The translations under genes were made by a program, and so were the position numbers. A stretch of 64,000 nt of DNA from positions 134,665 through 198,664 of the forward strand of contig JAFYKY010000012.1 in NCBI GenBank assembly GCA_017537345.1, read 5' to 3'. This document shows positions 1 through 64,000 of the stretch, piece by piece. Below the pieces are notes generated by a model. It saw nothing but the letters and a program-made list of their open reading frames with translations, searched no databases and had not been told where the DNA came from. Each line of letters begins with the position of its first letter. The stretch's first letter is position 1. The stretch is from Clostridia bacterium (lineage in GTDB: Bacteria; Bacillota; Clostridia; Oscillospirales; CAG-382).

Positions 1-472
1 TACCGTCAACGGGAGCGCCGTCGGTATCAACACAATCAACGGTGATGGTGTATGTAGCAACCTGCTTGAAGGTAATAACTACCTGATGGTTTGCGGTGAC
101 CGCAAAGGTGTATTTTCCGTCCTTGGCTTTGATCTCGATACCGTCCACCTTAACGGTGTCTACCAGATAACCGTCGTTCGAAGTAACGGTAAGCACGGCG
201 GTATCGTTGGTTACGTAGTAATATTCGTGCTTGGAGGGTCTGCTTCCCTCGGTGCTTTCCAGCTTGTAATCACCGCCGGTGCCGCAGGAAACGGTAACGG
301 TAAAATCTTCTGCGGGGGTGCTTTCCTCGGGCGTGCTCGTTTCGGGAACGCTCTCCTCGGAAACTTCTTCGCTTACCTCGGTGTTGCTGTTTTCCGCAAA
401 AGCGTAAAAAGGAACAAGCATAAGGCTTATTATTGCCGCCAGCAAAATAGCAGTCAGCTTACGTGTAAACAT
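1..472 (-). CDS. secreted protein, N-terminal 157 aa only (gene runs out of the window)
   Basis: Not in the supplied ORF track. Reverse complement from ATG at 472 reads MFTRKLTAILLAAIISLMLVPFYAFAENSNTEVSEEVSEESVPETSTPEE... (signal peptide plus acidic linker). AAGGAG at 482-487. Frame stays open to position 1. Confidence 0.6.
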   Translation of the reverse strand, partial: MFTRKLTAILLAAIISLMLVPFYAFAENSNTEVSEEVSEESVPETSTPEESTPAEDFTVTVSCGTGGDYKLESTEGSRPSKHEYYYVTNDTAVLTVTSNDGYLVDTVKVDGIEIKAKDGKYTFAVTANHQVVITFKQVATYTITVDCVDTDGAPVDG

Positions 473-513
473 AATTTTTATCTCCTTCGGATAAGTGGTT
501 TTTTTATGAGTGC

Positions 514-542
514 TTGACTTTAACAATTTGTTTTGCTATACT
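514..542 (+). promoter_or_regulatory. sigma-70-type promoter for proS
   Basis: TTGACT (514-519), 17-nt spacer, TATACT (537-542), upstream of the proS ATG at 679. Confidence 0.5.
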
Positions 543-678
543 GTTTTAAACTATTAGCAGCAAGTATTATATAACATAAGTGTGAACTTTTCAAGTCCGT
601 GGTAAAAATATTTACGAAATTCACAACTTATTAACCTGTTTACTGCCAAAATTTTCCTTTTAAAGGAGTTTTTATATA

Positions 679-2376
679 ATGAAAGTTTCGGTTTTATTGG
701 GCGAGCGTTATAAAAACGCCCCTGCAGATTGTATTGTTGAAAGCCAGGCTCTTATGGTCCGCGGCGGTTATATCAAGCAGGTGGGAAGCGGTATCTATTC
801 GCTGTTTACCCCCGCAAAGCGTATAATGAACAAAATAGAAAATATCATCCGCGAGGAGATGGACGCTATCGACGGTCAGGAGGTTATGTTCCCCGTGGTA
901 ATGCCCGCATCTCTCTGGCGTGAATCCGGCAGATTTGAAAGTATCGGTTCGGAGCTGCTCCGCTTTAAGGACAGAACGGGCAACGATATGGTTCTGGGTA
1001 TGACCCACGAAGAAGCGGCTGTTCAGCTTGCCCGCGATACTGCCCAGACATACACCAAATATCCCTTTATGATATATCAGATCCAGACCAAATTCCGTGA
1101 TGAGCCCCGCGCAAGAGGCGGCCTTATCCGCGTACGCGAATTCACTATGAAGGACGCATACTCCTTCCACAGAACTCAGGAGGATCTGGAGCAGTACTAC
1201 GAAAAGTGCTACAAGGCGTACGAGCGTATCTTTGAGCGCTGCGGTCTTAAAAACGTTGTTGCCGTTAAGTCCGATTCGGGTATGATGGGCGGTAAGGTAA
1301 GCCACGAATTTATGCTGCTTACCGATATCGGCGAAGACACTCTGGTTATCTGCGACGATTGCGATTACCGTTCCAATATGGAAGCGGCAGACAGCATTAC
1401 CGTAAACGATGAAAAGTACCCCGTAGAAGAGCTTTCCGAAATCCACACCCCCAACGTAAAGACTATAGATCAGCTTTGCGGCAAGGTTGGCAGAAAATCC
1501 AAGTACTTCTGCAAGGCGGTGGTCTACCGCGTTAACGAGGATGACAGCCACGTGGTAGTATTTATACGCGGCGACCTTGAGGTTAACGAAACCAAGCTCC
1601 GCAATTATCTGGGCAAGGAAATTCATCCCGCCGCAGATATAGACGAAGATCTGCTTACCGCAGGCTTTATCGGCCCCGTTGGCATAAGCAAGGACGTTAA
1701 GGTGGTTTACGATGAATCCTTGAAGGGCGCGCACAATCTGGTTTGCGGCGCAAACAAGGCAGATTACCATCTCACCGGTCTTGATCTTGAGCGTGACGTG
1801 GAGGGTGTAACCTACGTTTCCGTTGCAAAGGCGGTTTCCGGCGGTATTTGCCCCAAGTGCGGCAGAAGAAGTCTTAAGATCAAAAAAGGCGTAGAGATCG
1901 GCAATATCTTCCAGCTGGGTACCAAGTATTCCGAAGTTATGGGACTCAGATATACCGATGAAAACGGCGAACTTCAGACCCCCATTATGGGCTGTTACGG
2001 TATCGGCGTAGGCAGACTTTGCGCCTGCATTTGTCAGGAGCACAGAGATAACTTCGGTCCTATCTGGCCCAAATCCGTAGCACCTTGGCAGGTAGAGGTC
2101 TGCGCTTTGCGTGCGGACGAGCCTGCAGTAAAGGAATGTGCGGAAAAATTGGTAAAAGACCTTGAAGGCTTGGGAATAGAAGTGCTTTATGACGACAGAC
2201 CCGTTTCCGCAGGCTTTATGTTCTCGGATGCAGACCTTTTGGGCGTGCCCGTAAGAGCAATAGTCAGCCCCAAGAATATGGATAACGGCGAAATAGAGAT
2301 CGCCACCCGCGATAAGAGCGTTAAGGTGAACGTGCCGATAGATGAGGCGATCGCAAAGATCAAGGAATTGATATAA
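679..2376 (+). CDS. proS: prolyl-tRNA synthetase (bacterial type with insertion/editing domain)
   Basis: 565 aa. MVRGGYIKQVGSGIYSLFTP, FRDEPRARGGLIRVREFTMKDAYSF, GCYGIGVGRL. AAAGGAG RBS upstream. Confidence 0.95.
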   Translation: MKVSVLLGERYKNAPADCIVESQALMVRGGYIKQVGSGIYSLFTPAKRIMNKIENIIREEMDAIDGQEVMFPVVMPASLWRESGRFESIGSELLRFKDRTGNDMVLGMTHEEAAVQLARDTAQTYTKYPFMIYQIQTKFRDEPRARGGLIRVREFTMKDAYSFHRTQEDLEQYYEKCYKAYERIFERCGLKNVVAVKSDSGMMGGKVSHEFMLLTDIGEDTLVICDDCDYRSNMEAADSITVNDEKYPVEELSEIHTPNVKTIDQLCGKVGRKSKYFCKAVVYRVNEDDSHVVVFIRGDLEVNETKLRNYLGKEIHPAADIDEDLLTAGFIGPVGISKDVKVVYDESLKGAHNLVCGANKADYHLTGLDLERDVEGVTYVSVAKAVSGGICPKCGRRSLKIKKGVEIGNIFQLGTKYSEVMGLRYTDENGELQTPIMGCYGIGVGRLCACICQEHRDNFGPIWPKSVAPWQVEVCALRADEPAVKECAEKLVKDLEGLGIEVLYDDRPVSAGFMFSDADLLGVPVRAIVSPKNMDNGEIEIATRDKSVKVNVPIDEAIAKIKELI

Positions 2377-2391
2377 TTAAAATCCGTTGCG

Positions 2392-2487
2392 GCGAGGAAT
2401 TTAAAACGAGGAAATAGGAACGAGAAACGAGGAACGAATGGAAACCTTTTTTCGCGCAAAACGCGAAAAAAGCTACCGAAGTTCATA
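2392..2487. repeat. modular repeat, CGCG subfamily (heptamer array + module-A hairpin)
   Basis: Seven in-phase heptamers at 2392-2440 (GCGAGGA ATTTAAA ACGAGGA AATAGGA ACGAGAA ACGAGGA ACGAATG). Hairpin TTTTTTCGCG-caaaa-CGCGAAAAAA at 2447-2471, flanked by AATGGAAACC and GCTACCGAAGTTCAT. Same architecture at 22631-22727 and 62585-62689. Confidence 0.85.
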
Positions 2488-2510
2488 TTTTTCAGAAAGG
2501 ATAACTTACT

Positions 2511-3302
2511 ATGGGCAGACTTTTGGGTTCTCTCGCAGAGGTTGACGAACTTGACAGACCGGATCTTAACAAATGTCCGGATTGCAAATGCTTTTTCGCT
2601 TCGGAAAAATGCCCTATTTGCGGTAAGGTTTGCCCCGAGGAAATGCGGGCAGGCAACCGCAAGGCGGAAAAGAAGCGCCGCAAGCGCGGGGGCGGAAACG
2701 GCAGAGTGACCTTTGTGGAATGGTATCATTCCTGGTGGTTTATTCTGATAATGATGTTTTCCTTTACCTTTGTGGGAATAATCCTCCTTGCCACCAGCCC
2801 CAGAGCAAAATGGAAAAAGATACTGTTTTGTTCTGTTGCGGCGGTGTTTATGGTTGTGTCTTACTCATCCTTCGTTTATCCCGGCGGAATTTCCGGAATC
2901 GTATACGAAATCAAAAGCGTATTCGATAAGCCCGTAAACACCTCCCTTTCCAAGGAGGAATACGAAGCGAAATGCGAATACGTTTCGGCAGAGGATTTTT
3001 ACCGCAATCCCCAAAAATACGAAGACAAATATCTCCGCCTTGAGCTTATCGTAGTCAAAAAGGCAGTGGTTTACGAAAATTATTACGCTTCAGACGAGGA
3101 TTATTATCTGTGCGTTTCCGAGGACGGCAGATTTAACGTTCTGGTGAGATGCTGTTTCGTTTCCGGCTACGAATATCTGGTGGAGGGCGACGTTATTTCC
3201 GTTTACGGCGAGGGCGCGGGCCAAGCGTCCGCTTTCGATTTTGAAGGAAATACCTTTGATGCGCCTTGTCTTAACGGAGCGTACGTATACCTCACAGATT
3301 AA
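2511..3302 (+). CDS. zinc-ribbon membrane protein, function unknown
   Basis: 263 aa. N-terminal CPDCKCFFASEKCPICG zinc ribbon, Lys/Arg-rich linker, hydrophobic helices (WWFILIMMFSFTFVGIILLA; ILFCSVAAVFMVVSY), C-terminal soluble domain. Confidence 0.6.
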   Translation: MGRLLGSLAEVDELDRPDLNKCPDCKCFFASEKCPICGKVCPEEMRAGNRKAEKKRRKRGGGNGRVTFVEWYHSWWFILIMMFSFTFVGIILLATSPRAKWKKILFCSVAAVFMVVSYSSFVYPGGISGIVYEIKSVFDKPVNTSLSKEEYEAKCEYVSAEDFYRNPQKYEDKYLRLELIVVKKAVVYENYYASDEDYYLCVSEDGRFNVLVRCCFVSGYEYLVEGDVISVYGEGAGQASAFDFEGNTFDAPCLNGAYVYLTD

Positions 3303-3309
3303 ATAAAAC

Positions 3310-3339
3310 AAAAAGAGCAGACATCGTCTGCTCTTTTTT
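3310..3339 (+). terminator. rho-independent terminator (A-tract / hairpin / T-tract)
   Basis: AGAGCAGAC (3314-3322) atc GTCTGCTCT (3326-3334) followed by TTTTTT. A near-identical hairpin occurs at 35735-35755. Confidence 0.7.
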
Positions 3340-3442
3340 AATGATGAACCCACCCCAAAAACGCGTGGCGTTTTCGGGGAACCCCGGGAATGAGGAATGA
3401 TGAATGATGAATGTCGGTAGTTTTTTGCGTAACGCAAAAAAC
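3338..3442. repeat. modular repeat (inverted H2 hairpin + heptamer array + module-A hairpin)
   Basis: TTAATGATGAA terminus. CCCCAAAAACGC-gtg-GCGTTTTCGGGG (3353-3379) with CGGGGAACCCCG palindrome. Heptamers AATGAGG AATGATG AATGATG AATGTCG (3389-3416). GTTTTTTGCG-taa-CGCAAAAAAC (3420-3442). Confidence 0.85.
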
Positions 3443-3458
3443 AAATACAATTATTGGC

Positions 3459-3585
3459 GGGACGATAGGGATATCGTCCCCTACGATTATCGAATAGCCG
3501 TGGCTGTTCGCAGACCGTAGGGGACGATGTCCCCACCTGCACCCCACAAAACCTGCGGTTTTGCGGGGAACCCCGCCGTCGTCCC
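3459..3585. repeat. REPIN-like inverted REP doublet; right REP has an H2 module nested in its loop
   Basis: Left REP is GGGACGATA-ggga-TATCGTCCC followed by CTAC (3459-3484). 32-nt linker GATTATCGAATAGCCGTGGCTGTTCGCAGACC. Right REP is GTAG (3517-3520) followed by GGGACGA ... CGTCGTCCC (to 3585), with an inverted H2 at 3539-3574 inside. The same doublet and linker occur at 52205-52288. Confidence 0.85.
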
Positions 3586-3711
3586 GCAAACTGTTCGCAC
3601 GAAACTAATGTCTGTTGCATCGAAAAAGCAAGTTTTTGAAGTGAGCGATGGCAGAATGACGCGTAGAAAAACGCAAAAAAATAAAATCCTTTTTAAGGAT
3701 TTTTTCCTAAT

Positions 3712-3749
3712 AAAAAACAAAAGGCGAGAGATATATTTAAATCTCTCGC
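3712..3749 (-). terminator. rho-independent terminator downstream of cysK (bidirectional hairpin)
   Basis: GCGAGAGAT (3724-3732) / ATCTCTCGC (3741-3749) with T-tracts on both strands. A second hairpin AAATCCTT/AAGGATTT lies at 3684-3702. Confidence 0.6.
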
Positions 3750-3788
3750 TTTTCTTATTTTTTTATTTCGTGCGTTTTTCGTTCTGCG

Positions 3789-4769
3789 TTATTCTGTCGA
3801 GCGAAAGCGCAAAAAATTGGGGCAGCTTAAATACCTTTCTCCCGTATCGGGTAAAAGCACTACGATGGTTTTTCCCTCGTTTTCCTGCTTTTTTGCCTCT
3901 CGTACGGCGGCGCAAAGGGCGGCGCCGGAGGAAATTCCCGCCAGTATTCCTTCTTTTTTTGCAAGCAGGCGGGCGTATTTAAAGGCTTCCTCCTCGGTTA
4001 CCGTTTCCACCGTATCGTAAACGGAGGTATCCAGCACATCGGGCACAAATCCCGCGCCGATCCCCTGCAAGCCGTGAGCGCCTTTTTTGCCTCCCGAAAG
4101 CACGGGGGAGCCTGCAGGCTCAACGGCGACTACCTTGGTTTTCGGGTTTTTCTCTTTTAAAAATCTTCCCGTGCCGGTAATGGTTCCGCCGGTGCCCACG
4201 CCGCACACAAAAATATCCACGTTTCCGTCGGTATCTTCATATATCTCTCTGCCCGTGGTATCAAAATGGGCTTTGGGGTTTGCGGGGTTGGTAAACTGCC
4301 CCGCAATAATACTGCCCTTTATCTCTTTCAAAAGCTCGTTTGCTTTTGCGATCGCGCCGTCCATCCCATCGTTTGCGGGGGTAAGCACAAGGGAGGCGCC
4401 GTAGGCGGAAATAAGCATTTTTCTTTCTTCCGACATATTTTCGGGCATAACGATAATGCATTTGTACCCCCTCACGGCGCAAAGCGCGGCAAGACCTATA
4501 CCCGTATTACCCGAGGTAGGCTCGATAATCACCGTGTTTTTATTGATGATACCTGCCTTTTCGCCTTCGTCCAGAATACTTTTCGCTACTCTGTCCTTGG
4601 CGCTTCCGCCGGGGTTAAAGGATTCAAGCTTTGCAATAACGCGGCAGTTGAGCGAAAGCTCTTTTTTTATGTTGTTAAGCTCCAGAAGGGGAGTGCCGCC
4701 TATGAGAGCGTCTGCTCTCTGATAAATTTTTTCCATATTATTCCTGAGCAAATCTGCTGTAATATTCAA
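3789..4769 (-). CDS. cysK: cysteine synthase A (O-acetylserine sulfhydrylase)
   Basis: 326 aa. GGTPLLELN, KLESFNPGGSAKDR, PTSGNTGIGLA. Alternative start ATG at 4736, 1 nt after the upstream stop, is plausible. Confidence 0.9.
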   Translation of the reverse strand: MNITADLLRNNMEKIYQRADALIGGTPLLELNNIKKELSLNCRVIAKLESFNPGGSAKDRVAKSILDEGEKAGIINKNTVIIEPTSGNTGIGLAALCAVRGYKCIIVMPENMSEERKMLISAYGASLVLTPANDGMDGAIAKANELLKEIKGSIIAGQFTNPANPKAHFDTTGREIYEDTDGNVDIFVCGVGTGGTITGTGRFLKEKNPKTKVVAVEPAGSPVLSGGKKGAHGLQGIGAGFVPDVLDTSVYDTVETVTEEEAFKYARLLAKKEGILAGISSGAALCAAVREAKKQENEGKTIVVLLPDTGERYLSCPNFLRFRSTE

Positions 4770-7047
4770 TATACTGCTTCATCTGGTGCATCTTGTATAC
4801 GCCCTTCCAATCGTCTTTGCCCCAAAGCGCCATGGGAGTCATATAATGGGGGATATCGAAAACGATAATTCCATCGGAAAGAGTGTACTGCAGTGAAAGG
4901 GATTTTTCCGTTTCTTCAAAGCGTTTGGAGGAATAGTTTATCTCAAACACCTCCGCATCGTGCCAGAAATCCGCGCCCGCTTTTTCTATTCCCTTTTTCC
5001 ACGCCTGACAGTATTTAAGCCAATCTCCGTAGACCTTATCGGAAACAACAAGGCTTTGCTCTCTGCCAAGGCAATCCTGCACCGCAACAATATCCACCAC
5101 CGGCTTTTCTCCCTCGGCGGCGGGCTTTAACAGATCGTAAAGCTTATCCGAAATCTTGTCAACACTGCCGGAACGCCATATAGCGGGGGCGATCATTATC
5201 AGAGCGTCCTCGTCCAGCTTACGTATCACCTTGGACTGACCTTCGTATACCTTGCGGGCGGCTTCCACACCGCCGCTGAAATTAAGCCAGTAATCGCAGG
5301 TTTCATCGGAAAGATAATATCCGCCGAAAGCGGGATGGTCCCCGTACATTTCGTCAATATCCTTAATAACCTTTTCGCCGTCCGCCACTATAGCATCGTA
5401 CTGCGCCTGATTTTTTGAGGGGGCGGTGAAATCCGCATCGTGAATAGTGCCGATAAACACCTTCATACCCAGCTTTTCAGCCGCGTCAAGCACCGCCTTG
5501 CACATATCCTCCGTGCCGTAGGTGGGGGTGTATGTATATCCGGCGGCGGTAATGTTTTTGCCGTTTATAAGGGTGGTCTTTGCGTTGTAATGGGTGGAAT
5601 ACTGAATAATCACCGTACTCATACCCAGATCCCGCATACCTTTAAGGGAAAGATACCAGCTGTACGCATCGTTCTGTGTGGAAATGTCGTTTCCTCCGTT
5701 GGTGGGAAGCTGGTAAAAACCGCCGTCCACTACGGGCAAAGCCACGGTCTTGTTAAAGGTCTGAATTTCGTTTACCTCGCCGTCACATTTAAAAGAAAGG
5801 GTAAATTCACCGGATTCCACGGGGGTTTCAAGCAAAATAAGGGTAGTGTGCAGGCCTGCGGCGGAATTTTTTATAACCTTTCCTGCGGGAGAAATATCCG
5901 TAATTTCTGCGGTGGAAAGTATGTTCAAAGCCGTTACCGCACCCTTGGCTTTTACGGTCAGCGCACCGTCAACCTTTACGCCCGCATTTACAATGCCGTC
6001 GGTAAGGGCTTTGTCCCCTGCGCTCTTTATGGTGTTCACATCACCTACGGGAAGGGCAAGGGGAGGAGTGTATTCTTTTCTTGCGACAGAAGTATTTGCG
6101 CCCCAGATCTCAATTTCATCGGTGGCGAAAATTCCGTCCGCATAAGTAAATACCTTTATATATCTCGCTTCCACCGTGGCGGGACGGGTGACGGTGAATC
6201 GGTTTTGCTTGTTCTTTGCTTCCACAAGGAAGGATTGACCGAAATCTTCCCAGCTTTCGCCGTCTTTGGAATAACGTACGGCTATCCGTTCGGGAATCAC
6301 CGTTTTTATATCACCGTAAAGGAACGCGGAAACTGATACCTCACAAACGTTTTTCGCTTCGCCGAGATCAAGTGTGATAATATTTCCCTTTTTGCCGTTG
6401 CGGGGATCGGTATCGTGGGCGGTCTTTGCGGCAACAACGCTGTCGTCCCCCGTAAAATACACGCCGTCCGTAAGCTTTAACCCGTCTTTATCGGAATAAT
6501 CTCTCATTCCCGTGCCTTCCCATACGTAGGATGCGCCTAAGGAAAGCAGGGTCTTTTTTGCATAAGGCAGGGCGGTAACCGTAACCGAATCAAGGGTAAC
6601 GCTCTTTTTTTCAAAAACTATATTAAACGCCTTGCAGTCTGTGTTAAAATTAAAGGTGTCGGTATCAAATTCGCCCAAAAACTTTGTGAAATTATATCCG
6701 TCGTCAGATGCAAATACCTTGTAAGAGCAGTCTGCTCCCTTTAATTCCACCTTGCCGTCGGGGGCGGGGAAGCCGATATCTATAAACAGGGAAACACCGT
6801 TTAAGGGCAGTTTTTCTGTGTGGGTGTTGTTATACCAATCGGTAAAGGTAAGCTCCTCGGGGGCGTTTTCGTCCAAAGCCAGAACGTACTTTCCCTCGCT
6901 TTCCGTCATCACCGTGCCGCTTTCGGGCCATACACGGATATTTTCCAAAGCATAAGGCTCCATAAGCGGGGGCGTGGTTTCACAGCTTGTCATAAGAATA
7001 CCTCCAAGTAGGGCAATTAAAAGAAAAATACAAACGCTTCTTTTCAT
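4738..7047 (-). CDS. lipoprotein with discoidin (F5/8 type C)-like domain and DUF4434-like glycoside-hydrolase-like C-terminal domain
   Basis: 769 aa. Signal plus lipobox-like LLGGILMTSC. Central segment ...LKLTDGVY...ARYIKVF...DEIEIWG resembles F5/8-C. C-terminal TIM-barrel-like region. GGAGG RBS. Confidence 0.6.
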   Translation of the reverse strand: MKRSVCIFLLIALLGGILMTSCETTPPLMEPYALENIRVWPESGTVMTESEGKYVLALDENAPEELTFTDWYNNTHTEKLPLNGVSLFIDIGFPAPDGKVELKGADCSYKVFASDDGYNFTKFLGEFDTDTFNFNTDCKAFNIVFEKKSVTLDSVTVTALPYAKKTLLSLGASYVWEGTGMRDYSDKDGLKLTDGVYFTGDDSVVAAKTAHDTDPRNGKKGNIITLDLGEAKNVCEVSVSAFLYGDIKTVIPERIAVRYSKDGESWEDFGQSFLVEAKNKQNRFTVTRPATVEARYIKVFTYADGIFATDEIEIWGANTSVARKEYTPPLALPVGDVNTIKSAGDKALTDGIVNAGVKVDGALTVKAKGAVTALNILSTAEITDISPAGKVIKNSAAGLHTTLILLETPVESGEFTLSFKCDGEVNEIQTFNKTVALPVVDGGFYQLPTNGGNDISTQNDAYSWYLSLKGMRDLGMSTVIIQYSTHYNAKTTLINGKNITAAGYTYTPTYGTEDMCKAVLDAAEKLGMKVFIGTIHDADFTAPSKNQAQYDAIVADGEKVIKDIDEMYGDHPAFGGYYLSDETCDYWLNFSGGVEAARKVYEGQSKVIRKLDEDALIMIAPAIWRSGSVDKISDKLYDLLKPAAEGEKPVVDIVAVQDCLGREQSLVVSDKVYGDWLKYCQAWKKGIEKAGADFWHDAEVFEINYSSKRFEETEKSLSLQYTLSDGIIVFDIPHYMTPMALWGKDDWKGVYKMHQMKQYIEYYSRFAQE

Positions 7048-7070
7048 TTTTTCATACCTCCGTTAAGTTG

Positions 7071-7099
7071 ATTTTAACACATACGGGCAAGCTTGTCAA
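7071..7099 (-). promoter_or_regulatory. sigma-70-type promoter for the lipoprotein gene
   Basis: Minus strand reads TTGACA (7094-7099), 17 nt, TGtTAAAAT (-10 at 7071-7076). Confidence 0.55.
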
Positions 7100-7227
7100 T
7101 CAAACAATGAATAAATGCACTTTCGTCTGCAGAGAAAATATATTAATATATGTTTAATATATGTTGCTTTTGCGAGAATATTTTTGCATTTGTTGAATAA
7201 AAAGTGAATAAAAACACAAAAAGCCCC

Positions 7228-7255
7228 TTGAATTTATGCAAAAATGTGCTATAAT
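7228..7255 (+). promoter_or_regulatory. strong extended -10 promoter driving the large ncRNA
   Basis: TTGAAT (7228-7233), 16 nt, TGcTATAAT (TG 7247-7248, -10 at 7250-7255). No ORF or RBS follows. Confidence 0.65.
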
Positions 7256-7261
7256 AAATGA

Positions 7262-7882
7262 GCGATGGCGCAGTATTCTAGTTAGCGCGGCGTTTTTGAA
7301 GGCGTGCCTAAAAATACGTCAAACGGCAAATCGATGAAGCTCCTGGTGTTTGCTTTGTACGCCCAGTTCAGGGTGGATGCTGGGAGAGTGGACTGTGGGC
7401 GCACCCCAACGGCATGGGGCGGCTACCCCACTTTCCTTTGAGGCTTTTTCTTCGTGGCGGACCTACACAAACAAAAAAAGGGGGCTACGGGATTAAGATT
7501 AAACCTATCACGCGGTACGACCATTACAGATGCTGTGGATAGATGTAGCCGGCTTTGAGTGGGTCATGGCGGATAACGTTCATGTCGGGGTGAGATTAGC
7601 TACCGAACCCCGAATAAATCGCGTTTGAAATCATGCCTGCAAAAGAAGATAAGAAAACGTTTTGCGCTATGGCGGAAAACGCCTAGACTGTTATCGTGGC
7701 AGATAAACACGTATGGGCACGGTGCGGATTACAGTGCGGACTCATAGGCAATCAAGTCGCGGAACCGGTAACGCTCCGCCTCGGTCTTTAATGGGGAACC
7801 CCTTCATCGGCGACGAGAAGGAGACCGCGGGGAAATCCTACTTGACCGTAAGCCGCAAGGTCTACGTACCGTGCCGCCATTA
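7262..7882 (+). ncRNA. large structured ncRNA, probable OLE (ornate, large, extremophilic) RNA
   Basis: About 620 nt directly after a strong promoter. The only ORF of 60 aa or more is 7713-7916 (67 aa, no RBS). Visibly more G+C-rich than the AT-rich 7100-7255 region. Helices: ATGGCG 7265-7270 / CGCCAT 7875-7880; GGCACGGT 7716-7723 / ACCGTGCC 7868-7875; CGGGGT 7586-7591 / ACCCCG 7607-7612; GCGGA 7759-7763 / TCCGC 7775-7779; CCTCGGTC 7779-7786 / GACCGCGG 7823-7830. Synteny with the oapA-like/dxs/tlyA/nadK/argR/recN cluster. Class not verifiable without a covariance-model search. Confidence 0.55.
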
Positions 7883-7883
7883 T

Positions 7884-7990
7884 TATTCACCCCACAAAAG
7901 GTTTTTTGGCGAGTAGGGGCGTTTCACGAAACGCCCGCAACAGACAAAACATATCACGAAAAAACGCTTTTGCGGGGACCCCGAAAATAT
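7884..7990 (+). repeat. composite element X: inverted H2 hairpin split by an insert carrying a REP variant
   Basis: H2 arms CCCCACAAAAGG (7890-7901) and GCTTTTGCGGGG (7966-7977). Inside is GTAG followed by GGGCGTTTC/GAAACGCCC (7913-7938). A ~90 percent identical copy lies in reverse orientation at 42020-42125. Confidence 0.85.
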
Positions 7991-8227
7991 CAAACAGACA
8001 GTGGGAGCGCGTTCATTCGGCGCAGAAGACACCCCACAAAACTTGCGTTTTGCGGGGACCCCGTGAACCAAAAACGCAAAAACACACTCAAATGTTTCGA
8101 AAACCGTAGGGGACGACGTCCTCGTCGTCCCGCACACCACAAAACATACGGTTTTGCAGGGAACCCCGAAAATATCAAACAGACAGTGGGAACGCATTTT
8201 AGGGGTGGGTTCCTCATTCCTCATTAA
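7991..8227. repeat. REP/H2 mosaic (BIME-like)
   Basis: REP GTAG GGGACGACG-tcct-CGTCGTCCC (8106-8133). Inverted H2 copies at 8032-8057 and 8134-8168. 28-nt direct repeat CCCCGAAAATATCAAACAGACAGTGGGA at 7979-8006 and 8164-8191. Terminal heptamers TTCCTCA TTCCTCA then TTAA (8210-8227). Confidence 0.85.
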
Positions 8228-8241
8228 AAACGGTGGTAAAT

Positions 8242-8706
8242 ATGGTAAAAAACATTTTAAAATATTCCCTGTTTGGATTGACGGCGTCTTTTGCTTTTGC
8301 GGCTTTTACGATCTATCTGCTTGAGCCGAGAGAAAAACTTATCTCGGAACTGCCTAGGTATTGGCAGGTCATCTGGTTGGTGTTGCTTAATATCGTGGGA
8401 ATCTTTTCTCATTTCGCCGCAAGATTTAGCATTCCCCTTGTTGCCCGCGTATCAAAAAAATACAAAAAAGCACCCGTTATATTTTTGGCGGTGTTTGTAG
8501 TTATCGTGTTTGTTCTTTCCGGCGGAAAATACGGCGCCAGACACGGAAGAGGACTGTTTTTTATAATGCACGAAACGGCGGGCATAACTTCGGTTGCCGC
8601 GCTTGATATTATTTTGTTTTTCTTCATAATGCTGATCTCATATTTCGTTATTTGTGTTGTTACGGAATTCAAAAAAACGGAAAAAACAAAAAATGACAAA
8701 CAATAA
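8242..8706 (+). CDS. small polytopic membrane protein (about 4 TM), function unknown
   Basis: ORF 8233-8706. ATG at 8242 is preferred (GGTGG 5 nt upstream). Hydrophobic helices throughout. The 3' end overlaps the RAYT start by 14 nt. Confidence 0.5.
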   Translation: MVKNILKYSLFGLTASFAFAAFTIYLLEPREKLISELPRYWQVIWLVLLNIVGIFSHFAARFSIPLVARVSKKYKKAPVIFLAVFVVIVFVLSGGKYGARHGRGLFFIMHETAGITSVAALDIILFFFIMLISYFVICVVTEFKKTEKTKNDKQ

Positions 8707-9370
8707 ACCACCCCTCCCCAAACGTAAAAACACCCGCTGGGACAAGCAGGACTACTCCCACCCCGGCGAATATATGATAACTGTCTGCACAAAGGATATG
8801 AAACAGATATTATCGAGAATAACCGCCGGTAACCCGCAAACCGTAGGGGACGATATCCCTATCGTCCCGCACCACGTAAACGCACAAACCGTAGGGGACG
8901 ACGTCCTCGTCGTTCCGCACCCCACAAAACCTGCGGTTTTGCAGGGAACCCCGACCGTCCCGCATATCGAACTCACATATTTCGGAAAAATTGCGGATAA
9001 ATATATAAACCAATTAAACGATTTCTACGATAACATCAACGTAATAAAATACGTTATAATGCCGAATCATATACATTTGCTGTTGCAGATACCGGACGGG
9101 ACGACGAGGACGTCGTCCCCTACGAAAACAACTGACGGAACTAAGTGCGAAATCACGCCGTCCCCTATGGGTGAGCGAACAGACGCACGACCCGTTGAAC
9201 ATTCGATAATATCGGATTTTATTTCAACTTTCAAACGTTTCGTTCACCGCGATATCGGCGAGCAGATTTTTCAGCGCTCATATCACGATCACGTTATACG
9301 GGACGAAAACGATATGATCGGGGCTATAAATTATATAGAAAATAATCCACACAGATGGATAGAAAATTAA
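8693..9370 (+). CDS. REP-associated tyrosine transposase (RAYT; IS200/IS605 TnpA-like Y1 HUH enzyme) with in-frame REP insertions
   Basis: Start at ATG 8693 (MTNNKPPLPKRKNTRWDKQDYSHPGEYMITVCTKD). HUH motif VIMPNHIHLLLQ. C-terminal QRSYHDHVIRDENDMIGAINYIENNPHRW. Segments VGDDIPIVP, VGDDVLVVPHPTKPAVLQGTP and GTTRTSSPT are translated repeat hairpins. Confidence 0.8.
   Translation: MTNNKPPLPKRKNTRWDKQDYSHPGEYMITVCTKDMKQILSRITAGNPQTVGDDIPIVPHHVNAQTVGDDVLVVPHPTKPAVLQGTPTVPHIELTYFGKIADKYINQLNDFYDNINVIKYVIMPNHIHLLLQIPDGTTRTSSPTKTTDGTKCEITPSPMGERTDARPVEHSIISDFISTFKRFVHRDIGEQIFQRSYHDHVIRDENDMIGAINYIENNPHRWIEN
8843..8963 (+). repeat. two tandem REPs plus inverted H2 module inside the RAYT coding frame
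   Basis: GTAG GGGACGATA-tccc-TATCGTCCC (8843-8870). GTAG GGGACGACG-tcct-CGTCGTTCC (8891-8918). CACCCCACAAAACCTGCGGTTTTGCAGGGAACCCCG (8918-8953). Partial stem ACCGTCCCGC (8954-8963). Confidence 0.85.
9096..9124 (-). repeat. inverted REP inside the RAYT coding frame
   Basis: GGGACGACG-agga-CGTCGTCCC followed by CTAC (9098-9123). 27 nt identical to the reverse complement of the intergenic REP at 8106-8133. Confidence 0.85.
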
Positions 9371-9372
9371 AT

Positions 9373-9520
9373 TGTGAAGAGAGAAAAGAGAAGAGTGGAA
9401 AGAAACGGAAGATTTTTGCGTAATACGCAAAAATCAACCATAATTCCCGGGGTTCCCCGAAAACGCTGTGCGTTTTTGGGGTGGGTCATTCATCATTCCT
9501 CATTCCTCGTTCCTCATTTA
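9373..9520 (+). repeat. modular repeat (purine heptamers + module A + H2 + pyrimidine heptamers)
   Basis: GTGAAGA GAGAAAA GAGAAGA GTGGAAA GAAACGG (9374-9408). GATTTTTGCG-taata-CGCAAAAATC then AACCAT. CCCCGAAAACGC-tgt-GCGTTTTTGGGG. TCATTCA TCATTCC TCATTCC TCGTTCC TCATTTA (9486-9520). Near-identical copy at 15653-15795. Confidence 0.85.
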
Positions 9521-9569
9521 TTACAGCCATTACATATCAAAAACATTTATTTAAATTTTAGGATATAAA

Positions 9570-10136
9570 ATGAAAAACATAAAAGAAAAATCCAAACGCC
9601 GTGCGCGGCGGATATGGATAACATTTGCATTTATATTCAGCTTTATAATGACCGCCCTTCTTTCGCTGCTTTCCGGCGAAGCGTTGGAGGATCTTCCCGT
9701 TTGGGCAGCGCTGGCGGTGCTGCTTATCTTTATTTTGCTGGGTATCGTGTTCGATATGATCGGTCTGGCGGTCACCACGGCGGATATTTCCGCCTTCAAC
9801 GCTATGGCGGCGAAAAAAGACCCCGTGGGCAAGCGGGCTGTATGGCTTATCGCCAATGCGGAAAAGGTATCCTCCTTTTGCAACGATATAGTGGGCGATA
9901 TCTGCGGCGTAGTTTCGGGCGCTTCGGCGGCGACCATTGCGGTGGTGCTGTTTTCGGGACTGAGCTATGAGCTTGCGTTCTGGCTCACCCTTTCTCTTAC
10001 CGCTCTGGTTTCCTCCGTCACTGTGGGAGGAAAGGCGCTGGGCAAGAAGGCGGGTATCGATAAAAACAGGGAAATAACCCTTTTATGCGCAAAAATATTA
10101 AGTGTTTTTTCGAAAAAACAAGGAAAGAAAAAGTAA
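9570..10136 (+). CDS. oapA: 4-TM membrane protein, probable OLE-associated protein A
   Basis: 188 aa (about 20 kDa). Basic N-terminus KEKSKRRARR, four hydrophobic helices, Lys-rich tail. Sits immediately upstream of dxs-tlyA-nadK-argR-recN, the position reported for oapA. Assignment is by synteny and architecture only. Confidence 0.5.
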   Translation: MKNIKEKSKRRARRIWITFAFIFSFIMTALLSLLSGEALEDLPVWAALAVLLIFILLGIVFDMIGLAVTTADISAFNAMAAKKDPVGKRAVWLIANAEKVSSFCNDIVGDICGVVSGASAATIAVVLFSGLSYELAFWLTLSLTALVSSVTVGGKALGKKAGIDKNREITLLCAKILSVFSKKQGKKK

Positions 10137-10142
10137 AAAAGT

Positions 10143-11975
10143 ATGATACTTGAAACGGTTTCCACACCGGCAGACGTAAAAAAACTGCCTCCCGAACAAT
10201 TAAAGATACTGGCGGCGGAAATTCGTTCCGAGCTTATAAACGTAACCGCCTCAAACGGCGGGCATCTTGCCTCCAATCTGGGGGTGGTAGAGCTTACCAT
10301 CGCTATTCACCGTGTGTTCGATTGCCCCGAGGACAGAATTATTTTCGACGTAAGCCACCAGAGCTACGTTCACAAAATGCTTACGGGCAGGCGTCAGTTT
10401 ATGCACACCCTCCGCAAATACGGAGGGCTTTCCGGCTTCCAGAAGCGTTCGGAAAGCAAAGCAGACCCTTTCGGTTCGGGTCATTCCTCCACATCTGTTT
10501 CCGCGGCGGCAGGCTTTGCGGCGGCGGATAAAATTGCGGGCAGAAAGAATATTACCGTTGCGGTCATCGGCGACGGTGCGCTTACGGGCGGTATGGCGTA
10601 CGAGGCTCTTAACAACTGCGCCTCCTACGATAATATGGTTATTATCCTTAACGATAACGGGATGTCCATTTCCCCCAACGTAGGCGCCACCTCAAAGCTT
10701 CTTTCCCGCATAAGAGTAAGTAAAAAATATTTCGGATTCAAGCGGCTTGTTTACAAAGCCTTTATGGCTGTGCCGGGTATCGGCAAGGGCTTGGTGAATA
10801 TGGCTGTGGGCTTTAAAAACTGGGCAAAGCGGCATCTTGTGCACGAAAACCTTTTCGAGCAGTTGGGAATGCACTACTTCGGCCCTCTTGACGGACACGA
10901 TATCTCCGCTATGGAGGACGTGTTGCGTGAAGCCAAGGCGGACGGCAAATGCTCGGTTGTCCACGTTTGCACCAAAAAGGGCAACGGCTACGCCCCTTCG
11001 GAGAAAAACCCCGCCTTTTTCCACGGCGTTTCCGGCTTTGACAGAGAGACCGGCGCGGTTAAAGAGGGAGAGGGCAAGAGCTATTCTTCCGTTTTCGGCG
11101 AAACTCTCACCCGCCTTGCGTTTGCGGATAAGCGTATATGCGCAGTTACCGCCGCAATGGAATACGGCACGGGACTTGCCCCCTTTGCAAAAGCCTTTCC
11201 CGATAGATTTTTCGACGTGGGCATAGCGGAAGAACACGCAATGACCTTTTCCGCAGGTCTGGCGGCAGGGGGAATGAAGCCGGTCTTCGCGGTGTATTCC
11301 ACCTTTTCCCAAAGAGCATACGACCAGCTTATACACGACGTGGCTTTGCAAAAGCTTCCCGTGGTCATCGCTATGGACAGAGCGGGTATCGTCGGCTCCG
11401 ACGGACCTACCCACCACGGTATGTTCGATATGTCGTATCTCAACGCAATACCCAATATTACGGTCTGGTCGCCCTATACCGAAACCGAACTCAAGGTGTG
11501 CTTAAAGCGGGCGCTGGATCTTGATACTCCCTCCGTGGTGCGCTACCCCAGAGGAAACGTGCCCGAAGGACAGTCTATGTCCGATATAGATTACGCCGTA
11601 ACCGATTTCGGTCAGAGCGAATTCATATATACCGTGCTTATAACCACGGGCAGTGAAACGGCAGAGGCTTACCGCGCTTGCGAAATAGCCCACGCCAACG
11701 GAACCAACGTGCGGCTTATCCGTCTTATACGGGTAAAGCCCCTGCCCGATATATCCCATCTCATTAAAAACGCCCGTGTTATCGTAACGGCAGAGGAGGG
11801 TATGGTAAAGGGCGGTATCGGCGAAGGTATCGCCGCTATGTGCGCAAGCAAGCAGCTCCGCGCCCGCGTTACCGTTTGCGGCGCAACCGATTTTTTGCCC
11901 CACGGCGATGGCGGCACTCTGCGCGCGATGGCGGGAATAGACTCTACCTCCCTTGCGCGTAAATTATGCGAATAG
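10143..11975 (+). CDS. dxs: 1-deoxy-D-xylulose-5-phosphate synthase
   Basis: 610 aa. GGHLASNLGVVELTIAIHRVF, DVSHQSYVHKMLTGR, GDGALTGGMAYEALN, DVGIAEEHA. Confidence 0.95.
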   Translation: MILETVSTPADVKKLPPEQLKILAAEIRSELINVTASNGGHLASNLGVVELTIAIHRVFDCPEDRIIFDVSHQSYVHKMLTGRRQFMHTLRKYGGLSGFQKRSESKADPFGSGHSSTSVSAAAGFAAADKIAGRKNITVAVIGDGALTGGMAYEALNNCASYDNMVIILNDNGMSISPNVGATSKLLSRIRVSKKYFGFKRLVYKAFMAVPGIGKGLVNMAVGFKNWAKRHLVHENLFEQLGMHYFGPLDGHDISAMEDVLREAKADGKCSVVHVCTKKGNGYAPSEKNPAFFHGVSGFDRETGAVKEGEGKSYSSVFGETLTRLAFADKRICAVTAAMEYGTGLAPFAKAFPDRFFDVGIAEEHAMTFSAGLAAGGMKPVFAVYSTFSQRAYDQLIHDVALQKLPVVIAMDRAGIVGSDGPTHHGMFDMSYLNAIPNITVWSPYTETELKVCLKRALDLDTPSVVRYPRGNVPEGQSMSDIDYAVTDFGQSEFIYTVLITTGSETAEAYRACEIAHANGTNVRLIRLIRVKPLPDISHLIKNARVIVTAEEGMVKGGIGEGIAAMCASKQLRARVTVCGATDFLPHGDGGTLRAMAGIDSTSLARKLCE

Positions 11976-12694
11976 ACGTGTTTTTGGCGGAAAAGGGCTT
12001 GGCGCCCAGCCGCAGTAAAGCAAAAGAATATATAGATTCCGGCAAGGTTTTTTTAAACGGCGCCCCCGTTAAAAAAGCGGGACTGGAGGTTACGGGGACA
12101 GAGGATATCCGTGTTATGGATGCGGATAAATTCGTTTCCCGCGCAGGCAGAAAATTGGAAGCCGCTTTGGATATTTTCGGTATCGACGTTACGGATCTAA
12201 GCGCACTTGACCTTGGTGCGTCCACCGGCGGATTTACCGATTGCCTCTTGCAGAGAGGGGCAAAAAGGGTTATCGCCCTTGACGTAGGCAGGGATCAGCT
12301 TGATAAAAGCTTAAGAGAGGATGAGCGTGTTTTCGTAATGGAAAACACCAACGCCCGTGATATTTTTCCCGAAGACCTGCCTTTTTTACCGGATATTATT
12401 ACCACAGACCTTTCCTTTATTTCCCAGACTCTTGTTTACCCCGCAGTTGCAAGGGTGCTTGAAAAAGGCTACTTTATATCCCTTGTAAAGCCCCAGTTCG
12501 AAGCGGGGAGAGAGAATATCGGCAAGGGGGGAATAGTTAAGGATAAAGACGGTAAGATAAAAAAAGCGGTGCTTGAAAAAATAGAAAAAGCCGCTTCCGA
12601 AAACGGACTCCTGCTTTTGAAAACCGCCCCTTCACCCATTGCGGGAGGGGACGGAAACACAGAATATCTGGCACTTTTTGAAAGGAGTGTTTAA
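11966..12694 (+). CDS. tlyA: TlyA-family rRNA 2'-O-methyltransferase (hemolysin A-like)
   Basis: 242 aa. N-terminal S4 domain MRIDVFLAEKGLAPSRSKAKEYI. SAM motif LDLGASTGGFTDCLLQRGA. Overlaps the dxs stop by 10 nt. Confidence 0.9.
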   Translation: MRIDVFLAEKGLAPSRSKAKEYIDSGKVFLNGAPVKKAGLEVTGTEDIRVMDADKFVSRAGRKLEAALDIFGIDVTDLSALDLGASTGGFTDCLLQRGAKRVIALDVGRDQLDKSLREDERVFVMENTNARDIFPEDLPFLPDIITTDLSFISQTLVYPAVARVLEKGYFISLVKPQFEAGRENIGKGGIVKDKDGKIKKAVLEKIEKAASENGLLLLKTAPSPIAGGDGNTEYLALFERSV

Positions 12695-13483
12695 ATGAAA
12701 CGCGTTCAGCTCCTTGTAAATACGTTAAAGCCGGAAGCTCAGTACACCGCTATGAAGGTTACCGATGCCTTGACGGAATACGGTATGACAGTTACCGATA
12801 AAAATCCCGAAGCCATTATATCTATCGGCGGGGACGGTACGGTGCTTCGCGCCGCATCCATTGCCGCAAGGGCGGATATCCCCATCGTGGGTATAAACTG
12901 CGGCACACTGGGATATCTGAACGATATCGAATCGGACGAGACCGAACTTTTACAAAAATTAAAAACAGACGATTATACAGTGGATAAGCTTATGCTTCTT
13001 GCCGTCACCCTTTACAGAAAGGACGGCAGGCAGGAGGAATTTTTGGTGCTTAACGAGGTGCTGTTCTCCCGCGGGGCATCCCCCCGTATAGCGGATATCC
13101 ACCTTTATTCCGATGGTGTCCACGTTTCCGATTATTCGGCAGACGGGCTCATCTTTTCCACCCCTACGGGAAGCACGGCGTATTCCCTTTCCGCAGGAGG
13201 ACCTATTATACATCCCAGTCTTGAATCCATTACCGTTACTCCCGTTTGCCCCCATCCCACCGCATCTACCCGTGCAATAGTTTTCCCTGCGGACAGTATG
13301 CTTATGGTGGCGGCAGAGGTAAGAGGGGGCGCAAGCGCCTGCATTACCGTGGATTCCGCGCCTCCCGTGGAGTTTTGCCCCGGTGATTATGCGGTTATCC
13401 GCAAGAGCGAGCGCCACACAAAAATAGCCCGTATCAAAAACCGTAATTTCTATTCGGTTGTCCATAAAAAATTTAACGTTTGA
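12695..13483 (+). CDS. nadK: NAD kinase
   Basis: 262 aa. GGDGTVLRAA, NCGTLGYL, STPTGSTAYSLSAGGPI. Confidence 0.9.
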   Translation: MKRVQLLVNTLKPEAQYTAMKVTDALTEYGMTVTDKNPEAIISIGGDGTVLRAASIAARADIPIVGINCGTLGYLNDIESDETELLQKLKTDDYTVDKLMLLAVTLYRKDGRQEEFLVLNEVLFSRGASPRIADIHLYSDGVHVSDYSADGLIFSTPTGSTAYSLSAGGPIIHPSLESITVTPVCPHPTASTRAIVFPADSMLMVAAEVRGGASACITVDSAPPVEFCPGDYAVIRKSERHTKIARIKNRNFYSVVHKKFNV

Positions 13484-13499
13484 AAGGAAGCGGAGTAAA

Positions 13500-13958
13500 A
13501 TGAAAATAAAAAGACAAACAAAAATAATGGAGCTTATAAAAACCCGGGACGTAGATACCCAGGAAGAGCTTTTGATGCTGCTTCGCGCCGCAGGATTTGA
13601 ATGTACCCAAGCTACCGTATCCAGAGATATACGTGAGCTTAAAATAGTAAAGGCTTCCAACGGAAAGGGCGGCTACCGCTACGTTTCCGCAACCCTGCCC
13701 ACCTCCGAGCATATCGCAACCAAGTTTGCAAAGATACTTGCAGACACGGTAAAGAGCGTGGATCAGGCAATGAATCTGGTAGTGCTCCGCACCTATATGG
13801 CAATGGCATCCGCCGCCTGCATCACTATCGACGCTATGAATTTTGAAGGTATCCTGGGCTCTATCGCAGGGGACGATACCATAGTTTTAATTACCAAAAA
13901 CGAGGAAGATGCTCACCGTATCTGCGTAAAGTTAAAGGAACAGATCGGCGCGGCGTAA
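13500..13958 (+). CDS. argR: arginine repressor
   Basis: ATG 13500 preferred (GGAAGCGGAG upstream). MKIKRQTKIMELIKTRDVDTQEELLMLLRAAGFECTQATVSRDIRELK. C-terminal GSIAGDDTI. Confidence 0.9.
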   Translation: MKIKRQTKIMELIKTRDVDTQEELLMLLRAAGFECTQATVSRDIRELKIVKASNGKGGYRYVSATLPTSEHIATKFAKILADTVKSVDQAMNLVVLRTYMAMASAACITIDAMNFEGILGSIAGDDTIVLITKNEEDAHRICVKLKEQIGAA

Positions 13959-13967
13959 AAAACAGAT

Positions 13968-15632
13968 ATGCTTTTTTCATTACATATCCGCTGTGTTGCA
14001 CTTATTAAAGAATTGGATATAGACCTTTCCGAGGGGCTTACCGTCTTTACGGGTGAAACGGGCGCAGGTAAAAGTATTATCATAGATTCAATAGCCCTGC
14101 TTTGCGGCGCACGGAGCGATAAAAGTATTATCCGCACCGGTGAAGACAGCGCCGAGGTGGAGGGTGTTTTCGGTATGCTTTCTTCCGATGTGCTAAAGGC
14201 GTTGGAAACCGAAGAGGTGTACCCCGATGAAGAGGGAAATCTGTTCCTTACCCGCCGCATTACCGCAGACGGCAGAAGCGTTTCCCGCATAAACGGCAGA
14301 GTTGTGCCCGTGGGCAAGCTCCGTGCAGTTTCCGCATATCTTCTGGATATTCACGGTCAGCAGGATACCACCCGTCTGGCAGACGAAAGCATTCATCCCG
14401 CCCTTTTGGATCTGTATGCGGATAACGGCAGGGAAAAGGAAGAATATTCGGCTGCCTACCGCGCCTACACCGCCTTGCGCAAGGAAAAGCAAGAGCTGGA
14501 AGACAGTATGAACAATACCGAGGAAAGAAAGGATTTTCTTTCCTACCGTCTTAAAGAGCTTCGCCGCGCAAAGATAAAAGCGGGTGAGCAGGAAGAGCTT
14601 ACCGCAAAACGAAACCTGCTTTTAAACCGCGAAAAGATAGTGGTTTCCGCAAGAAACGCTTATTACGCCCTGTATGAAAAAGACGAATCTGCTGCTTCTT
14701 TGATTTCCGAAGCGGAGAGCGCTCTGGACACCCTTTCGGATTACGTGCCCGAAGCAAAGGATTTAAAAAACCGTCTTGAAAGCGTGCGGTTGGAAATAGA
14801 AGATATTGCGGATACCGTTACTGCCTATACCGACGATCCGGACGGCGACCCCCAGTCCGCGCTGGATAATATAGAATCTCGCCTTTCTCTCATTTCCTCT
14901 CTGTGCCGTAAGTACCGTACCGACGAGGAGGGGCTTATAACTCTCCTTACAGAAACGGAAAACGAGCTTAATTCCATAGAAAACAGCGTGTTCCGCAAGG
15001 AAGATATAGAAAAAGAGCTTGCGGATGCGGAAAAACAAGCCTCCGCCCTTGGCGAAAAGCTGTATTCCACCCGCGCCCGCGCCGCAAAGGAAATGGAAAA
15101 GCAGATAAAGGATATCCTTTACGGCTTGGATATGCCGGGAGTCACCTTTGTGACCGAGTTTGAAAAAACTCCACTTTCCCCTTGGGGTACGGAAAAAGCA
15201 AGATTTTTAATATCTGCCAATGCAGGCGAAGAGCCCCGCCCCGTTGCCAAAATAGCATCGGGCGGTGAATGTGCCCGTATAATGCTGGCGGTAAAGAGCG
15301 TGCTGGCAAACGCAGAAAATATAAGCACTATGATATTCGACGAGGTGGACACGGGTATCTCGGGAGCTACCAGCTCCCGTATCGGTATGCGGCTCAAAGC
15401 GCTGGCGGGAACGGAAAAGCAGGTTATATGCGTTACCCATTCCGCACAGATAGCCGCTTTGGCAAAAAACCACCTGCTCATTTCAAAAAGCGCATCCTTC
15501 GGCAGGACCGAAACCCACGTACGCCCCCTTTCCGGCGAAGCCCGCGTGAAAGAGGTTGCACGTATAATGGGCGGTATCGATCCGGGCGAGGAAATAATAA
15601 ACGCTGCAAGAACAATGATAAAAAACCCGTGA
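13968..15632 (+). CDS. recN: DNA repair protein RecN
   Basis: 554 aa. LTVFTGETGAGKSIIIDS Walker A, coiled-coil middle, ASGGECARIMLA signature, MIFDEVDTGISG. Confidence 0.95.
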   Translation: MLFSLHIRCVALIKELDIDLSEGLTVFTGETGAGKSIIIDSIALLCGARSDKSIIRTGEDSAEVEGVFGMLSSDVLKALETEEVYPDEEGNLFLTRRITADGRSVSRINGRVVPVGKLRAVSAYLLDIHGQQDTTRLADESIHPALLDLYADNGREKEEYSAAYRAYTALRKEKQELEDSMNNTEERKDFLSYRLKELRRAKIKAGEQEELTAKRNLLLNREKIVVSARNAYYALYEKDESAASLISEAESALDTLSDYVPEAKDLKNRLESVRLEIEDIADTVTAYTDDPDGDPQSALDNIESRLSLISSLCRKYRTDEEGLITLLTETENELNSIENSVFRKEDIEKELADAEKQASALGEKLYSTRARAAKEMEKQIKDILYGLDMPGVTFVTEFEKTPLSPWGTEKARFLISANAGEEPRPVAKIASGGECARIMLAVKSVLANAENISTMIFDEVDTGISGATSSRIGMRLKALAGTEKQVICVTHSAQIAALAKNHLLISKSASFGRTETHVRPLSGEARVKEVARIMGGIDPGEEIINAARTMIKNP

Positions 15633-15650
15633 TACAATCACGGGTTTTTA
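15621..15650 (+). terminator. rho-independent terminator of recN
   Basis: CCCGTGA (15626-15632) tacaa TCACGGG (15638-15644) then TTTTT. Overlaps the recN stop codon. Confidence 0.75.
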
Positions 15651-15652
15651 TA

Positions 15653-15795
15653 GTGAAGAGAGAAAAGAGAAGAGTGAAAAGAAACGGAAGATTTTTGCGT
15701 ATTACGCAAAAATCAACCATCCCGGGGTTCCCCGCAAAACCGCAGGTTTTGTGGGGTGGGTCATTCATCATTCATCATTCCTCATTCCTCATTAA
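15653..15795 (+). repeat. modular repeat (same composite as 9373-9520)
   Basis: GTGAAGA GAGAAAA GAGAAGA GTGAAAA GAAACGG. GATTTTTGCG-tatta-CGCAAAAATC then AACCAT. CCCCGCAAAACC-gca-GGTTTTGTGGGG. TCATTCA x2, TCATTCC x2. Ends in TTAA (15792-15795). Confidence 0.85.
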
Positions 15796-15825
15796 AAAAC
15801 GCCGCCTTTTTGGCGGCGTTTTTTA
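15794..15825. terminator. bidirectional rho-independent terminator
   Basis: AAAAAACGCCGCC ttttt GGCGGCGTTTTTT. Serves the convergent minus-strand operon ending at 15823. Confidence 0.75.
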
Positions 15826-16950
15826 TTCCTCGGGTACACTGAAATCGCTGTGTGTCATCATATCATAAAGCTTATACTCTCCGTTAACCAGATGGAAATA
15901 GAGAGAAAGGTCGATATATTCGTACTGTTCCTGCCCGTTGGTGCGTATTGCGTGCCAGGTGAACTTTACTCTGCAGGAGAACACGCCGGGGGCGTATTCA
16001 TAAAATTCAAAGGTCTGCTTATCCAAAAATTCGCACTTGCTGTGGGAAAGGGCAAAATAGTTTGCAAGTGTGCGTATTTTCTCGTAAATATCGCTTTTGG
16101 GGTCGATATACGGTCTTACGCTGTTGAAGTTTGCGCATTCCTGCGCGAACTTTGCATAATTCGTGGCAAACGCCAACGCGGTTTCGGAAAACGCTTCTTT
16201 TAATTCTTCGCTGTAATTAACGGTTGCGGTAAACGTACCGTCTTCTCCTCTGTTAACTGCGCAGGGGTCGCCGTATCTGTCGATCACGGTGATATTTTCG
16301 GTATCGTAAAGCAATCCGTCAATAACGTAGGTGGAATACCTTATTCCCTGCGTGGGGTCGCCGTTGTGGAAAACTCTGTCGGGCATATGCAGGCAGGACT
16401 CCGTATCTGCCGTTTCGGTAACGTAGCTTTGGTCAAGGGTGTATCCGTTGACCGCCACGGAAGCGTCCGAAGGGGCGATGATCTTTACGGAAACCGTTTC
16501 CACCTTGTAAAAGAACTCGTAATCTCCCATAACGTACAGAGAGTTTCCGTATTCCGTCTTTTCGCCCGAATCCACTACGGTAAACTGGGCAAAGCTGTTT
16601 TCTCCTGCGGAAACGACGTATTTCAAGGTATCGCCGGTAATAGAACCGCTTGCGGCTTCGTTATAGACTATCTCGCCGCTGCCGATCTGTTCGGTAACGT
16701 ATCTTATAAGATCTTCCTTGGTTTCCGCGGGGGAAACGGTAAAAGGCTTTGTTTCTATAAGAGCTTCGATATCCGGCTCTTTGAAATATGTGTTGAACAC
16801 GTGCTCCGCCACGTATTTGGGGCGGGTGGATTCATAATCCGCCATCCAGCTTTTTAAAAGCCCCAGACCGTATGCAACACAGCATACTCCTACCAGAACA
16901 AGCAGCGCAAGAATTGTATAAAAATATGGGAAACGCTTTGTTTTTTCCAT
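15823..16950 (-). CDS. membrane-anchored extracytoplasmic protein, function unknown
   Basis: 375 aa. N-terminal anchor FPYFYTILALLVLVGVCCVAYGL. No recognised motifs. AGGAGGGGG RBS. Last gene of a 3-gene operon. Confidence 0.55.
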   Translation of the reverse strand: MEKTKRFPYFYTILALLVLVGVCCVAYGLGLLKSWMADYESTRPKYVAEHVFNTYFKEPDIEALIETKPFTVSPAETKEDLIRYVTEQIGSGEIVYNEAASGSITGDTLKYVVSAGENSFAQFTVVDSGEKTEYGNSLYVMGDYEFFYKVETVSVKIIAPSDASVAVNGYTLDQSYVTETADTESCLHMPDRVFHNGDPTQGIRYSTYVIDGLLYDTENITVIDRYGDPCAVNRGEDGTFTATVNYSEELKEAFSETALAFATNYAKFAQECANFNSVRPYIDPKSDIYEKIRTLANYFALSHSKCEFLDKQTFEFYEYAPGVFSCRVKFTWHAIRTNGQEQYEYIDLSLYFHLVNGEYKLYDMMTHSDFSVPEE

Positions 16951-16953
16951 TTT

Positions 16954-18093
16954 TTATTCCCCCTCCTGTTTTGCTACCACGAAATAGGTGGGCATCGTTC
17001 TGGGCGGTATAAACGCCTTGTATTTGTTTACTATACCCTGAAGCTGATATTGGTCAAGGGTAGATTCATCAATGTTATATCTGGATATGTAGTTATCAAA
17101 ATACATAAGGGTGGACGTGCCGCCGTCCAGCATACCCGCAACCACTGCGCCCTGAGATACCAGCAGGTCGATAATATCGTTTCTGGATGCGCCTATACTT
17201 GCGGCGCTGCGTCCGTCGGTAACCACTAAAAGTATTGCTCCGTCCGCCCGCTGACCAATAGCGGTCCTCTGCGCCGCGCCTACGTTTCCTTCGCTGTAAT
17301 GAAGCTGAACCTTGCCGTTTTCGTTGGTAATAAGCACGTTTCCGTTCTGGAAGCAAACGCCGTCACGTATCTTAAGCTCTTCCGCTTCTTTTTTGGTCAT
17401 ACCCTCTTTAACAACAAGACGGTTGTTTTCGTCAATACCTATAAAGGTGCGGTATGCGTTATCGTTCCATACGCATTCGCCTTGGGAAAAGGTAATTCCC
17501 ATAGGCACGTTTCCCGGGCTGGAGCCGTTATCGGGGAATTCCCCTGCGTTGATAACCGTCTGGGCATTGTATTTTTGGGCAATTTCAAAAATGCGCATAC
17601 CCTTGGGCGCGGTGCCCAGATTATCGCATACGCCCACAAACACGCGGGAAGGGTCTTTTACCACGGTAAGATAAGCGCGGTAGGTAGAGCCCTGCAAAAA
17701 TTCAAGCCGCACTCCTTCGGGGTAATCCGCCCATTCATCGTATTCCTCGCCGCCGCTTACGTCTGCGCCTTCGGGAGGCTTGGGCTTGAAATCGTTAATA
17801 TCTATTTCGGTAACGGTAACCTTTTTACTGTTTTCCAATATCTCATTAATGGTTTCCTCGTCCATAAACAGACCGGGAAGCCATTTTGTTGCAGACGCCT
17901 GCTTTGCGGAAAGCACCAGCATATCTCTTAAAGCGGGGCTGGGTCCGTTTGCAAGGGTAAGTCCCAGCGCGTACACGCTTCCCACAAGGAAAAGCAGTAT
18001 GACCAGCAGGGTTATAAGGGTTCGGCGCACCACCAGCCAAAAGGTCTTGACCGCCTTGGAACGCTCTTTTTTCTCTTTGTTTCTTTTAATCAT
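16954..18093 (-). CDS. phosphodiester glycosidase family protein (DUF2233 / NAGPA-like), membrane anchored
   Basis: ORF extends to GTG 18123, but ATG 18093 (MIKRNKEKKERSK...) is preferred. TM anchor LITLLVILLFLVGSV. Domain ...VINAGEF...RTAIGQRADGAILLVVTDGR...MLDGGTSTLMY. Confidence 0.7.
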   Translation of the reverse strand: MIKRNKEKKERSKAVKTFWLVVRRTLITLLVILLFLVGSVYALGLTLANGPSPALRDMLVLSAKQASATKWLPGLFMDEETINEILENSKKVTVTEIDINDFKPKPPEGADVSGGEEYDEWADYPEGVRLEFLQGSTYRAYLTVVKDPSRVFVGVCDNLGTAPKGMRIFEIAQKYNAQTVINAGEFPDNGSSPGNVPMGITFSQGECVWNDNAYRTFIGIDENNRLVVKEGMTKKEAEELKIRDGVCFQNGNVLITNENGKVQLHYSEGNVGAAQRTAIGQRADGAILLVVTDGRSAASIGASRNDIIDLLVSQGAVVAGMLDGGTSTLMYFDNYISRYNIDESTLDQYQLQGIVNKYKAFIPPRTMPTYFVVAKQEGE

Positions 18094-19186
18094 TTTTCTT
18101 TTTTCCTCCGAACACCCACTCACGCTGTAAGGTAAAGCTGAGTATAAACAGCACGGTGTCCACCGCCGCTTTTATAAGGGTGATAACTATCTCTTTTGTG
18201 CCGTCGGGCAGTAATACGGTTATTCCGCCTACGGATGCGCCGGAAATTATCATTATAAGCACCACCAGCACGTAATACTTCAGCATCGTGTGTTTCGCTC
18301 CCGTCTGCTTTGCAAAAACAAAACGGCTGTTAACGAAATAATTGTAAAGAGAAGATATTATTCTCGCCGCCGCGGTACACAGGGCGGTGCATATAAACTT
18401 ATCTTCCGCCGTAGCCGAAAATTTAGATAAAAACAGATAAGAAAACAGGGTAAACAGCAAAAGGTCTATTCCCGTGGCGGAAAGTGAAGAAAAGGCATAG
18501 CCGAATATCTGCTTATAGATCATATAAGAATCTCTCAGGGGATTAAAATGAGAGGTCTTGTTTTCTTCTATGTAGACCGTGTCTATGGAATTTTCCGCAA
18601 AGGGTATGCCGCCTTCCTTAAAAGCAAGCAGCATATTGGTTTCGTATTCAAACCTGTCCCCTTTAACAGCCATAAGTGTGTCCAGATATTGCACGGGTAT
18701 GGCGCGTAGCCCCGTTTGCGTATCGGTTATCTTTATTCCGCAAAGGAATTTAAACACAAAAGCTGTCATTTTGTTGCCGAAAACGCTTCTTGCGGGAATT
18801 CCGGGCAGATTAAAATTGCGGGCGCCCAAAATAACCTTGCCTTCCTCCAGCATACGCATAGCGCAGGCAAGAACGTCTGCGGGGCGGTGCTGTCCGTCCC
18901 CGTCTACCGTAACCACGCCAAGACATTCGGGACGCGTCTTTCTTATATACGCAAACGCGGTCTTAAGCCCCGCGCCTTTTCCGCGGTTTATCCAGTGGTT
19001 TATTACGGTACAGCAGGGGTATTCGGCGGGGTCGGGAAAATTCTTTTCGCACTCCGCTTTGCTTCCGTCGTTAATTAAAACTATATCGGTAAAGCCAATC
19101 TCAATAAGCCCCTCAACCGTCTTTTTCAGTTTTTCATCAGGGTTGAGAGAGGGGATTATTACTGTGATCTTTGCAAGAGAAGACAT
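18086..19186 (-). CDS. family-2 glycosyltransferase fused to GtrA-like membrane domain
   Basis: 366 aa. ITVIIPSLNPDEKL, VTVDGDGQHRP (DxD-type). C-terminal 4-TM GtrA-like region. AAAGGAG RBS. Confidence 0.8.
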   Translation of the reverse strand: MSSLAKITVIIPSLNPDEKLKKTVEGLIEIGFTDIVLINDGSKAECEKNFPDPAEYPCCTVINHWINRGKGAGLKTAFAYIRKTRPECLGVVTVDGDGQHRPADVLACAMRMLEEGKVILGARNFNLPGIPARSVFGNKMTAFVFKFLCGIKITDTQTGLRAIPVQYLDTLMAVKGDRFEYETNMLLAFKEGGIPFAENSIDTVYIEENKTSHFNPLRDSYMIYKQIFGYAFSSLSATGIDLLLFTLFSYLFLSKFSATAEDKFICTALCTAAARIISSLYNYFVNSRFVFAKQTGAKHTMLKYYVLVVLIMIISGASVGGITVLLPDGTKEIVITLIKAAVDTVLFILSFTLQREWVFGGKKKND

Positions 19187-19202
19187 ATTATTTCTCCTTT
19201 AT

Positions 19203-19285
19203 TTAATGAGGAATGATGGTTGATTTTTGTTCTGCGAACAAAAATCTTCCGAAGTTTCTCGTTTCTCGTTTATCGTTCCTCGTTT
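19203..19285. repeat. modular repeat (module A inverted) overlapping the pyrR 3' end
   Basis: TTAATGAGG AATGATG. ATGGTTGATTTTTGTTC-tgc-GAACAAAAATCTTCCGAAG (19216-19254). Heptamers TTTCTCG TTTCTCG TTTATCG TTCCTCG (19255-19282). The pyrR TAA (19270-19272) lies in the third heptamer. Confidence 0.85.
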
Positions 19286-19812
19286 GGTTCTAAAATCGCA
19301 ACTTCCGTTTTTCCGTCCAGCTCTTTTACTCTTACGGCAATTTTCTCCTTGCGGGATGTGGGCACGTTTTTACCCACGTAATCGGCACGTATGGGCAGTT
19401 CGCGGTGGCCTCTGTCAATAAGGGCGGCAAGGCGTATGGCGGCAGGTCTGCCGCAAAGCATAACAGCTTCAATGGCTGCCCGCACCGTTCTGCCGGTATA
19501 CAAAACGTCGTCCACCAGAACCACGGTTTTTCCCTCCACCGCCGTTTTCAAAGGAAGCGCTTCGGTTTTGGGAATGCTTCCGTTATCATCGCGGAAGGGG
19601 GAAACGTCCAATTCCTCCACCTCCACCTCCACTCCGTAAGAGCTTTTTATACGGGCGGCTATACGGTTTGCAAGGGGAAGCCCTCTGCGCCGTATGCCCA
19701 CAAGGCAGACAGAAGAAATGTCTTCGTTTTTTTCTGCAATTTCGTGGCTTATGCGGGTGAGCGACCGCTCCAGTGATTGCTCGTCCAGCAGTATGGTTTT
19801 TTCTCTGTACAT
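19270..19812 (-). CDS. pyrR: bifunctional pyrimidine operon regulator / uracil phosphoribosyltransferase
   Basis: 180 aa. LVGIRRRGLPLA, VVLVDDVLYTGRTVRAA (PRPP motif), IDRGHRELPIRADYVG. Confidence 0.92.
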   Translation of the reverse strand: MYREKTILLDEQSLERSLTRISHEIAEKNEDISSVCLVGIRRRGLPLANRIAARIKSSYGVEVEVEELDVSPFRDDNGSIPKTEALPLKTAVEGKTVVLVDDVLYTGRTVRAAIEAVMLCGRPAAIRLAALIDRGHRELPIRADYVGKNVPTSRKEKIAVRVKELDGKTEVAILEPNEER

Positions 19813-19854
19813 ATATTTCGCCCTTAAAGGATAAATTTTTACTTTACACTACAC

Positions 19855-19882
19855 ATTATATCGGTTTTTTGATATAAGTCAA
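19855..19882 (-). promoter_or_regulatory. sigma-70-type promoter for pyrR
   Basis: Minus strand reads TTGACT (19877-19882), 16 nt, TATAAT (19855-19860). Confidence 0.55.
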
Positions 19883-19925
19883 CACATTTTCTTACATATT
19901 AATAATTAATTAACACCTATTTTCG

Positions 19926-19954
19926 TTGACAAATGCGGGGTTTTGTAATATAAT
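19926..19954 (+). promoter_or_regulatory. sigma-70 consensus promoter for the MinD-like gene
   Basis: TTGACA (19926-19931), 17 nt, TATAAT (19949-19954). Confidence 0.65.
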
Positions 19955-19985
19955 ATTATATCTGTAAAATGCGGAAGGAGGCGTT

Positions 19986-20780
19986 TTGGTTTTGGGCAGA
20001 TGTGTTTTTGTAACATCCTTTAAAGGCGGCGTGGGAAAAAGCTTTGTTTCCGCCAACCTTGCGGGTGCATTAACGGGTCTGGGCAAAAAAGTTCTTGTGG
20101 CAGACGGGGACTTGGGTATGCGCAGTATGGATATCCTGCTGGGCTGTGAAAACGCTTCTCTGTTTGATATAAAGGACGTTATATCCGGTGCTTGCCCCGT
20201 TGAAAAGGCTATTATAAAAGCAGATAAAAACGGATTTCCCGATTTCATTCCCGCGCCACAGACATACGACGGCTCTTTGCTGGACCGTGACCGTACGCAG
20301 GCATTGTTTACATACCTTAAAAGCGTGTACGATTACGTGCTTATAGATTCCTCTGCGGAATATTCGCCGTATTATTCTCTGCTTGCGTCCTGCGCGGACA
20401 CTGCGGTGATCGTTACCGCCCATCAATCCACGGCGGTGCGGGCGGCGGAAAAAACGGCAGCCCTGCTCCGTAAGGAAGGGTTAAAAGAGCAATATCTGGT
20501 AATAAATATGTTCCGCAAAAAAGAAGCGGAAAAAGGCTTACTGCCCGACCCTGCGGATATAATACTCAATTCCGCGGTGCCCCTTCTGGGAATTGTCCCT
20601 TGGGATAAAAACGCGGCGCTGGAGGCGGAAAAGGGCGGAATAGCTTTTTGCAACCCCAAAGGCAAGGCGTATTCATACGAGGCGGCGGCAGTAAACATCG
20701 CATACCGTCTTTCCGGAAGCGAAGTTCCCTTGTTCAAGGGCGTTTACCGCACCTTAAGAAGAAAATTTTATCTTAAATAA
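19986..20780 (+). CDS. MinD/ParA-family P-loop ATPase (orphan, no minC/minE nearby)
   Basis: 264 aa with TTG start after GGAAGGAGG. Deviant Walker A SFKGGVGKS. VADGDLGMRSMD. Basic amphipathic-looking C-terminus RTLRRKFYLK. Confidence 0.75.
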   Translation: MVLGRCVFVTSFKGGVGKSFVSANLAGALTGLGKKVLVADGDLGMRSMDILLGCENASLFDIKDVISGACPVEKAIIKADKNGFPDFIPAPQTYDGSLLDRDRTQALFTYLKSVYDYVLIDSSAEYSPYYSLLASCADTAVIVTAHQSTAVRAAEKTAALLRKEGLKEQYLVINMFRKKEAEKGLLPDPADIILNSAVPLLGIVPWDKNAALEAEKGGIAFCNPKGKAYSYEAAAVNIAYRLSGSEVPLFKGVYRTLRRKFYLK

Positions 20781-20816
20781 CAAAAATACTAAAGGCAAGA
20801 AAGGACGATACGTATT

Positions 20817-21215
20817 ATGGAAATAGCAATTATCGCCAACGATAAGAAAAAAGAGCTTATCACCGAATTCTGCATAGCTTATTGCGGAGTGCTTGCCAAG
20901 CACAATCTCTGTGCAACAGCTACGACAGGAAAATACATAAGCGAAGCAACGGGGCTTAAGGTTACCCGTATGCTGGCAGGCTCTCATGGCGGAGCAGAGC
21001 AGATAGCCGCCCGTATCGCATATAACGAAATAGATCTGGTTATCTTCCTTCGGGACCCTAATTCGGACGCCGAATACGTAGACAATACCCTTCAGGTCAT
21101 CCGTCTGTGCGATAGCCATAATATCCCCGTTGCAACCAATATCGCAACCGCAGAAGCGCTTATCCTCGCTCTCGGCAGAGGAGATCTTGACTGGAGAGAG
21201 ATTCAGAGAAACTAG
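20817..21215 (+). CDS. methylglyoxal synthase-like protein with non-canonical active-site residues
   Basis: 132 aa. Clear MGS fold signature (ATATTGKYISEATGL, DLVIFLRDP, IPVATNIATAEAL), but canonical AHDKKK / GGDQ / PHEPD read ANDKKK / GGAE / EYVDN. Confidence 0.75.
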   Translation: MEIAIIANDKKKELITEFCIAYCGVLAKHNLCATATTGKYISEATGLKVTRMLAGSHGGAEQIAARIAYNEIDLVIFLRDPNSDAEYVDNTLQVIRLCDSHNIPVATNIATAEALILALGRGDLDWREIQRN

Positions 21216-21352
21216 GAACGAGGAACTGGGAACTAGGAACTTCGGAAGATTTTTGCCCCAAAGGCAAAAATCAACCATTCCGGGGTTCCCCGCAAAACCG
21301 CAGGTTTTGTGGGGTGGTTAGTTCATAGTTCATCGTTTATCGTTCATCGTTC
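21210..21352 (+). repeat. modular repeat (full composite) between the mgsA-like gene and hisS
   Basis: AACTAGG AACGAGG AACTGGG AACTAGG AACTTCG (21210-21244). TTCGGAAGATTTTTGCC-ccaaa-GGCAAAAATCAACCATT. CCGGGGTTCCCCGCAAAACC-gca-GGTTTTGTGGGGTGG (21280-21317). AGTTCAT/CGTTCAT-type heptamers to 21352. Confidence 0.85.
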
Positions 21353-21372
21353 TTTTTACGGAGTAAAAACAT

Positions 21373-22632
21373 ATGGAACAAATCAAAAAGCCTCGCGGAA
21401 CCTTGGATATTCTTCCCGAGCAGACTGCCGCTTGGCAGTATATAGAAAAAACAATACGCAAAAAATGTCTTGAATACGGCTTTGGCGAAATACGCTTCCC
21501 CACCTTTGAAGCAACCGAACTTTTCTCCCGCGGTGTGGGCGACACTACCGACGTGGTTCAAAAGGAAATGTACACCTTTAAGGACAGAGATGACCGCAGT
21601 CTGTCACTCCGTCCCGAAGGAACGGCGTGCGTTGTCCGCAGTATGCTGGAAAACGGTCTTTACGCAGGGGCTATGCCTTTAAAGCTGTATTACCTTACCA
21701 ATTTCTTCCGCTATGAAAAGCCTCAGGCAGGCAGATCGAGAGAGTTTTTCCAGTTCGGAACAGAGCTGTTCGGCTCCGAATCCCCTGCGGCGGATGCAAC
21801 GGTCATCTCCCTTGCATACAGCGTGTTCAAGGAATTGGGACTTAAAGACGTGGTGCTTCACATAAATTCCGTGGGCTGTCCCAACTGCCGTCCTCTTTAC
21901 AGAGAGGCGCTGGTAAATTATTTAAGCGGTTATACGGACAAGCTTTGCCCCACCTGCCTTGAAAGACTCGGTAAAAACCCCTTGCGTGTGCTGGATTGCA
22001 AATCTCCCGTTTGCTCGGAGATAGCGAAAAACGCACCCAAGACCACACAGCACCTTTGCGAAGACTGCAAAGAGCATCTGGAAGCTCTTACCGCTATTCT
22101 TGATGCGGCGGAAATTCCTTACGTTATAGATTCCGGCATTGTAAGAGGATTGGATTATTACACCGGCACGGTGTTTGAGTTTATAGACCAGCGTATCGGC
22201 GCTCAGTCCACGGTTTGCGGCGGCGGCAGATACGATGGCTTGGTTGCCCAGCTTGGGGGACCCCAGATGTCCGGCGTAGGATTTGGTATGGGTATTACCC
22301 GTCTTATCGCCTGCTTGGAGCAGGATGGACTTTTGAAGAGCGTGGATACCGCACCGGATATCTATCTCGCTCCCGCAGACAAAGAGGTGTACACAAAGGT
22401 GTTCACTCTCTGCGAACAGCTCCGCGGTATGGGCATAAAGGCAGAAACCGACCTTTGCTCCCGCAGTATAAAAGCGCAAATGAAATATGCGGATAAGATA
22501 CACGCCCGCTACACAGCCGTTATCGGCGGAAACGAAGCGGAAACCGGCGTGGTTACGGTTAAGAATATGCAAGACGGAGCGCGATACGAGGTCAAGCTCA
22601 CGGCTACGGATATTGCTAACGCAATAAAATAA
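21373..22632 (+). CDS. hisS: histidyl-tRNA synthetase
   Basis: 419 aa. PRGTLDILPE, LSLRPEGTA, YYLTNFFRYEKPQAGRSREFFQFG, GGGRYDGL. Confidence 0.95.
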   Translation: MEQIKKPRGTLDILPEQTAAWQYIEKTIRKKCLEYGFGEIRFPTFEATELFSRGVGDTTDVVQKEMYTFKDRDDRSLSLRPEGTACVVRSMLENGLYAGAMPLKLYYLTNFFRYEKPQAGRSREFFQFGTELFGSESPAADATVISLAYSVFKELGLKDVVLHINSVGCPNCRPLYREALVNYLSGYTDKLCPTCLERLGKNPLRVLDCKSPVCSEIAKNAPKTTQHLCEDCKEHLEALTAILDAAEIPYVIDSGIVRGLDYYTGTVFEFIDQRIGAQSTVCGGGRYDGLVAQLGGPQMSGVGFGMGITRLIACLEQDGLLKSVDTAPDIYLAPADKEVYTKVFTLCEQLRGMGIKAETDLCSRSIKAQMKYADKIHARYTAVIGGNEAETGVVTVKNMQDGARYEVKLTATDIANAIK

Positions 22633-22727
22633 CTATGAACGATGAACGATGAACGAGAAACTAATGGAAACCTTTTTTCGCGCACACGCGAAAAAAGCTA
22701 CCGAAGTTCATAGTTCATAGTTTCTAC
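22631..22727 (+). repeat. modular repeat, CGCG subfamily, between hisS and aspS
   Basis: AACTATG AACGATG AACGATG AACGAGA AACTAAT. GGAAACCTTTTTTCGCG-caca-CGCGAAAAAAGCTACCGAAG. GTTCATA GTTCATA GTTTCTA. The hisS TAA (22630-22632) overlaps the first heptamer. Confidence 0.85.
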
Positions 22728-22757
22728 TATACTTTGAAAGAAGGCAAAATTAAAACC

Positions 22758-24539
22758 ATGGCAGAATTACTTGGAAATTCAAAAAGAACTCACTATTGCG
22801 GTGAGTTTACTATACAAAACGTAGGCGAGCGTGCCTGCGTAATGGGCTGGTGTCAGAGACAGAGAGACCTTGGTTCTCTTATCTTTATCGACCTGCGTGA
22901 CAGAAGCGGTATCGTTCAGCTGGCTTTTGACGAAAACACCGAAAAAGAGATTTTCGATAAAGCTTTCGGTATAAGAAGCGAATACGTGCTTTGCGCAGAG
23001 GGCGTGGTGCGTGAACGCTCCTCCAAAAACCCCCAGATCCCCACAGGTGATATTGAGATAGCGGTGGACGAATTGAAGATCCTTTCCGTATCCCAGACAA
23101 CACCTTTTGAAATAACCGAAAACTCCCGCGCAAACGAAGAGCTTCGCTTGAAGCACCGTTATCTCGACCTGCGCCGTCCCGACCTTATGCAGAATCTTTT
23201 GTTCAGACACAAGGTTGCCAAGGTCACCAGAGATTATTTTGATGAAAACGGCTTTGTGGAAATAGAAACCCCCATCCTTATCCGTTCTACTCCCGAAGGC
23301 GCAAGAGACTATCTTGTTCCCAGCCGTATCAGAAAGGGCTCCTTCTACGCTCTGCCTCAGTCTCCCCAGCTTTACAAACAGCTTTCCATGGTTGCGGGAT
23401 TTGACAGATATATGCAGATCGCCCGCTGCTTCCGTGATGAAGACCTGCGTGCGGACAGACAGCCCGAATTCACCCAGATCGACTTTGAAATGTCCTTCGT
23501 TCAGATGGAGGACGTGCTTAATATAGGCGAAGGCTACATCCGCCGTGTGTTCAAGGAAACCTTGGGCGTGGACGTACCTGCCATCCCCCGCTATACCTAC
23601 CGTGAATGTATGAACCGTTACGGCAGCGATAAGCCCGATATGCGCTTTGGTATGGAAATTGTTGATATTTCCGATATAGTCAAAGGCTGTGATTTCTCTG
23701 TGTTTACCTCCGCAGTTGCCGCAGGCGGCAGTGTAAGAGGTATAAACTGCAAGGGCTATGCGGAAAAGCTTACCCGTAAAGAGATAGACAAGCTTACCGA
23801 ATACGCAAAGGGATGCGGCGCAAAGGGACTTGCGTGGATAAAGAAGGTTGGCGGCAACACCACCTGCTCTTTCGGCAAGTTTATGACAGAGGACGAGCTT
23901 AACTGCATCTGCACCCGTCTTGATTGTACCGACGGTGACGTGGCATTTGTTATTGCAGACACAAACGATAACGCAGTGCTTACCCAGCTGGGTCAGCTCC
24001 GTGTTGAGGCGGCAAACAGACTTGACGTTCCCAGAGAAGGCTACAGCTTCCTTTGGGTAGTGGAATTCCCCTTCTTTGAAAAGGACGCGGAATCCGGCGA
24101 ATGGATGGCAATGCACCACCCCTTCACCGCGCCTCTTGATGAATGTCTGCCTTATCTTGAATCGGATAAAGGCTCGGTCCGCGCAAAGGCGTATGACCTT
24201 GTGCTTAACGGTATCGAACTGTCCTCCGGCTCTATCCGTATAACCGACCCTGCTTTGCAGGCAACCATTTTCCGTCTGCTTGGTCTTTCCGATGAAGAAG
24301 CACAGCAAAAGTTCGGCTATCTGCTGGATGCATTCAAATACGGCGCACCTCCCCACGGCGGTATGGCGCTGGGTCTGGACAGACTTGTAATGCAGATGCT
24401 GGGCGCTCCCACCTTGCGTGACGTTGTGGCGTTCCCCAAGGTATCCAACGCATCCGAGCTTATGACAGACTGCCCTGCCGAAGTACCTTTGCAGGCACTT
24501 GCGGATCTGGGTATAAGTATAGATAAACAGGAGAAATAA
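22758..24539 (+). CDS. aspS: aspartyl-tRNA synthetase
   Basis: ORF opens at TTG 22734, but ATG 22758 (MAELLGNSKRTHYCGEF) is preferred. WCQRQRDLGSLIFIDLRDRSG, FRDEDLRADRQPEFTQID, GGMALGLDRL. Confidence 0.93.
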   Translation: MAELLGNSKRTHYCGEFTIQNVGERACVMGWCQRQRDLGSLIFIDLRDRSGIVQLAFDENTEKEIFDKAFGIRSEYVLCAEGVVRERSSKNPQIPTGDIEIAVDELKILSVSQTTPFEITENSRANEELRLKHRYLDLRRPDLMQNLLFRHKVAKVTRDYFDENGFVEIETPILIRSTPEGARDYLVPSRIRKGSFYALPQSPQLYKQLSMVAGFDRYMQIARCFRDEDLRADRQPEFTQIDFEMSFVQMEDVLNIGEGYIRRVFKETLGVDVPAIPRYTYRECMNRYGSDKPDMRFGMEIVDISDIVKGCDFSVFTSAVAAGGSVRGINCKGYAEKLTRKEIDKLTEYAKGCGAKGLAWIKKVGGNTTCSFGKFMTEDELNCICTRLDCTDGDVAFVIADTNDNAVLTQLGQLRVEAANRLDVPREGYSFLWVVEFPFFEKDAESGEWMAMHHPFTAPLDECLPYLESDKGSVRAKAYDLVLNGIELSSGSIRITDPALQATIFRLLGLSDEEAQQKFGYLLDAFKYGAPPHGGMALGLDRLVMQMLGAPTLRDVVAFPKVSNASELMTDCPAEVPLQALADLGISIDKQEK

Positions 24540-24542
24540 CCG

Positions 24543-25529
24543 ATGATCGAGATAATCGACGTTTACAAGAATTTTGGCGATAAGCAGGCGGTAAAGGGCG
24601 TTACCTTTAACGTAGAAGAAGGGGAGATAATGGGCTTCCTCGGCCCCAACGGCGCAGGAAAGACAACCACCCTTAACATACTTACCGGCTATCTTTCCGC
24701 ATCCTCCGGTACCTGCCGTATCGACGGGGTGGATATACTTGAAAACCCCGTGGAAGCAAAGAGAAAGATCGGCTTCCTTCCCGAACAGCCCCCTCTTTAC
24801 GTGGATATGACAGTAAAGGAATACCTTTCCTTCGTGTATCAGCTTAAAAAGTGCGTGCTTCCCAAGGATGCACACCTTAAAGAGGTTTGCGAGGTTGTAA
24901 AGATAACCGACGTATTCAACCGCAAAATAAAGAACCTTTCCAAAGGCTACCGTCAGCGTGTTGGTATTGCTCAGGCGCTTATCGGCAACCCCAAGGTGCT
25001 TATATTTGACGAACCTACCGTTGGTCTTGACCCCAAGCAGATAATCGAGATCCGTAACCTTATCCGTGTTCTCGGTAAACAGCATACGGTTATCCTTTCC
25101 ACCCATATACTCCCCGAAGTTCAGGCGGTGTGCGACCGTATCGTAGTTATCAACAAGGGCGAGATAGTGGCAAACGAGCGCACGCAGGACCTTATCAACG
25201 CAGTAGACGGCTCCCGCAAGCTGGTTGCAAAAATTGTAGGTCCCGAAAACGACGTACTTAAAGCAGTAAAAGCCCTTCCCGGCGTAAAATACGCAGAAAT
25301 TCTGGGCAAGAGAGATACGGATTCCACCAGTTATCTTATCGAATCCGAGGATAAAGTGGATATCCGCAAGCCGCTGTTCGCGCTTATCGCAAGAAACAGC
25401 TGGTATCTTATCGGTCTTGAGGGTATGGAACTTAACCTTGAAGATATCTTTATCCGTCTTACCGAAAAGAGAAAAGAAAAAGAAACACGCAAGAGCGTAA
25501 GAAGAGTAAGAAAGGCAGGGGAAGAATAA
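24543..25529 (+). CDS. ABC transporter ATP-binding protein (ABC-2/GldA-like)
   Basis: 328 aa. GPNGAGKTT, LSKGYRQRVGIAQAL, LIFDEPTVGLD. Starts 3 nt after the aspS stop. Confidence 0.88.
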   Translation: MIEIIDVYKNFGDKQAVKGVTFNVEEGEIMGFLGPNGAGKTTTLNILTGYLSASSGTCRIDGVDILENPVEAKRKIGFLPEQPPLYVDMTVKEYLSFVYQLKKCVLPKDAHLKEVCEVVKITDVFNRKIKNLSKGYRQRVGIAQALIGNPKVLIFDEPTVGLDPKQIIEIRNLIRVLGKQHTVILSTHILPEVQAVCDRIVVINKGEIVANERTQDLINAVDGSRKLVAKIVGPENDVLKAVKALPGVKYAEILGKRDTDSTSYLIESEDKVDIRKPLFALIARNSWYLIGLEGMELNLEDIFIRLTEKRKEKETRKSVRRVRKAGEE

Positions 25530-26236
25530 TGTGGGCTATATATTGTCGTGAGCTTCGCTCATATTTCACCACGCCTATCGGCTACGTGTTTGCGGGAATG
25601 TTCCTTGCCGTTTCCGGCGCGCTGTTCTCCGCAACGGTACTGCTTCAGGCAGACACTTCTATGATGTCTATGTACTTTTTGTGCCTGATGTTCGTTTTTG
25701 CAATACTCATTCCCTTGCTTACAATGAAGCTTTTTGCAGACGAGCGCCGCACAAAATCCGAGCAGATACTCCTTACCGCCCCCATCTCTCTGGGCGCAAT
25801 GGTAATTGCAAAGTTCCTTTCCGCACTTACCGTTTTTGCCGCAGTTCTGGGCGTGAATTCCTTTAACTTCTATCTGCTTTATATATACGGCAACCCTTCC
25901 TTGTCTTATATATTCCTTAACGTGCTCACGTTGTTCCTTATCGGCGCGGCGTTTATCGCAGTGGGCGTGTTCATATCTTCTCTTACAGAAAGCCAGCTCA
26001 ATGCCGCTATCGGCTCTATGGGACTTATTGTAGTAATTCTTTTGCTGGGCGTGCTTGTTAACTCCATTCCCGTTGAATGGGTGCGTAACATTATCAAGTG
26101 GTTTTCCTTTATAGACAGATACTCTACCATGGCCTCCGGTATACTGGATCTCAGCGCGGTAGTATACTTTATCAGCTTTACGGCAGTATTCCTTTTCCTT
26201 ACCGTCCGTGTATACGAAAAGCGCCGCTGGTCATAA
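25529..26236 (+). CDS. ABC-2 type permease (GldF-like)
   Basis: 235 aa with 6 hydrophobic helices. TAATG overlap with the ATPase gene. Confidence 0.8.
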   Translation: MWAIYCRELRSYFTTPIGYVFAGMFLAVSGALFSATVLLQADTSMMSMYFLCLMFVFAILIPLLTMKLFADERRTKSEQILLTAPISLGAMVIAKFLSALTVFAAVLGVNSFNFYLLYIYGNPSLSYIFLNVLTLFLIGAAFIAVGVFISSLTESQLNAAIGSMGLIVVILLLGVLVNSIPVEWVRNIIKWFSFIDRYSTMASGILDLSAVVYFISFTAVFLFLTVRVYEKRRWS

Positions 26237-26251
26237 GGAGGTAACAAAACA

Positions 26252-27772
26252 ATGGCAAACAACAACAATAAGAAAATGTCCTTCGGTGAGCTTATAAAGA
26301 GCAAAAAGTTCAGATACGGCTCTCTTTCCGTAGTGTTTACCGCAGTGACCCTGGCGTTTATTATCGGTATAAACCTTATTATCACCGCGCTCAACGCAAC
26401 CCATATTTTTTCCATAGATATGACAGCGGAAGAGTTCTATTCCATTTCAGATACCACCGTGGAATATCTTGAGGAATTGGGCGATGATTTTGAAATAACC
26501 ATTCACTTCTGCACTGCCCGCGACAGACTCGAGGAATACGAGCAGGGCGGCTACAACTATTTCCGTATGGTGCACGAAACGGTGCTTGCCTTTGCGGAAA
26601 AATTCCCCGATAATATCGAAGTTGCGTATTTCGACGTAACCACAGATCCCAAATACGTAAACGATATCAAGCATTATACCCAGACCACCCTCAACGCCAG
26701 CAACATTATCGTAGAGGGTAAATACCACACCCGTATACTTAATTTTGACGCGTTCTTTATGGTAGCCGAATCCGACGGATCGCTCTATGCTTACAACGGC
26801 GAATCCAGAATGGTTTCCGCCATTACCCAGTGCTCTATCAAGGAGCCTTATTCCGTTCTGTTTACTCAAGGCCACGGCGAAACCGTTCCCACCACTCTCG
26901 TTTCTCTGTTTCAGGATGCGGGCTTTGCCACCCGTAGCATAGACCTTACCGCCGCAACGGAGGAAGAGTTGGAAGAAGCCTTCAAAACCGCCCGTATAAT
27001 GGTTATCTGCGATCCCCAGAAGGATCTTGCCGGCTACGATAAAAACAACCCCAACGCAGACGACGAAACGGATATTATAAACAAATTCCTGGGCGGCAAC
27101 CGCGCGCTTATGGTATTTGTGGATGCTTCCACTCCCGATCTGCCCAACCTGCGTGAATATCTGAGCGAGGTTTGGGGTCTGGATTACGAGCCCAATAACA
27201 TTCTTTCCGACCAGACCCATTCTCTTATGCTTAACAAGAACAATATTCTTGCACAGCCTGCAGGCGAATCGGGTACTATCGCCGCACAGCTTCACATTTC
27301 CTTTGCAGACGATACGGATATAAAGACTGTGTTTGACGATACCGTAAAATTGGTAAACGGCAAGGCGGCAAACGGCGCGTCCGTAGGCACCTCCTTTACC
27401 TCTTACAGCACAGCAACAGATAAAAACGGCGTTTCCGGCGCCTTCCCCATATTCACCATATCCACCGTTATGGATTATGACGACACCAACACCGCAAGAT
27501 ACCAGTACGTAACCCTTTGCGGCAGTACGGAATTCGTATCCAACGCAAGTCTTTCCGCCCAGTACGGCAACCGCGAGGTTATAGAAGCGGCGGCAAGAAT
27601 GATGGCGACCGAGCGCGTTTCTCCCGATATAGATTACAAGGTATTTGCAGATACCGCCCTTTCTCTTGAAACGGGCGAAGCAAAAACACTTTCCGTTATA
27701 GTTATCGCCGTAGCTCCCCTTATAATTCTGGTGCTGGGTGTCGGTGTTTATATTAAGAGGAGACACCTGTAA
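26252..27772 (+). CDS. GldG-like ABC transporter auxiliary protein
   Basis: 506 aa. N- and C-terminal TM anchors with a large external domain. This is the typical third gene of GldA/F/G-like modules. Confidence 0.7.
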   Translation: MANNNNKKMSFGELIKSKKFRYGSLSVVFTAVTLAFIIGINLIITALNATHIFSIDMTAEEFYSISDTTVEYLEELGDDFEITIHFCTARDRLEEYEQGGYNYFRMVHETVLAFAEKFPDNIEVAYFDVTTDPKYVNDIKHYTQTTLNASNIIVEGKYHTRILNFDAFFMVAESDGSLYAYNGESRMVSAITQCSIKEPYSVLFTQGHGETVPTTLVSLFQDAGFATRSIDLTAATEEELEEAFKTARIMVICDPQKDLAGYDKNNPNADDETDIINKFLGGNRALMVFVDASTPDLPNLREYLSEVWGLDYEPNNILSDQTHSLMLNKNNILAQPAGESGTIAAQLHISFADDTDIKTVFDDTVKLVNGKAANGASVGTSFTSYSTATDKNGVSGAFPIFTISTVMDYDDTNTARYQYVTLCGSTEFVSNASLSAQYGNREVIEAAARMMATERVSPDIDYKVFADTALSLETGEAKTLSVIVIAVAPLIILVLGVGVYIKRRHL

Positions 27773-30238
27773 ATGAAGCGCAACGAAATTATTTATACAG
27801 ATGCCGAAACCTTTACTCCCGAAGAGGAAAAGAATGAAGGCATAACCGCGGAAAGCTCCACCTTTGCGTCTGCAGGGGCGGAAAACGGCAAAGCCAAAAA
27901 AACCGCAGGCAAGCAGACAAAGGTTGTGGTCATCTGCCTGCTGGTTGCCGCCGCGTTACTTATCGGAGGATATTTTATATTCCTCCACGAGCCTGCCACC
28001 GATATGGAAGAAGACCCCTTTTACCTTCTTACCGCCGAAGGAAAGGACGCTTTGGAGGATATCTCCGGCACCATCTCCTTTAAGGACGAAGAAGACGCTC
28101 TGTTTGCAGACAGCACCGCCAGCGTGGTATATAAATTCGCTCTTTCTGTGGGCGAGGTCGGCAAAATAAAGGTTAAAACCGGCTCGGGCAGTGAATTCTG
28201 CACCGTTTCCGCCAACGGAAATCAGGTTTCCTTTAAAAAAGAAGAGTTTTTCCGTTTCCTTAAAGACGGCACGGCATACGCTTTTGACGGCGAGAATATG
28301 TTTGTAAACTCTTTCCTCTCTCTTTGCGGGGAAGAAAAGATCGAACTTTCTCTCCGCGCAATGAACGGCTACGATACGGACGGGGACGTGGTAACCTCCA
28401 CGGGCAAGCCCTTTATGTACCCCTCTATTACCAGAAGCGACGTTGCTTCCATTACCGTTCAGAACAAAAACACCACCTTTAAGGTGTACAGAGAGAGCAA
28501 ATCCTCCTCCACCTTCTATATCGAGGGAGCGGAGGGCGTTCAGCTCAACGCAGAAGCCTTCTCATATCTGGTGGTAAATGCCACCTATACCTGCGCGGAA
28601 GGAAAATTAACAAACCCCAAGGATTTCTCCCAGTACGGACTTGAGGGGGACGGCTCCACCGCCAAGATCACCATTAAGACCAACAAGGGCGATACACACG
28701 TGCTTATTATAGGCGATAAGGATTCCTCCGGCGCATATAATTACGCCCGCTACGAAGGCAAGCCCCACGTGTATATGCTCCTTAATTCCGACGTTGAATC
28801 CACCTTTGCCGCAGGAGGCGAAACCTTCCTTACCGCTAATCTGGTTTATTCCATTTCGGATACAAACGAAATTTATTCCATAGACAAAATGTCTATGTAT
28901 TTCCGCGATCTTGATCAGGCGCTTACCATCCGTCTGCGCCGCGCAATGTCCGCCTCCTCCAATCTGGTGCTTTCCAACCAGGAAGCAGACGTGGCAACAC
29001 TCCTTTCCGACCTTAAGCGCGCCCCCGCGCCCTATTCGGATTGGACAAAGCAAGCCGCATTTATCGGTATCGGCTCCAAGGACGGAAACGCTGTACAGAT
29101 AGCGATCTCCCTTAACCGCGTTGCCGAAAACGGTAAATACAGCATTAAGATCCCCTTGGTAAAAGACGAGGGCAAGGGAGCGTACCTGCCCGAAAACATT
29201 AAGGTATGGATATATACCGATGGTGAAAACTTCAACGAAGTAAAGACCACGGGTATGGAAACCCTTAAAACCCAGAAGGATGGCACCTACGTTATCCACA
29301 CCCTTTCCTTTGAAAGCGAAAAGCCCGTTCAGTACGTGCGTATAGATTTCGAGGGATACAGCTCCCAAAAGCTGTTGGTGACCGACGAGATACGCGTTAT
29401 GGCAGGCGATCTGGACGCAAACCCTGCGGATGCGTTTATCGGTCTGTGGATGGTCACTACCGATGATTTTATTCCCGAAAACCGTAATTACGCCTACGTA
29501 AACACCACCGCATACGTTGAATATCTTTTGTCCGTATGTACCTTGGTGGGCGACGAGGTAGTTGAATTCGGTATCGAGGAAATGGACCTTGCCAAGTACG
29601 GCTTGGGCAAGACCGAGGATGGGGAAGGAACCGATCCTGCCATTACCATCCACTACGTTTACGGCGCATATACGATGGATATCCTCCTTTCCGACCCGTT
29701 GGAGGATGGATCCCGCTACGCCGCTTCAATGATCACCACTCTGGATTCGGAGGGCGAGGAGGTTAAGTTCGTTAACCCCTATATCGCAAAGGTGTATCTT
29801 GAAACTGCGCCCTGGATGGATTGGGAGCCTCTGGATTTTGTAAGCTCCTCTCTGCTGTATATGTATATTGATGACGTTAACGAGATCAAGTTCACCTATG
29901 GCGGCGAAAGCTACAATTTCGTTATCGGTAAGGACGAGGCGGGTATAGCCCAGTCCGCAACCTGCAACGGAAAAGAAATCGATATGAACGCGTTCAGACA
30001 GTTCTATATCAAGGTTATAAACGTTTCCCGCGAAGGGGAATATAAGCAAGGGGACGAAACGGGCAGTGAAATGCTGCGTATCAACCTTGTAAGCGAAACC
30101 AAATCCGATGAAATTATATTCTACCGTGTAACCTCCTCCAAAGCCTACTATACCATAGACGGCGCAGGCGGATATTACACGCTGACCTACGAGGTTTCAC
30201 AGCTTTTGGATAAGCTGGAAGAAATTATAGGTAAATAA
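27773..30238 (+). CDS. DUF4340-like membrane-anchored protein
   Basis: 821 aa. Single N-terminal TM (VVVICLLVAAALLIGGYFIFL) and a large extracytoplasmic beta-rich region. Position after the GldG-like gene is typical of DUF4340. Confidence 0.6.
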   Translation: MKRNEIIYTDAETFTPEEEKNEGITAESSTFASAGAENGKAKKTAGKQTKVVVICLLVAAALLIGGYFIFLHEPATDMEEDPFYLLTAEGKDALEDISGTISFKDEEDALFADSTASVVYKFALSVGEVGKIKVKTGSGSEFCTVSANGNQVSFKKEEFFRFLKDGTAYAFDGENMFVNSFLSLCGEEKIELSLRAMNGYDTDGDVVTSTGKPFMYPSITRSDVASITVQNKNTTFKVYRESKSSSTFYIEGAEGVQLNAEAFSYLVVNATYTCAEGKLTNPKDFSQYGLEGDGSTAKITIKTNKGDTHVLIIGDKDSSGAYNYARYEGKPHVYMLLNSDVESTFAAGGETFLTANLVYSISDTNEIYSIDKMSMYFRDLDQALTIRLRRAMSASSNLVLSNQEADVATLLSDLKRAPAPYSDWTKQAAFIGIGSKDGNAVQIAISLNRVAENGKYSIKIPLVKDEGKGAYLPENIKVWIYTDGENFNEVKTTGMETLKTQKDGTYVIHTLSFESEKPVQYVRIDFEGYSSQKLLVTDEIRVMAGDLDANPADAFIGLWMVTTDDFIPENRNYAYVNTTAYVEYLLSVCTLVGDEVVEFGIEEMDLAKYGLGKTEDGEGTDPAITIHYVYGAYTMDILLSDPLEDGSRYAASMITTLDSEGEEVKFVNPYIAKVYLETAPWMDWEPLDFVSSSLLYMYIDDVNEIKFTYGGESYNFVIGKDEAGIAQSATCNGKEIDMNAFRQFYIKVINVSREGEYKQGDETGSEMLRINLVSETKSDEIIFYRVTSSKAYYTIDGAGGYYTLTYEVSQLLDKLEEIIGK

Positions 30239-30240
30239 CC

Positions 30241-30951
30241 ATGAAAAAGAGTTTTCTTTGTATTTTACTTGCTTTTTCAATGGTTTTGTGCGCCTGCTCA
30301 GGCGCAGACGAAACTCATATCACCCCCGTTACCGAAAGCTTTAAGGATTTCGGCGGCGCCGATTACGGCTTTTCTTTAAGAATAGAGCTTAGCGGAAAAA
30401 CCTGTGTCCTGCTTGCAACCGGAAAGATCTCTATTGATGAAGAGCAAAAGCTTATGACGGGCGAGATAGAAGAAACCCTTATGGGTGATAATATCGGCAT
30501 AATGAAGGTGGAGTGGAAGGACGGTACTATGGTTACCGACGGTATCGAAGAACAGCTTTCCTGGGAAGAGTTAAGAGGCTCTCTCATATACGCTTTCCCC
30601 TTGTTGTTTGAAACGGAAACCGTGAAATCTACCGAAAAATCCACTACTCTTGCAGGGACTCTGTACCGCCATTATATTAAGGATAATTCCCAAAACGCTC
30701 TGCTTTATTCACTGTTGGGCTCCGCTTTGCCGGAGATATGCGGTGTGGTAAGCGTCGTTGAGGACGAAACCGAATTCAAAAATATAATGTGCGAATACAC
30801 CTTGGATAAAGAAGGCAACCCTGCGGGATATACCGTTTCGTTTACCGTTGTTTATCAGGATACTCCCCCTTACGTTCCCGGTGTTAACCAGAATAAGGAT
30901 AAATACACCGTGGAAGTGGACGTGGAGTTCCGCGCAAATTATAATAACTGA
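30241..30951 (+). CDS. lipoprotein, function unknown
   Basis: 236 aa. MKKSFLCILLAFSMVLCACSG (lipobox LCAC). Confidence 0.65.
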   Translation: MKKSFLCILLAFSMVLCACSGADETHITPVTESFKDFGGADYGFSLRIELSGKTCVLLATGKISIDEEQKLMTGEIEETLMGDNIGIMKVEWKDGTMVTDGIEEQLSWEELRGSLIYAFPLLFETETVKSTEKSTTLAGTLYRHYIKDNSQNALLYSLLGSALPEICGVVSVVEDETEFKNIMCEYTLDKEGNPAGYTVSFTVVYQDTPPYVPGVNQNKDKYTVEVDVEFRANYNN

Positions 30952-30954
30952 ATA

Positions 30955-31042
30955 TCATTTTACGGGGTGCTGTATAATATATACGGCTGAGAACATACCC
31001 GATGAACCTGTCAGATAATACTGTTGAAGGGAGAAGACGTGT
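30955..31042 (+). promoter_or_regulatory. TPP (THI-box) riboswitch aptamer
   Basis: ACGGGGTGC ... CTGAGA ... ACCC ... GAACCTG ... ATAATAC ... GGGA, matching the conserved TPP aptamer core. Located upstream of thiT. Confidence 0.85.
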
Positions 31043-31072
31043 AAAAGCGTTTGGAAAATGGTAAAAAATTAT

Positions 31073-31111
31073 CGGCTTGTTCTGTAAAAAAATAGAACAA
31101 GCCGTTTTTTT
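31073..31111 (+). terminator. riboswitch expression-platform terminator
   Basis: CGGCTTGTTCT (31073-31083) / AGAACAAGCCG (31094-31104) followed by TTTTTTT. Confidence 0.8.
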
Positions 31112-31147
31112 CTCTTAAAAAGCGTAAAACACGTCGTAATTTTAAAA

Positions 31148-31693
31148 ATGAACAAAAAACTTAAAGAACGCTTATTGATCGTTTGCGAGTGCGGTATAAC
31201 CGTAGCTCTCGCTCTGGCGCTTTGTCCGCTGGAATTGGATTTCGCTTGGCTTCAGGGCGGCGGAATCGACATACTTATGGTGCCTCTGGTAATCCTTGCT
31301 TTGCGCCGCGGCGCAGGATGGGGTATCGCCACGGGAGCCACCTTCGGTATTTTAAAATATCTGCTTTGGTCTTCCGGCGGATACGGAATACCCTCCATTT
31401 TACTGGATTACGTTTTGGCATACGCCGCTGTTGGTTGTGCAGGTTTCTTTAAAAAAGGCATCACAGGCACAGCCGTTGCAACGGGAGTGCGCTTTATCGT
31501 GCACTTTATAAGCGGTGTAACCATATACGCTATCACAGCTTCGGAAACGGTGTACGGTATCACCACCGCTTCCCCCTTTATATACTCTATTGTATATAAC
31601 GCGCCCTACGTTTTGGCAAACGGTATAATTTGCGCGGTAATCGTTACGCTTTTGGAAAAGCCTATGAGCAAAATACCAAAGAATTTTAAATAA
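31148..31693 (+). CDS. thiT: thiamine ECF transporter S component
   Basis: 181 aa with 6 TM. ThiT-like sequence, and TPP riboswitch control supports the call. Confidence 0.8.
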   Translation: MNKKLKERLLIVCECGITVALALALCPLELDFAWLQGGGIDILMVPLVILALRRGAGWGIATGATFGILKYLLWSSGGYGIPSILLDYVLAYAAVGCAGFFKKGITGTAVATGVRFIVHFISGVTIYAITASETVYGITTASPFIYSIVYNAPYVLANGIICAVIVTLLEKPMSKIPKNFK

Positions 31694-31722
31694 GACGTGC
31701 CAAAAGCACGCAAGCAGGACAC

Positions 31723-31754
31723 AAAAAACTCCCGATATAATCGGGAGTTTTTTA
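31723..31754. terminator. bidirectional rho-independent terminator (thiT / convergent TRIC gene)
   Basis: AAAAAA CTCCCGA tataa TCGGGAG TTTTTT. Confidence 0.8.
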
Positions 31755-31769
31755 ACGCATGAGTGGTTT

Positions 31770-32399
31770 CTATTCAGCTTTCGGCAATGACCATTTAAAT
31801 CTTGCCGCAAGAAAACGTATTACGATAATAACTGCCGCGGAAATTGACATAGCCGCGGTTGAGCCCAGAGGCTTCCAAAGCAAAACACAAAGAACTGCTC
31901 CCGCAAGGGAAGCGGATGCGTATATGTGCTTTACGAATATGTAAGGCGTGTTGCCTGCCATAACGTCCCGTAGCAAGCCTCCGCCAACGCCTGTAACTAC
32001 GCCTACGAACACAAGCAGGAATATATTTTCCCCTTGTCCCGCGTTTATGGCGGTGCGTATTCCCATTACGGTGAATATACCCAATCCCACGGAATCGGTT
32101 ACAAGCAAAAATATATCAAAAGCCTTTGGAGTTTTGCCTGCCAATTTCCGCACTACGGGAATAAAGGTCAGTATTCCCGTGGCAACGGCAACCAGAGCGT
32201 AAACGGGATTTCTGAATGTCATAGGCGGTGTGTTGCCCAAAACAATATCCCGTATAGCTCCTCCGCCAACAGCGGTTACAACGGCGAGTATCACCACGCC
32301 GAAAATATCCATTTTCTTTTTAAGGCCGGTAATTGCGCCTGAAATGGCAAAAGCCACCGTGCCGATAAGCTCAAAAACAAAAGTAAGTGTTTCTATCAT
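31770..32399 (-). CDS. TRIC-family cation channel (UPF0126, YadS-like)
   Basis: 209 aa with duplicated glycine-rich motif AVVTAVGGGAIRDI / GVVTGVGGGLLRDV. Start overlaps the ackA stop (TAATG). Confidence 0.8.
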   Translation of the reverse strand: MIETLTFVFELIGTVAFAISGAITGLKKKMDIFGVVILAVVTAVGGGAIRDIVLGNTPPMTFRNPVYALVAVATGILTFIPVVRKLAGKTPKAFDIFLLVTDSVGLGIFTVMGIRTAINAGQGENIFLLVFVGVVTGVGGGLLRDVMAGNTPYIFVKHIYASASLAGAVLCVLLWKPLGSTAAMSISAAVIIVIRFLAARFKWSLPKAE

Positions 32400-33604
32400 T
32401 ACTTGTTAAGTGCTTCAACTACCTCTGCGGTATCACGGGCGATAACCAATTCTTCGTTGGTGGCGATAACCAGAATTCTTACCTTGCTGTCGGGCGCAGA
32501 AACGTCTGCGGGAACGGGAAGGTCACGGTAGTTAAGGTTCTTGTCCTCGTCCATCTTCACGCCAAGGAATTCCATATCGGCACAAACTTCGCTTCTTACT
32601 CTCGCGTCGTTTTCGCCGATACCTGCGGTAAATACCAGACAGTCCAGACCGTTCATAGCCGCCGCATAAGAACCGATAAACTTCTTTATCTCGTATACAA
32701 GTATATCGGAAGCAAGATTTGCTCTCTCGTTGCCCTCAGCCTGCGCTTTGCGGAGGTTACGCATATCGGAGGATACGCCGGAAACACCCAAAAGTCCGCA
32801 CTTTTTGTTCATCCAGTTGCCCATTTCGTTAGCGGGAATGTTTTCTGCTTCCATAATATAGGGAACGATCGCGGGGTCGATAGCGCCGCAGCGGGAGCCC
32901 ATAATAATACCGTCAAGGGGAGTAAAGCCCATGCTGGTATCCATACATTTGCCGCCACGTACAGCGGAAATAGAGGAACCGTTACCAATGTGGCAGGTTA
33001 CTATCTTGCTGTCTTCCTTGCCAAGAAATTCGTTTGCAATAGCGGAAACGTATCTGTGGGAAGTGCCGTGGAAACCGTAACGGCGGATATTATATTTTTC
33101 TGCTACTTCGTATGCGATAGGATAAGTGTATGCCTTTGCGGGCATGGTGGAATGGAAAGCGGTATCGATAACCAGCACCTGAGGAACGGTGGGCATAACC
33201 TCTTCACAGCCCTGAATACCCTCAAGATGTCCCTTGGTGTGAAGGGGAGCGATAGTAAGGCACTTGCGAAGGTCTGCCTTGGATTGCTCGGTAACCAAGG
33301 TGGGCTTGGTGAGCCAGGGACCGCCGTGCACCACACGGTGTCCTACGGCGCCGATCATATCAATACTCTCAATACAGCCTGCGTCTTTATCCACAAGTGT
33401 TTCAAGCACCTTTTTAATAGCGTCTGCGTGGGTGGGGAAGGGAGTGGGGGTTGCGGTTTTTTCTTTACCGATCACCTGATGCTCCAGCACACCGTCAATA
33501 CCGATACGGTCTGCATTACCTTTTGCCAAAAGTTTTTCGCCCTCCATATCAAAGAGCTGGTATTTAAGTGAAGAGCTTCCTGCGTTTACGACAAGAATAT
33601 ACAT
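32399..33604 (-). CDS. ackA: acetate kinase
   Basis: 401 aa. ILVVNAGSSSLKYQLF, GHRVVHGG, RYGFHGTSH, FTAGIGEN. Confidence 0.95.
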   Translation of the reverse strand: MYILVVNAGSSSLKYQLFDMEGEKLLAKGNADRIGIDGVLEHQVIGKEKTATPTPFPTHADAIKKVLETLVDKDAGCIESIDMIGAVGHRVVHGGPWLTKPTLVTEQSKADLRKCLTIAPLHTKGHLEGIQGCEEVMPTVPQVLVIDTAFHSTMPAKAYTYPIAYEVAEKYNIRRYGFHGTSHRYVSAIANEFLGKEDSKIVTCHIGNGSSISAVRGGKCMDTSMGFTPLDGIIMGSRCGAIDPAIVPYIMEAENIPANEMGNWMNKKCGLLGVSGVSSDMRNLRKAQAEGNERANLASDILVYEIKKFIGSYAAAMNGLDCLVFTAGIGENDARVRSEVCADMEFLGVKMDEDKNLNYRDLPVPADVSAPDSKVRILVIATNEELVIARDTAEVVEALNK

Positions 33605-33680
33605 TGTTCATTTCTCCTTGCTTGACATTTTGATCATTTTTCATTATACTACCGTTAGAAAATAAATGCAAGGGATTTTT

Positions 33681-34790
33681 ATGGAAAGATTAAAAGGAAC
33701 AGCCGCAATTATTTGCGAATTCAATCCGTTTCACTTCGGCCACAAGCATCTTCTGGACGAAGCGCATAAATCATACCCCGTAGTTTTCGGAATTATGAGC
33801 GGAAATCTGGTTCAGCGGGGCATAAACGCCTGCGCAGATAAATACTTGCGCGCTTCCGCCGCCGTGGAATGCGGGTTTGACGGGGTGTTGGAGCTGCCAT
33901 TCCCCTTTTCCTCCCTTTCCGCCCGTGATTTCGCCCGTGCGGGAGTGCATATAGCAGAGGAAGCAGGGTTCGAAGCGCTGGTCTTCGGTGCAGAGGATAA
34001 GGAGGCGGTACTGCAGGCAAAGGATATCGTTTGCGCCGCGGATTTTGAAGAAAAAATAACCGCTTTAATAAGAACCCAAAAAAATCTGTCCTTCCCCAAA
34101 GCAACAGAGCTTGTTCTGGCAGAGAAGCTGGGCGGCGAAACCGCGAAGCTTCTTTCAAAGCCAAACAACATATTGGGGCTTGAATATATAAAAGCGGCGT
34201 CAAAACGCAATTTATTAAAAATACAAATAATTCCCCGTTCTCCCGCCTTTGCTTCCGCAGGCTCTTTGCGCAAAAGCGGAGTTCCCGCAGGGGAACTGCC
34301 AAAGGAAGCGGCCCCGTTTTTTGAAAACACCGCGGCGGATACCGCCCTTTACCCCAATTTAAGCGTGGCGGCAAAGCTTTACAGCGGTGATAAAGCCATG
34401 CTTTACGGTATAGACGAATCTCTGGCGGGGCGCATAACCAAAGCCTGCAGGGAAAAAAGCGGTACAGAAGAAATAATTTCCGCCTGCGTCAGCGCTCACG
34501 ATACGGCCGCCCGTGTCCGCCGCGCCCTTTTAAGCATACTTTTCGGCATAACCAAATATCAGGCGGCAGAAATGCCTTCATATACCGTCCTGCTCGCCGC
34601 AGGGGAAAAGGGGCTTCCCGTAATAAAACAGATAAGCAAAAATTCCGCCCTTCCCCTTGTTGTAAAGCCCGCCGGTTTTACGGGCAACAAGCAGTTCGAA
34701 TATGCCTTACGGGCGGAACGGGTGTTAAGAGAGGTTTTTAATTCTCCCGACCCGCTGTGCCGCACCCCATATATTAAAGGAGAAAAATAA
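33681..34790 (+). CDS. tmcAL: tRNA(Met) cytidine acetate ligase (YlbM/UPF0348 nucleotidyltransferase family)
   Basis: ATG 33681 preferred (AAGGGA RBS). AIICEFNPFHFGHKHLL, MSGNLVQRG. Confidence 0.75.
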   Translation: MERLKGTAAIICEFNPFHFGHKHLLDEAHKSYPVVFGIMSGNLVQRGINACADKYLRASAAVECGFDGVLELPFPFSSLSARDFARAGVHIAEEAGFEALVFGAEDKEAVLQAKDIVCAADFEEKITALIRTQKNLSFPKATELVLAEKLGGETAKLLSKPNNILGLEYIKAASKRNLLKIQIIPRSPAFASAGSLRKSGVPAGELPKEAAPFFENTAADTALYPNLSVAAKLYSGDKAMLYGIDESLAGRITKACREKSGTEEIISACVSAHDTAARVRRALLSILFGITKYQAAEMPSYTVLLAAGEKGLPVIKQISKNSALPLVVKPAGFTGNKQFEYALRAERVLREVFNSPDPLCRTPYIKGEK

Positions 34791-35708
34791 ATGAAGCATC
34801 TTTTTATACTAAACCCCGTTGCGGGCAGTAAGGATCGTTCAAATATTATTTCCGAAGCGGTGGAAAAGCTTTGCCTTGAAAATTGCGAAAAATACGTTAC
34901 CGTATGCGCAAAGGACGCTATACGTGAGGTGTGCGAGCAATTAAAAAACACCGATGAACACGTGCGTATTTACGCCTGCGGCGGTGACGGCACCTTTAAC
35001 GAGGTGGTTACGGGAATTATCCGTTCCGGCAGTAAAAACTGCTCTGTGGCGGTTGTCCCCACGGGAAGCGGAAACGATTTTATAAAAGCGTTTCCCGATC
35101 ACACCGCATCCGATTTCCGTGATCTCAAGCGGGTAACAAAGGCGCAAACCGTTCCCTTGGACGTAATGCTCGTTACCGATTCGGAAAGCGGCACGGAATA
35201 CATAAGCGTAAACGTGGCGTCTGCGGGCTTTGATTCCGCTGTCGCAGACGGTATGGGCAAATACCGCCGTATTCTTGGGGGTAAAAATTCCTACAATATG
35301 TCATTAATAGAATGCTTCGTAAAGTTCGAAAAATACGAGTACACCGTTATTTGTGATGATGAAGACGTTTTCGGCGGGCCCCACCCCTGTATGTTCGCCC
35401 TTGCCGCCAACGGAAATTATTACGGCGGCGCATATAAAGCGGCACCTTATGCCAAGGTTAACGATGGATTTATGGATTTCGTGTGTATCGACCGCGTTTC
35501 CCGCGCAGGGGTCTTAAAGCTGGTGAATATCTATAAAAAAGGCGAGCATTTTGAAAAAGCAAAGGACCTTGTAACCTTCCGCAGATGCAAAAAATTAAAG
35601 ATCTGTTCTCCCAACCGTATTCCCTTTAACGTGGACGGCGAGATAATCTTAATGCGCGACCCCGAATTAAAGCTTCTGGAAAGCGCGGTACAGCTGGTTT
35701 TACCGTAA
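34791..35708 (+). CDS. diacylglycerol/lipid kinase family protein (YegS/BmrU-like)
   Basis: 305 aa. LFILNPVAGS, ACGGDGTFNEVV, PTGSGNDF. Confidence 0.85.
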   Translation: MKHLFILNPVAGSKDRSNIISEAVEKLCLENCEKYVTVCAKDAIREVCEQLKNTDEHVRIYACGGDGTFNEVVTGIIRSGSKNCSVAVVPTGSGNDFIKAFPDHTASDFRDLKRVTKAQTVPLDVMLVTDSESGTEYISVNVASAGFDSAVADGMGKYRRILGGKNSYNMSLIECFVKFEKYEYTVICDDEDVFGGPHPCMFALAANGNYYGGAYKAAPYAKVNDGFMDFVCIDRVSRAGVLKLVNIYKKGEHFEKAKDLVTFRRCKKLKICSPNRIPFNVDGEIILMRDPELKLLESAVQLVLP

Positions 35709-35729
35709 AGTAATTCCTCATTTCTTATT

Positions 35730-35761
35730 AAAAAAGAGCAGACATTGTCTGCTCTTTTTTG
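35730..35761. terminator. bidirectional rho-independent terminator
   Basis: AAAAA AGAGCAGAC (35735-35743) att GTCTGCTCT (35747-35755) TTTTT. One-nucleotide variant of the hairpin at 3314-3334. Confidence 0.75.
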
Positions 35762-35764
35762 TTG

Positions 35765-35802
35765 TTCGGGGTCCCCGAGAAGCCGCAAGGCTTCTTGGGG
35801 TG
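35765..35802 (+). repeat. H2-type hairpin module (variant)
   Basis: CGGGGTCCCCG palindrome plus CCCCGAGAAGCC-gcaa-GGCTTCTTGGGG (35773-35800), with the family-typical G:T at stem position 5. Confidence 0.75.
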
Positions 35803-35819
35803 TTTTTTTATATGTATTC

Positions 35820-36302
35820 TTATTTGAGTATTCTCATCTTGCCGATAAAGGGAAGCTCGTTTGCTTTGCCCTGAGCGGCGTTGATAACACCTATAACAGC
35901 CAGAACGAGAGCCAACATACCAACAACAAGGCCGATAAGGCTTATAACCGCGCCCACAACAGCGGGAACGAAGCTGAGCCAATCTTGGAACAATTCGATG
36001 TTGCCGAATATAAATCCGTTGAGCCAATCAAGTGCTCTTAAAGGAAGAGCGATGATTATCTCTGCAAGGAAGAGAACAAGACCCTGGTTTGCGTGGAAGC
36101 GTGCGTACTTGGATTTGGGAGCAGCCAGCACGGGAACGAGGAAGAGGGGACCGATATAGGAAAGCAGAGCGAATATTTTGTTATCTTTAATATCGTTTTC
36201 GCAGTATCCTTCTGCCTTGGGTTCGTCCTTTACTTCTGTACCGCAAGCGGGGCAGAATTTGCTGTCTTCAAAGGTTTTTCCGCATTTGGGACAAGTTTTC
36301 AT
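35820..36302 (-). CDS. zinc-ribbon / DUF4870-like membrane protein
   Basis: ATG 36302 preferred (AAAGGAG RBS). MKTCPKCGKTFEDSKFCPACG, then TM helices with the HANQ motif (ARFHANQGLVLF). Confidence 0.65.
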   Translation of the reverse strand: MKTCPKCGKTFEDSKFCPACGTEVKDEPKAEGYCENDIKDNKIFALLSYIGPLFLVPVLAAPKSKYARFHANQGLVLFLAEIIIALPLRALDWLNGFIFGNIELFQDWLSFVPAVVGAVISLIGLVVGMLALVLAVIGVINAAQGKANELPFIGKMRILK

Positions 36303-36388
36303 AGTTTTTATCTCCTTTAATTTAAATTCACACAATTATATTAATACATTTTTTTGTGATTTGCAACAGGCTTTGGCAAATTTCTTTT

Positions 36389-37531
36389 TTAAAAAGGTGC
36401 GCGTTTGCCCAAAATAGGAACCATTTTGTTTTTCCATTCGGTAAAATCGCCTTTTTCGATATGCAGACGTATCTGCGCCATAAGCTCGTTATAAAAATGC
36501 AGGTTATGCAAAACGCAAAGACGCATTCCCAAAAGCTCTCTTGCTTTAAACAGGTGGCGGATATATGCACGGGAATACCTCTTGCACACGTCGCATTCGC
36601 AGTTTTCGTCTATAGGTCTTTCATCCAGCAGGTATTTGTTGTTGTTAAGGTTCATCATACCTGCCCAGGTAAACAGATTTCCGTGACGGGCGTTACGGGA
36701 AGGCATTACGCAATCAAAGAAATCTACGCCTCTTTCCACCGCTTCAAGAATATTCACGGGAGTGCCCACGCCCATAAGATAACGGGGCTTGTCCTTGGGC
36801 ATATGAGGCTCAACCGCTTCGATAACACGGTACATCGTGTCCGCATCCTCGCCTACCGCCAGACCGCCGATAGCGTATCCGGGCAGATCCAGCTCACGTA
36901 TCTGCTTCATATGCTCCACACGCAGGTCGGCATACACACCGCCCTGATTAATTCCGAACAGAAGCTGATGGGGGTTAATTGTTTCTTCCAAAGAATTCAG
37001 TCTGTCCATCTCGTCTTTACAGCGGTAAAGCCAGCGTACGGTTCTTTCGCAGGAATTTTTAATATATCTTTTGTCCGCCACAGAGGAAGGGCATTCGTCA
37101 AACGCCATTGCAATGGTGGACGCAAGCTTTGATTGTATCTGCATAGAGGATTCGGGGGACATAAATATCCTCGCACCGTCCATGTGGGATTGGAACGCAA
37201 CCCCTTCTTCCTTTATACTGCGGAGATTTGCCAGAGAAAACACCTGAAATCCGCCGCTGTCCGTAAGCACGGGCTTATCCCAGTTAAAAAACTTGTGAAT
37301 TCCGCCCAGCTTGTAAATTACGTCTTCACCGGGACGGACGTGCAGGTGGTAGGTGTTGGAAAGCTCCACCTGACAGTTAATGTTACGCAGATCAAAGGTG
37401 GAAATACCGCCCTTTATCGCCGCAGAAGTGCCAACGTTCATAAAAACGGGTGTCTGAATATCACCGTGTACCGTGGAAAACACGCCTCTGCGTGCGTTAC
37501 CCTCGGTTGCAAGTATGGTAAACTGTGCCAT
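36389..37531 (-). CDS. tgt: queuine tRNA-ribosyltransferase
   Basis: 380 aa. TPVFMNVGT, LTDSGGFQVFSL, GLAVGE. CxCxxC...H zinc site (CECDVCKRYSRAYIRH). Confidence 0.95.
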   Translation of the reverse strand: MAQFTILATEGNARRGVFSTVHGDIQTPVFMNVGTSAAIKGGISTFDLRNINCQVELSNTYHLHVRPGEDVIYKLGGIHKFFNWDKPVLTDSGGFQVFSLANLRSIKEEGVAFQSHMDGARIFMSPESSMQIQSKLASTIAMAFDECPSSVADKRYIKNSCERTVRWLYRCKDEMDRLNSLEETINPHQLLFGINQGGVYADLRVEHMKQIRELDLPGYAIGGLAVGEDADTMYRVIEAVEPHMPKDKPRYLMGVGTPVNILEAVERGVDFFDCVMPSRNARHGNLFTWAGMMNLNNNKYLLDERPIDENCECDVCKRYSRAYIRHLFKARELLGMRLCVLHNLHFYNELMAQIRLHIEKGDFTEWKNKMVPILGKRAPF

Positions 37532-37540
37532 ACGTATCTC

Positions 37541-39331
37541 CTATCTGTCAAAAAACTTGTTTATCTCTCTTTTTTCGTATATATGCATTACGGGTCTGCC
37601 GTGGGGGCAATAGCGTATCTCGGGGGAGGAAAGCAGTTTTTCCGCCAGGGCAATGTTTTCCTCTTTTGTAGTGTGCTCTTTTGCCCGCACTGCCGCTTTG
37701 CAGGCTGCGGTGTATACCGCTTTTTCGCACCTTTCGGTAAGAGGCACTGCGGTGCCCTCTGCGGCGGCGGCGCACAGCTCATAAAAAAGTCCCGTTTCCT
37801 GCTTTGTTCCCGCAAGTATGGTGGGCACGGCACGGATAAGCAAAGTGTCTGTACCAAACTCCTCAAAGGAATATCCGTACTGCTCAAAAAGAGCTTTGTT
37901 TTCCAGTGCGGCGGCAAATTCCTCTGCTCCCAGGGTAACGGGCACGCCCGTTAACAGCTCTTGGGAATAGTTTTTACGGGCGGTTCGTATCTGCTCGTAA
38001 ATTATACGCTCGTGCACTGCGTGTTTATCGAATAAAATAAAGCTGTCCTCGGTGGCAACGGCAACGTAAGTGTTCCACAATTCACCTATATATGCAAATT
38101 CGGGTGCGGAAGCTTCAAAGGTTTCCTGCACGGGGGATGCCACGTATGCAGTTGTGCTTTGCTCGGTCACATCCGCTTCGGGGGTAAAGGGTGTGTACTC
38201 CCTTGTTTCCTCCTTGGTTTCATAGCGGAAGGGTGTGGCTTTTATCACCTCAGCGTGGGTAAGAGGCTCTTCCGCAACAGAGGATACGCTGTAAACGGGG
38301 GCGGGGGAAGGAGATTTACTCTCCGTAAAAATGTCCTCTTCCGTTACGTTAAGGTTAAAAGCGTTTCTCACACAGCAGTACACGCTTTCAAAGATCTTTC
38401 TTTCGTCCGCAAACTTGACCTCCAATTTGGCAGGGTGAACGTTTACGTCAACGGAAAGGGGGTCTATCTGTATATTAAGCACGCAGGCGGGGTATTTTCC
38501 ACGGGGGATGTAGCTTTCAAACCCTCTTTCCAATGCGGCTTGCATGGTTTTGTTTTGCACGCACCGTCCGTTAAGCAAAAATACCTGTCCTCTGCGTGAG
38601 CCTCGGGGGTATTCGGGTGAGGAAACATAGCCGTACACCTTAATTTTATCGCTTTCATACTCTGCGGGAATAAAGGTGTTTGCCGTTTCCTTGCCGTAAA
38701 GCGCGTATATGGTGTTGTATAGATCTCCGTCACCGGAGGTAACAAACCGTTTTTCCCCGTCGGTTATAAGGGTAAAAGAAATTTCGGGGTGGGCAAGGGC
38801 AAGTTTTTCCACGGCGGGAACACATGCCGCCGTTTCGGAAACGTCTTTTTTTAAAAACTTCCGTCTTGCAGGCTGGTTGTAAAACAATTCTCTTGCGGTT
38901 ATCACCGTTCCGTCGGGGGAAGGGTGCTCGTCTAATTCCACTCCGTTTTCATCGCAGTAAAGGCGGTAGCCCGCATCCGAATCAATATGTTTTGAAACAA
39001 TTTCCGTCTTTGCCACGGAAGAAAGGGCGGCAAGCGCCTCTCCGCGGAAGCCCAGAGTAAGCACACCGTCAAGGTCGGAAGCGGTTTTAATTTTACTGGT
39101 TGCGTGACGGAGTATGGCTTTGGGCAGGTCTTCGCGGGAAATGCCTACGCCGTTATCCGTAACACGCATCATAAGTACTCCGCCGCCCCGAATTTCTGCG
39201 GTTATTTTGGTAGCACCTGCGTCTATGGAATTTTCTATAAGCTCCTTCAAAGCGGAGGCAGGTCTGTCCACAACCTCGCCTGCGGCTATCATATTGGAGG
39301 TTTGGGTATCCAGAGTGTTAATTATCCCCAT
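37541..39331 (-). CDS. mutL: DNA mismatch repair protein MutL
   Basis: 596 aa. IAAGEVVDRPASALKELIENSIDAG, DNGVGI, GFRGEAL. C-terminal CPHGRP. Confidence 0.95.
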   Translation of the reverse strand: MGIINTLDTQTSNMIAAGEVVDRPASALKELIENSIDAGATKITAEIRGGGVLMMRVTDNGVGISREDLPKAILRHATSKIKTASDLDGVLTLGFRGEALAALSSVAKTEIVSKHIDSDAGYRLYCDENGVELDEHPSPDGTVITARELFYNQPARRKFLKKDVSETAACVPAVEKLALAHPEISFTLITDGEKRFVTSGDGDLYNTIYALYGKETANTFIPAEYESDKIKVYGYVSSPEYPRGSRRGQVFLLNGRCVQNKTMQAALERGFESYIPRGKYPACVLNIQIDPLSVDVNVHPAKLEVKFADERKIFESVYCCVRNAFNLNVTEEDIFTESKSPSPAPVYSVSSVAEEPLTHAEVIKATPFRYETKEETREYTPFTPEADVTEQSTTAYVASPVQETFEASAPEFAYIGELWNTYVAVATEDSFILFDKHAVHERIIYEQIRTARKNYSQELLTGVPVTLGAEEFAAALENKALFEQYGYSFEEFGTDTLLIRAVPTILAGTKQETGLFYELCAAAAEGTAVPLTERCEKAVYTAACKAAVRAKEHTTKEENIALAEKLLSSPEIRYCPHGRPVMHIYEKREINKFFDR

Positions 39332-41893
39332 TTATTCCACCATTTTCTTAATTTCGTAAAGTATTCCCATCGCTTCTATGGGGGTAATGGTATTTATATC
39401 CGTATTCTTTAATTTTTCCTTCATGTTTTCCCAGGACATATCAAAAAGTGTAAGCTCGGCTTCTTCCTCAACATCCTTTTTGATAACGGGAGCAGAAACG
39501 TGCTCGGTAATATCCTTAAGTATCGCCTTTGCACGGTTTACCACAGAAGCAGGCACTCCCGCAAGGGACGCTACCTCGATACCGTAGCTGTCCGAAGCGT
39601 GGCCTTTTACTATCCTGCGCAGGAAAATAATATCGTTGCCTCTCTTTTTTGCGGCAATATTGTAGTTTACCACGCCATCCTGCATACCCTCAAGCTCGGT
39701 AAGCTCGTGGTAATGGGTGGCAAAAAGGGTGCGGGCTTTAATCTTTTCCGCAGTATGCTCCACCACCGCACGGGCAATAGACATACCGTCGTATGTGGAG
39801 GTGCCTCTGCCTATCTCATCGTATACGATAAGGCTCTTTTTGGTGGCGTTTGCAAGAATATTTGCCACCTCACGCATTTCCATCATAAAGGTGGAGGTAC
39901 CGCCGGAAAGATCGTCGGATGCGCCTACACGGGTGAAAATTCTGTCCACCACGCCGATCCGCGCGCTTTCCGCAGGGACAAAGCATCCCGCCTGCGCCAT
40001 AAGCACAATGTCCGCTACCTGACGCATATAGGTGGATTTACCTGCCATATTCGGTCCCGTTATAATGTGCAGACGGGAGGAGGACGTGTTAAGCAGGCAA
40101 TCGTTGGGTACAAAATAACTGTCACCGCAAAGCTTTTCCACTACGGGATGTCTGCCTGCTTTAATATCTATAATATCGGAAACGTCCACTTCGGGACGGG
40201 TGTATCCGTTTTCCTCCGCCACCTTGGCAAGAGTGGAGTAAACGTCCGCCTCCGCAATGGCTTCTGCCGTTTTGCGCAAAAGGTTAATGGATGCGTTTAC
40301 GTAGGTAACCAGCCCCGTAAACAGCTCTGCTTCCAGCGCGTACAGTCTGCCCTTGGCATTTATTACCCTGCTTTCCATTTCCTTAAGCTCTTGGGTAACG
40401 TACCTTTCCTTGTCCGCCAGAGTCTGTCTGCGGATATACCCTTCGGGTACGCTTTCAGATGCAGACTTGGGAACTTCTATGTAATATCCGAAAACTCGGT
40501 TGTATCCTACTTTAAGTGTTTTTATGCCGGTCTGCTCCCGTTCATTACGTTCAATACGGGCAAGCCAGCTTTTACCCCCGTCAAGAATTTCACGCAGCTC
40601 GTCCACTTCCTTGTGGGCTCCCTTGCGTATAACGCCGCCCTCCTTGTAAACCACGGGGGGATCATCGTCTATGTATTTTCCAATACTTTCGCAAACGTCG
40701 GCAAGGGGGTTGATCTCTTTTTGTATGCGCTCAAGCTCGGGTGAAGAAAACGCAGATAATATCTGCTTTATTTCAGGGAAACGGCGCATAGACATTTCCA
40801 AAGATTTCAAATCTCTGGGGTTTGCGCTTCCGTACGCCACGCGGGAGGAAAGACGCTCGAGGTCAGAAACCTTGGCAAGCTCATCCCGCAGGCTATCTCT
40901 GCTTTGTCTGTCTTTAAAAAGCTCTGCCACGCCGTCAAGACGGGCGTTTATCATATTGGGGTCAAGAAGGGGAGCTTCTATCCTTCTGCGCAGAGCGCGG
41001 GCGCCCATAGCCGTTTTGGTATCGTCAAGCACCCACAAAAGAGAGCCTCTCTTTTCACGGCTGTAGGCAGATTCCGTAAGCTCCAGATTTTTTCTGGAAA
41101 AGGAATCAAGCTGTAAATACAAAGTGGGGTCGTAAAAATTAATATCCTTAACAAATTTAAGGTCAAGCTTTTGGGAACTGCGCAAATGATTAATAAGCGC
41201 GCCTGCCGCCGTGCAGGCAAGGGGCAGTTTTTTTGCCGTATCGTTTCCCGTAACGGAAAAAACCTCCTCGAATGCAGTTTCAAATTTATAAAGCGAAGTG
41301 TTTACTGCAGTTATACGTGCGCCGAATCTGTCTGCGATCGCCTGCTTTAAATCGGATGCGCCGTAAACCAAGGCTTCCGTAGGACAGTATGCGGCGGTTT
41401 CGGAAAGCAGCAGCGCCTTTGCATCTCTGCCGGTAAACTGGCAGGCGGAAAAGGTTCCGGTAGAAACGTCCGCGTATGCGGCGCCGCAGCCTTCTTCTGT
41501 GTTATATACGGAAAGTATATAATTGTTTTTTTCTTTGGGGAGATATTCGCTTTCGGTAACCGTGCCGGGGGAGATGACCCGAATTACCTCACGCTTTACA
41601 ATTCCCTTAACGCTTTTGGGGTCTTCCATCTGCTCTGCCACGGCAACTCTGTACCCCGCCTTTATAAGACGGTGAATATAGCTGTCCGCCGCGTGGAAGG
41701 GAATACCGCACATAGGCGCTCTCTGCTCTTCACCGCAATCTCTGCCGGTAAGCACTATATCCAGCACCTTGGATGCAGTTATAGCGTCCTCGTAAAACAT
41801 TTCATAAAAATCCCCAAGGCGGAACATAAGTATGCAATCGGGATTTTCCTGCTTTACCTGTAAATATTGCTTCATCATGGGTGAAAGAGCCAT
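39332..41893 (-). CDS. mutS: DNA mismatch repair protein MutS
   Basis: ATG 41893 preferred (GAGAGGAG RBS; MALSPMMKQYLQVKQENPD). The 33-codon upstream ORF extension is translated repeat sequence. GPNMAGKST, DEIGRGTSTYDG. Confidence 0.95.
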   Translation of the reverse strand: MALSPMMKQYLQVKQENPDCILMFRLGDFYEMFYEDAITASKVLDIVLTGRDCGEEQRAPMCGIPFHAADSYIHRLIKAGYRVAVAEQMEDPKSVKGIVKREVIRVISPGTVTESEYLPKEKNNYILSVYNTEEGCGAAYADVSTGTFSACQFTGRDAKALLLSETAAYCPTEALVYGASDLKQAIADRFGARITAVNTSLYKFETAFEEVFSVTGNDTAKKLPLACTAAGALINHLRSSQKLDLKFVKDINFYDPTLYLQLDSFSRKNLELTESAYSREKRGSLLWVLDDTKTAMGARALRRRIEAPLLDPNMINARLDGVAELFKDRQSRDSLRDELAKVSDLERLSSRVAYGSANPRDLKSLEMSMRRFPEIKQILSAFSSPELERIQKEINPLADVCESIGKYIDDDPPVVYKEGGVIRKGAHKEVDELREILDGGKSWLARIERNEREQTGIKTLKVGYNRVFGYYIEVPKSASESVPEGYIRRQTLADKERYVTQELKEMESRVINAKGRLYALEAELFTGLVTYVNASINLLRKTAEAIAEADVYSTLAKVAEENGYTRPEVDVSDIIDIKAGRHPVVEKLCGDSYFVPNDCLLNTSSSRLHIITGPNMAGKSTYMRQVADIVLMAQAGCFVPAESARIGVVDRIFTRVGASDDLSGGTSTFMMEMREVANILANATKKSLIVYDEIGRGTSTYDGMSIARAVVEHTAEKIKARTLFATHYHELTELEGMQDGVVNYNIAAKKRGNDIIFLRRIVKGHASDSYGIEVASLAGVPASVVNRAKAILKDITEHVSAPVIKKDVEEEAELTLFDMSWENMKEKLKNTDINTITPIEAMGILYEIKKMVE

Positions 41894-41924
41894 AAAAATA
41901 ATCTCCTCTCGAACAAGTTCGTTT

Positions 41925-42125
41925 TTAACGATGAACGATGAACGATAAACGATGAACTTCGGAAGCTTTTTGCACGGCTGTGCAAAAAGCAACCATTAGT
42001 TCATAGTTTATAGTTCATAGTTTTTTTCGGGGTCCCCGAGAAAGCGTTTTTTCGTGATATGTTTCGTCTATTGCGGGCGATTCGTGAATCGCCCCTACTC
42101 ATCAAAAAACCTTTCTTGGGGTGAA
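41925..42125. repeat. compound repeat inside the ymcA-mutS intergenic region
   Basis: TTAACGATG AACGATG AACGATA AACGATG AACTTCG. TTCGGAAGCTTTTTGCAC-ggct-GTGCAAAAAGCAACCATT (41958-41997). AGTTCAT AGTTTAT AGTTCAT. Then element X in reverse (42020-42125) with REP variant GGGCGATTC/GAATCGCCC followed by CTAC (42075-42098). Confidence 0.85.
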
Positions 42126-42127
42126 CA

Positions 42128-42520
42128 TTAATGGCAGCCGCCGCAAGCAGAGCAATCCCCGCCGCAAGAATGCTGGCTTTCGGGAATAACTCTGGACTGG
42201 ATCTCGGAATTAAGCACGTTAAGAAGCTCGTTAAGCTCGTTTTCCGCATTTGCAAGAGCAACCATAACGGGGTTAGCCATAACCTCTTCGTAAAGCTCCT
42301 TCATACGGTTGTCGATCTGCTTAAGCAGCTCTTCGTCCTTGTTTTCGTCTGCCGCAGCCTTTTCATATATCATACGCTGTACGGTGTATTCGTTGATCTT
42401 GGTGGAGAGGGTATCGTCGTTATCAAAGTTTTCCTTTGCCGCTTTGTAGTTAATAACTACCTCGTCCTGTTCAATAGCGTCTGCCAATGCGAGAATGGCG
42501 TTTTTTGTGGTTTCGTTCAT
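42128..42520 (-). CDS. ymcA: YlbF/YmcA-family regulatory protein with Cys-rich tail
   Basis: 130 aa helical protein in the conserved position between miaB and mutS. C-terminus is CGGDCSACGGCH. Confidence 0.65.
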   Translation of the reverse strand: MNETTKNAILALADAIEQDEVVINYKAAKENFDNDDTLSTKINEYTVQRMIYEKAAADENKDEELLKQIDNRMKELYEEVMANPVMVALANAENELNELLNVLNSEIQSRVIPESQHSCGGDCSACGGCH

Positions 42521-42535
42521 TTTTTATAGTTCCTT

Positions 42536-43924
42536 TCAATTAATTACTTTTCCTTTTAAACCGTATGCCTTGGTTTCGGTTATCTCCACTTTTACAAACT
42601 GCCCCGCGGGCACGTCTTTATCCAAGGTAACGATCTTGTTTTGGCTGTTTCTTGCTTCAAAATTTCCGTCGGAAAGCACTTTTATAATTTTTCCTATATA
42701 GCTTTTGCTCTTTTCCGCAGAAATTTCGTCCTGAGCGGCGGAAAGCTCCTTGAATCTTCTCACCTGCTCTTCGTGGGGGATATGACCTTCCATCTTTGCC
42801 GCCACCGTTCCGGGACGGGGAGAGTATATAAATGTGTATATCATATCGTATCCCACTTCCTTTATTAAGGAAACGGTATCCTCAAATTCCTCTGCCGTTT
42901 CCGTGGGGAACCCGCATATAATATCCGTGGTTATGGCGGTTTCGGGCATAGCGGTGCGTATCTTTTTAACCGTTTCAAGATATTTTTCTCTTGTATATTT
43001 ACGGTTCATCGCCTTTAATATTCTGTCATTACCGGATTGTGCGGGGAGATGGAAATGGCGTGCAATGGTTTCGGGGTGGTTTTTCATAACCTCAATAAGC
43101 TTGTCCGAAGCGTCCTTGGGGTGGCTTGTCATAAACCGAATACGGTATTCCCCGTTGGCGGATGCGGCGGCATCCAGCAGTTCGGGGAAATCCATATCCC
43201 CTTTATAGCTGTTTACGTTTTGCCCAAGGAGGGTTATATCCTTATATCCTGCGTCAATAAGTCCTTTTATCTCTTTAAGTATTTCTGCGCTGTTTCTGCT
43301 TCTTTCTCTGCCGCGGACATGGGGAACAACGCAGTAAGAGCAAAAGTTATTACAGCCGTACATTATAGAAACCCAGGCCTTGTAATCGGAAGAGCGCAAA
43401 ACGGGCACGTCCTCCGCAATCACACCAAGCTTATCGTGGGAAAGACCGGAAACGTAATACTGTCTTTTTCCCGTTTTCAAAACGGTGTACAGCATTTCGG
43501 CAAGGAGATGGTTTTTATCCGTTCCAAACACCAGATCCACGTAAGGATAACTGTTTTTTATCTGGTCCTTGCGGTACTCCTGCTGTGCCATACATCCGCA
43601 AACGGCAATAACCGTTTTGGGACGGTCCTTTTTTATCTTTTTAAACTGTCCCGTGCCGGAAAGCGCCCGTTTTTCTGCGTGCTCGCGTATGGCGCAGGTG
43701 TTTATAATAATAAGGTCGGCGCTCTCCTCGTCATCCGTAAGGGTATAACCGCATTCCACGGCTATTCCCCCCAGCCGTTCCGTGTCCGCTTCGTTTTGCT
43801 GGCATCCGAAGGTGCGCAAAAACACGGTGGGGGAAGCGTATCTTTCTTTTATTATCTCTCTCACCCTGCAGGCGTATTCCTTTTGGCTTTCCATCACCTG
43901 AGGGGAAACGTATATGTCTGTCAT
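42536..43924 (-). CDS. miaB: tRNA-2-methylthio-N6-dimethylallyladenosine synthase
   Basis: 462 aa. UPF0004 domain Cys (FGCQQN, NTCAIRE, CGCM). Radical-SAM CNNFCSYC. C-terminal TRAM domain. Confidence 0.93.
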   Translation of the reverse strand: MTDIYVSPQVMESQKEYACRVREIIKERYASPTVFLRTFGCQQNEADTERLGGIAVECGYTLTDDEESADLIIINTCAIREHAEKRALSGTGQFKKIKKDRPKTVIAVCGCMAQQEYRKDQIKNSYPYVDLVFGTDKNHLLAEMLYTVLKTGKRQYYVSGLSHDKLGVIAEDVPVLRSSDYKAWVSIMYGCNNFCSYCVVPHVRGRERSRNSAEILKEIKGLIDAGYKDITLLGQNVNSYKGDMDFPELLDAAASANGEYRIRFMTSHPKDASDKLIEVMKNHPETIARHFHLPAQSGNDRILKAMNRKYTREKYLETVKKIRTAMPETAITTDIICGFPTETAEEFEDTVSLIKEVGYDMIYTFIYSPRPGTVAAKMEGHIPHEEQVRRFKELSAAQDEISAEKSKSYIGKIIKVLSDGNFEARNSQNKIVTLDKDVPAGQFVKVEITETKAYGLKGKVIN

Positions 43925-44673
43925 TTTAAAGTTCCTATTGCAATAATATTGTTTTTCATGTGGGGCTGTGTTTCAAAATCGCTTTCGCACACGCCGTAAG
44001 GACCGCAGGAATGAATAAATCTGCCGTTTCCTTCGTATATCGCCACGTGCCCTCTGTAAAACAGCAGGTCGCCTTTTTGCGCTTCGGCAAGAGTTATCTG
44101 CTTCAAAGCGGTGCTGCGGTCAATGTCCGCATCTCTCCAAAGGGTTATTCCCGCCATTTGGTAGGACATAAACGCAAGTCCGGAGCAATCTATACCCATC
44201 GGGCTTTTTCCGCCCCAGCGGTACTGGACGCCCAGATAGCTTTTTGCGGTTTCCACTATAATATCACGGAAATTCTCTGTCATTTTGGGGTAAGGTGCAA
44301 CCCATTCCTTGTGCATATATCCTCCCGTTTTATCGGGCAGAATAACCATACCGTATCTTTCCCCTTCGTGAGGTGCGCCGTAATCAACTCTGCTTCCCTT
44401 GGGGAAGGTTATAATGGGGGTGCGGCAGTTTTCGGGGGTAGGAAGCAGGTCGGCAAAAAGCTTTTTCACCACAAAGCCGCCTCTTACCAATACGGGGCAG
44501 ATATCTGTTTTTTCCACCCAGCCGATATATTCGTAATCGGTTTTAATTTTATAAAAAGAATGGAAATCATCCAGAATTTCACATTCCGTGCCAAACAGAG
44601 CTTCGTCCACGTGCTCGGAAGTTTTGTCGGGCAGGGAATAAAGGTGAGAAATGGGTACGCAAACTGTATACAT
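43921..44673 (-). CDS. NlpC/P60 (C40) peptidase with SH3-like N-terminal domains
   Basis: 250 aa. YRWGGKSPMGIDCSGLAFMSY (catalytic Cys), GDLLFYRGHVAIY (His). AAGGAG RBS. ATGA overlap with miaB. Confidence 0.85.
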   Translation of the reverse strand: MYTVCVPISHLYSLPDKTSEHVDEALFGTECEILDDFHSFYKIKTDYEYIGWVEKTDICPVLVRGGFVVKKLFADLLPTPENCRTPIITFPKGSRVDYGAPHEGERYGMVILPDKTGGYMHKEWVAPYPKMTENFRDIIVETAKSYLGVQYRWGGKSPMGIDCSGLAFMSYQMAGITLWRDADIDRSTALKQITLAEAQKGDLLFYRGHVAIYEGNGRFIHSCGPYGVCESDFETQPHMKNNIIAIGTLK

Positions 44674-44689
44674 AGCAAACTCCTTTATG

Positions 44690-44785
44690 TTAACGATGAA
44701 CTATGAACTATGAACGATGAACTATGGTTGATTTTTGTTCTGCGAACAAAAATCTTCATTATTTTTCTTCGTTTATTCATCACTT
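44690..44785. repeat. modular repeat in a divergent promoter region
   Basis: TTAACGATG AACTATG AACTATG AACGATG AACTATG (44690-44726). ATGGTTGATTTTTGTTC-tgc-GAACAAAAATCTTC (44724-44757; 34 nt identical to 19216-19249). Degenerate pyrimidine heptamers follow. Confidence 0.85.
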
Positions 44786-44847
44786 TTTCGCAAAAACTAT
44801 ATTACGGAAAGGAATGATATTTTATTAAAAAATATATAATTTTATTT

Positions 44848-46215
44848 TTGCTTATTTTTGCATTCCCTCTTTCCGCGTTGGCGGGGGAGGGTTGGTATTT
44901 CAAAAGCGGTAAGGGCAGACCCCAATGCTTCGGCGGTGAAAAATGGGTTACCGAAAAAGGGGCGCTCTTTATGGGCGCAGAGGGGGATAAAACGGTTTAT
45001 CTCACCTTCGATGCGGGCTACGGTAATGAAAACGTGCGCTCTATCGCCCAAACTCTTATGAAAACCCACACCACGGCGGCGTTTTTCATACTTCCCGCCT
45101 TTGCGGATACGGATGGGGAATTAATAAAAACTCTCGATGAAAAGGGATATTTTATCTGCAACCATTCATATTCCCACAAGGATATGTCCCTGCTTTCAAA
45201 AGCACAGCTCCAAAAAGAATTAACCAAAGCAGAGGAATACGTTTTTGAAAAAACGGGAGTAAAGATGAAAAAATACTTCCGCCCGCCGGAGGGGACTTTT
45301 TCAAAGGAAATGCTGGATAATTGCAATGCCTTGGGCTATAAAACCGTGTTCTGGTCCTTTGCCTATGCGGATTGGGATAACAACAACCAAAAGGATGAAA
45401 GCTGGGCGTATGAGCGCATAATGTCCTCGCTCCACGACGGAATGGTAATACTGCTTCACCCAAATTCCGTTACAAACGCAAAGATACTTGAAAAGCTTAT
45501 AACCGATATCCGTGCAAAGGGATATAAATTCGGAAATCTTGACGAGCTTTACGCTTCCCAGTACGGAGTTGAAACTTCCGGATATATCAGAGATAATAAA
45601 GAAGCAGGCAAATGCGTGGCGCTTACCTTTGATGACGGACCTCACCCCGAGTACACTCCCCAAATTTTGGATATTTTAGATGAATACGGGGTAAAAGCCA
45701 CCTTTTTCGTGGTAGGGGAAAACGCCGCCCGTTATCCGGAGATCGTAAAACGAATAATAGATTCGGGCCACGAGATCGGCAACCACACCTGGTCCCACAA
45801 GGGGATGAAGGGGATCACCAGAGAGCAGGCGGAAAAAGAGATTACGGATACCCACGTCTTTTTAAAGGAAACCTTTAATTACTGCCCCGTTTTGTTCCGT
45901 CCTCCCGGAGGCGGGGAATATTCCCTTGCACGGGAAATTGCGGCGGAAAACGGATATAAATACGTTTTGTGGGCGTGGCGCACCGATTCAAAGGATTGGG
46001 CGTGCCCCGATGCGGAAAGCATTTCCCAAACCGTGCTTTCCACCGTGTCGGAGGGGGATATCGTTCTTTTGCACGATTACGTGGGGGGTAAAAGCTCTAC
46101 TCCGCAGGCGCTTCGGCAGATAATTCCTCAGCTACTTGCGCAGGGGTATTCACTTGATACGGTTTCCGGGCTTTTATCACGCGGGAGTACGCGATCCAAC
46201 CTGCAAGGAGAATAA
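44848..46215 (+). CDS. tandem polysaccharide deacetylase (NodB) domain protein, PdaA-like N-terminal domain
   Basis: 455 aa from TTG 44848. The in-frame ATT at 44824 would add MKKYIILF and give a canonical signal peptide. TFDAGYG...NHSYSHKDM and LTFDDGPHPEYT...GNHTWSH motifs. Confidence 0.8.
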   Translation: MLIFAFPLSALAGEGWYFKSGKGRPQCFGGEKWVTEKGALFMGAEGDKTVYLTFDAGYGNENVRSIAQTLMKTHTTAAFFILPAFADTDGELIKTLDEKGYFICNHSYSHKDMSLLSKAQLQKELTKAEEYVFEKTGVKMKKYFRPPEGTFSKEMLDNCNALGYKTVFWSFAYADWDNNNQKDESWAYERIMSSLHDGMVILLHPNSVTNAKILEKLITDIRAKGYKFGNLDELYASQYGVETSGYIRDNKEAGKCVALTFDDGPHPEYTPQILDILDEYGVKATFFVVGENAARYPEIVKRIIDSGHEIGNHTWSHKGMKGITREQAEKEITDTHVFLKETFNYCPVLFRPPGGGEYSLAREIAAENGYKYVLWAWRTDSKDWACPDAESISQTVLSTVSEGDIVLLHDYVGGKSSTPQALRQIIPQLLAQGYSLDTVSGLLSRGSTRSNLQGE

Positions 46216-47860
46216 CTGCGCAGACATTAAGCCAAAAAGAAATATGCTGTATGGCGGTGCCGCTGTAGGTTACGTACACGGTGCCGTCTGTTTTTATATC
46301 TCTTAAGAAAACGCGCAACACGTTGTTTTCGCCGTATTCGGTGTTAAGTGAAATTTCGTTTCCGTCTTTATCGGTAAACACGGCGGTATAGCCCTTATAA
46401 TTTATAAGGGGAAGATCCATATAAGTTCCCATGTCTTCGCTATATTCAATGGGAATATACATATCGCCGTTTTTCTCTTGGGTAAATATCTTTTTTGTTC
46501 CGTCGGTTTTAATAACCTTGCCTCTGTTATAAAGGGCGGTTCTGTTTGTGCCGGTGGGGAGATATTCTCCCGTGCCGATATTAAAGCCGATATTATTGCC
46601 CTTGTAATAGGTTACCGTTTGCCCCGTCTTTTCATAGGAGGCATAGGTGTTATAGCGGGGGATAAACACGCTTCCGAAAGCGCATATACCCGCAACGCAG
46701 GCAAGGGAAACAAAGGTCACCGCATCCTGCTTTTCCATACGGGAACAGTAATCCGAAGCGGCAAGCGCCATAAACAAAGTGGCAAAAAGCATTATTCGCC
46801 AAGGGAACTGAATAGTGCCGAAAAGGCTTTGGAAAATCTCTTTTTCCCAAGGGAACAGGTCGCTTATCATAAACAGCAAAAGGTTTGCGGTTATAAGATA
46901 TGCATCTCCTGTGCAGAATTTATGCTTGCGCAGAACAACAAAACGGAACACCAAAAGTATAATGGGCAGGTATCCGATACCGTTGGGTATCCAGAATTCA
47001 CGGCTTTCGTTAAGGTTTAAAAGGGAAAACAGTTGTTTTATCTGCATGGACCTTTGCTCCATGGTGCCGAACACCGTGGCAGAGGAGCCGTCCGTTGCCA
47101 GAAACTCCGTGCTTTTGAGCTGTTCAAGCAGGGGCAGCAGAAAAGAAGCGGAAATAAGCACAAACACCAAAGCACATACGGCAATAGCGCCGATCTTTTT
47201 CGGGTTCTTTACAAGCTTTAAGGTGTGGATAATTGCGTATACCAAAAGGAAAACCGCTGTCATAACGCTGGTTATAAGGTGGCTGAAAAGCACCGCCGCC
47301 AAGCCGATCGGCAGATAATACCAGTATTTTCCTTCATCGTTAATAATGCTGTGAAGTCCCAAAAAGGCAAGGGGAACAAACACAAACGCCTGCATTTCGC
47401 CTATTGCGGCTCTGGTAAAAACGTCCACCGCAAAATAAGAAGAAACCGCATAGGTAAAGGCAAACACCACAGCCGATGATTTTTTATTAAACATCCGTCT
47501 TCCGCAATAATACGCCATAAGCACGCAGGCGCAAACGCATATTATCATAAACGCCTTGTATGCAAGGGGCATGGGCATTCCCGCCAGAATGAGCAGTGAG
47601 GGAATAATTAAGAACAGATCTCCGTAAAACATAGGGGAAGCATAGCCGTATCCGTCGTATACGAAATAATACAGCCTTGCGGGTATGTTGCCCGCATCTA
47701 TCTCCTGCGCCAGCGCTTCCATTCTGGTCATATGGAAATATACGTCGTGTCCCAAAAAGGTCTGCACACTGCAAAGGGGAATAACAATGCACAAAAGAAG
47801 CAGCAGGCAGATGAGCAGTATAAGATAATGATTTTTTACAAAGGCTTGCAGTTTTTCCAT
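46097..47860 (-). CDS. polytopic membrane protein, GT-C-like putative glycosyltransferase (PTPS-related/YfhO-like)
   Basis: 587 aa with more than 10 TM helices. N-terminal loop GHDVYFHMTRMEALAQEIDAGNIPARL is typical of this family. C-terminal beta domain plus a last TM. Confidence 0.55.
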   Translation of the reverse strand: MEKLQAFVKNHYLILLICLLLLLCIVIPLCSVQTFLGHDVYFHMTRMEALAQEIDAGNIPARLYYFVYDGYGYASPMFYGDLFLIIPSLLILAGMPMPLAYKAFMIICVCACVLMAYYCGRRMFNKKSSAVVFAFTYAVSSYFAVDVFTRAAIGEMQAFVFVPLAFLGLHSIINDEGKYWYYLPIGLAAVLFSHLITSVMTAVFLLVYAIIHTLKLVKNPKKIGAIAVCALVFVLISASFLLPLLEQLKSTEFLATDGSSATVFGTMEQRSMQIKQLFSLLNLNESREFWIPNGIGYLPIILLVFRFVVLRKHKFCTGDAYLITANLLLFMISDLFPWEKEIFQSLFGTIQFPWRIMLFATLFMALAASDYCSRMEKQDAVTFVSLACVAGICAFGSVFIPRYNTYASYEKTGQTVTYYKGNNIGFNIGTGEYLPTGTNRTALYNRGKVIKTDGTKKIFTQEKNGDMYIPIEYSEDMGTYMDLPLINYKGYTAVFTDKDGNEISLNTEYGENNVLRVFLRDIKTDGTVYVTYSGTAIQHISFWLNVCAVILLAGWIAYSRVIKARKPYQVNTPAQVAEELSAEAPAE

Positions 47861-47872
47861 TTTTGTTTCCTT

Positions 47873-48583
47873 TTAAGTTACGGGTGTTTCGCTCTTGCAA
47901 GCAACAAGGCCTGTTTTTCCGCAAAGACGCTTTGCAAGGGATTTATCATATTTGTGGCAAAGCACACCGGCAAACATTTTGCTTCCGTCGGGAGTTATTA
48001 AAATGCCCACGTCATTGTATACGTCCCCAAGGTCGCCGGGTTTTGTGTACATTTTTACGTTTCTGTAAATATATCTTCCCAAACGCTCAAGGCATTTCTG
48101 GGTGGAAAGCATTTCCATAGCCTCTTCGTTTTTGGAAAGAATTTCCATAACGGTGTAGCAATCTGCAAGAGAGGTCATATTCTCTCTGCCCTCTTCACGG
48201 GCTTTAAAATCCATCATCTTGCGGGCAAGAACGGTGTTTTTACAGCCTATTTCCAGAATATGCTTGTTTATTTCGTCCATACCCGCGTAATTTATAAGCA
48301 GGTTTGTGGCGGTGTTGTCGGAAAAGGATATCATAAAGGTAAGCGCATCCTTTAAGGTAACGGATTTCAATTTAAGCTCGCTTATAATGCTGGTGCCCAC
48401 CATATCCTTTCGGGTTATGGGTAAGGTAACATCCTCTTTATCTGCAAAGTAAGAGAGTATAAACAGCTTTATAACGCTGGCGGAAGGAAAGGCAACGTCT
48501 GTATTGTGGTTTACAAGAACCTCTCCTGTGTTCATATCTTTTACAAAAACGGCATTTTGGGAACAAAGGTATTTATTTATCAT
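47873..48583 (-). CDS. class A beta-lactamase-related serine hydrolase (no signal peptide)
   Basis: 236 aa. SASVIK (SxxK), SDN motif (FSDNTATN), KPGD (KTG-like). Confidence 0.7.
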   Translation of the reverse strand: MINKYLCSQNAVFVKDMNTGEVLVNHNTDVAFPSASVIKLFILSYFADKEDVTLPITRKDMVGTSIISELKLKSVTLKDALTFMISFSDNTATNLLINYAGMDEINKHILEIGCKNTVLARKMMDFKAREEGRENMTSLADCYTVMEILSKNEEAMEMLSTQKCLERLGRYIYRNVKMYTKPGDLGDVYNDVGILITPDGSKMFAGVLCHKYDKSLAKRLCGKTGLVACKSETPVT

Positions 48584-48758
48584 TGTTTTTTGCCTTCCTT
48601 TCCGTAAATAAAGTATTTTTACCCATTATCCTTATTATTATATCATTTTTGCAAAATAAATCAACATAAAAATTCGTTCTTTGCGGGTGTTTTTCACTAT
48701 TTTCCGCTTATATTTAAGGGGTATAATCTCTCTACTATACGTAAAGGGATAAAGAAGT

Positions 48759-50861
48759 ATGAAAAAGTATTTGAATTTCACCGTTTTAAAAGAATTTTTA
48801 CTGGGGGCGGTGTTGGGCGCATCCCCTCTTTACGGGGGCGTATATCCATTCGGGGCGGCGTATCTTTGCGGTTTTACCGGCAATATTCCCGCCTTCGCTC
48901 TGGGCGCTTTGGTTTCGGCGGTGTTGCTGGGCTCCCACCGCCTTGTTGCCTGCGCCGCACTTATATATACCGCCGCAATGCGTCTTTTGTTTGCAAAAAG
49001 AAAGCATGTGTGGTGGCGGGCTTTGCTCCTTTCATCCGCATACGGAGCTTTAATGCTCATCACATTGTTGTTTCAATGGGACAGTGGCGCAGACAAGCTT
49101 TTAAAAATATTTTTTATAATCCTTTTGCCTGCGGTTTATACAATGCTTGTATACTTTGGGGATAAACATATTGTTTTACAAAGCACCCATTATCTGGTTA
49201 CGGGACTTTTGATTTGCCGCGCTTTTTCGGGGGTATATATCTTTTCTGTTCCCGTTTCCGTGGCGGCGGCTGTGTTTTTGACTGCCCTTATGGGAAAAGA
49301 AAAAGGCTTTCCTCTTTCCGGCGCCGCAGGATTCGTCTACGGCTTGGCGGGCGGAGTTTCCGCCGTGCCCGTGGTGGGCATATTCGGGCTTGTTCACGGA
49401 CTTTTCGCCTTTGATTCCCCCTTGTTTGCCACACTTTTGGGATATATGCTTTCCGTTACCGCAGGGGCGTACATTCTTTCCTTTGATAATATTCTCCCAA
49501 TCGCCATTTCGGCACTTGCGGGAATAATCATCGCCTTGCCCTTTTTGTATAAAAAGCAGGTGTCGCCCAAAAGCACAGATCCCGCTTTCTCGGCGGACAA
49601 GGGTATGGCGGCGCTGGCGGCAGGCTTTTCCTCTCTTTCGGGGCTGTTTTACGCCGTTTCGGATACGGCGGTCGCTCTTCCCAGAGATAAAGCCTATACC
49701 GCCGTAAAGGAAAAGCTGGATACGCTGTGCAATACCTGCGGCGGCTGTCCTTTGGATAAAGGGGACCTTGCTACCCGACTTGCCGATGCCTGCGCGGAAA
49801 ACCGCACCCTTTCGGATGAGGATATGCCCAAATTCTTTTGCAGGGAATGTCCGAACAAGCAAGAGATAATCGCTATTCCCCTTGGGTGCGCCTTGGAAAA
49901 CCTTAAAGACGCAAAGGACGCTTATTCCCGTTTCGGGGCGGAATACAAGTGCTTTTCCAATATGCTTTCTGCATCCGCCCGCAAAACGGAGGAGGAGCGC
50001 ACCGAGGACGATTCCTTGGCATCCAAGGTGGAAAAGGTTTTGGAGGAAAAGGGAATATACTATGAAAAAGTCCGTGTTACGGGGGTGCGAAGCCGCCGTG
50101 TAGAGATATTCGGAGTCCATCCGGACAGTATCCGCATATCCTCGGGGGAGTTTTCCCGCTCGGTTGCCCGTGCCGTGGGCAGATGTCTTTCCTCGCCCGA
50201 ATTCGTGTGCCGGGAGGAAAAGACCACCGTCGTGTTTGACACTGTTCCCGCATTGCGCACCGAATCGGTAAAATTGGTGTGCGCCAGAAACGGGGAAAAG
50301 GTTTCGGGGGATACGGTAAGTCTTTTTGAAAACGGGGAGGGCTGCTTTTATTCTCTGGTTGCAGACGGAATGGGCTCGGGCAAGGAGGCGAATATGGTGT
50401 CCCGCCTCGCCGCTTTGTATCTTGAAAAGATCATCGGCGCAGGGGGAGATATGAACTCCGCCTTAATGCTGCTGGGTGATACCCTTTCAAGCTCTCCGGG
50501 GGAAACCTTTACCACCGTGGATATTCTGGAAGCGGACCGTGTCCTTGCCCGCGGGAAAATAGTAAAAGCGGGGGCGGCGCCAAGCTTTTTGCTTCGGGGA
50601 GGCAAGCAGTACGTCATCCGTTCAAAGACACCGCCTTTGGGTATAATAAAAGAGGTTACCCCAAAGCAGACCGCCTTTAATCTGCGCAAGGGGGATATTA
50701 TACTTATGGCGTCCGACGGGGTGGATATTTCTCCCTCCGCCATACAAAAAACCTTTCTTTCAGGCAAGGATTTACGCTCTGCCGCTGCCGCTTTAACGGA
50801 TTTAAGCCGTAAAAACGGTTTTGATGACGATATGTCTGTCTGTGCAGTAAGATTTTATTGA
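48759..50861 (+). CDS. spoIIE: stage II sporulation protein E (PP2C phosphatase with polytopic N-terminal domain)
   Basis: 700 aa with about 9 N-terminal TM helices. C-terminal PP2C: FYSLVADGMGSG, TTVDIL, MASDGV. Confidence 0.85.
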   Translation: MKKYLNFTVLKEFLLGAVLGASPLYGGVYPFGAAYLCGFTGNIPAFALGALVSAVLLGSHRLVACAALIYTAAMRLLFAKRKHVWWRALLLSSAYGALMLITLLFQWDSGADKLLKIFFIILLPAVYTMLVYFGDKHIVLQSTHYLVTGLLICRAFSGVYIFSVPVSVAAAVFLTALMGKEKGFPLSGAAGFVYGLAGGVSAVPVVGIFGLVHGLFAFDSPLFATLLGYMLSVTAGAYILSFDNILPIAISALAGIIIALPFLYKKQVSPKSTDPAFSADKGMAALAAGFSSLSGLFYAVSDTAVALPRDKAYTAVKEKLDTLCNTCGGCPLDKGDLATRLADACAENRTLSDEDMPKFFCRECPNKQEIIAIPLGCALENLKDAKDAYSRFGAEYKCFSNMLSASARKTEEERTEDDSLASKVEKVLEEKGIYYEKVRVTGVRSRRVEIFGVHPDSIRISSGEFSRSVARAVGRCLSSPEFVCREEKTTVVFDTVPALRTESVKLVCARNGEKVSGDTVSLFENGEGCFYSLVADGMGSGKEANMVSRLAALYLEKIIGAGGDMNSALMLLGDTLSSSPGETFTTVDILEADRVLARGKIVKAGAAPSFLLRGGKQYVIRSKTPPLGIIKEVTPKQTAFNLRKGDIILMASDGVDISPSAIQKTFLSGKDLRSAAAALTDLSRKNGFDDDMSVCAVRFY

Positions 50862-50927
50862 CATTTTCTTCTAAAAGGGGTAAAATCGGGGTATGGAAAA
50901 TATTTGTTTTTGAAAGGATGCTTTGTT

Positions 50928-51860
50928 ATGATCAAGATCGGCACCGTGAATATTGATACCTCCCACGCTCCTTCCTTTGCGGAAATTTTGCTTAAGGAAG
51001 ACAGAGCACGCTACACCGCTATATATAACGATTCCTTCCGTACGGAGGAGGAAGTTAACGCTTTCTATGAAAAGTTCGGACTCACCCACAAGTGCAGTAC
51101 TCTTGAAGAAATGGTACCTCTGGTAGACGTTGCCTTTATTCAGGGCTGTGATTGGGATAAGCATATAGAAACCTGCCGTCCTTTTGTGGAAGCAGGCGTG
51201 CCCGTGTTTGTGGATAAGCCTCTCTGCGGCAATAAAAAGGATATAGACGTGTTCCGTGCCTGGGCAAAAGAGGGCAAGGTGATCCTTGGCACCTCCGCAA
51301 TGCGCTATACCTACGAGCATCAGGCATTTTTCGCCATTCCCGCAGAGGAGAGAGGGGAAATATGCCATATCACCGCCACCGTTGGTGTGGATGAATTCAA
51401 TTACGCTATCCACGCAGTGGAAAGCATTACGGGACTTCTGAACGGAGTAAAGGCAAAGAGCGTTAAGTTCGTGGGCAACGGCACTACAGACGGCGCTCCC
51501 ACGGAAACCTTCTTCGTGCTGTTCGAAAACGGCGTTTCCGCCACCTACCACGTTCGTATGAAGGGCTGGCAGCCTTCCACCCTCACCATCGTAACCACCA
51601 AGACCACATACGTTTATAAGATAGATTCAAATAAGGTTTACGAAGCTATGCTCAAGGAATTCTGCAGCTGTATGGAGGGCAAGGAAAGTATGATGGCATC
51701 CGTAGAGGATATGCTCACCTCCATAGAAATTATGCTTGCAGGCAGACTCTCCCGCGAAAACGGCGGTATCGAAGTAGACCCCAACAATATTCCCGCAGAC
51801 GATAAGGGATTTGACGGGTATGAATTCTGGGTAGGCTACGCCGCAGCACAGCGCAAGTAG
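50928..51860 (+). CDS. Gfo/Idh/MocA-like oxidoreductase
   Basis: ATG 50928 preferred (GAAAGGA RBS). MIKIGTVNIDTSHA..., FVDKPL. Confidence 0.6.
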   Translation: MIKIGTVNIDTSHAPSFAEILLKEDRARYTAIYNDSFRTEEEVNAFYEKFGLTHKCSTLEEMVPLVDVAFIQGCDWDKHIETCRPFVEAGVPVFVDKPLCGNKKDIDVFRAWAKEGKVILGTSAMRYTYEHQAFFAIPAEERGEICHITATVGVDEFNYAIHAVESITGLLNGVKAKSVKFVGNGTTDGAPTETFFVLFENGVSATYHVRMKGWQPSTLTIVTTKTTYVYKIDSNKVYEAMLKEFCSCMEGKESMMASVEDMLTSIEIMLAGRLSRENGGIEVDPNNIPADDKGFDGYEFWVGYAAAQRK

Positions 51861-51933
51861 TCACTCGGTAAAAGCACTGTAGAACAAAAACGCAAATAAT
51901 TGTATATAGTTCTGTGCAGCTAATTCCCACAAT

Positions 51934-51960
51934 GTAGGGCGGGTGGCTTGCCCCCGCCGC
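51934..51960 (+). repeat. REP variant (GTAG + GC hairpin)
   Basis: GTAG GGCGGG-tggcttgc-CCCGCC (reads tGTAGGGCGGGTGGCTTGCCCCCGCCGC). Confidence 0.6.
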
Positions 51961-51982
51961 TTTAATAACAGAATAAGGTAAA

Positions 51983-52020
51983 AATTCGGTAGAAGTAAAC
52001 CTCTACCGAATTCCTTTTTA
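51983..52020 (+). terminator. rho-independent terminator candidate downstream of the oxidoreductase gene
   Basis: AATTCGGTAGA (51983-51993) / TCTACCGAATT (52002-52012), an 11-bp perfect stem followed by a T-rich tract. Confidence 0.55.
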
Positions 52021-52076
52021 TTTTGCGTTTTTTAAAGGCTTTCGCTTCGCTGGCTGTAGGTTACTACAGCTCCCGA

Positions 52077-52110
52077 CGGGGTCCCCAAAAATGCACGCAT
52101 TTTTGGGGTG
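52077..52110. repeat. H2-type hairpin module (perfect-stem variant)
   Basis: CGGGGTCCCC then CCCCAAAAATGC-ac-GCATTTTTGGGG (52083-52108). Confidence 0.75.
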
Positions 52111-52204
52111 CCATATCCCGCTCGCGAAAGACCTTTTCTACAGCGTTTTACCTTCGCTCTCGCTCGGTCATCGAATAGACGATAGTGTAGTGCGAACAAA
52201 TTAC

Positions 52205-52288
52205 GGGACGATGAGGACATCGTCCCCTACGATTATCGAATAGCCGTGGCTGTTTGCAGACCGTAGGGGACGTCGTCCCCGACGTCCC
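52205..52288. repeat. REPIN-like inverted REP doublet
   Basis: GGGACGATG-agga-CATCGTCCC followed by CTAC (52205-52230). The same 32-nt linker as 3485-3516 with 1 substitution. GTAG GGGACGTCG-tccc-CGACGTCCC (52263-52288). Confidence 0.85.
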
Positions 52289-52307
52289 GTAACAAAATAA
52301 AAATGTA

Positions 52308-52342
52308 GGAATCCGTTTTTGACGGATTCCTTCTTTGTTTTT
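52308..52342 (+). other. GTAG-prefixed hairpin with T-tract (REP-like or orphan terminator)
   Basis: tGTAG then GGAATCCGT (52308-52316) ttttg ACGGATTCC (52322-52330) TTCTTTGTTTTT. No plus-strand gene ends nearby. Confidence 0.4.
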
Positions 52343-52572
52343 ATCGCGTTTTTCTATGAATTTTCAGTCGGGGGGCAGTAGAATACTACAGCACCCCGCG
52401 CCTGAAAATTCATTCTGCTTTGTTTATACAGCCGCCCCGCTTCAATCAGACTTTGGCTGCTATAGACGTTACATATCAATAATTTTAGATATATTTCGGC
52501 TATTCGATAACCGTGGGGCGCTGTCCGATTTAGGCTCTCTATCCACGCATCCGCAGGATGCATAGTTCCACA

Positions 52573-52773
52573 TTATTCCTCAACAAACTCGGCGATATCC
52601 TCCAAACCGCAATTCAGAGCTTTGCACAGTTTGTCCAGCGTTTTGGTTTCGATATTCTCGTTGGCGCGGAGTCGGCGTACGGTTTTATTGTCTATACCGC
52701 ATTCTTCCCTTAATACGTAGGTAGATACGCCCTTTTTCTCCATAGTTTTCCACAATCTGTCAAATATAATCAT
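52573..52773 (-). CDS. XRE-family helix-turn-helix protein (small)
   Basis: 66 aa. VSTYVLREECGIDNKTVRRLRANENIETKTLDKLCKAL is a typical Cro/CI HTH. Confidence 0.75.
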   Translation of the reverse strand: MIIFDRLWKTMEKKGVSTYVLREECGIDNKTVRRLRANENIETKTLDKLCKALNCGLEDIAEFVEE

Positions 52774-52787
52774 ACTAAATCCCTTGA

Positions 52788-53027
52788 CTATTCCAATCCC
52801 GCGAAAAATTCGTCATATGAGCAACCGTATATTTTCTTCAACGCCACGATCACGCTGGCGCGCACGTTCAATTCGCCGGATTCGTACTTTGCGTATGTGG
52901 TTCTGCCGATATCACAGCCGCGGCGCTGCAGTTCGGCGCACAGCTTTTCTTGAGATAACCCTTTTTCGCCCCGCAATCTACGCAGATTATTGCCTAAATT
53001 CAGATCACGCCTTATTTTCTGTTCCAT
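52788..53027 (-). CDS. XRE-family helix-turn-helix protein
   Basis: 79 aa. LGNNLRRLRGEKGLSQEKLCAELQRRGCDIGRTTYAKYESGELNV. Confidence 0.8.
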   Translation of the reverse strand: MEQKIRRDLNLGNNLRRLRGEKGLSQEKLCAELQRRGCDIGRTTYAKYESGELNVRASVIVALKKIYGCSYDEFFAGLE

Positions 53028-53055
53028 AAAACATCCTCTTTTTGACCAGTATTGG

Positions 53056-53084
53056 TTGCAACCGAGAATATTCTATGTTATAAT
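53056..53084 (+). promoter_or_regulatory. extended -10 promoter for the SLOG gene, bracketed by 9-bp inverted repeats
   Basis: TTGCAA (53056-53061), 17 nt, TGtTATAAT (53079-53084). GACCAGTAT (53043-53051) and ATACTGGTC (53105-53113) flank it. Confidence 0.55.
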
Positions 53085-53131
53085 ACTTCAAAATATTGAC
53101 CGCTATACTGGTCTGTTTGGAGAAATCGGCA

Positions 53132-53575
53132 ATGAAAACTTGTACTTTTTTCGGGCACAGCGATGCGCCGAGCGATATTTTAGATAAGCTGTATCTCATT
53201 TTGGAGGATCTGATCGTAAATAAAGACGTAGGTTGCTTTTTGGTCGGCAACCAAGGGGCGTTTGACAGAACGGTTTTACGCACTCTTCGGCTGCTTAAGG
53301 TCGATTATCCTCATATTTTATATTCAGTGGTAATTCCTTACCTTACGTATAAAGAAAATGAATATTATTCGGAAGACGAAACTGTTTTCCCCGGTATATT
53401 GGATACCTGCCCCGAAAAATTTTCCATAGACAGACGTAACAAATGGATGATAAAAGAATCCGATTACGTGGTCTGCTACATAAAATGCGATTTTTCCCGT
53501 TCCGCCCAATATATGGAGATGGCAAAACGCAGAAAAAAGACTGTTATAAACCTGGCACCTTCCGCATTTGATTAA
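53132..53575 (+). CDS. SLOG-fold protein (DUF1273 / YpsA-like)
   Basis: ATG 53132 preferred (GGAG RBS). MKTCTFFGHSD..., VGNQGAFD..., and the RRNKWMIKESDYVVCY pattern are typical of DUF1273. Confidence 0.65.
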   Translation: MKTCTFFGHSDAPSDILDKLYLILEDLIVNKDVGCFLVGNQGAFDRTVLRTLRLLKVDYPHILYSVVIPYLTYKENEYYSEDETVFPGILDTCPEKFSIDRRNKWMIKESDYVVCYIKCDFSRSAQYMEMAKRRKKTVINLAPSAFD

Positions 53576-53577
53576 TT

Positions 53578-53680
53578 GTTTTTTGCCTCGCAAAAAACTA
53601 CCGAAATTCCCGGGGTTCCCCGCAAAACCGCAGGTTTTGTGGGGTGGGTTCCTCATTCATCATTTATCATTCATCATTAA
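53578..53680 (+). repeat. modular repeat (module A inverted + H2 + heptamers)
   Basis: GTTTTTTGC-ctc-GCAAAAAAC then TACCGAA. CCCGGGGTTCCCCGCAAAACC-gca-GGTTTTGTGGGGTGGG. TTCCTCA TTCATCA TTTATCA TTCATCA TTAA (to 53680). Confidence 0.85.
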
Positions 53681-53711
53681 AAAATCCTTGCTTAACAGCA
53701 AGGATTTTTTG
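53679..53711. terminator. bidirectional rho-independent terminator
   Basis: AAAAAATCCTTGCT-taac-AGCAAGGATTTTTT. Contains the stop codon of the minus-strand M48 gene. Confidence 0.75.
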
Positions 53712-54924
53712 TTATTTCTTCTTCCACCGCTTCTATTCTCTGCGCCAGAGGGGGATGGCTGTAATCCAGCGCCACGTTGAGCTTTGAGGGAGAAAGGTGG
53801 GCGAAGTTTTCGCGGGCGAGCTTTTTGAGTGCGGTTATCATAGCCTCGCCGTAGCCTTCTTTTACAGACTGTTTATCTGCGCGGAATTCTGCTTTTCGGC
53901 TGTACGCGTTTATAATAAGGCTCGTAAAGGGCTGGATAACGCCCAATCCCACGCCCAAAAGTATATATGCAAAGCCGTAGTTTACCGTTTCAAACCCGAA
54001 AGCAGTATGCAAAGCAGGCTCTCTTACCGCAAACCACACGGCGCACGCCATTATAAGCAGGTTGCCCAAATTCATTATCTGCATTTTAAGCACGTCCTTG
54101 TGCAGACCGTGTCCCAGCTCGTGGGCGAACACGGCGCAGATCTCGTCCGGTGTCATGGAATTTACAAGGTTATCGTATAAAACGATAGTCTTCATTTTGC
54201 CGAACCCCGTGAAATACGCGTTGAGCTTTGTGGTACGGCGGGATGCGTCCATAACCTCAATGGCTTTTACCTTGTAGCCGTGGTCGGTAAGCAGGGACAT
54301 AAGACGGTCTTTCAATTCCCCGTCCTCAAGGGGAGTGAACTTGTTTCCGATACGGCTGAAAACGGGATAAAGGAAGGAAACCGCCAGAGTAAAAAGGAAC
54401 AAAACCGCGGCAAACAGTAAAATAAGTAAGTCTCCGAAGGCTTGGTGTATTCCCCATAGGACGCACACCAACCCCAAAGAAAGAGCGAAGGAAAGCAGGG
54501 TGTTTCGTATAATATCAAAAACGAAGGTTTTTGCGGAAGAACGGTTGAAGCCGTATTTTTCTTCGATGATCATTACCGAAATATAGCTTTTTATTACGGA
54601 AAAAACCGTATCGGCGGTCGTTTCCAGAAGGATAACGGCGAACAGCCCCCAGAACACCGTGTCGGGAAACAGCGATGCGAAGGCGGAATACGCGTCCGCA
54701 GCAAGAAGCGCCACGGTTACAACAAAGGACACCGCCGTGGAAGCGAGGGAAAGCACGCAGTTTTCCGCGCTGTATTTTTTCCATTTAAGATAGGTTTCCG
54801 TATCGTACACGTCGGCAACGCTTTGAGGCGTGGGATTGTTCGCGGAACGGTACTGTACGATACCGAGAACAAGACGGTAAATGAAGGTGATGAGGGCAAC
54901 TCCGATTACTGCAAATTTAATCAT
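53692..54924 (-). CDS. M48-family zinc metallopeptidase (Ste24/HtpX-like), polytopic
   Basis: ATG 54924 preferred (GGGAGA RBS); ATG 54939 is possible. The upstream ORF extension is repeat sequence. HELGHGLHKD (HExxH) and multiple TM helices. Confidence 0.85.
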   Translation of the reverse strand: MIKFAVIGVALITFIYRLVLGIVQYRSANNPTPQSVADVYDTETYLKWKKYSAENCVLSLASTAVSFVVTVALLAADAYSAFASLFPDTVFWGLFAVILLETTADTVFSVIKSYISVMIIEEKYGFNRSSAKTFVFDIIRNTLLSFALSLGLVCVLWGIHQAFGDLLILLFAAVLFLFTLAVSFLYPVFSRIGNKFTPLEDGELKDRLMSLLTDHGYKVKAIEVMDASRRTTKLNAYFTGFGKMKTIVLYDNLVNSMTPDEICAVFAHELGHGLHKDVLKMQIMNLGNLLIMACAVWFAVREPALHTAFGFETVNYGFAYILLGVGLGVIQPFTSLIINAYSRKAEFRADKQSVKEGYGEAMITALKKLARENFAHLSPSKLNVALDYSHPPLAQRIEAVEEEITKNPCC

Positions 54925-54941
54925 AATATATTCTCCCATTG

Positions 54942-55037
54942 TTAACGATGAACTATGAACTATGAACTTTGGAAGATTTTTGCCCTTGTGGGCAAAAATC
55001 AACCATTAGTTTCTCGTTCATCGTTCCTCGTTCATAG
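54942..55037. repeat. modular repeat between the MATE and M48 genes
   Basis: TTAACGATG AACTATG AACTATG AACTTTG. TTGGAAGATTTTTGCCC-ttgt-GGGCAAAAATCAACCATT. AGTTTCT CGTTCAT CGTTCCT CGTTCAT. Confidence 0.85.
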
Positions 55038-55039
55038 TT

Positions 55040-56440
55040 TTATACAGACATCTCTCTGTTGGCTGTTTTCATTGTGCTTGCAAGGAAAATCACGCTCAAC
55101 GTAAGGGACGCTATTTCTGCAAGGGGGAACGCAAGCCATACCGCCCAGAGATGCCCCGTAAGAGAAAGGAGCCACGCCGCAGGGATAAGCACCACGAGCT
55201 GACGGCAGGCGGAGGTGATAAGAGAGAAGAAGGGGTTTCCGATCGCCTGAGTAACGCTTATGGTTATAATGCAAAATCCTGCGGGAATGAAGGAAAGTCC
55301 GATAAGGCGCAGACAGTTTATGCCCATAGAGAGCATATTTTCGGTGGGGTTGAACATACCCAGCAAAAGCTCGGGAGCAAGCAGGAACACCGCGTAACCC
55401 GCCGCCATTATGGATACCGCCGTTATGATGGATATTTTTATGGTCTTTTTAACACGGTCGGGCTGCTTTGCGCCGTAGTTATAGGATATAATGGGGATCA
55501 TACCGTTGTTAAGACCGAACACGGGCATAAAGATGAAGCTCTGGAGCTTGAAGTATATGCCGTAAACGGTGGCGGCAAGTTCGGTAAATCCGTTGGTAAG
55601 GATCTGGTTTAAGGTAAAGGTGGTAAGAGAGCCTACCGCCTGCATTATAATGGAGGGAGAGCCAACCTTGTATATCTCCTTCACGGAGGGGCCGTGGGGA
55701 CGGAAGTTTTTGATATGCAATCTTACATCGGGGTTGAAGAATATATTAAAAACAAGTCCCATCAAGGCGGCGATGATCTGTCCCGTAATGGTGGCGTACG
55801 CCGCGCCGGCAACGCCGAGTCCCAAGCCCAAGGGCATTTCAAACACGCCGAATAACGTATCGCCCTTGTTAAAAATAAAGATGGGGTCCAGTATAATATT
55901 TATTAAAGCGCCGGTAAACTGGGTAACGGTGGAAAGCATTGTCCTGCCCGTACTCTGAAGCATACGCTCAAAGCAGAACTGACCGAAAATACCGATACTT
56001 CCCGCAAGACAGATGGTGGTGTAAACGGTGCCGAAATCTATAATTTCCTGTATGCCCGTCTGCACCTTGAAAAAGGGGCGGGAAAGGAAAACGCCGATAA
56101 ACGCGAATACGAGCGCGGTGCATACGGTTAAGAAAAGTCCCGTGCCTGCGGCTCTGTCTGCGCTTTCTCTATCCTTTCTGCCCAATGATTTGGAGATAAG
56201 AGTGTTCATACCCAGCATCGTACCGCCGCCGAATGCGATCATAAGGCTTTGAAGAGGGAAAGCAAGGGTAAGAGCCGTAAGCTCGTTGCCCGTTTCGCTT
56301 ATCTGCGCTACGAAAATACTGTCTACTATATTATAAAACGCCTGCATAAGCATAGAGAGCATCATGGGCACGGACATGGAAAATAACAGTTTTCCCACCG
56401 GCATAACGCCCATTTTGTTTTCTTTTACAGAACCGTTCAT
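55040..56440 (-). CDS. MATE-family efflux transporter
   Basis: ATG 56440 preferred (MNGSVKENKMGVMPVGKLLFSMSVPMMLSMLMQAFYNIVDSIFV). 12 TM helices. The ORF extension to 56551 runs into the H2 repeat. Confidence 0.88.
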   Translation of the reverse strand: MNGSVKENKMGVMPVGKLLFSMSVPMMLSMLMQAFYNIVDSIFVAQISETGNELTALTLAFPLQSLMIAFGGGTMLGMNTLISKSLGRKDRESADRAAGTGLFLTVCTALVFAFIGVFLSRPFFKVQTGIQEIIDFGTVYTTICLAGSIGIFGQFCFERMLQSTGRTMLSTVTQFTGALINIILDPIFIFNKGDTLFGVFEMPLGLGLGVAGAAYATITGQIIAALMGLVFNIFFNPDVRLHIKNFRPHGPSVKEIYKVGSPSIIMQAVGSLTTFTLNQILTNGFTELAATVYGIYFKLQSFIFMPVFGLNNGMIPIISYNYGAKQPDRVKKTIKISIITAVSIMAAGYAVFLLAPELLLGMFNPTENMLSMGINCLRLIGLSFIPAGFCIITISVTQAIGNPFFSLITSACRQLVVLIPAAWLLSLTGHLWAVWLAFPLAEIASLTLSVIFLASTMKTANREMSV

Positions 56441-56533
56441 AAGATCACCGTTCCTTTGTTTCAAAAAATCCACATTATTATACAGCAAAGGAGAAGATTT
56501 GTCAATGAAACTATGAGCTGTAAATGTACAAAG

Positions 56534-56575
56534 CCCACCCCAAAAACGCATAGCGGTTTCGGGGTGGGTTTCTCG
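56534..56575. repeat. H2-type hairpin module plus short heptamer tail
   Basis: CCCACCCCAAAAACGC-ata-GCGGTTTCGGGGTGGG followed by TTTCTCG TTATTTT. Confidence 0.75.
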
Positions 56576-56581
56576 TTATTT

Positions 56582-58513
56582 TTACAGTTCTATTATCTTT
56601 ATCTCTCCCTTGTTTGCCGATACTCCGTTTACGGTCACCGCCGTATCGGTATCGTTCCAGAGGGTGAGTATGCTTTTTTCACCAAGGGTATATTTTGCCG
56701 CCCAGACCCCTGCGGGGAAGTTCTGATCCGGCAGGTCAAACTTGCCGTCGGTAAAGAAGGCTCTGTACGGCTCACGCAGGTCGATTATCTTTTTTACGTA
56801 TTCCGCATAATTATGGCAGACCTCAATAGTCTTTGCTCTGCAACGGTAAAGACCGATATCGAAAAGCAGACCGAACACGAAAGCATAGTTAAGATGCTTT
56901 TCCCAGCCCGAAACCTCATCATGCAGAAATCGGTTTGTTACGGGAATATCGGGGAAAACATAGCGGAATATGTAAGGGTACGCATCGGGCGTATAGGTCA
57001 TACCCACGCCGCAGCCGTGAACAAAATCCACCTGCACGCTTACTCTGTCCATAACCCCCTCGGTGCCGAATATGTGGGTGTCGCCATCCACCATTTTTCG
57101 CATTTCCGTTACGGTTTCGGTACGGAGCTGACCGTCCAGATCTATACGGTTTCCGTGGGAATGGGTTTTATCAAAGCACAGACGGAAAGCACAGCAAAGC
57201 TGATCAAAAAAGGTGCCGTTTGACCCAAGGTCAAGGTGCCTTTTTTCCAGTTCGTACAGCTTTTCCCGCCACTGCTCGGTGCCGTGGCAGGCGTTTACAA
57301 AGCATTTGTGCCCGTGGGAAAGCAGGGTGCCGTTATCCGTAAACATATAAAATTCACGGTATTCGTTTAATTCAAAATCCTTCATGGTGTATTTGTAGCC
57401 TTCGGTTTTGTAGTAATCGGTGGCTACGTCTATAATATGCCCGTTGGCGTACAGCACCACTCTGCCGCCCATATCGTTAATTTCTTTTATGGCTTTTTTA
57501 AGCTCTTCTTCGCCGCCCAGCATTTCGTCAGGCATATAATTGGGGTATCCGTTATCCATACCCTCCTGCCACCAGGCAAAAAGGAGTATCATATCAATAC
57601 CGTATTTTTGCCCTTCCTTAAATACGCGGGGAAGGTCGCAGTAACGGTGGAAAAGCTCACCGTGCTGGTGCTTCATAATAATTCTTTGCCAGCCGTTAAG
57701 TCTTTTTACGCTTTCGCTTCTGGTTACGGGCTTTAAGTATTTTTTTGCGCTTTCTTTATAAATATCTGCACCCTTTCTCCAGTCCCCGTCGCATACGGCG
57801 ATGGTAAAATCACCGTATGTAACCGTTTCGCCGGGGTTTACCACAGGGTAAGAGGATATGCAGGCGCACATATAGGGTGTGTGCGCTTCCTCTCTCGGCT
57901 CGGTATACAGAGTAAAGGTCGCCCAACGGCATTCTTCGCTGTGGCATCCCATGTAAAGGGATTTATTTCCGCTTTCCATAACCATCCAAGGCATAGAAAG
58001 GGCGGCGGGGTATTCAAAAAGGGCTTTTATGTTTTTGTAATCCGCCCCCATATACTCGGTGTGGCAAAAGCCAACGTGACGGTGAGGGTCGGGAATACGT
58101 CTGCCCAGCCCGTTGGGAAGATACAAAACGTCATCCTTTAACTCTCCGTTAAGGGAAACGTAATCCAAAAACGGGTACTGCAGTTCGTTCAGACGCACAT
58201 CCGAACGGTTTTCCATAGTAGCGGAAAAAGACAGCATATCGTCAACGTTTTTTACTTCAAGAGTAAGCTTTATATCGTGTACGGAGCCATCCTCCGCTTT
58301 AACGGAATCGTATATAATGCGCAGACCGTCTTCGGTTTTTATGGTTTCGGGTGTGTCCTGCAGATGGGAATATACGCCCAATTCACGGGGGTATCCCGCC
58401 TTGCCGTAATCAAGGTGTAAACGCCAAAAGTCCCCGTTTTCTCTGTAAACGGGGTTAAATCCTTCGGCAGATATTTTTAAAGCCTTATCAAACGTAAAAT
58501 AAGCTTTGGGCAT
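56582..58513 (-). CDS. uncharacterised 643-aa cytoplasmic protein (possibly glycoside-hydrolase-like TIM barrel)
   Basis: No signal peptide. Central ...IDMILLFAWWQEGMDNGYPNY...RVVLYANGH... is suggestive of a sugar-active barrel. Starts 1 nt after the pyrB stop. Confidence 0.4.
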   Translation of the reverse strand: MPKAYFTFDKALKISAEGFNPVYRENGDFWRLHLDYGKAGYPRELGVYSHLQDTPETIKTEDGLRIIYDSVKAEDGSVHDIKLTLEVKNVDDMLSFSATMENRSDVRLNELQYPFLDYVSLNGELKDDVLYLPNGLGRRIPDPHRHVGFCHTEYMGADYKNIKALFEYPAALSMPWMVMESGNKSLYMGCHSEECRWATFTLYTEPREEAHTPYMCACISSYPVVNPGETVTYGDFTIAVCDGDWRKGADIYKESAKKYLKPVTRSESVKRLNGWQRIIMKHQHGELFHRYCDLPRVFKEGQKYGIDMILLFAWWQEGMDNGYPNYMPDEMLGGEEELKKAIKEINDMGGRVVLYANGHIIDVATDYYKTEGYKYTMKDFELNEYREFYMFTDNGTLLSHGHKCFVNACHGTEQWREKLYELEKRHLDLGSNGTFFDQLCCAFRLCFDKTHSHGNRIDLDGQLRTETVTEMRKMVDGDTHIFGTEGVMDRVSVQVDFVHGCGVGMTYTPDAYPYIFRYVFPDIPVTNRFLHDEVSGWEKHLNYAFVFGLLFDIGLYRCRAKTIEVCHNYAEYVKKIIDLREPYRAFFTDGKFDLPDQNFPAGVWAAKYTLGEKSILTLWNDTDTAVTVNGVSANKGEIKIIEL

Positions 58514-58514
58514 T

Positions 58515-59564
58515 TTATTTCAGCTCCTCATCGCACCATACACAGCGTCCGTTCTTGGAGTATACGGGCAGCTCCTGCTCGGTGTGGGATATACAACGTC
58601 CGTTGGGGCAGGCTTTCTGGGTAACAGATGCGCCTTCCAACAGGTCTGCACCCTTATGCTCACCGGAAAGAAGCAGCATAATAAGTGCCATACGCATATA
58701 TTTGCCCCACATTACCTGCTTAAAGTAGCAAGCCCGCTTGTCTGCGTCCACTCCCACGGAAATTTCGTTTACTCTGGGCAGGGGGTGAAGAATTATCATA
58801 TCCTCTTTTGCCTTTTTCAGCTTTTCGGTGTCCAGAATATATACGTCCCTGAGGCGCTCGTACTGCTCACGGTCTGCAAAACGCTCCTGCTGAACACGGG
58901 TCATATACAGTACGTCAAGCTCAGGCAGAGCTTTTTCCAAATTGTCCGTTTCGGAAAACTCCATATTCTTAAGGGGACCTTCCTTAACGTATTCGGGAAT
59001 TTTAAGTTCATCGGGGGAGATAAGTACTACACGCACGTTTTCGTATCTCGCCAAAGCGTTTATAAGGGAATGTACGGTTCTGCCGTATTTAAGGTCTCCG
59101 CAAAAACCTACGGTAAGTCCGTTAATAACCCCTTTTTCGCTTTTAATGGTGCAAAGGTCGGTAAGTGTCTGGGTGGGATGGCAATGACCGCCGTCCCCTG
59201 CGTTTATAACGGGGATAGATGCGCTTACCGCCGCAACAGCGGGGGCGCCCTCAAGAGGATGGCGCATAGCCATAATATCCGCATAGCAGGAAACAACCTT
59301 GGACGTATCGTTTATACTCTCGCCCTTGGAAGCGGATGAGGTGGCAGATGAATGTACGGAAAGCACGCTGCCGCCCAGCTCCAGCATCGCCGCTTCAAAA
59401 GAAAGACGGGTGCGGGTAGAGGGTTCAAAAAACATTGCCGCCAGCTTTTTGCCTTTGCAAACGGAGGAATATTTTTCGGGGTTTTGGTGCATATCCATTG
59501 CCGTGTTTATAAGGTTGTCTATCTCTTTAACAGAAAGATCGGTTATATCTATAACGCTGTTCAT
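58515..59564 (-). CDS. pyrB: aspartate carbamoyltransferase catalytic chain with C-terminal PyrI-type zinc domain
   Basis: 349 aa. FFEPSTRTRLSFE, HPTQ, HPLPRV. About 45 extra C-terminal residues: CPNGRCISHTE...RCVWCDEE. Confidence 0.9.
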   Translation of the reverse strand: MNSVIDITDLSVKEIDNLINTAMDMHQNPEKYSSVCKGKKLAAMFFEPSTRTRLSFEAAMLELGGSVLSVHSSATSSASKGESINDTSKVVSCYADIMAMRHPLEGAPAVAAVSASIPVINAGDGGHCHPTQTLTDLCTIKSEKGVINGLTVGFCGDLKYGRTVHSLINALARYENVRVVLISPDELKIPEYVKEGPLKNMEFSETDNLEKALPELDVLYMTRVQQERFADREQYERLRDVYILDTEKLKKAKEDMIILHPLPRVNEISVGVDADKRACYFKQVMWGKYMRMALIMLLLSGEHKGADLLEGASVTQKACPNGRCISHTEQELPVYSKNGRCVWCDEELK

Positions 59565-60217
59565 TATTTTGCTCCGTTTACCGCAAGGTAATTTTTAATT
59601 CTTTCTACGTTTTCTTTGTTGCTTTCGTCTTCTTCAAGGTATTCTATAATATCGTAAACGTCAACTATAGAATATACGGGGAAACCAAACTGTTCTTCAA
59701 TTTCCTGCATTGCGCCTTTTTCGGACTGACCTTTTTCTTTTCTGTCAACCATAATAAAGGTTGCGGCAACCTTAACACCTTCAAGGTGGGAAAGGATCTC
59801 CATACTCTCACGTATAGCGGTGCCTGCGGTGATAACGTCTTCGATAATTACCACTTCTTCGCCTGCCTGGGGAACGTAGCCCACAAAAACTCCGCCTTCG
59901 CCGTGGTCTTTCACTTCTTTTCTGTTAAAGAAGAAGGGAACGTTAAGTCCGTTTTTGGAAAGCGCTACCGCCGCAGAAACGGAAAGGGAAATTCCCTTGT
60001 ATGCGGGGCCGTAAAGCACAGCATTCTTTTCGCCAAGCTTTTCAAAATATGCCTTTGCGTAAAATTCGCCAAGGGTTGCAATATCGTTTCCGGTCTTTAT
60101 CATACCTGCGTTAATGAAATAGGGTATCTTTCTGCCGCTTTTTGCGGTGAAATCACCGAATTTAAGTACGCCTGCTTTTTGCAAAAACTGTATAAACTCT
60201 CTCTTGTAGCTTTCCAT
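59564..60217 (-). CDS. pyrE: orotate phosphoribosyltransferase
   Basis: 217 aa. FGDFTAKSGRKIPYF, VVIIEDVITAGTA. Confidence 0.92.
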   Translation of the reverse strand: MESYKREFIQFLQKAGVLKFGDFTAKSGRKIPYFINAGMIKTGNDIATLGEFYAKAYFEKLGEKNAVLYGPAYKGISLSVSAAVALSKNGLNVPFFFNRKEVKDHGEGGVFVGYVPQAGEEVVIIEDVITAGTAIRESMEILSHLEGVKVAATFIMVDRKEKGQSEKGAMQEIEEQFGFPVYSIVDVYDIIEYLEEDESNKENVERIKNYLAVNGAK

Positions 60218-60231
60218 ATCTTTTCTCCTTT

Positions 60232-60930
60232 TTAGCCTACGAATTCATTTACGCATCTGTTGTATGCGGCAACGGGGTCGGGTGCGGCGGTAATGGGTCT
60301 GCCTACCACGATGTAATCGGAGCCTATCTCCTTTGCCTGTGCGGGGGTCATAACACGCTTCTGATCGCCGATATCGCCGTCTGCAAAGCGCACACCGGGG
60401 GTTACGGTAACAAAATCCTTACCGCAAGAGTCGTGAACCTTTTGGGATTCCAGAGGGGAGCAAACCACACCGTCAAGTCCCGCATTCTTTGCGGTAAGTG
60501 CGTAGTGCATAACCACGTCTGCAATAGGCTCTTTTATAAGCATATCCTTTTCCATACTCTCCTGATCAGTGGAGGTAAGCTGTGTAACCGCAATAAGTAT
60601 GGGGCGGGTTCCGTCGGGACGGGTAAGACCCTCCAACGCGCCCTCCATCATACGGGTGGTGCCTGCGGCGTGAAGGTTTGTCATATCCACGTCAAGACGG
60701 GAAAGAACTGCCATCGCCTTTTTTACGGTGTTGGGAATATCGTGAAGCTTAAGATCAAGGAATATCTTGTGTCCGCGGCGCTTTATCTCTTTTACAATGG
60801 AAGGACCTTCCGCATAGTAAAGCTCCATACCGATCTTAACAAAAGGCTTTACGTCCGTAAATTTATCAAGAAACGCAAAGGTTTTTTCCGCGCTGTCAAA
60901 ATCACATGCAATAATTACGTCTTTTCCCAT
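60232..60930 (-). CDS. pyrF: orotidine 5'-phosphate decarboxylase
   Basis: 232 aa. [25 protein letters not shown]. Confidence 0.92.
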
Positions 60931-60932
60931 TT

Positions 60933-61844
60933 TTATTTAACTCCTCCGATAATATCTTTCAAATTTTCTATTCCGTATTTTTCCATTGCTTTGGGCAGAT
61001 TTTCAATTATATTTTTGCAGGCGCAAGGGTCAACAAGGTTTGCGCTTCCCACCTCAACAGCGGTGGCGCCTGCCATCATCATTTCCAAAACATCCTCGGC
61101 GGTTTCAATTCCGCCCAAGCCGATAACGGGAATGTTTACCGCTTTTGCAACCTGATACACCATTCTCACCGCCACGGGGAACAAAGCGGGGCCGGAGTAA
61201 CCGCCCATAGTGTTTGCGATGATGGGCTTGCGGTTACGCAGGTTTATTCTCATTCCCAGCAGGGTGTTTATAAGGCTCACACCGTCTGCCCCTGCGTCCT
61301 CGCAGGCTTTGGCAATAGAAGCAATATCCGTTACGTTGGGGGTAAGCTTTGCGATAACCGGCTTGCTTACCTCTTTTTTTACTGCGCTTATCACTTCGTA
61401 TGCACCCTTGGGGTCGGAACCGAAGTTAACACCCCCTGCGTGCACGTTGGGACAGCTTATATTCACTTCAAGCCAGCCCACCTGCTCTTCGTTATCAAGA
61501 CGCTTGCACACCGTAACGTAATCGGAAACGGAAAATCCGCCTACGTTTGCCATTACGGGCTTGTTGAATACCTTTTTAAGTTTGGGCAGTTCTTCGGAAA
61601 TAACCTTGTCAATACCGGGGTTTTGCAGTCCCACCGCATTAATAAGCCCTGCCTTGCATTCCGCAATTCTGGGGGTGGGGTTTCCGAATCGGGGCTCCAG
61701 TGTAGTACCCTTGAAGGAAAATGTGCCAAGCACGTTTATATCGTAATACTGTGCAAATTCATAACCGAACCCAAAGGTTCCCGAAGCGGGTATAACGGGA
61801 TTATCTAAGTCTATACCGCAAAGGTTAACGCTTAATTTTCCCAT
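60933..61844 (-). CDS. pyrD: dihydroorotate dehydrogenase B, catalytic subunit
   Basis: ATG 61844 preferred (GAAGGAGGAG RBS; [27 protein letters not shown]). NISCPN. Overlaps the pyrK end. Confidence 0.92.
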
Positions 61845-62566
61845 AATATCTCCTCCTTCTTCATAACGGGTCCTTCCTTGCATATACGCTTGTAGCCGGT
61901 TATTGTCTTGCAGGAGCATCCCATGCAAGCGCCGAAACCGCAGCCCATACGCTCCTCAAAGCTGAAATATCCATGAGTATGGGAAGTTTTATACACCGCT
62001 TTAAGCATAGGCTCGGGTCCGCAGGTGTAAAAGCAGGTGTAATCAACATCCTTCATAGCCTCGGTTACAAAACCTTTAATACCGTAGCTTCCGTCTGCGG
62101 TGGTCACGTATACCTTACAGCCCAGTGAAACAAAATCCTTTTCGCAAAAAACTTCGTTTTCCTTGTTAAAGCCCAGTATTACAGTAACCTCTTTCCCTTC
62201 GGCAATAAGCTGTTTTGCCAGCATATAGAGGGGAGGCACACCTACACCGCCGCCGATCAGCAAAGGCTTTTCCCCGCTGTCTTCGGTTACGTAGCCGTTG
62301 CCCAGACCTGTCATAATATCCAGTTCCCCTTTTTGCATACGGGAAAGTCTTTCTGTGCCCTCGCCCACAACCTTATAAATAATGGTTACGGTGTCCTCCG
62401 TCATATCGTGGACGGATATAGGGCGGCGCAGATACAGACCGTCTATTTTTATGTTTATAAACTGCCCGGGGGCGGTTATATGGCTTACGTCCCCGTACAG
62501 CACCATTTTATATACGTTTTCCGTAAGGGGAAGATTGCTTATGATACGAAAAATTCCCGTTTTCAT
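61832..62566 (-). CDS. pyrK: dihydroorotate dehydrogenase B, electron-transfer subunit
   Basis: 244 aa. FAD/NAD-binding fold. C-terminal 2Fe-2S motif CGFGACMGCSC. Confidence 0.9.
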   Translation of the reverse strand: MKTGIFRIISNLPLTENVYKMVLYGDVSHITAPGQFINIKIDGLYLRRPISVHDMTEDTVTIIYKVVGEGTERLSRMQKGELDIMTGLGNGYVTEDSGEKPLLIGGGVGVPPLYMLAKQLIAEGKEVTVILGFNKENEVFCEKDFVSLGCKVYVTTADGSYGIKGFVTEAMKDVDYTCFYTCGPEPMLKAVYKTSHTHGYFSFEERMGCGFGACMGCSCKTITGYKRICKEGPVMKKEEILWEN

Positions 62567-62584
62567 AGTAAATTCCTCTCTTTT

Positions 62585-62689
62585 TTAATGATGAACTATA
62601 AACTATGAACTTCGGTAGCTTTTTTCGCGAATAAACGCGAAAAAAGGTTTCCATTCGTTCCTCGTTTCTCGTTCCTAGTTCCTCGTTAA
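62585..62689. repeat. modular repeat, CGCG subfamily, between carB and pyrK; bounded by TTAA
   Basis: TTAATGATGAACTATAAACTATGAAC. TTCGGTAGCTTTTTTCGCG-aataaa-CGCGAAAAAAGGTTTCCATT. CGTTCCT CGTTTCT CGTTCCT AGTTCCT CG TTAA. Termini TTAATGATGAACT and TTAACGAGGAACT are inverted repeats. Confidence 0.85.
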
Positions 62690-62692
62690 ACT

Positions 62693-64000
62693 TTATGCAT
62701 CAATAGTAGAAATAGTAAGCGTAATATCTTCCAATACATCCAGCAGCGCGCCCACGGTATCAAGAGATGTAAACATCGTTACGTTGTTTTCAACTGCGGC
62801 ACGGCGGATCTCATGTCCGTCATTAAGCTGTCCCGCAGAATCAATGTTACGGGTGTTGATAACGTACGCAATGTGACCCTGACGGATGGAATTGGGTATT
62901 TCATCGCTGTTTTCGCTTATCTTTTTAAGCACTCTGGTGCGTATGCCGTTTTCCTTAAGGAATTTTGCCGTGCCTGCGGTAGCCTCTATATTAAAGCCAA
63001 GGTTATAGAAACGGCGGATAAGGGGAAGTGCTTCTTCCTTGTCCTGATCAGAAATGGTGGCAAACACGGTGCCGTAGTTTTGCAGGTGCATACCGCTTGC
63101 CTGCAAAGCCTTATAAAGTGCGCGGTGGAAGTTGTCATCGTAACCGATCGCTTCACCGGTGGATTTCATTTCGGGGGAAAGGTATGCGTCTATACCGTGA
63201 ATCTTGTTAAAGGAGAATACGGGCGCTTTTACGTAATGACGCTTCTTTTCGTCGGGATAAATGCCGAAAATGCCCTGCTCCTTAAGGCTTACACCCAAAA
63301 TTACCTCGGTTGCGATATCCGCAAGGGAATATCCCGTTGCCTTGGAAAGGAAGGGAACGGTACGGGAGGAACGGGGGTTAACCTCAATAATATATACGTT
63401 TTCGTCCTTATCAACGATAAACTGAATGTTAAACAGACCCACAATGCCTATTCCCAAGCCCAGCATCTTGGAATAACGGAGTATGGTAGCCTTAACCTTA
63501 TCGGAAATGCTGTAGGTGGGATATACGCTTATAGAGTCGCCGGAGTGGATACCCGTTCTTTCAACCAGCTCCATAATACCGGGAACGAATACGTTTATAC
63601 CGTCGCAGATAGCGTCAACCTCTACCTCTTTACCCTGAATATATTTATCGACCAATACGGGCTTGTCTTCGTCTATTTCAACTGCGCTCTTAAGATACTG
63701 GCGGAGCTGCTGCTCGTTTGCAACTATCTGCATAGCTCTTCCGCCCAGAACGAAGGAGGGACGTACCAGAACGGGGTAGCCTATCTCTGCGGCGGTCTTA
63801 ACGCCGTCCTCGATATTGGTTACCGCCTTGCCCTGAGGCTGGGGAATATTAAGCTCTGCAAGTATTTTTTCAAAGCTGTCACGGTTTTCTGCGCGCTCAA
63901 TAGCGGCGCAATCGGTACCGATAATGTTTACACCTCTGTCAACAAGGGGCTGTGCGAGGTTTATTGCAGTCTGACCGCCGAGGGATGCGATAACGCCCAT
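62693..64000 (-). CDS. carB: carbamoyl-phosphate synthase large subunit, C-terminal part (gene continues beyond the window)
   Basis: 435 aa shown. Second ATP-grasp (GYPVLVRPSFVLGGRAM, IIEVNPRSSRT) and C-terminal MGS-like allosteric domain. Confidence 0.95.
   Translation of the reverse strand: MGVIASLGGQTAINLAQPLVDRGVNIIGTDCAAIERAENRDSFEKILAELNIPQPQGKAVTNIEDGVKTAAEIGYPVLVRPSFVLGGRAMQIVANEQQLRQYLKSAVEIDEDKPVLVDKYIQGKEVEVDAICDGINVFVPGIMELVERTGIHSGDSISVYPTYSISDKVKATILRYSKMLGLGIGIVGLFNIQFIVDKDENVYIIEVNPRSSRTVPFLSKATGYSLADIATEVILGVSLKEQGIFGIYPDEKKRHYVKAPVFSFNKIHGIDAYLSPEMKSTGEAIGYDDNFHRALYKALQASGMHLQNYGTVFATISDQDKEEALPLIRRFYNLGFNIEATAGTAKFLKENGIRTRVLKKISENSDEIPNSIRQGHIAYVINTRNIDSAGQLNDGHEIRRAAVENNVTMFTSLDTVGALLDVLEDITLTISTIDA

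Follow-up and report, generated by a model that had tools for sequence, protein, structure and literature searches.

Few replicators of bacterial genomes are inherited vertically; REP/RAYT systems are among them, and to our knowledge their study has been almost confined to Proteobacteria. In E. coli, TnpA-REP binds REP DNA as a folded single strand, recognizing the GTAG tetranucleotide together with the structure, while the upper half of the hairpin is bound non-specifically (PMC8266576). Compensatory changes are common in REPIN hairpins (PMC3116915). Surveys assign the REP-associated RAYT groups mainly to Proteobacteria, and for Clostridia they mention only a group that is not tied to abundant REPs (PMC5581495, PMC6006769). 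A literature search returned nothing relevant on heptamer-armed intergenic palindromes in Clostridia.

The window analyzed here, a contiguous stretch of 64,000 nucleotides, comes from a lineage of uncultured ruminant-gut Clostridia, represented by Oscillospiraceae-like MAGs. Its intergenic hairpins, comprising module A, flavors B and C, H2 and a GTAG-type REP, are interpreted here, with a probability of roughly 60%, as the REP-type extragenic palindromes that belong to a REP/RAYT system (REPtron). Systems of this kind are known; the form seen here is apparently undescribed.

Hairpin modules in the window

Module A is exemplified by the copy at 41958-41997, which reads cttcggaagc-TTTTT-GCAC-ggct-GTGC-AAAAA-gcaaccat and lies between two heptamer arrays.

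41927-41957, plus strand: left heptamer array (AACGATG)x4.4, the 5' arm of a long quasi-palindrome (tandem-repeat finder)
41958-41997, plus strand: module A copy of subfamily A2, with CTTCGGAAGC foot, T5:A5 lower stem, GCAC/GTGC upper stem, loop GGCT and GCAACCAT
41997-42023, plus strand: right heptamer array (TAGTTCA)x3.7, the 3' arm (tandem-repeat finder and fold)

The two arrays pair with 6 bp and one mismatch per 7 nt, and the heptamer-armed element folds with z-scores of -7.7 and -9.1, one for each strand. This setting is the usual one, with module A at the center of a quasi-palindrome of about 100 nt whose arms are complementary heptamer arrays. In the module itself, a G(A/T)AG foot stays single-stranded and the lower stem (N-T5 with A5-N') is invariant. 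Beyond these come a closing G:C pair, two to four upper-stem positions that are free to vary yet paired, and a loop of 3-6 nt. Among hairpin-independent copies in related loci, the GCAC/GTGC stem is the invariable partner of the foot variant GGAAGC..GCAACC. Stem mismatches in module A (G.T versus A.C) are confined to a few copies.

A mechanical scan for T5-6, a Watson-Crick stem of 3-4 bp, a loop of 3-6 nt and A5-6 found 11 hairpins in the window, against a chance expectation with mean 0.06 and maximum 1 in 200 dinucleotide-preserving shuffles. One starts at 41967, and the other ten are as follows.

2447-2471, minus strand: flavor B hairpin with GGTAGC foot, T6, CGCG stem, A6 and GGTTTCCAT
3421-3441, plus strand: flavor C hairpin with CGGTAG foot, T6, GCG.taa.CGC and A6
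9413-9433, plus strand: module A hairpin GCGT.aat.ACGC, 43 nt past the RAYT stop codon
15692-15712, plus strand: module A hairpin GCGT.att.ACGC
19224-19244, minus strand: module A hairpin GTTC.gca.GAAC, as read on the foot strand
21250-21270, plus strand: module A hairpin GCC.ccaaa.GGC
22673-22696, minus strand: flavor B hairpin with CGCG stem
44732-44752, minus strand: module A hairpin GTTC.gca.GAAC
54977-54998, plus strand: module A hairpin GCCC.ttgt.GGGC
62620-62645, plus strand: flavor B hairpin CGCG.aataaa.CGCG

Ten of the hairpin copies had been listed in the original prediction with correct positions and stems, except that the stems at 9412 and 15691 are the 4 bp GCGT/ACGC and not GCG/CGC. 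That list was also incomplete, omitting 3421-3441 (GCG.taa.CGC) and a weak copy near 53585. H2, the GTAG-REP and the composite element X add the following features.

9455-9481, plus strand: H2 hairpin CCCC-G-AAAACGC.tgt.GCGTTTT-T-GGGG
3353-3379 (-), 3542-3568 (-), 8032-8057 (-), 15730-15756 (+), 21288-21314 (+), 35773-35800 (+), 52083-52108, 53618-53644 (+): other H2 copies
8106-8131, plus strand: GTAG-REP hairpin with GTAG, a 9-bp stem GGGACGACG and loop TCCT
3459-3484 (-), 51934-51958 (+), 52205-52230 (-), 52263-52288 (+): other GTAG-REP copies
42029-42125, plus strand: element X copy 2, an H2-type outer stem (CCCCGAGAAAG...CTTTCTTGGGG) around a T6/A6 stem and a GTAG-REP hairpin
42075-42098, minus strand: GTAG-REP hairpin in element X copy 2, GTAG GGGCGATTC AC GAATCGCCC
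7913-7936, plus strand: GTAG-REP hairpin in element X copy 1, GTAG GGGCGTTTC AC GAAACGCCC

Each of the H2 distal stems reported earlier (AAACC/GGTTT, AACGC/GCGTT, AATGC/GCATT and GAAGCC/GGCTTC) is found in the window, and the G.T (G.U) pair of H2 is present in 70 of 85 copies, with A-T in the remaining 15. The double change claimed between the two copies of element X is also real: GGGCGTTTC/GAAACGCCC at 7917 corresponds to GGGCGATTC/GAATCGCCC at 42075, on opposite strands, and each forms a GTAG-footed REP hairpin. Copy 1 is inverted, at about 7890-7990, and the outer stems of the two copies also differ pairwise (AGAAAG/CTTTCT versus CAAAAG/CTTTTG). The GTAG GGGCGATTC AC GAATCGCCC form occurs five times in other loci. 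Across modules, G(T/A)AG stands directly 5' of the stem (CGGAAG, CGGTAG, CCGTAG), as in classical REPs, and H2 is without such a foot. A GT[AG]G foot is present in the GTAG-REP and in flavors B and C (GGTAG), whereas module A has GGAAG, that is, GAAG.

Covariation across related genomes

Searching 100 related loci from gut Clostridia MAGs by the foot and the upstream heptamer array only, and thus independently of the hairpin, yielded 101 copies, every one with the A-tract and with three or more Watson-Crick pairs in its distal stem. In 34 distinct rows from 81 flavor-A copies, all detected in this way, 97.7% of cells are paired, five pairs have changed on both sides, and covariation is 0.251 versus 0.080, a value reached in 0 of 500 shuffles. 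No more than one cell is unpaired at either of stem pairs 17-22 and 18-21, and 18-21 shows four Watson-Crick pair types and one G.U. The other modules behave similarly: H2 is 96.7% paired, with six pairs changed on both sides and covariation of 0.405 versus 0.129 (0/500 shuffles), and the GTAG-REP is 81.5% paired, with eight such pairs and 0.479 versus 0.227 (0/500 shuffles).

The original prediction held that the fold, as ssDNA or RNA, is kept while the distal-stem sequence varies, and about 140-170 copies from at least 8 related genomes bear this out. Its statement that selection is not for primary sequence needs a qualification, since G(T/A)AG at the foot, T5:A5 in the lower stem and G:C as the closing pair are conserved too; foot and lower stem keep their sequence across at least 13 MAGs. 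At the foot it is sequence that is kept, and at the top it is shape. A small-sample artefact, with stem positions varying independently once more copies are added, has virtually no probability left. It is contradicted by the 97.7% of paired cells in the hairpin-independent flavor-A copies, and the 101 paired copies out of 101 and the H2 and GTAG-REP pair counts also speak against it. The covariation survives the larger sample, nothing is left in favor of the artefact, and it is ruled out.

Some pattern matches were set aside. The wobble-paired subclass T6-C[GA]CAAAC-A7, which has about 20 matches and gave the impression of marking one strand, proved to be an unrelated single-copy locus between tRNA genes and another gene in other Clostridium MAGs. 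Matches in Delftia and in a delta-proteobacterial MAG are single, have unpaired interiors and were treated as unrelated.

A candidate RAYT gene

The window also contains a gene for a candidate REP-associated tyrosine transposase, with REP copies inside its reading frame.

8693-9370, plus strand: candidate RAYT/TnpA-REP gene, 225 aa from ATG, with HUH motif PNHIHLL and catalytic Tyr in NYIENNP
8843-8916, plus strand: two in-frame GTAG-REP copies in the RAYT ORF (8843-8868 and 8891-8916)
9098-9123, minus strand: in-frame GTAG-REP copy in the RAYT ORF, in the opposite orientation to the 8843 copies and across the HUH motif from them

PNHIHLL and NYIENNP align with the HUH motif and Y115 of 4er8, and H81, H83 and Y135 are invariant in an alignment of 30 homologous sequences. 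Pfam PF01797 matches all 30 aligned homologues; the window protein scores 27.9 bits with its REP-encoded inserts trimmed and 20.2 untrimmed, against a cut-off of 23. A PDB profile search returned 4er8 TnpArep (E 3e-9) and ISDra2 TnpA (1e-4). NCBIfam REP_Tyr_transpos matches with E-values of 1.5e-14 and 3.8e-17, and because the scores of 54-62 bits lie under the curated equivalog cut-off of 80 bits, the RAYT is a divergent relative. Among 1777 RAYT homologues, one is named RayT and the close ones carry PF01797.

In E. coli TnpA-REP, GTAG is contacted by W94, Q95, E/D100, H101 and R104 (PMC6006769, PMC8266576). The corresponding F/W-Q....D-H..R pattern is kept in the clade, with F in the window protein and W in its relatives, and the window RAYT has Q/D/H/R at the equivalent positions. 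The window copy carries additional in-frame REP/H2 insertions and may be impaired.

RAYT relatives occupy two syntenic positions, OLE-oapA-RAYT-CNNM-dxs (the window, L053, L104, L105 and L108) and recF-RAYT-gyrB (L101, L106 and L107). Judged from the loci compared, the RAYT behaves as a low-copy gene at conserved positions, unlike an IS. Modules adjoin the gene in 10 of 10 loci, on both sides in L104 and L025, and L104 has a GTAG-REP and a module A on each side. A T/A-tract hairpin lies within 200 nt on about 12 of 20 gene sides, compared with a background of about 24%. This adjacency is weak evidence from a low-power test, because 14 of the 22 intergenic gaps in the window contain a module anyway.

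Turnover and loop inversion at orthologous sites

The variant at a site is rarely shared by its orthologue in a sister species: 8 of 137 pairs are identical. For example, the L004 orthologue of the 44732 hairpin has the same center and a different heptamer type, and the L070 site orthologous to 62620 has an inverted flavor A copy instead of flavor B at 96.8% identity overall. An identical copy of the 172-nt element around the 21250 hairpin is present in L016. Because orthologous sites mostly differ in variant, the paired differences are not stepwise in-situ compensation. Reverse-complement loops connect seven variant pairs, compared with 3.6 expected (p ~0.0075), as with the att loop at 15692 and the aat loop at 9413, and the changes at orthologous sites include two loop-only flips and four whole-center inversions. 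The occurrence of loops in both orientations, including at orthologous sites, suggests that one-step intra-hairpin template switching can generate the paired changes. Template switching can produce multi-base compensatory changes and loop inversions in a single event (PMC8794818). Since paired changes are possible in one step, covariation alone overstates the number of selected two-step events.

These dynamics could in principle do without any enzyme or selection on the fold, if template switching, cruciform-associated inversion and ectopic gene conversion kept the arms complementary. The loop flip-flop, the in-situ flips and center inversions, the single-event route to paired changes and loop inversions (PMC8794818) and the extreme turnover at orthologous sites all fit such neutral palindrome dynamics. 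However, homogenizing processes should remove mismatches, so that mismatches conserved throughout a family count against this account. The unpaired AA/AA of the foot is invariant, the H2 G.T is conserved, the arms retain one mismatch per heptamer, and many GTAG-REPs (18 of 33 variants) have a mismatch at stem position 7. Foot and lower stem also keep their sequence in at least 13 MAGs, and a dedicated REP-type transposase is present and associated with the modules. Purely neutral dynamics are therefore considered unlikely.

A different view of the same elements is that they are classical MITEs, deletion derivatives of a DDE-transposase IS, in which the heptamer arrays would serve as terminal inverted repeats and TTAA or TA would be the duplicated target. 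The long overall inverted repeat of about 100-170 bp, the frequent ends TTAA|TGAGGAAT or TTAA|CGATGAAC and the presence/absence differences at orthologous sites would suit this origin. Yet comparisons of filled and empty sites give no clean target-site duplication, 790 kb contain no transposase ORF between matching arms, and the modules recombine as a mosaic rather than as a single fixed unit. Nothing similar to the element was found in the phage and plasmid collections searched, and a MITE origin is highly unlikely.

Candidates for an autonomous element between matching arms turned out to be housekeeping genes, namely a tRNA synthetase, RNase Y, TrmK and an F5/8 type C domain protein.

Folded DNA or RNA

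The hairpins are intergenic in 135 of the 136 A/B copies for which both neighbors were called. With gene strands assigned by a codon-usage scorer, their orientation relative to neighboring genes is unbiased (same/opposite 41/37 for module A, 9/10 for flavor B and 12/17 for H2). Tandem gaps hold 78 copies, convergent gaps 27 and divergent gaps 10, and several copies lie beyond intrinsic terminators in convergent gaps, for example at 3340-3620 and 15650-15800. Rfam 15 finds only OLE RNA at gathering score in the whole window and no family for the modules; at lenient E-values, two module-rich stretches give only generic sub-threshold hairpin matches.

Selection for RNA folding could preserve the stems if the modules were cis elements such as exonuclease stabilizers, RNase processing sites or translation insulators in operons. 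At most copies the flanking genes run in the same direction, both strands of whole elements give very stable folds (z -4 to -9), and the G.U-capable pair of H2 is largely retained. The (TGANNNN)n arms, as seen in the sequence, supply stop codons in all three frames, and E. coli REPs have secondary mRNA effects. Against this stand the lack of orientation preference relative to transcription in module A, flavor B and the asymmetric H2, the copies past terminators in convergent gaps, the lack of a matching Rfam family and the free swapping of variant and orientation at orthologous sites. The hairpins are also ruled out as intrinsic terminators, as either strand reads T-tract, stem, A-tract in the 5' to 3' direction. 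A function at the RNA level is thus improbable. The RAYT in the window, the unbiased module orientation and the absence of an Rfam family together favor folded ssDNA, read by the RAYT, over RNA as the best explanation.

Proposed mechanism

In the REP/RAYT model, the HUH-Y1 transposase (8693-9370) and its paralogues would bind the element as folded single-stranded DNA, recognizing the sequence of foot and lower stem but only the shape of the upper stem, as E. coli TnpA-REP does. Cleavage, rejoining and propagation would be restricted to copies with a paired upper stem, which would generate the upper-stem covariation. A single step of intra-hairpin template switching during replication is the probable source of paired changes and loop flips, and variants may then move among sites by RAYT-mediated replacement or ectopic conversion. 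Such movement would account for the differing variants at orthologous sites of sister species. Both the action of this RAYT on module A and the route of variant exchange are what we infer from these patterns.

Several points weigh against parts of this model. E. coli TnpA-REP tolerates no change in GTAG (PMC8266576), which counts against a RAYT acting on the GAAG of module A, and the cognate substrate could be only the GTAG-REP that flanks and interrupts the RAYT gene. Strand-specific transposition of ssDNA usually gives an orientation bias, which is absent here, although frequent inversion could erase it. Heptamer arms and whole-element replacement at fixed sites fall outside known RAYT chemistry.

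A bolder reading, possible but tentative, is that this is an undescribed type of REPtron in Gram-positive gut anaerobes. The REP would sit at the tip of a heptamer-array palindrome, and the turnover of elements or their centers at fixed intergenic sites, by replacement and inversion, would far outpace the divergence of the flanking genes. The in-frame inverted pair of the gene's own REPs astride the HUH motif would be a substrate or autoregulatory hairpin carried by the gene itself, and a large RayT subfamily would have conserved it.

Implications

This lineage is a compact natural experiment on how RAYTs read sequence versus shape, as it combines two RAYT paralogues and several REP classes with dozens of different upper stems above one constant foot. 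It also calls for caution in covariation-based RNA discovery in metagenomes, as the strong signal here most likely reflects an ssDNA substrate and the mutational dynamics of palindromes, not a structured RNA. The fast swapping of variants at orthologous sites and the REPs inside the transposase ORF are leads on spread and control. If the RAYT does drive site-specific cassette replacement, REP/RAYT systems would be agents of continuous intergenic rewriting rather than of slow copy-and-drift.

Comparison with known systems

Chloroplast intergenic hairpins are also known for hairpin-associated loop inversions. Template-switch and loop inversions in rRNA stems likewise show both loop orientations on identical stems, with multi-base paired changes that fit one event (PMC8794818). 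Those rRNA and chloroplast cases are single orthologous hairpins, whereas here a dispersed repeat family is involved.

Integron attC sites resemble the modules in that a folded single strand is recognized whose structure is conserved, whose sequence is free to vary and whose unpaired bases identify the strand. Unlike integrons, the loci here have no integrase, cassette array or R/L boxes, and their neighbors are syntenic housekeeping genes. The ends of IS200/IS605 elements (IS608, ISDra2) share an HUH-Y1 enzyme, subterminal ssDNA hairpins, a tetranucleotide guide 5' of the hairpin foot and the absence of target duplication. Here, however, no transposon unit carries a gene between left and right ends; a low-copy gene at conserved positions stands beside hundreds of orphan hairpins.

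Pseudomonas fluorescens REPINs, which are hairpin-forming REP doublets, also resemble the modules: the long hairpin-forming unit is the likely replicative entity, two-sided compensatory changes are common (PMC3116915), and inheritance is vertical together with the RAYT. In contrast to REPINs, tandem 7-nt repeats take the place of two inverted REPs in the long arms here, the tip rather than the ends bears the conserved REP-like hairpin, and turnover at orthologous sites is much faster.

The REPtron of REP/BIME and TnpA-REP in E. coli and its relatives has much in common with the system described here. In both, extragenic palindromes are present in high copy and have a conserved tetranucleotide, here absent from H2, on the 5' side of the stem. 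Several REP classes are combined in mosaics, one of them with a conserved internal mismatch, and a low-copy HUH-Y1 gene lies at a fixed chromosomal place with REPs on its flanks. In E. coli, foot and lower stem are sequence-specific and the upper half is shape-only, and the same probably holds here. The system described here differs in its host, a Clostridia lineage, in a RAYT that scores under the NCBIfam equivalog cut-off, in the GAAG foot and T5:A5 lower stem of module A, in hairpins nested between heptamer-repeat arms, and in a RAYT ORF that itself contains in-frame REP copies.

Hairpin modules and their architecture

Module A is an intergenic hairpin of the form T5/stem/loop/stem/A5. A mechanical scan of the window for T5-6, a 3-4 bp Watson-Crick stem, a 3-6 nt loop and A5-6 returns 11 such hairpins, against a mean of 0.06 per window in dinucleotide shuffles. 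The scan recovers every module A position and stem of the original prediction, with two minor corrections: a copy at 3421 had been overlooked, and 9412 and 15691 have 4-bp stems (GCGT/ACGC). The H2 stems and the double change between the two copies of element X, both further hairpin modules, are also present as described. All hairpin classes except H2 carry G(T/A)AG directly 5' of the stem, and the inner hairpin of element X has this foot as well. Classical REPs share the layout, with a tetranucleotide foot 5' of the stem (PMC8266576, PMC6006769).

Module A flavours and foot by class
Flavour A: GGAAG(A/C)-T5-G..C-A5-(T/G)CAACCAT; foot CGGAAG
Flavour B: GGTAGC-T6-CGCG..CGCG-A6-GGTTTCCAT; foot CGGTAG
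Flavour C: GGTAG-T6-GCG..CGC-A6; foot CGGTAG
GTAG-REP (the REP variant): foot CCGTAG

Two long intergenic stretches, 3303-3789 and 51900-52300, are BIME-like mosaics dense in H2, flavour C, GTAG-REPs and other hairpins; the first is flanked by two intrinsic terminators of convergent genes.

Module A copy at 41958-41997 and its neighbours
39332-41896, minus: mutS-like gene
41958-41997: module A, read from the window sequence as CTTCGGAAGC-TTTTT-GCAC-GGCT-GTGC-AAAAA-GCAACCAT
42128-42520, minus: ylbF/ymcA-like gene

To the left of this copy stands the tandem heptamer array (AACGATG)x4.4, and to its right (TAGTTCA)x3.7. Their sequences are complementary at six of every seven positions, so the 116-nt unit folds whole, on either strand, as one long interrupted hairpin (fold z-scores -7.7 and -9.1 for the two strands). 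Within it, GGAAGN pairs with N'CAACC through GG:CC and GN:N'C around an unpaired AA/AA.

Heptamer arrays, such as those at 41927-41957, 44692-44726, 54944-54968 and 62655-62687, often have the unit TGANNNN. Since 7 = 1 mod 3, a run of three such units puts a TGA stop into every frame, whichever side of the element is entered. The array type, GATGAAC-like or GAGGAAT-like, can vary among orthologues with the same centre (window 44732 versus the related MAG locus L004). Inside some arms lies another hairpin module, gcgacgc-NNNN..NNNN-gc(t/g)aaatga (such as GCGACGCGATGCAAAGCATCGC and GCTCTTGCAAGCAAGAGC), seen in orthologous intergenic regions of L018, L021, L010, L004 and L065, and its stems show paired changes too. 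Elements often start or end at TTAA (TTAA/TGAGGAAT, TTAA/CGATGAAC, ..CCTCG/TTAA, the slash marking the boundary), as at 41920, 54946, 62592 and 62688 and in L017 versus L051, and differing elements in orthologues start at exactly the same TTAA. This sequence may be a target, may belong to the element, or may simply be a stop codon.

Covariation in an enlarged sample

Scanning 185,579 species genomes with both module A feet, the interior left free, yields 100 distinct 8-kb blocks. Excluding a single-copy locus judged unrelated and two isolated non-clostridial hits leaves a family restricted to a narrow set of uncultured gut Clostridia/Oscillospiraceae MAGs, mostly from ruminants and other herbivores; later look-ups bring the number of assemblies to at least 13. 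Detection independent of the hairpin, using only the left foot and the upstream period-7 array, gives 101 copies; none of them lacks the A-tract or has fewer than three distal Watson-Crick pairs.

Across 34 distinct rows of module A, 97.7% of cells are paired, five pairs are changed on both sides, and one position shows four Watson-Crick pair types; this covariation is approached by 0 of 500 shuffles and by none of the slid registers. H2 is 96.7% paired with six pairs changed on both sides, and GTAG-REP, with 43 stem variants, is 81.5% paired with eight. Pairing therefore persists in more copies, where independent stem variation would have marked the covariation as a small-sample artefact. This supports the proposal that the fold is selected, not the primary sequence, a reading that can be sharpened.

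The excluded locus, GGAAGATTTTTTCGCAAACAAAAAAATCAACCAT, was set aside as unrelated and single-copy (L064 2409-2443 and about 20 others, including L008, L022, L033 and L040). In many Clostridium MAGs from mouse and human gut it sits with tRNA genes on one side and a small gene on the other, and it has both module A feet without the GC upper stem or heptamer arms. The resemblance is possibly a coincidence or a distant relationship.

Variant turnover at fixed sites

The window shares 42 mapped orthologous intergenic sites with the other loci; these are usually occupied in every species, by differing variants. Among 137 orthologous pairs with an A or B hairpin in both members, only 8 are identical; 4 are whole-centre inversions, 2 loop-only flips, 15 have the same stem with another loop, 62 differ in stem and 46 in flavour. 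The site at 62620 holds flavour B in the window and an inverted flavour A copy in L070 (96.8% overall identity), and at 21250 the window and L016 are identical over 172 nt. No target duplication appears at the filled versus empty sites compared. Certain variants, such as GTTC.gca.GAAC and GCAC.ggct.GTGC, recur across all genomes. Together, this turnover and recurrence indicate that the paired differences are a shared repertoire of perfect stems redistributed among sites; two-step compensation in situ is rejected as their origin, since orthologous sites carry differing variants.

Loops also occur as reverse complements within one foot-and-stem class: GCA (23 copies) and TGC (11), TTT/AAA, CTTT/AAAG and AGTT/AACT, as well as AAT at 9413 and ATT at 15692 in the window. 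Seven such variant pairs are found against 3.6 expected (p ~0.0075). This flip-flop is a signature of intra-hairpin template switching or arm recombination, and template switching can make multi-base compensatory changes in one event (PMC8794818). Homogenisation alone does not explain the mismatches kept family-wide: AA/AA in the foot, G.T in H2, one per heptamer in the arms, and, in 18 of 33 distinct GTAG-REP variants, an unpaired seventh position of the nine in the stem, such as G/A or A/A (alignment A4, columns 11 and 20).

A candidate REP-associated transposase among the modules

Features around the candidate RAYT (REP-associated tyrosine transposase) gene
7249-7896, +: OLE RNA (Rfam RF01071, 385 bits)
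7890-8230: 330-nt REP module cluster (element X, H2, GTAG-REP) directly after the OLE RNA
8233-8706, +: membrane-protein ORF, oapA-like
8693-9370, +: RAYT gene

A Pfam scan of neighbouring ORFs gives a weak Y1_Tnp match at 8654-9370. The protein read from the ATG at 8693 has the HUH motif PNHIHLL and a C-terminal motif FQRSYHDHVIRDEND..NYIENNP. It matches the NCBIfam REP-associated tyrosine transposase model at E 1.5e-14, or 3.8e-17 with two REP-encoded inserts trimmed, scoring below the curated equivalog cut-off. Of its 1777 homologues, many contain PF01797 and one bears the name 'REP element-mobilizing transposase RayT'. A 30-sequence profile, all 30 members of which pass Pfam Y1_Tnp, matches the E. 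coli TnpA-REP structure 4er8 (E 3e-9) and ISDra2 TnpA (E 1e-4). Also conserved are the GTAG-contacting residues of the E. coli enzyme (Q95, E/D100, H101, R104).

GTAG-REP hairpins lie in frame within the ORF, at 8843-8916 (+) and 9098-9123 (-), forming an inverted pair on the two sides of the HUH motif. The pair recurs in L102 (1630, + and 1859, -), L025, L060, L105, L106 and L108, and is kept even in a homologue of 52% identity (P0054). The encoded peptides are VGxDV..P and ..TSxPT; of the 120 best homologues, 95 have both of them flanking HUH. The window's ORF has an additional tandem REP and H2-like insert, and its reading frame is still open.

The gene and its nearest relatives are found at two syntenic positions: after the OLE RNA and oapA-like gene and before CNNM and dxs (window, L053, L104, L105, L108), or between recF and gyrB (L101, L106, L107). 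JAGAKP holds two more copies, L025 and L060. As in the window, L104, L105 and L108 have element X immediately next to the 3' end of OLE. RAYT lies amid these modules in 10 of 10 loci. Counting both sides of each gene, about 12 of 20 show a T/A-tract hairpin no more than 200 nt away, where the background rate is about 24%; this adjacency carries limited weight because module density is high (14 of the window's 22 intergenic gaps). In L104, GTAG-REP and module A stand on both sides. The arrangement is REPtron-like, a REPtron being a RAYT gene plus flanking REPs.

The folded form

Nearly all A/B copies with both neighbours called are intergenic (135 of 136), and orientation relative to co-directional neighbours is balanced (A, 41 same and 37 opposite; B, 9 and 10). 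In H2, 70 of 85 copies have G.T as the first inner pair, which makes the module intrinsically asymmetric; its orientation also shows no bias (12 and 17). Several module clusters sit in convergent gaps, between two terminators, and no Rfam family matches any module. Effects at the RNA level may also occur, but they account for this strand-independent conservation less well than a DNA-acting enzyme would. The molecule recognised is most likely folded single-stranded DNA, and its reader the RAYT that the window itself encodes; sequence would matter in the foot and lower stem, shape in the upper stem. The link between this RAYT and module A is inferred, as is the exchange mechanism.

Comparison with known REP systems

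The original prediction correctly describes REP-type hairpins that covary, a phenomenon already known for REPINs (PMC3116915). The form seen here may be new in its clostridial host, GAAG foot on a T5:A5 stem and heptamer-array arms, as may the very fast exchange of variants at fixed sites and the REP copies within the RAYT ORF. The literature searched, heptamer-armed Clostridia palindromes included, yielded no description of it.

The four nucleotides 5' of GGAAG in module A are most commonly CTTC, the exact complement of the GAAG foot, forming the palindrome CTTC-G-GAAG; other copies have TTAC, AAAC or GTTC. CTTC includes the CT dinucleotide at which E. coli TnpA-REP cleaves, and CTTC/GAAG could serve as guide and cleavage site, as in IS200/IS605 elements. 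The position-7 mismatch of GTAG-REP is reminiscent of the bulge required for the activity of E. coli TnpA-REP. More broadly, TnpA-REP, IS200/IS605 transposases and integron integrases use irregularities that mark the strand of folded single-stranded DNA (PMC8266576), and the conserved mismatches of this family resemble those of their substrates.
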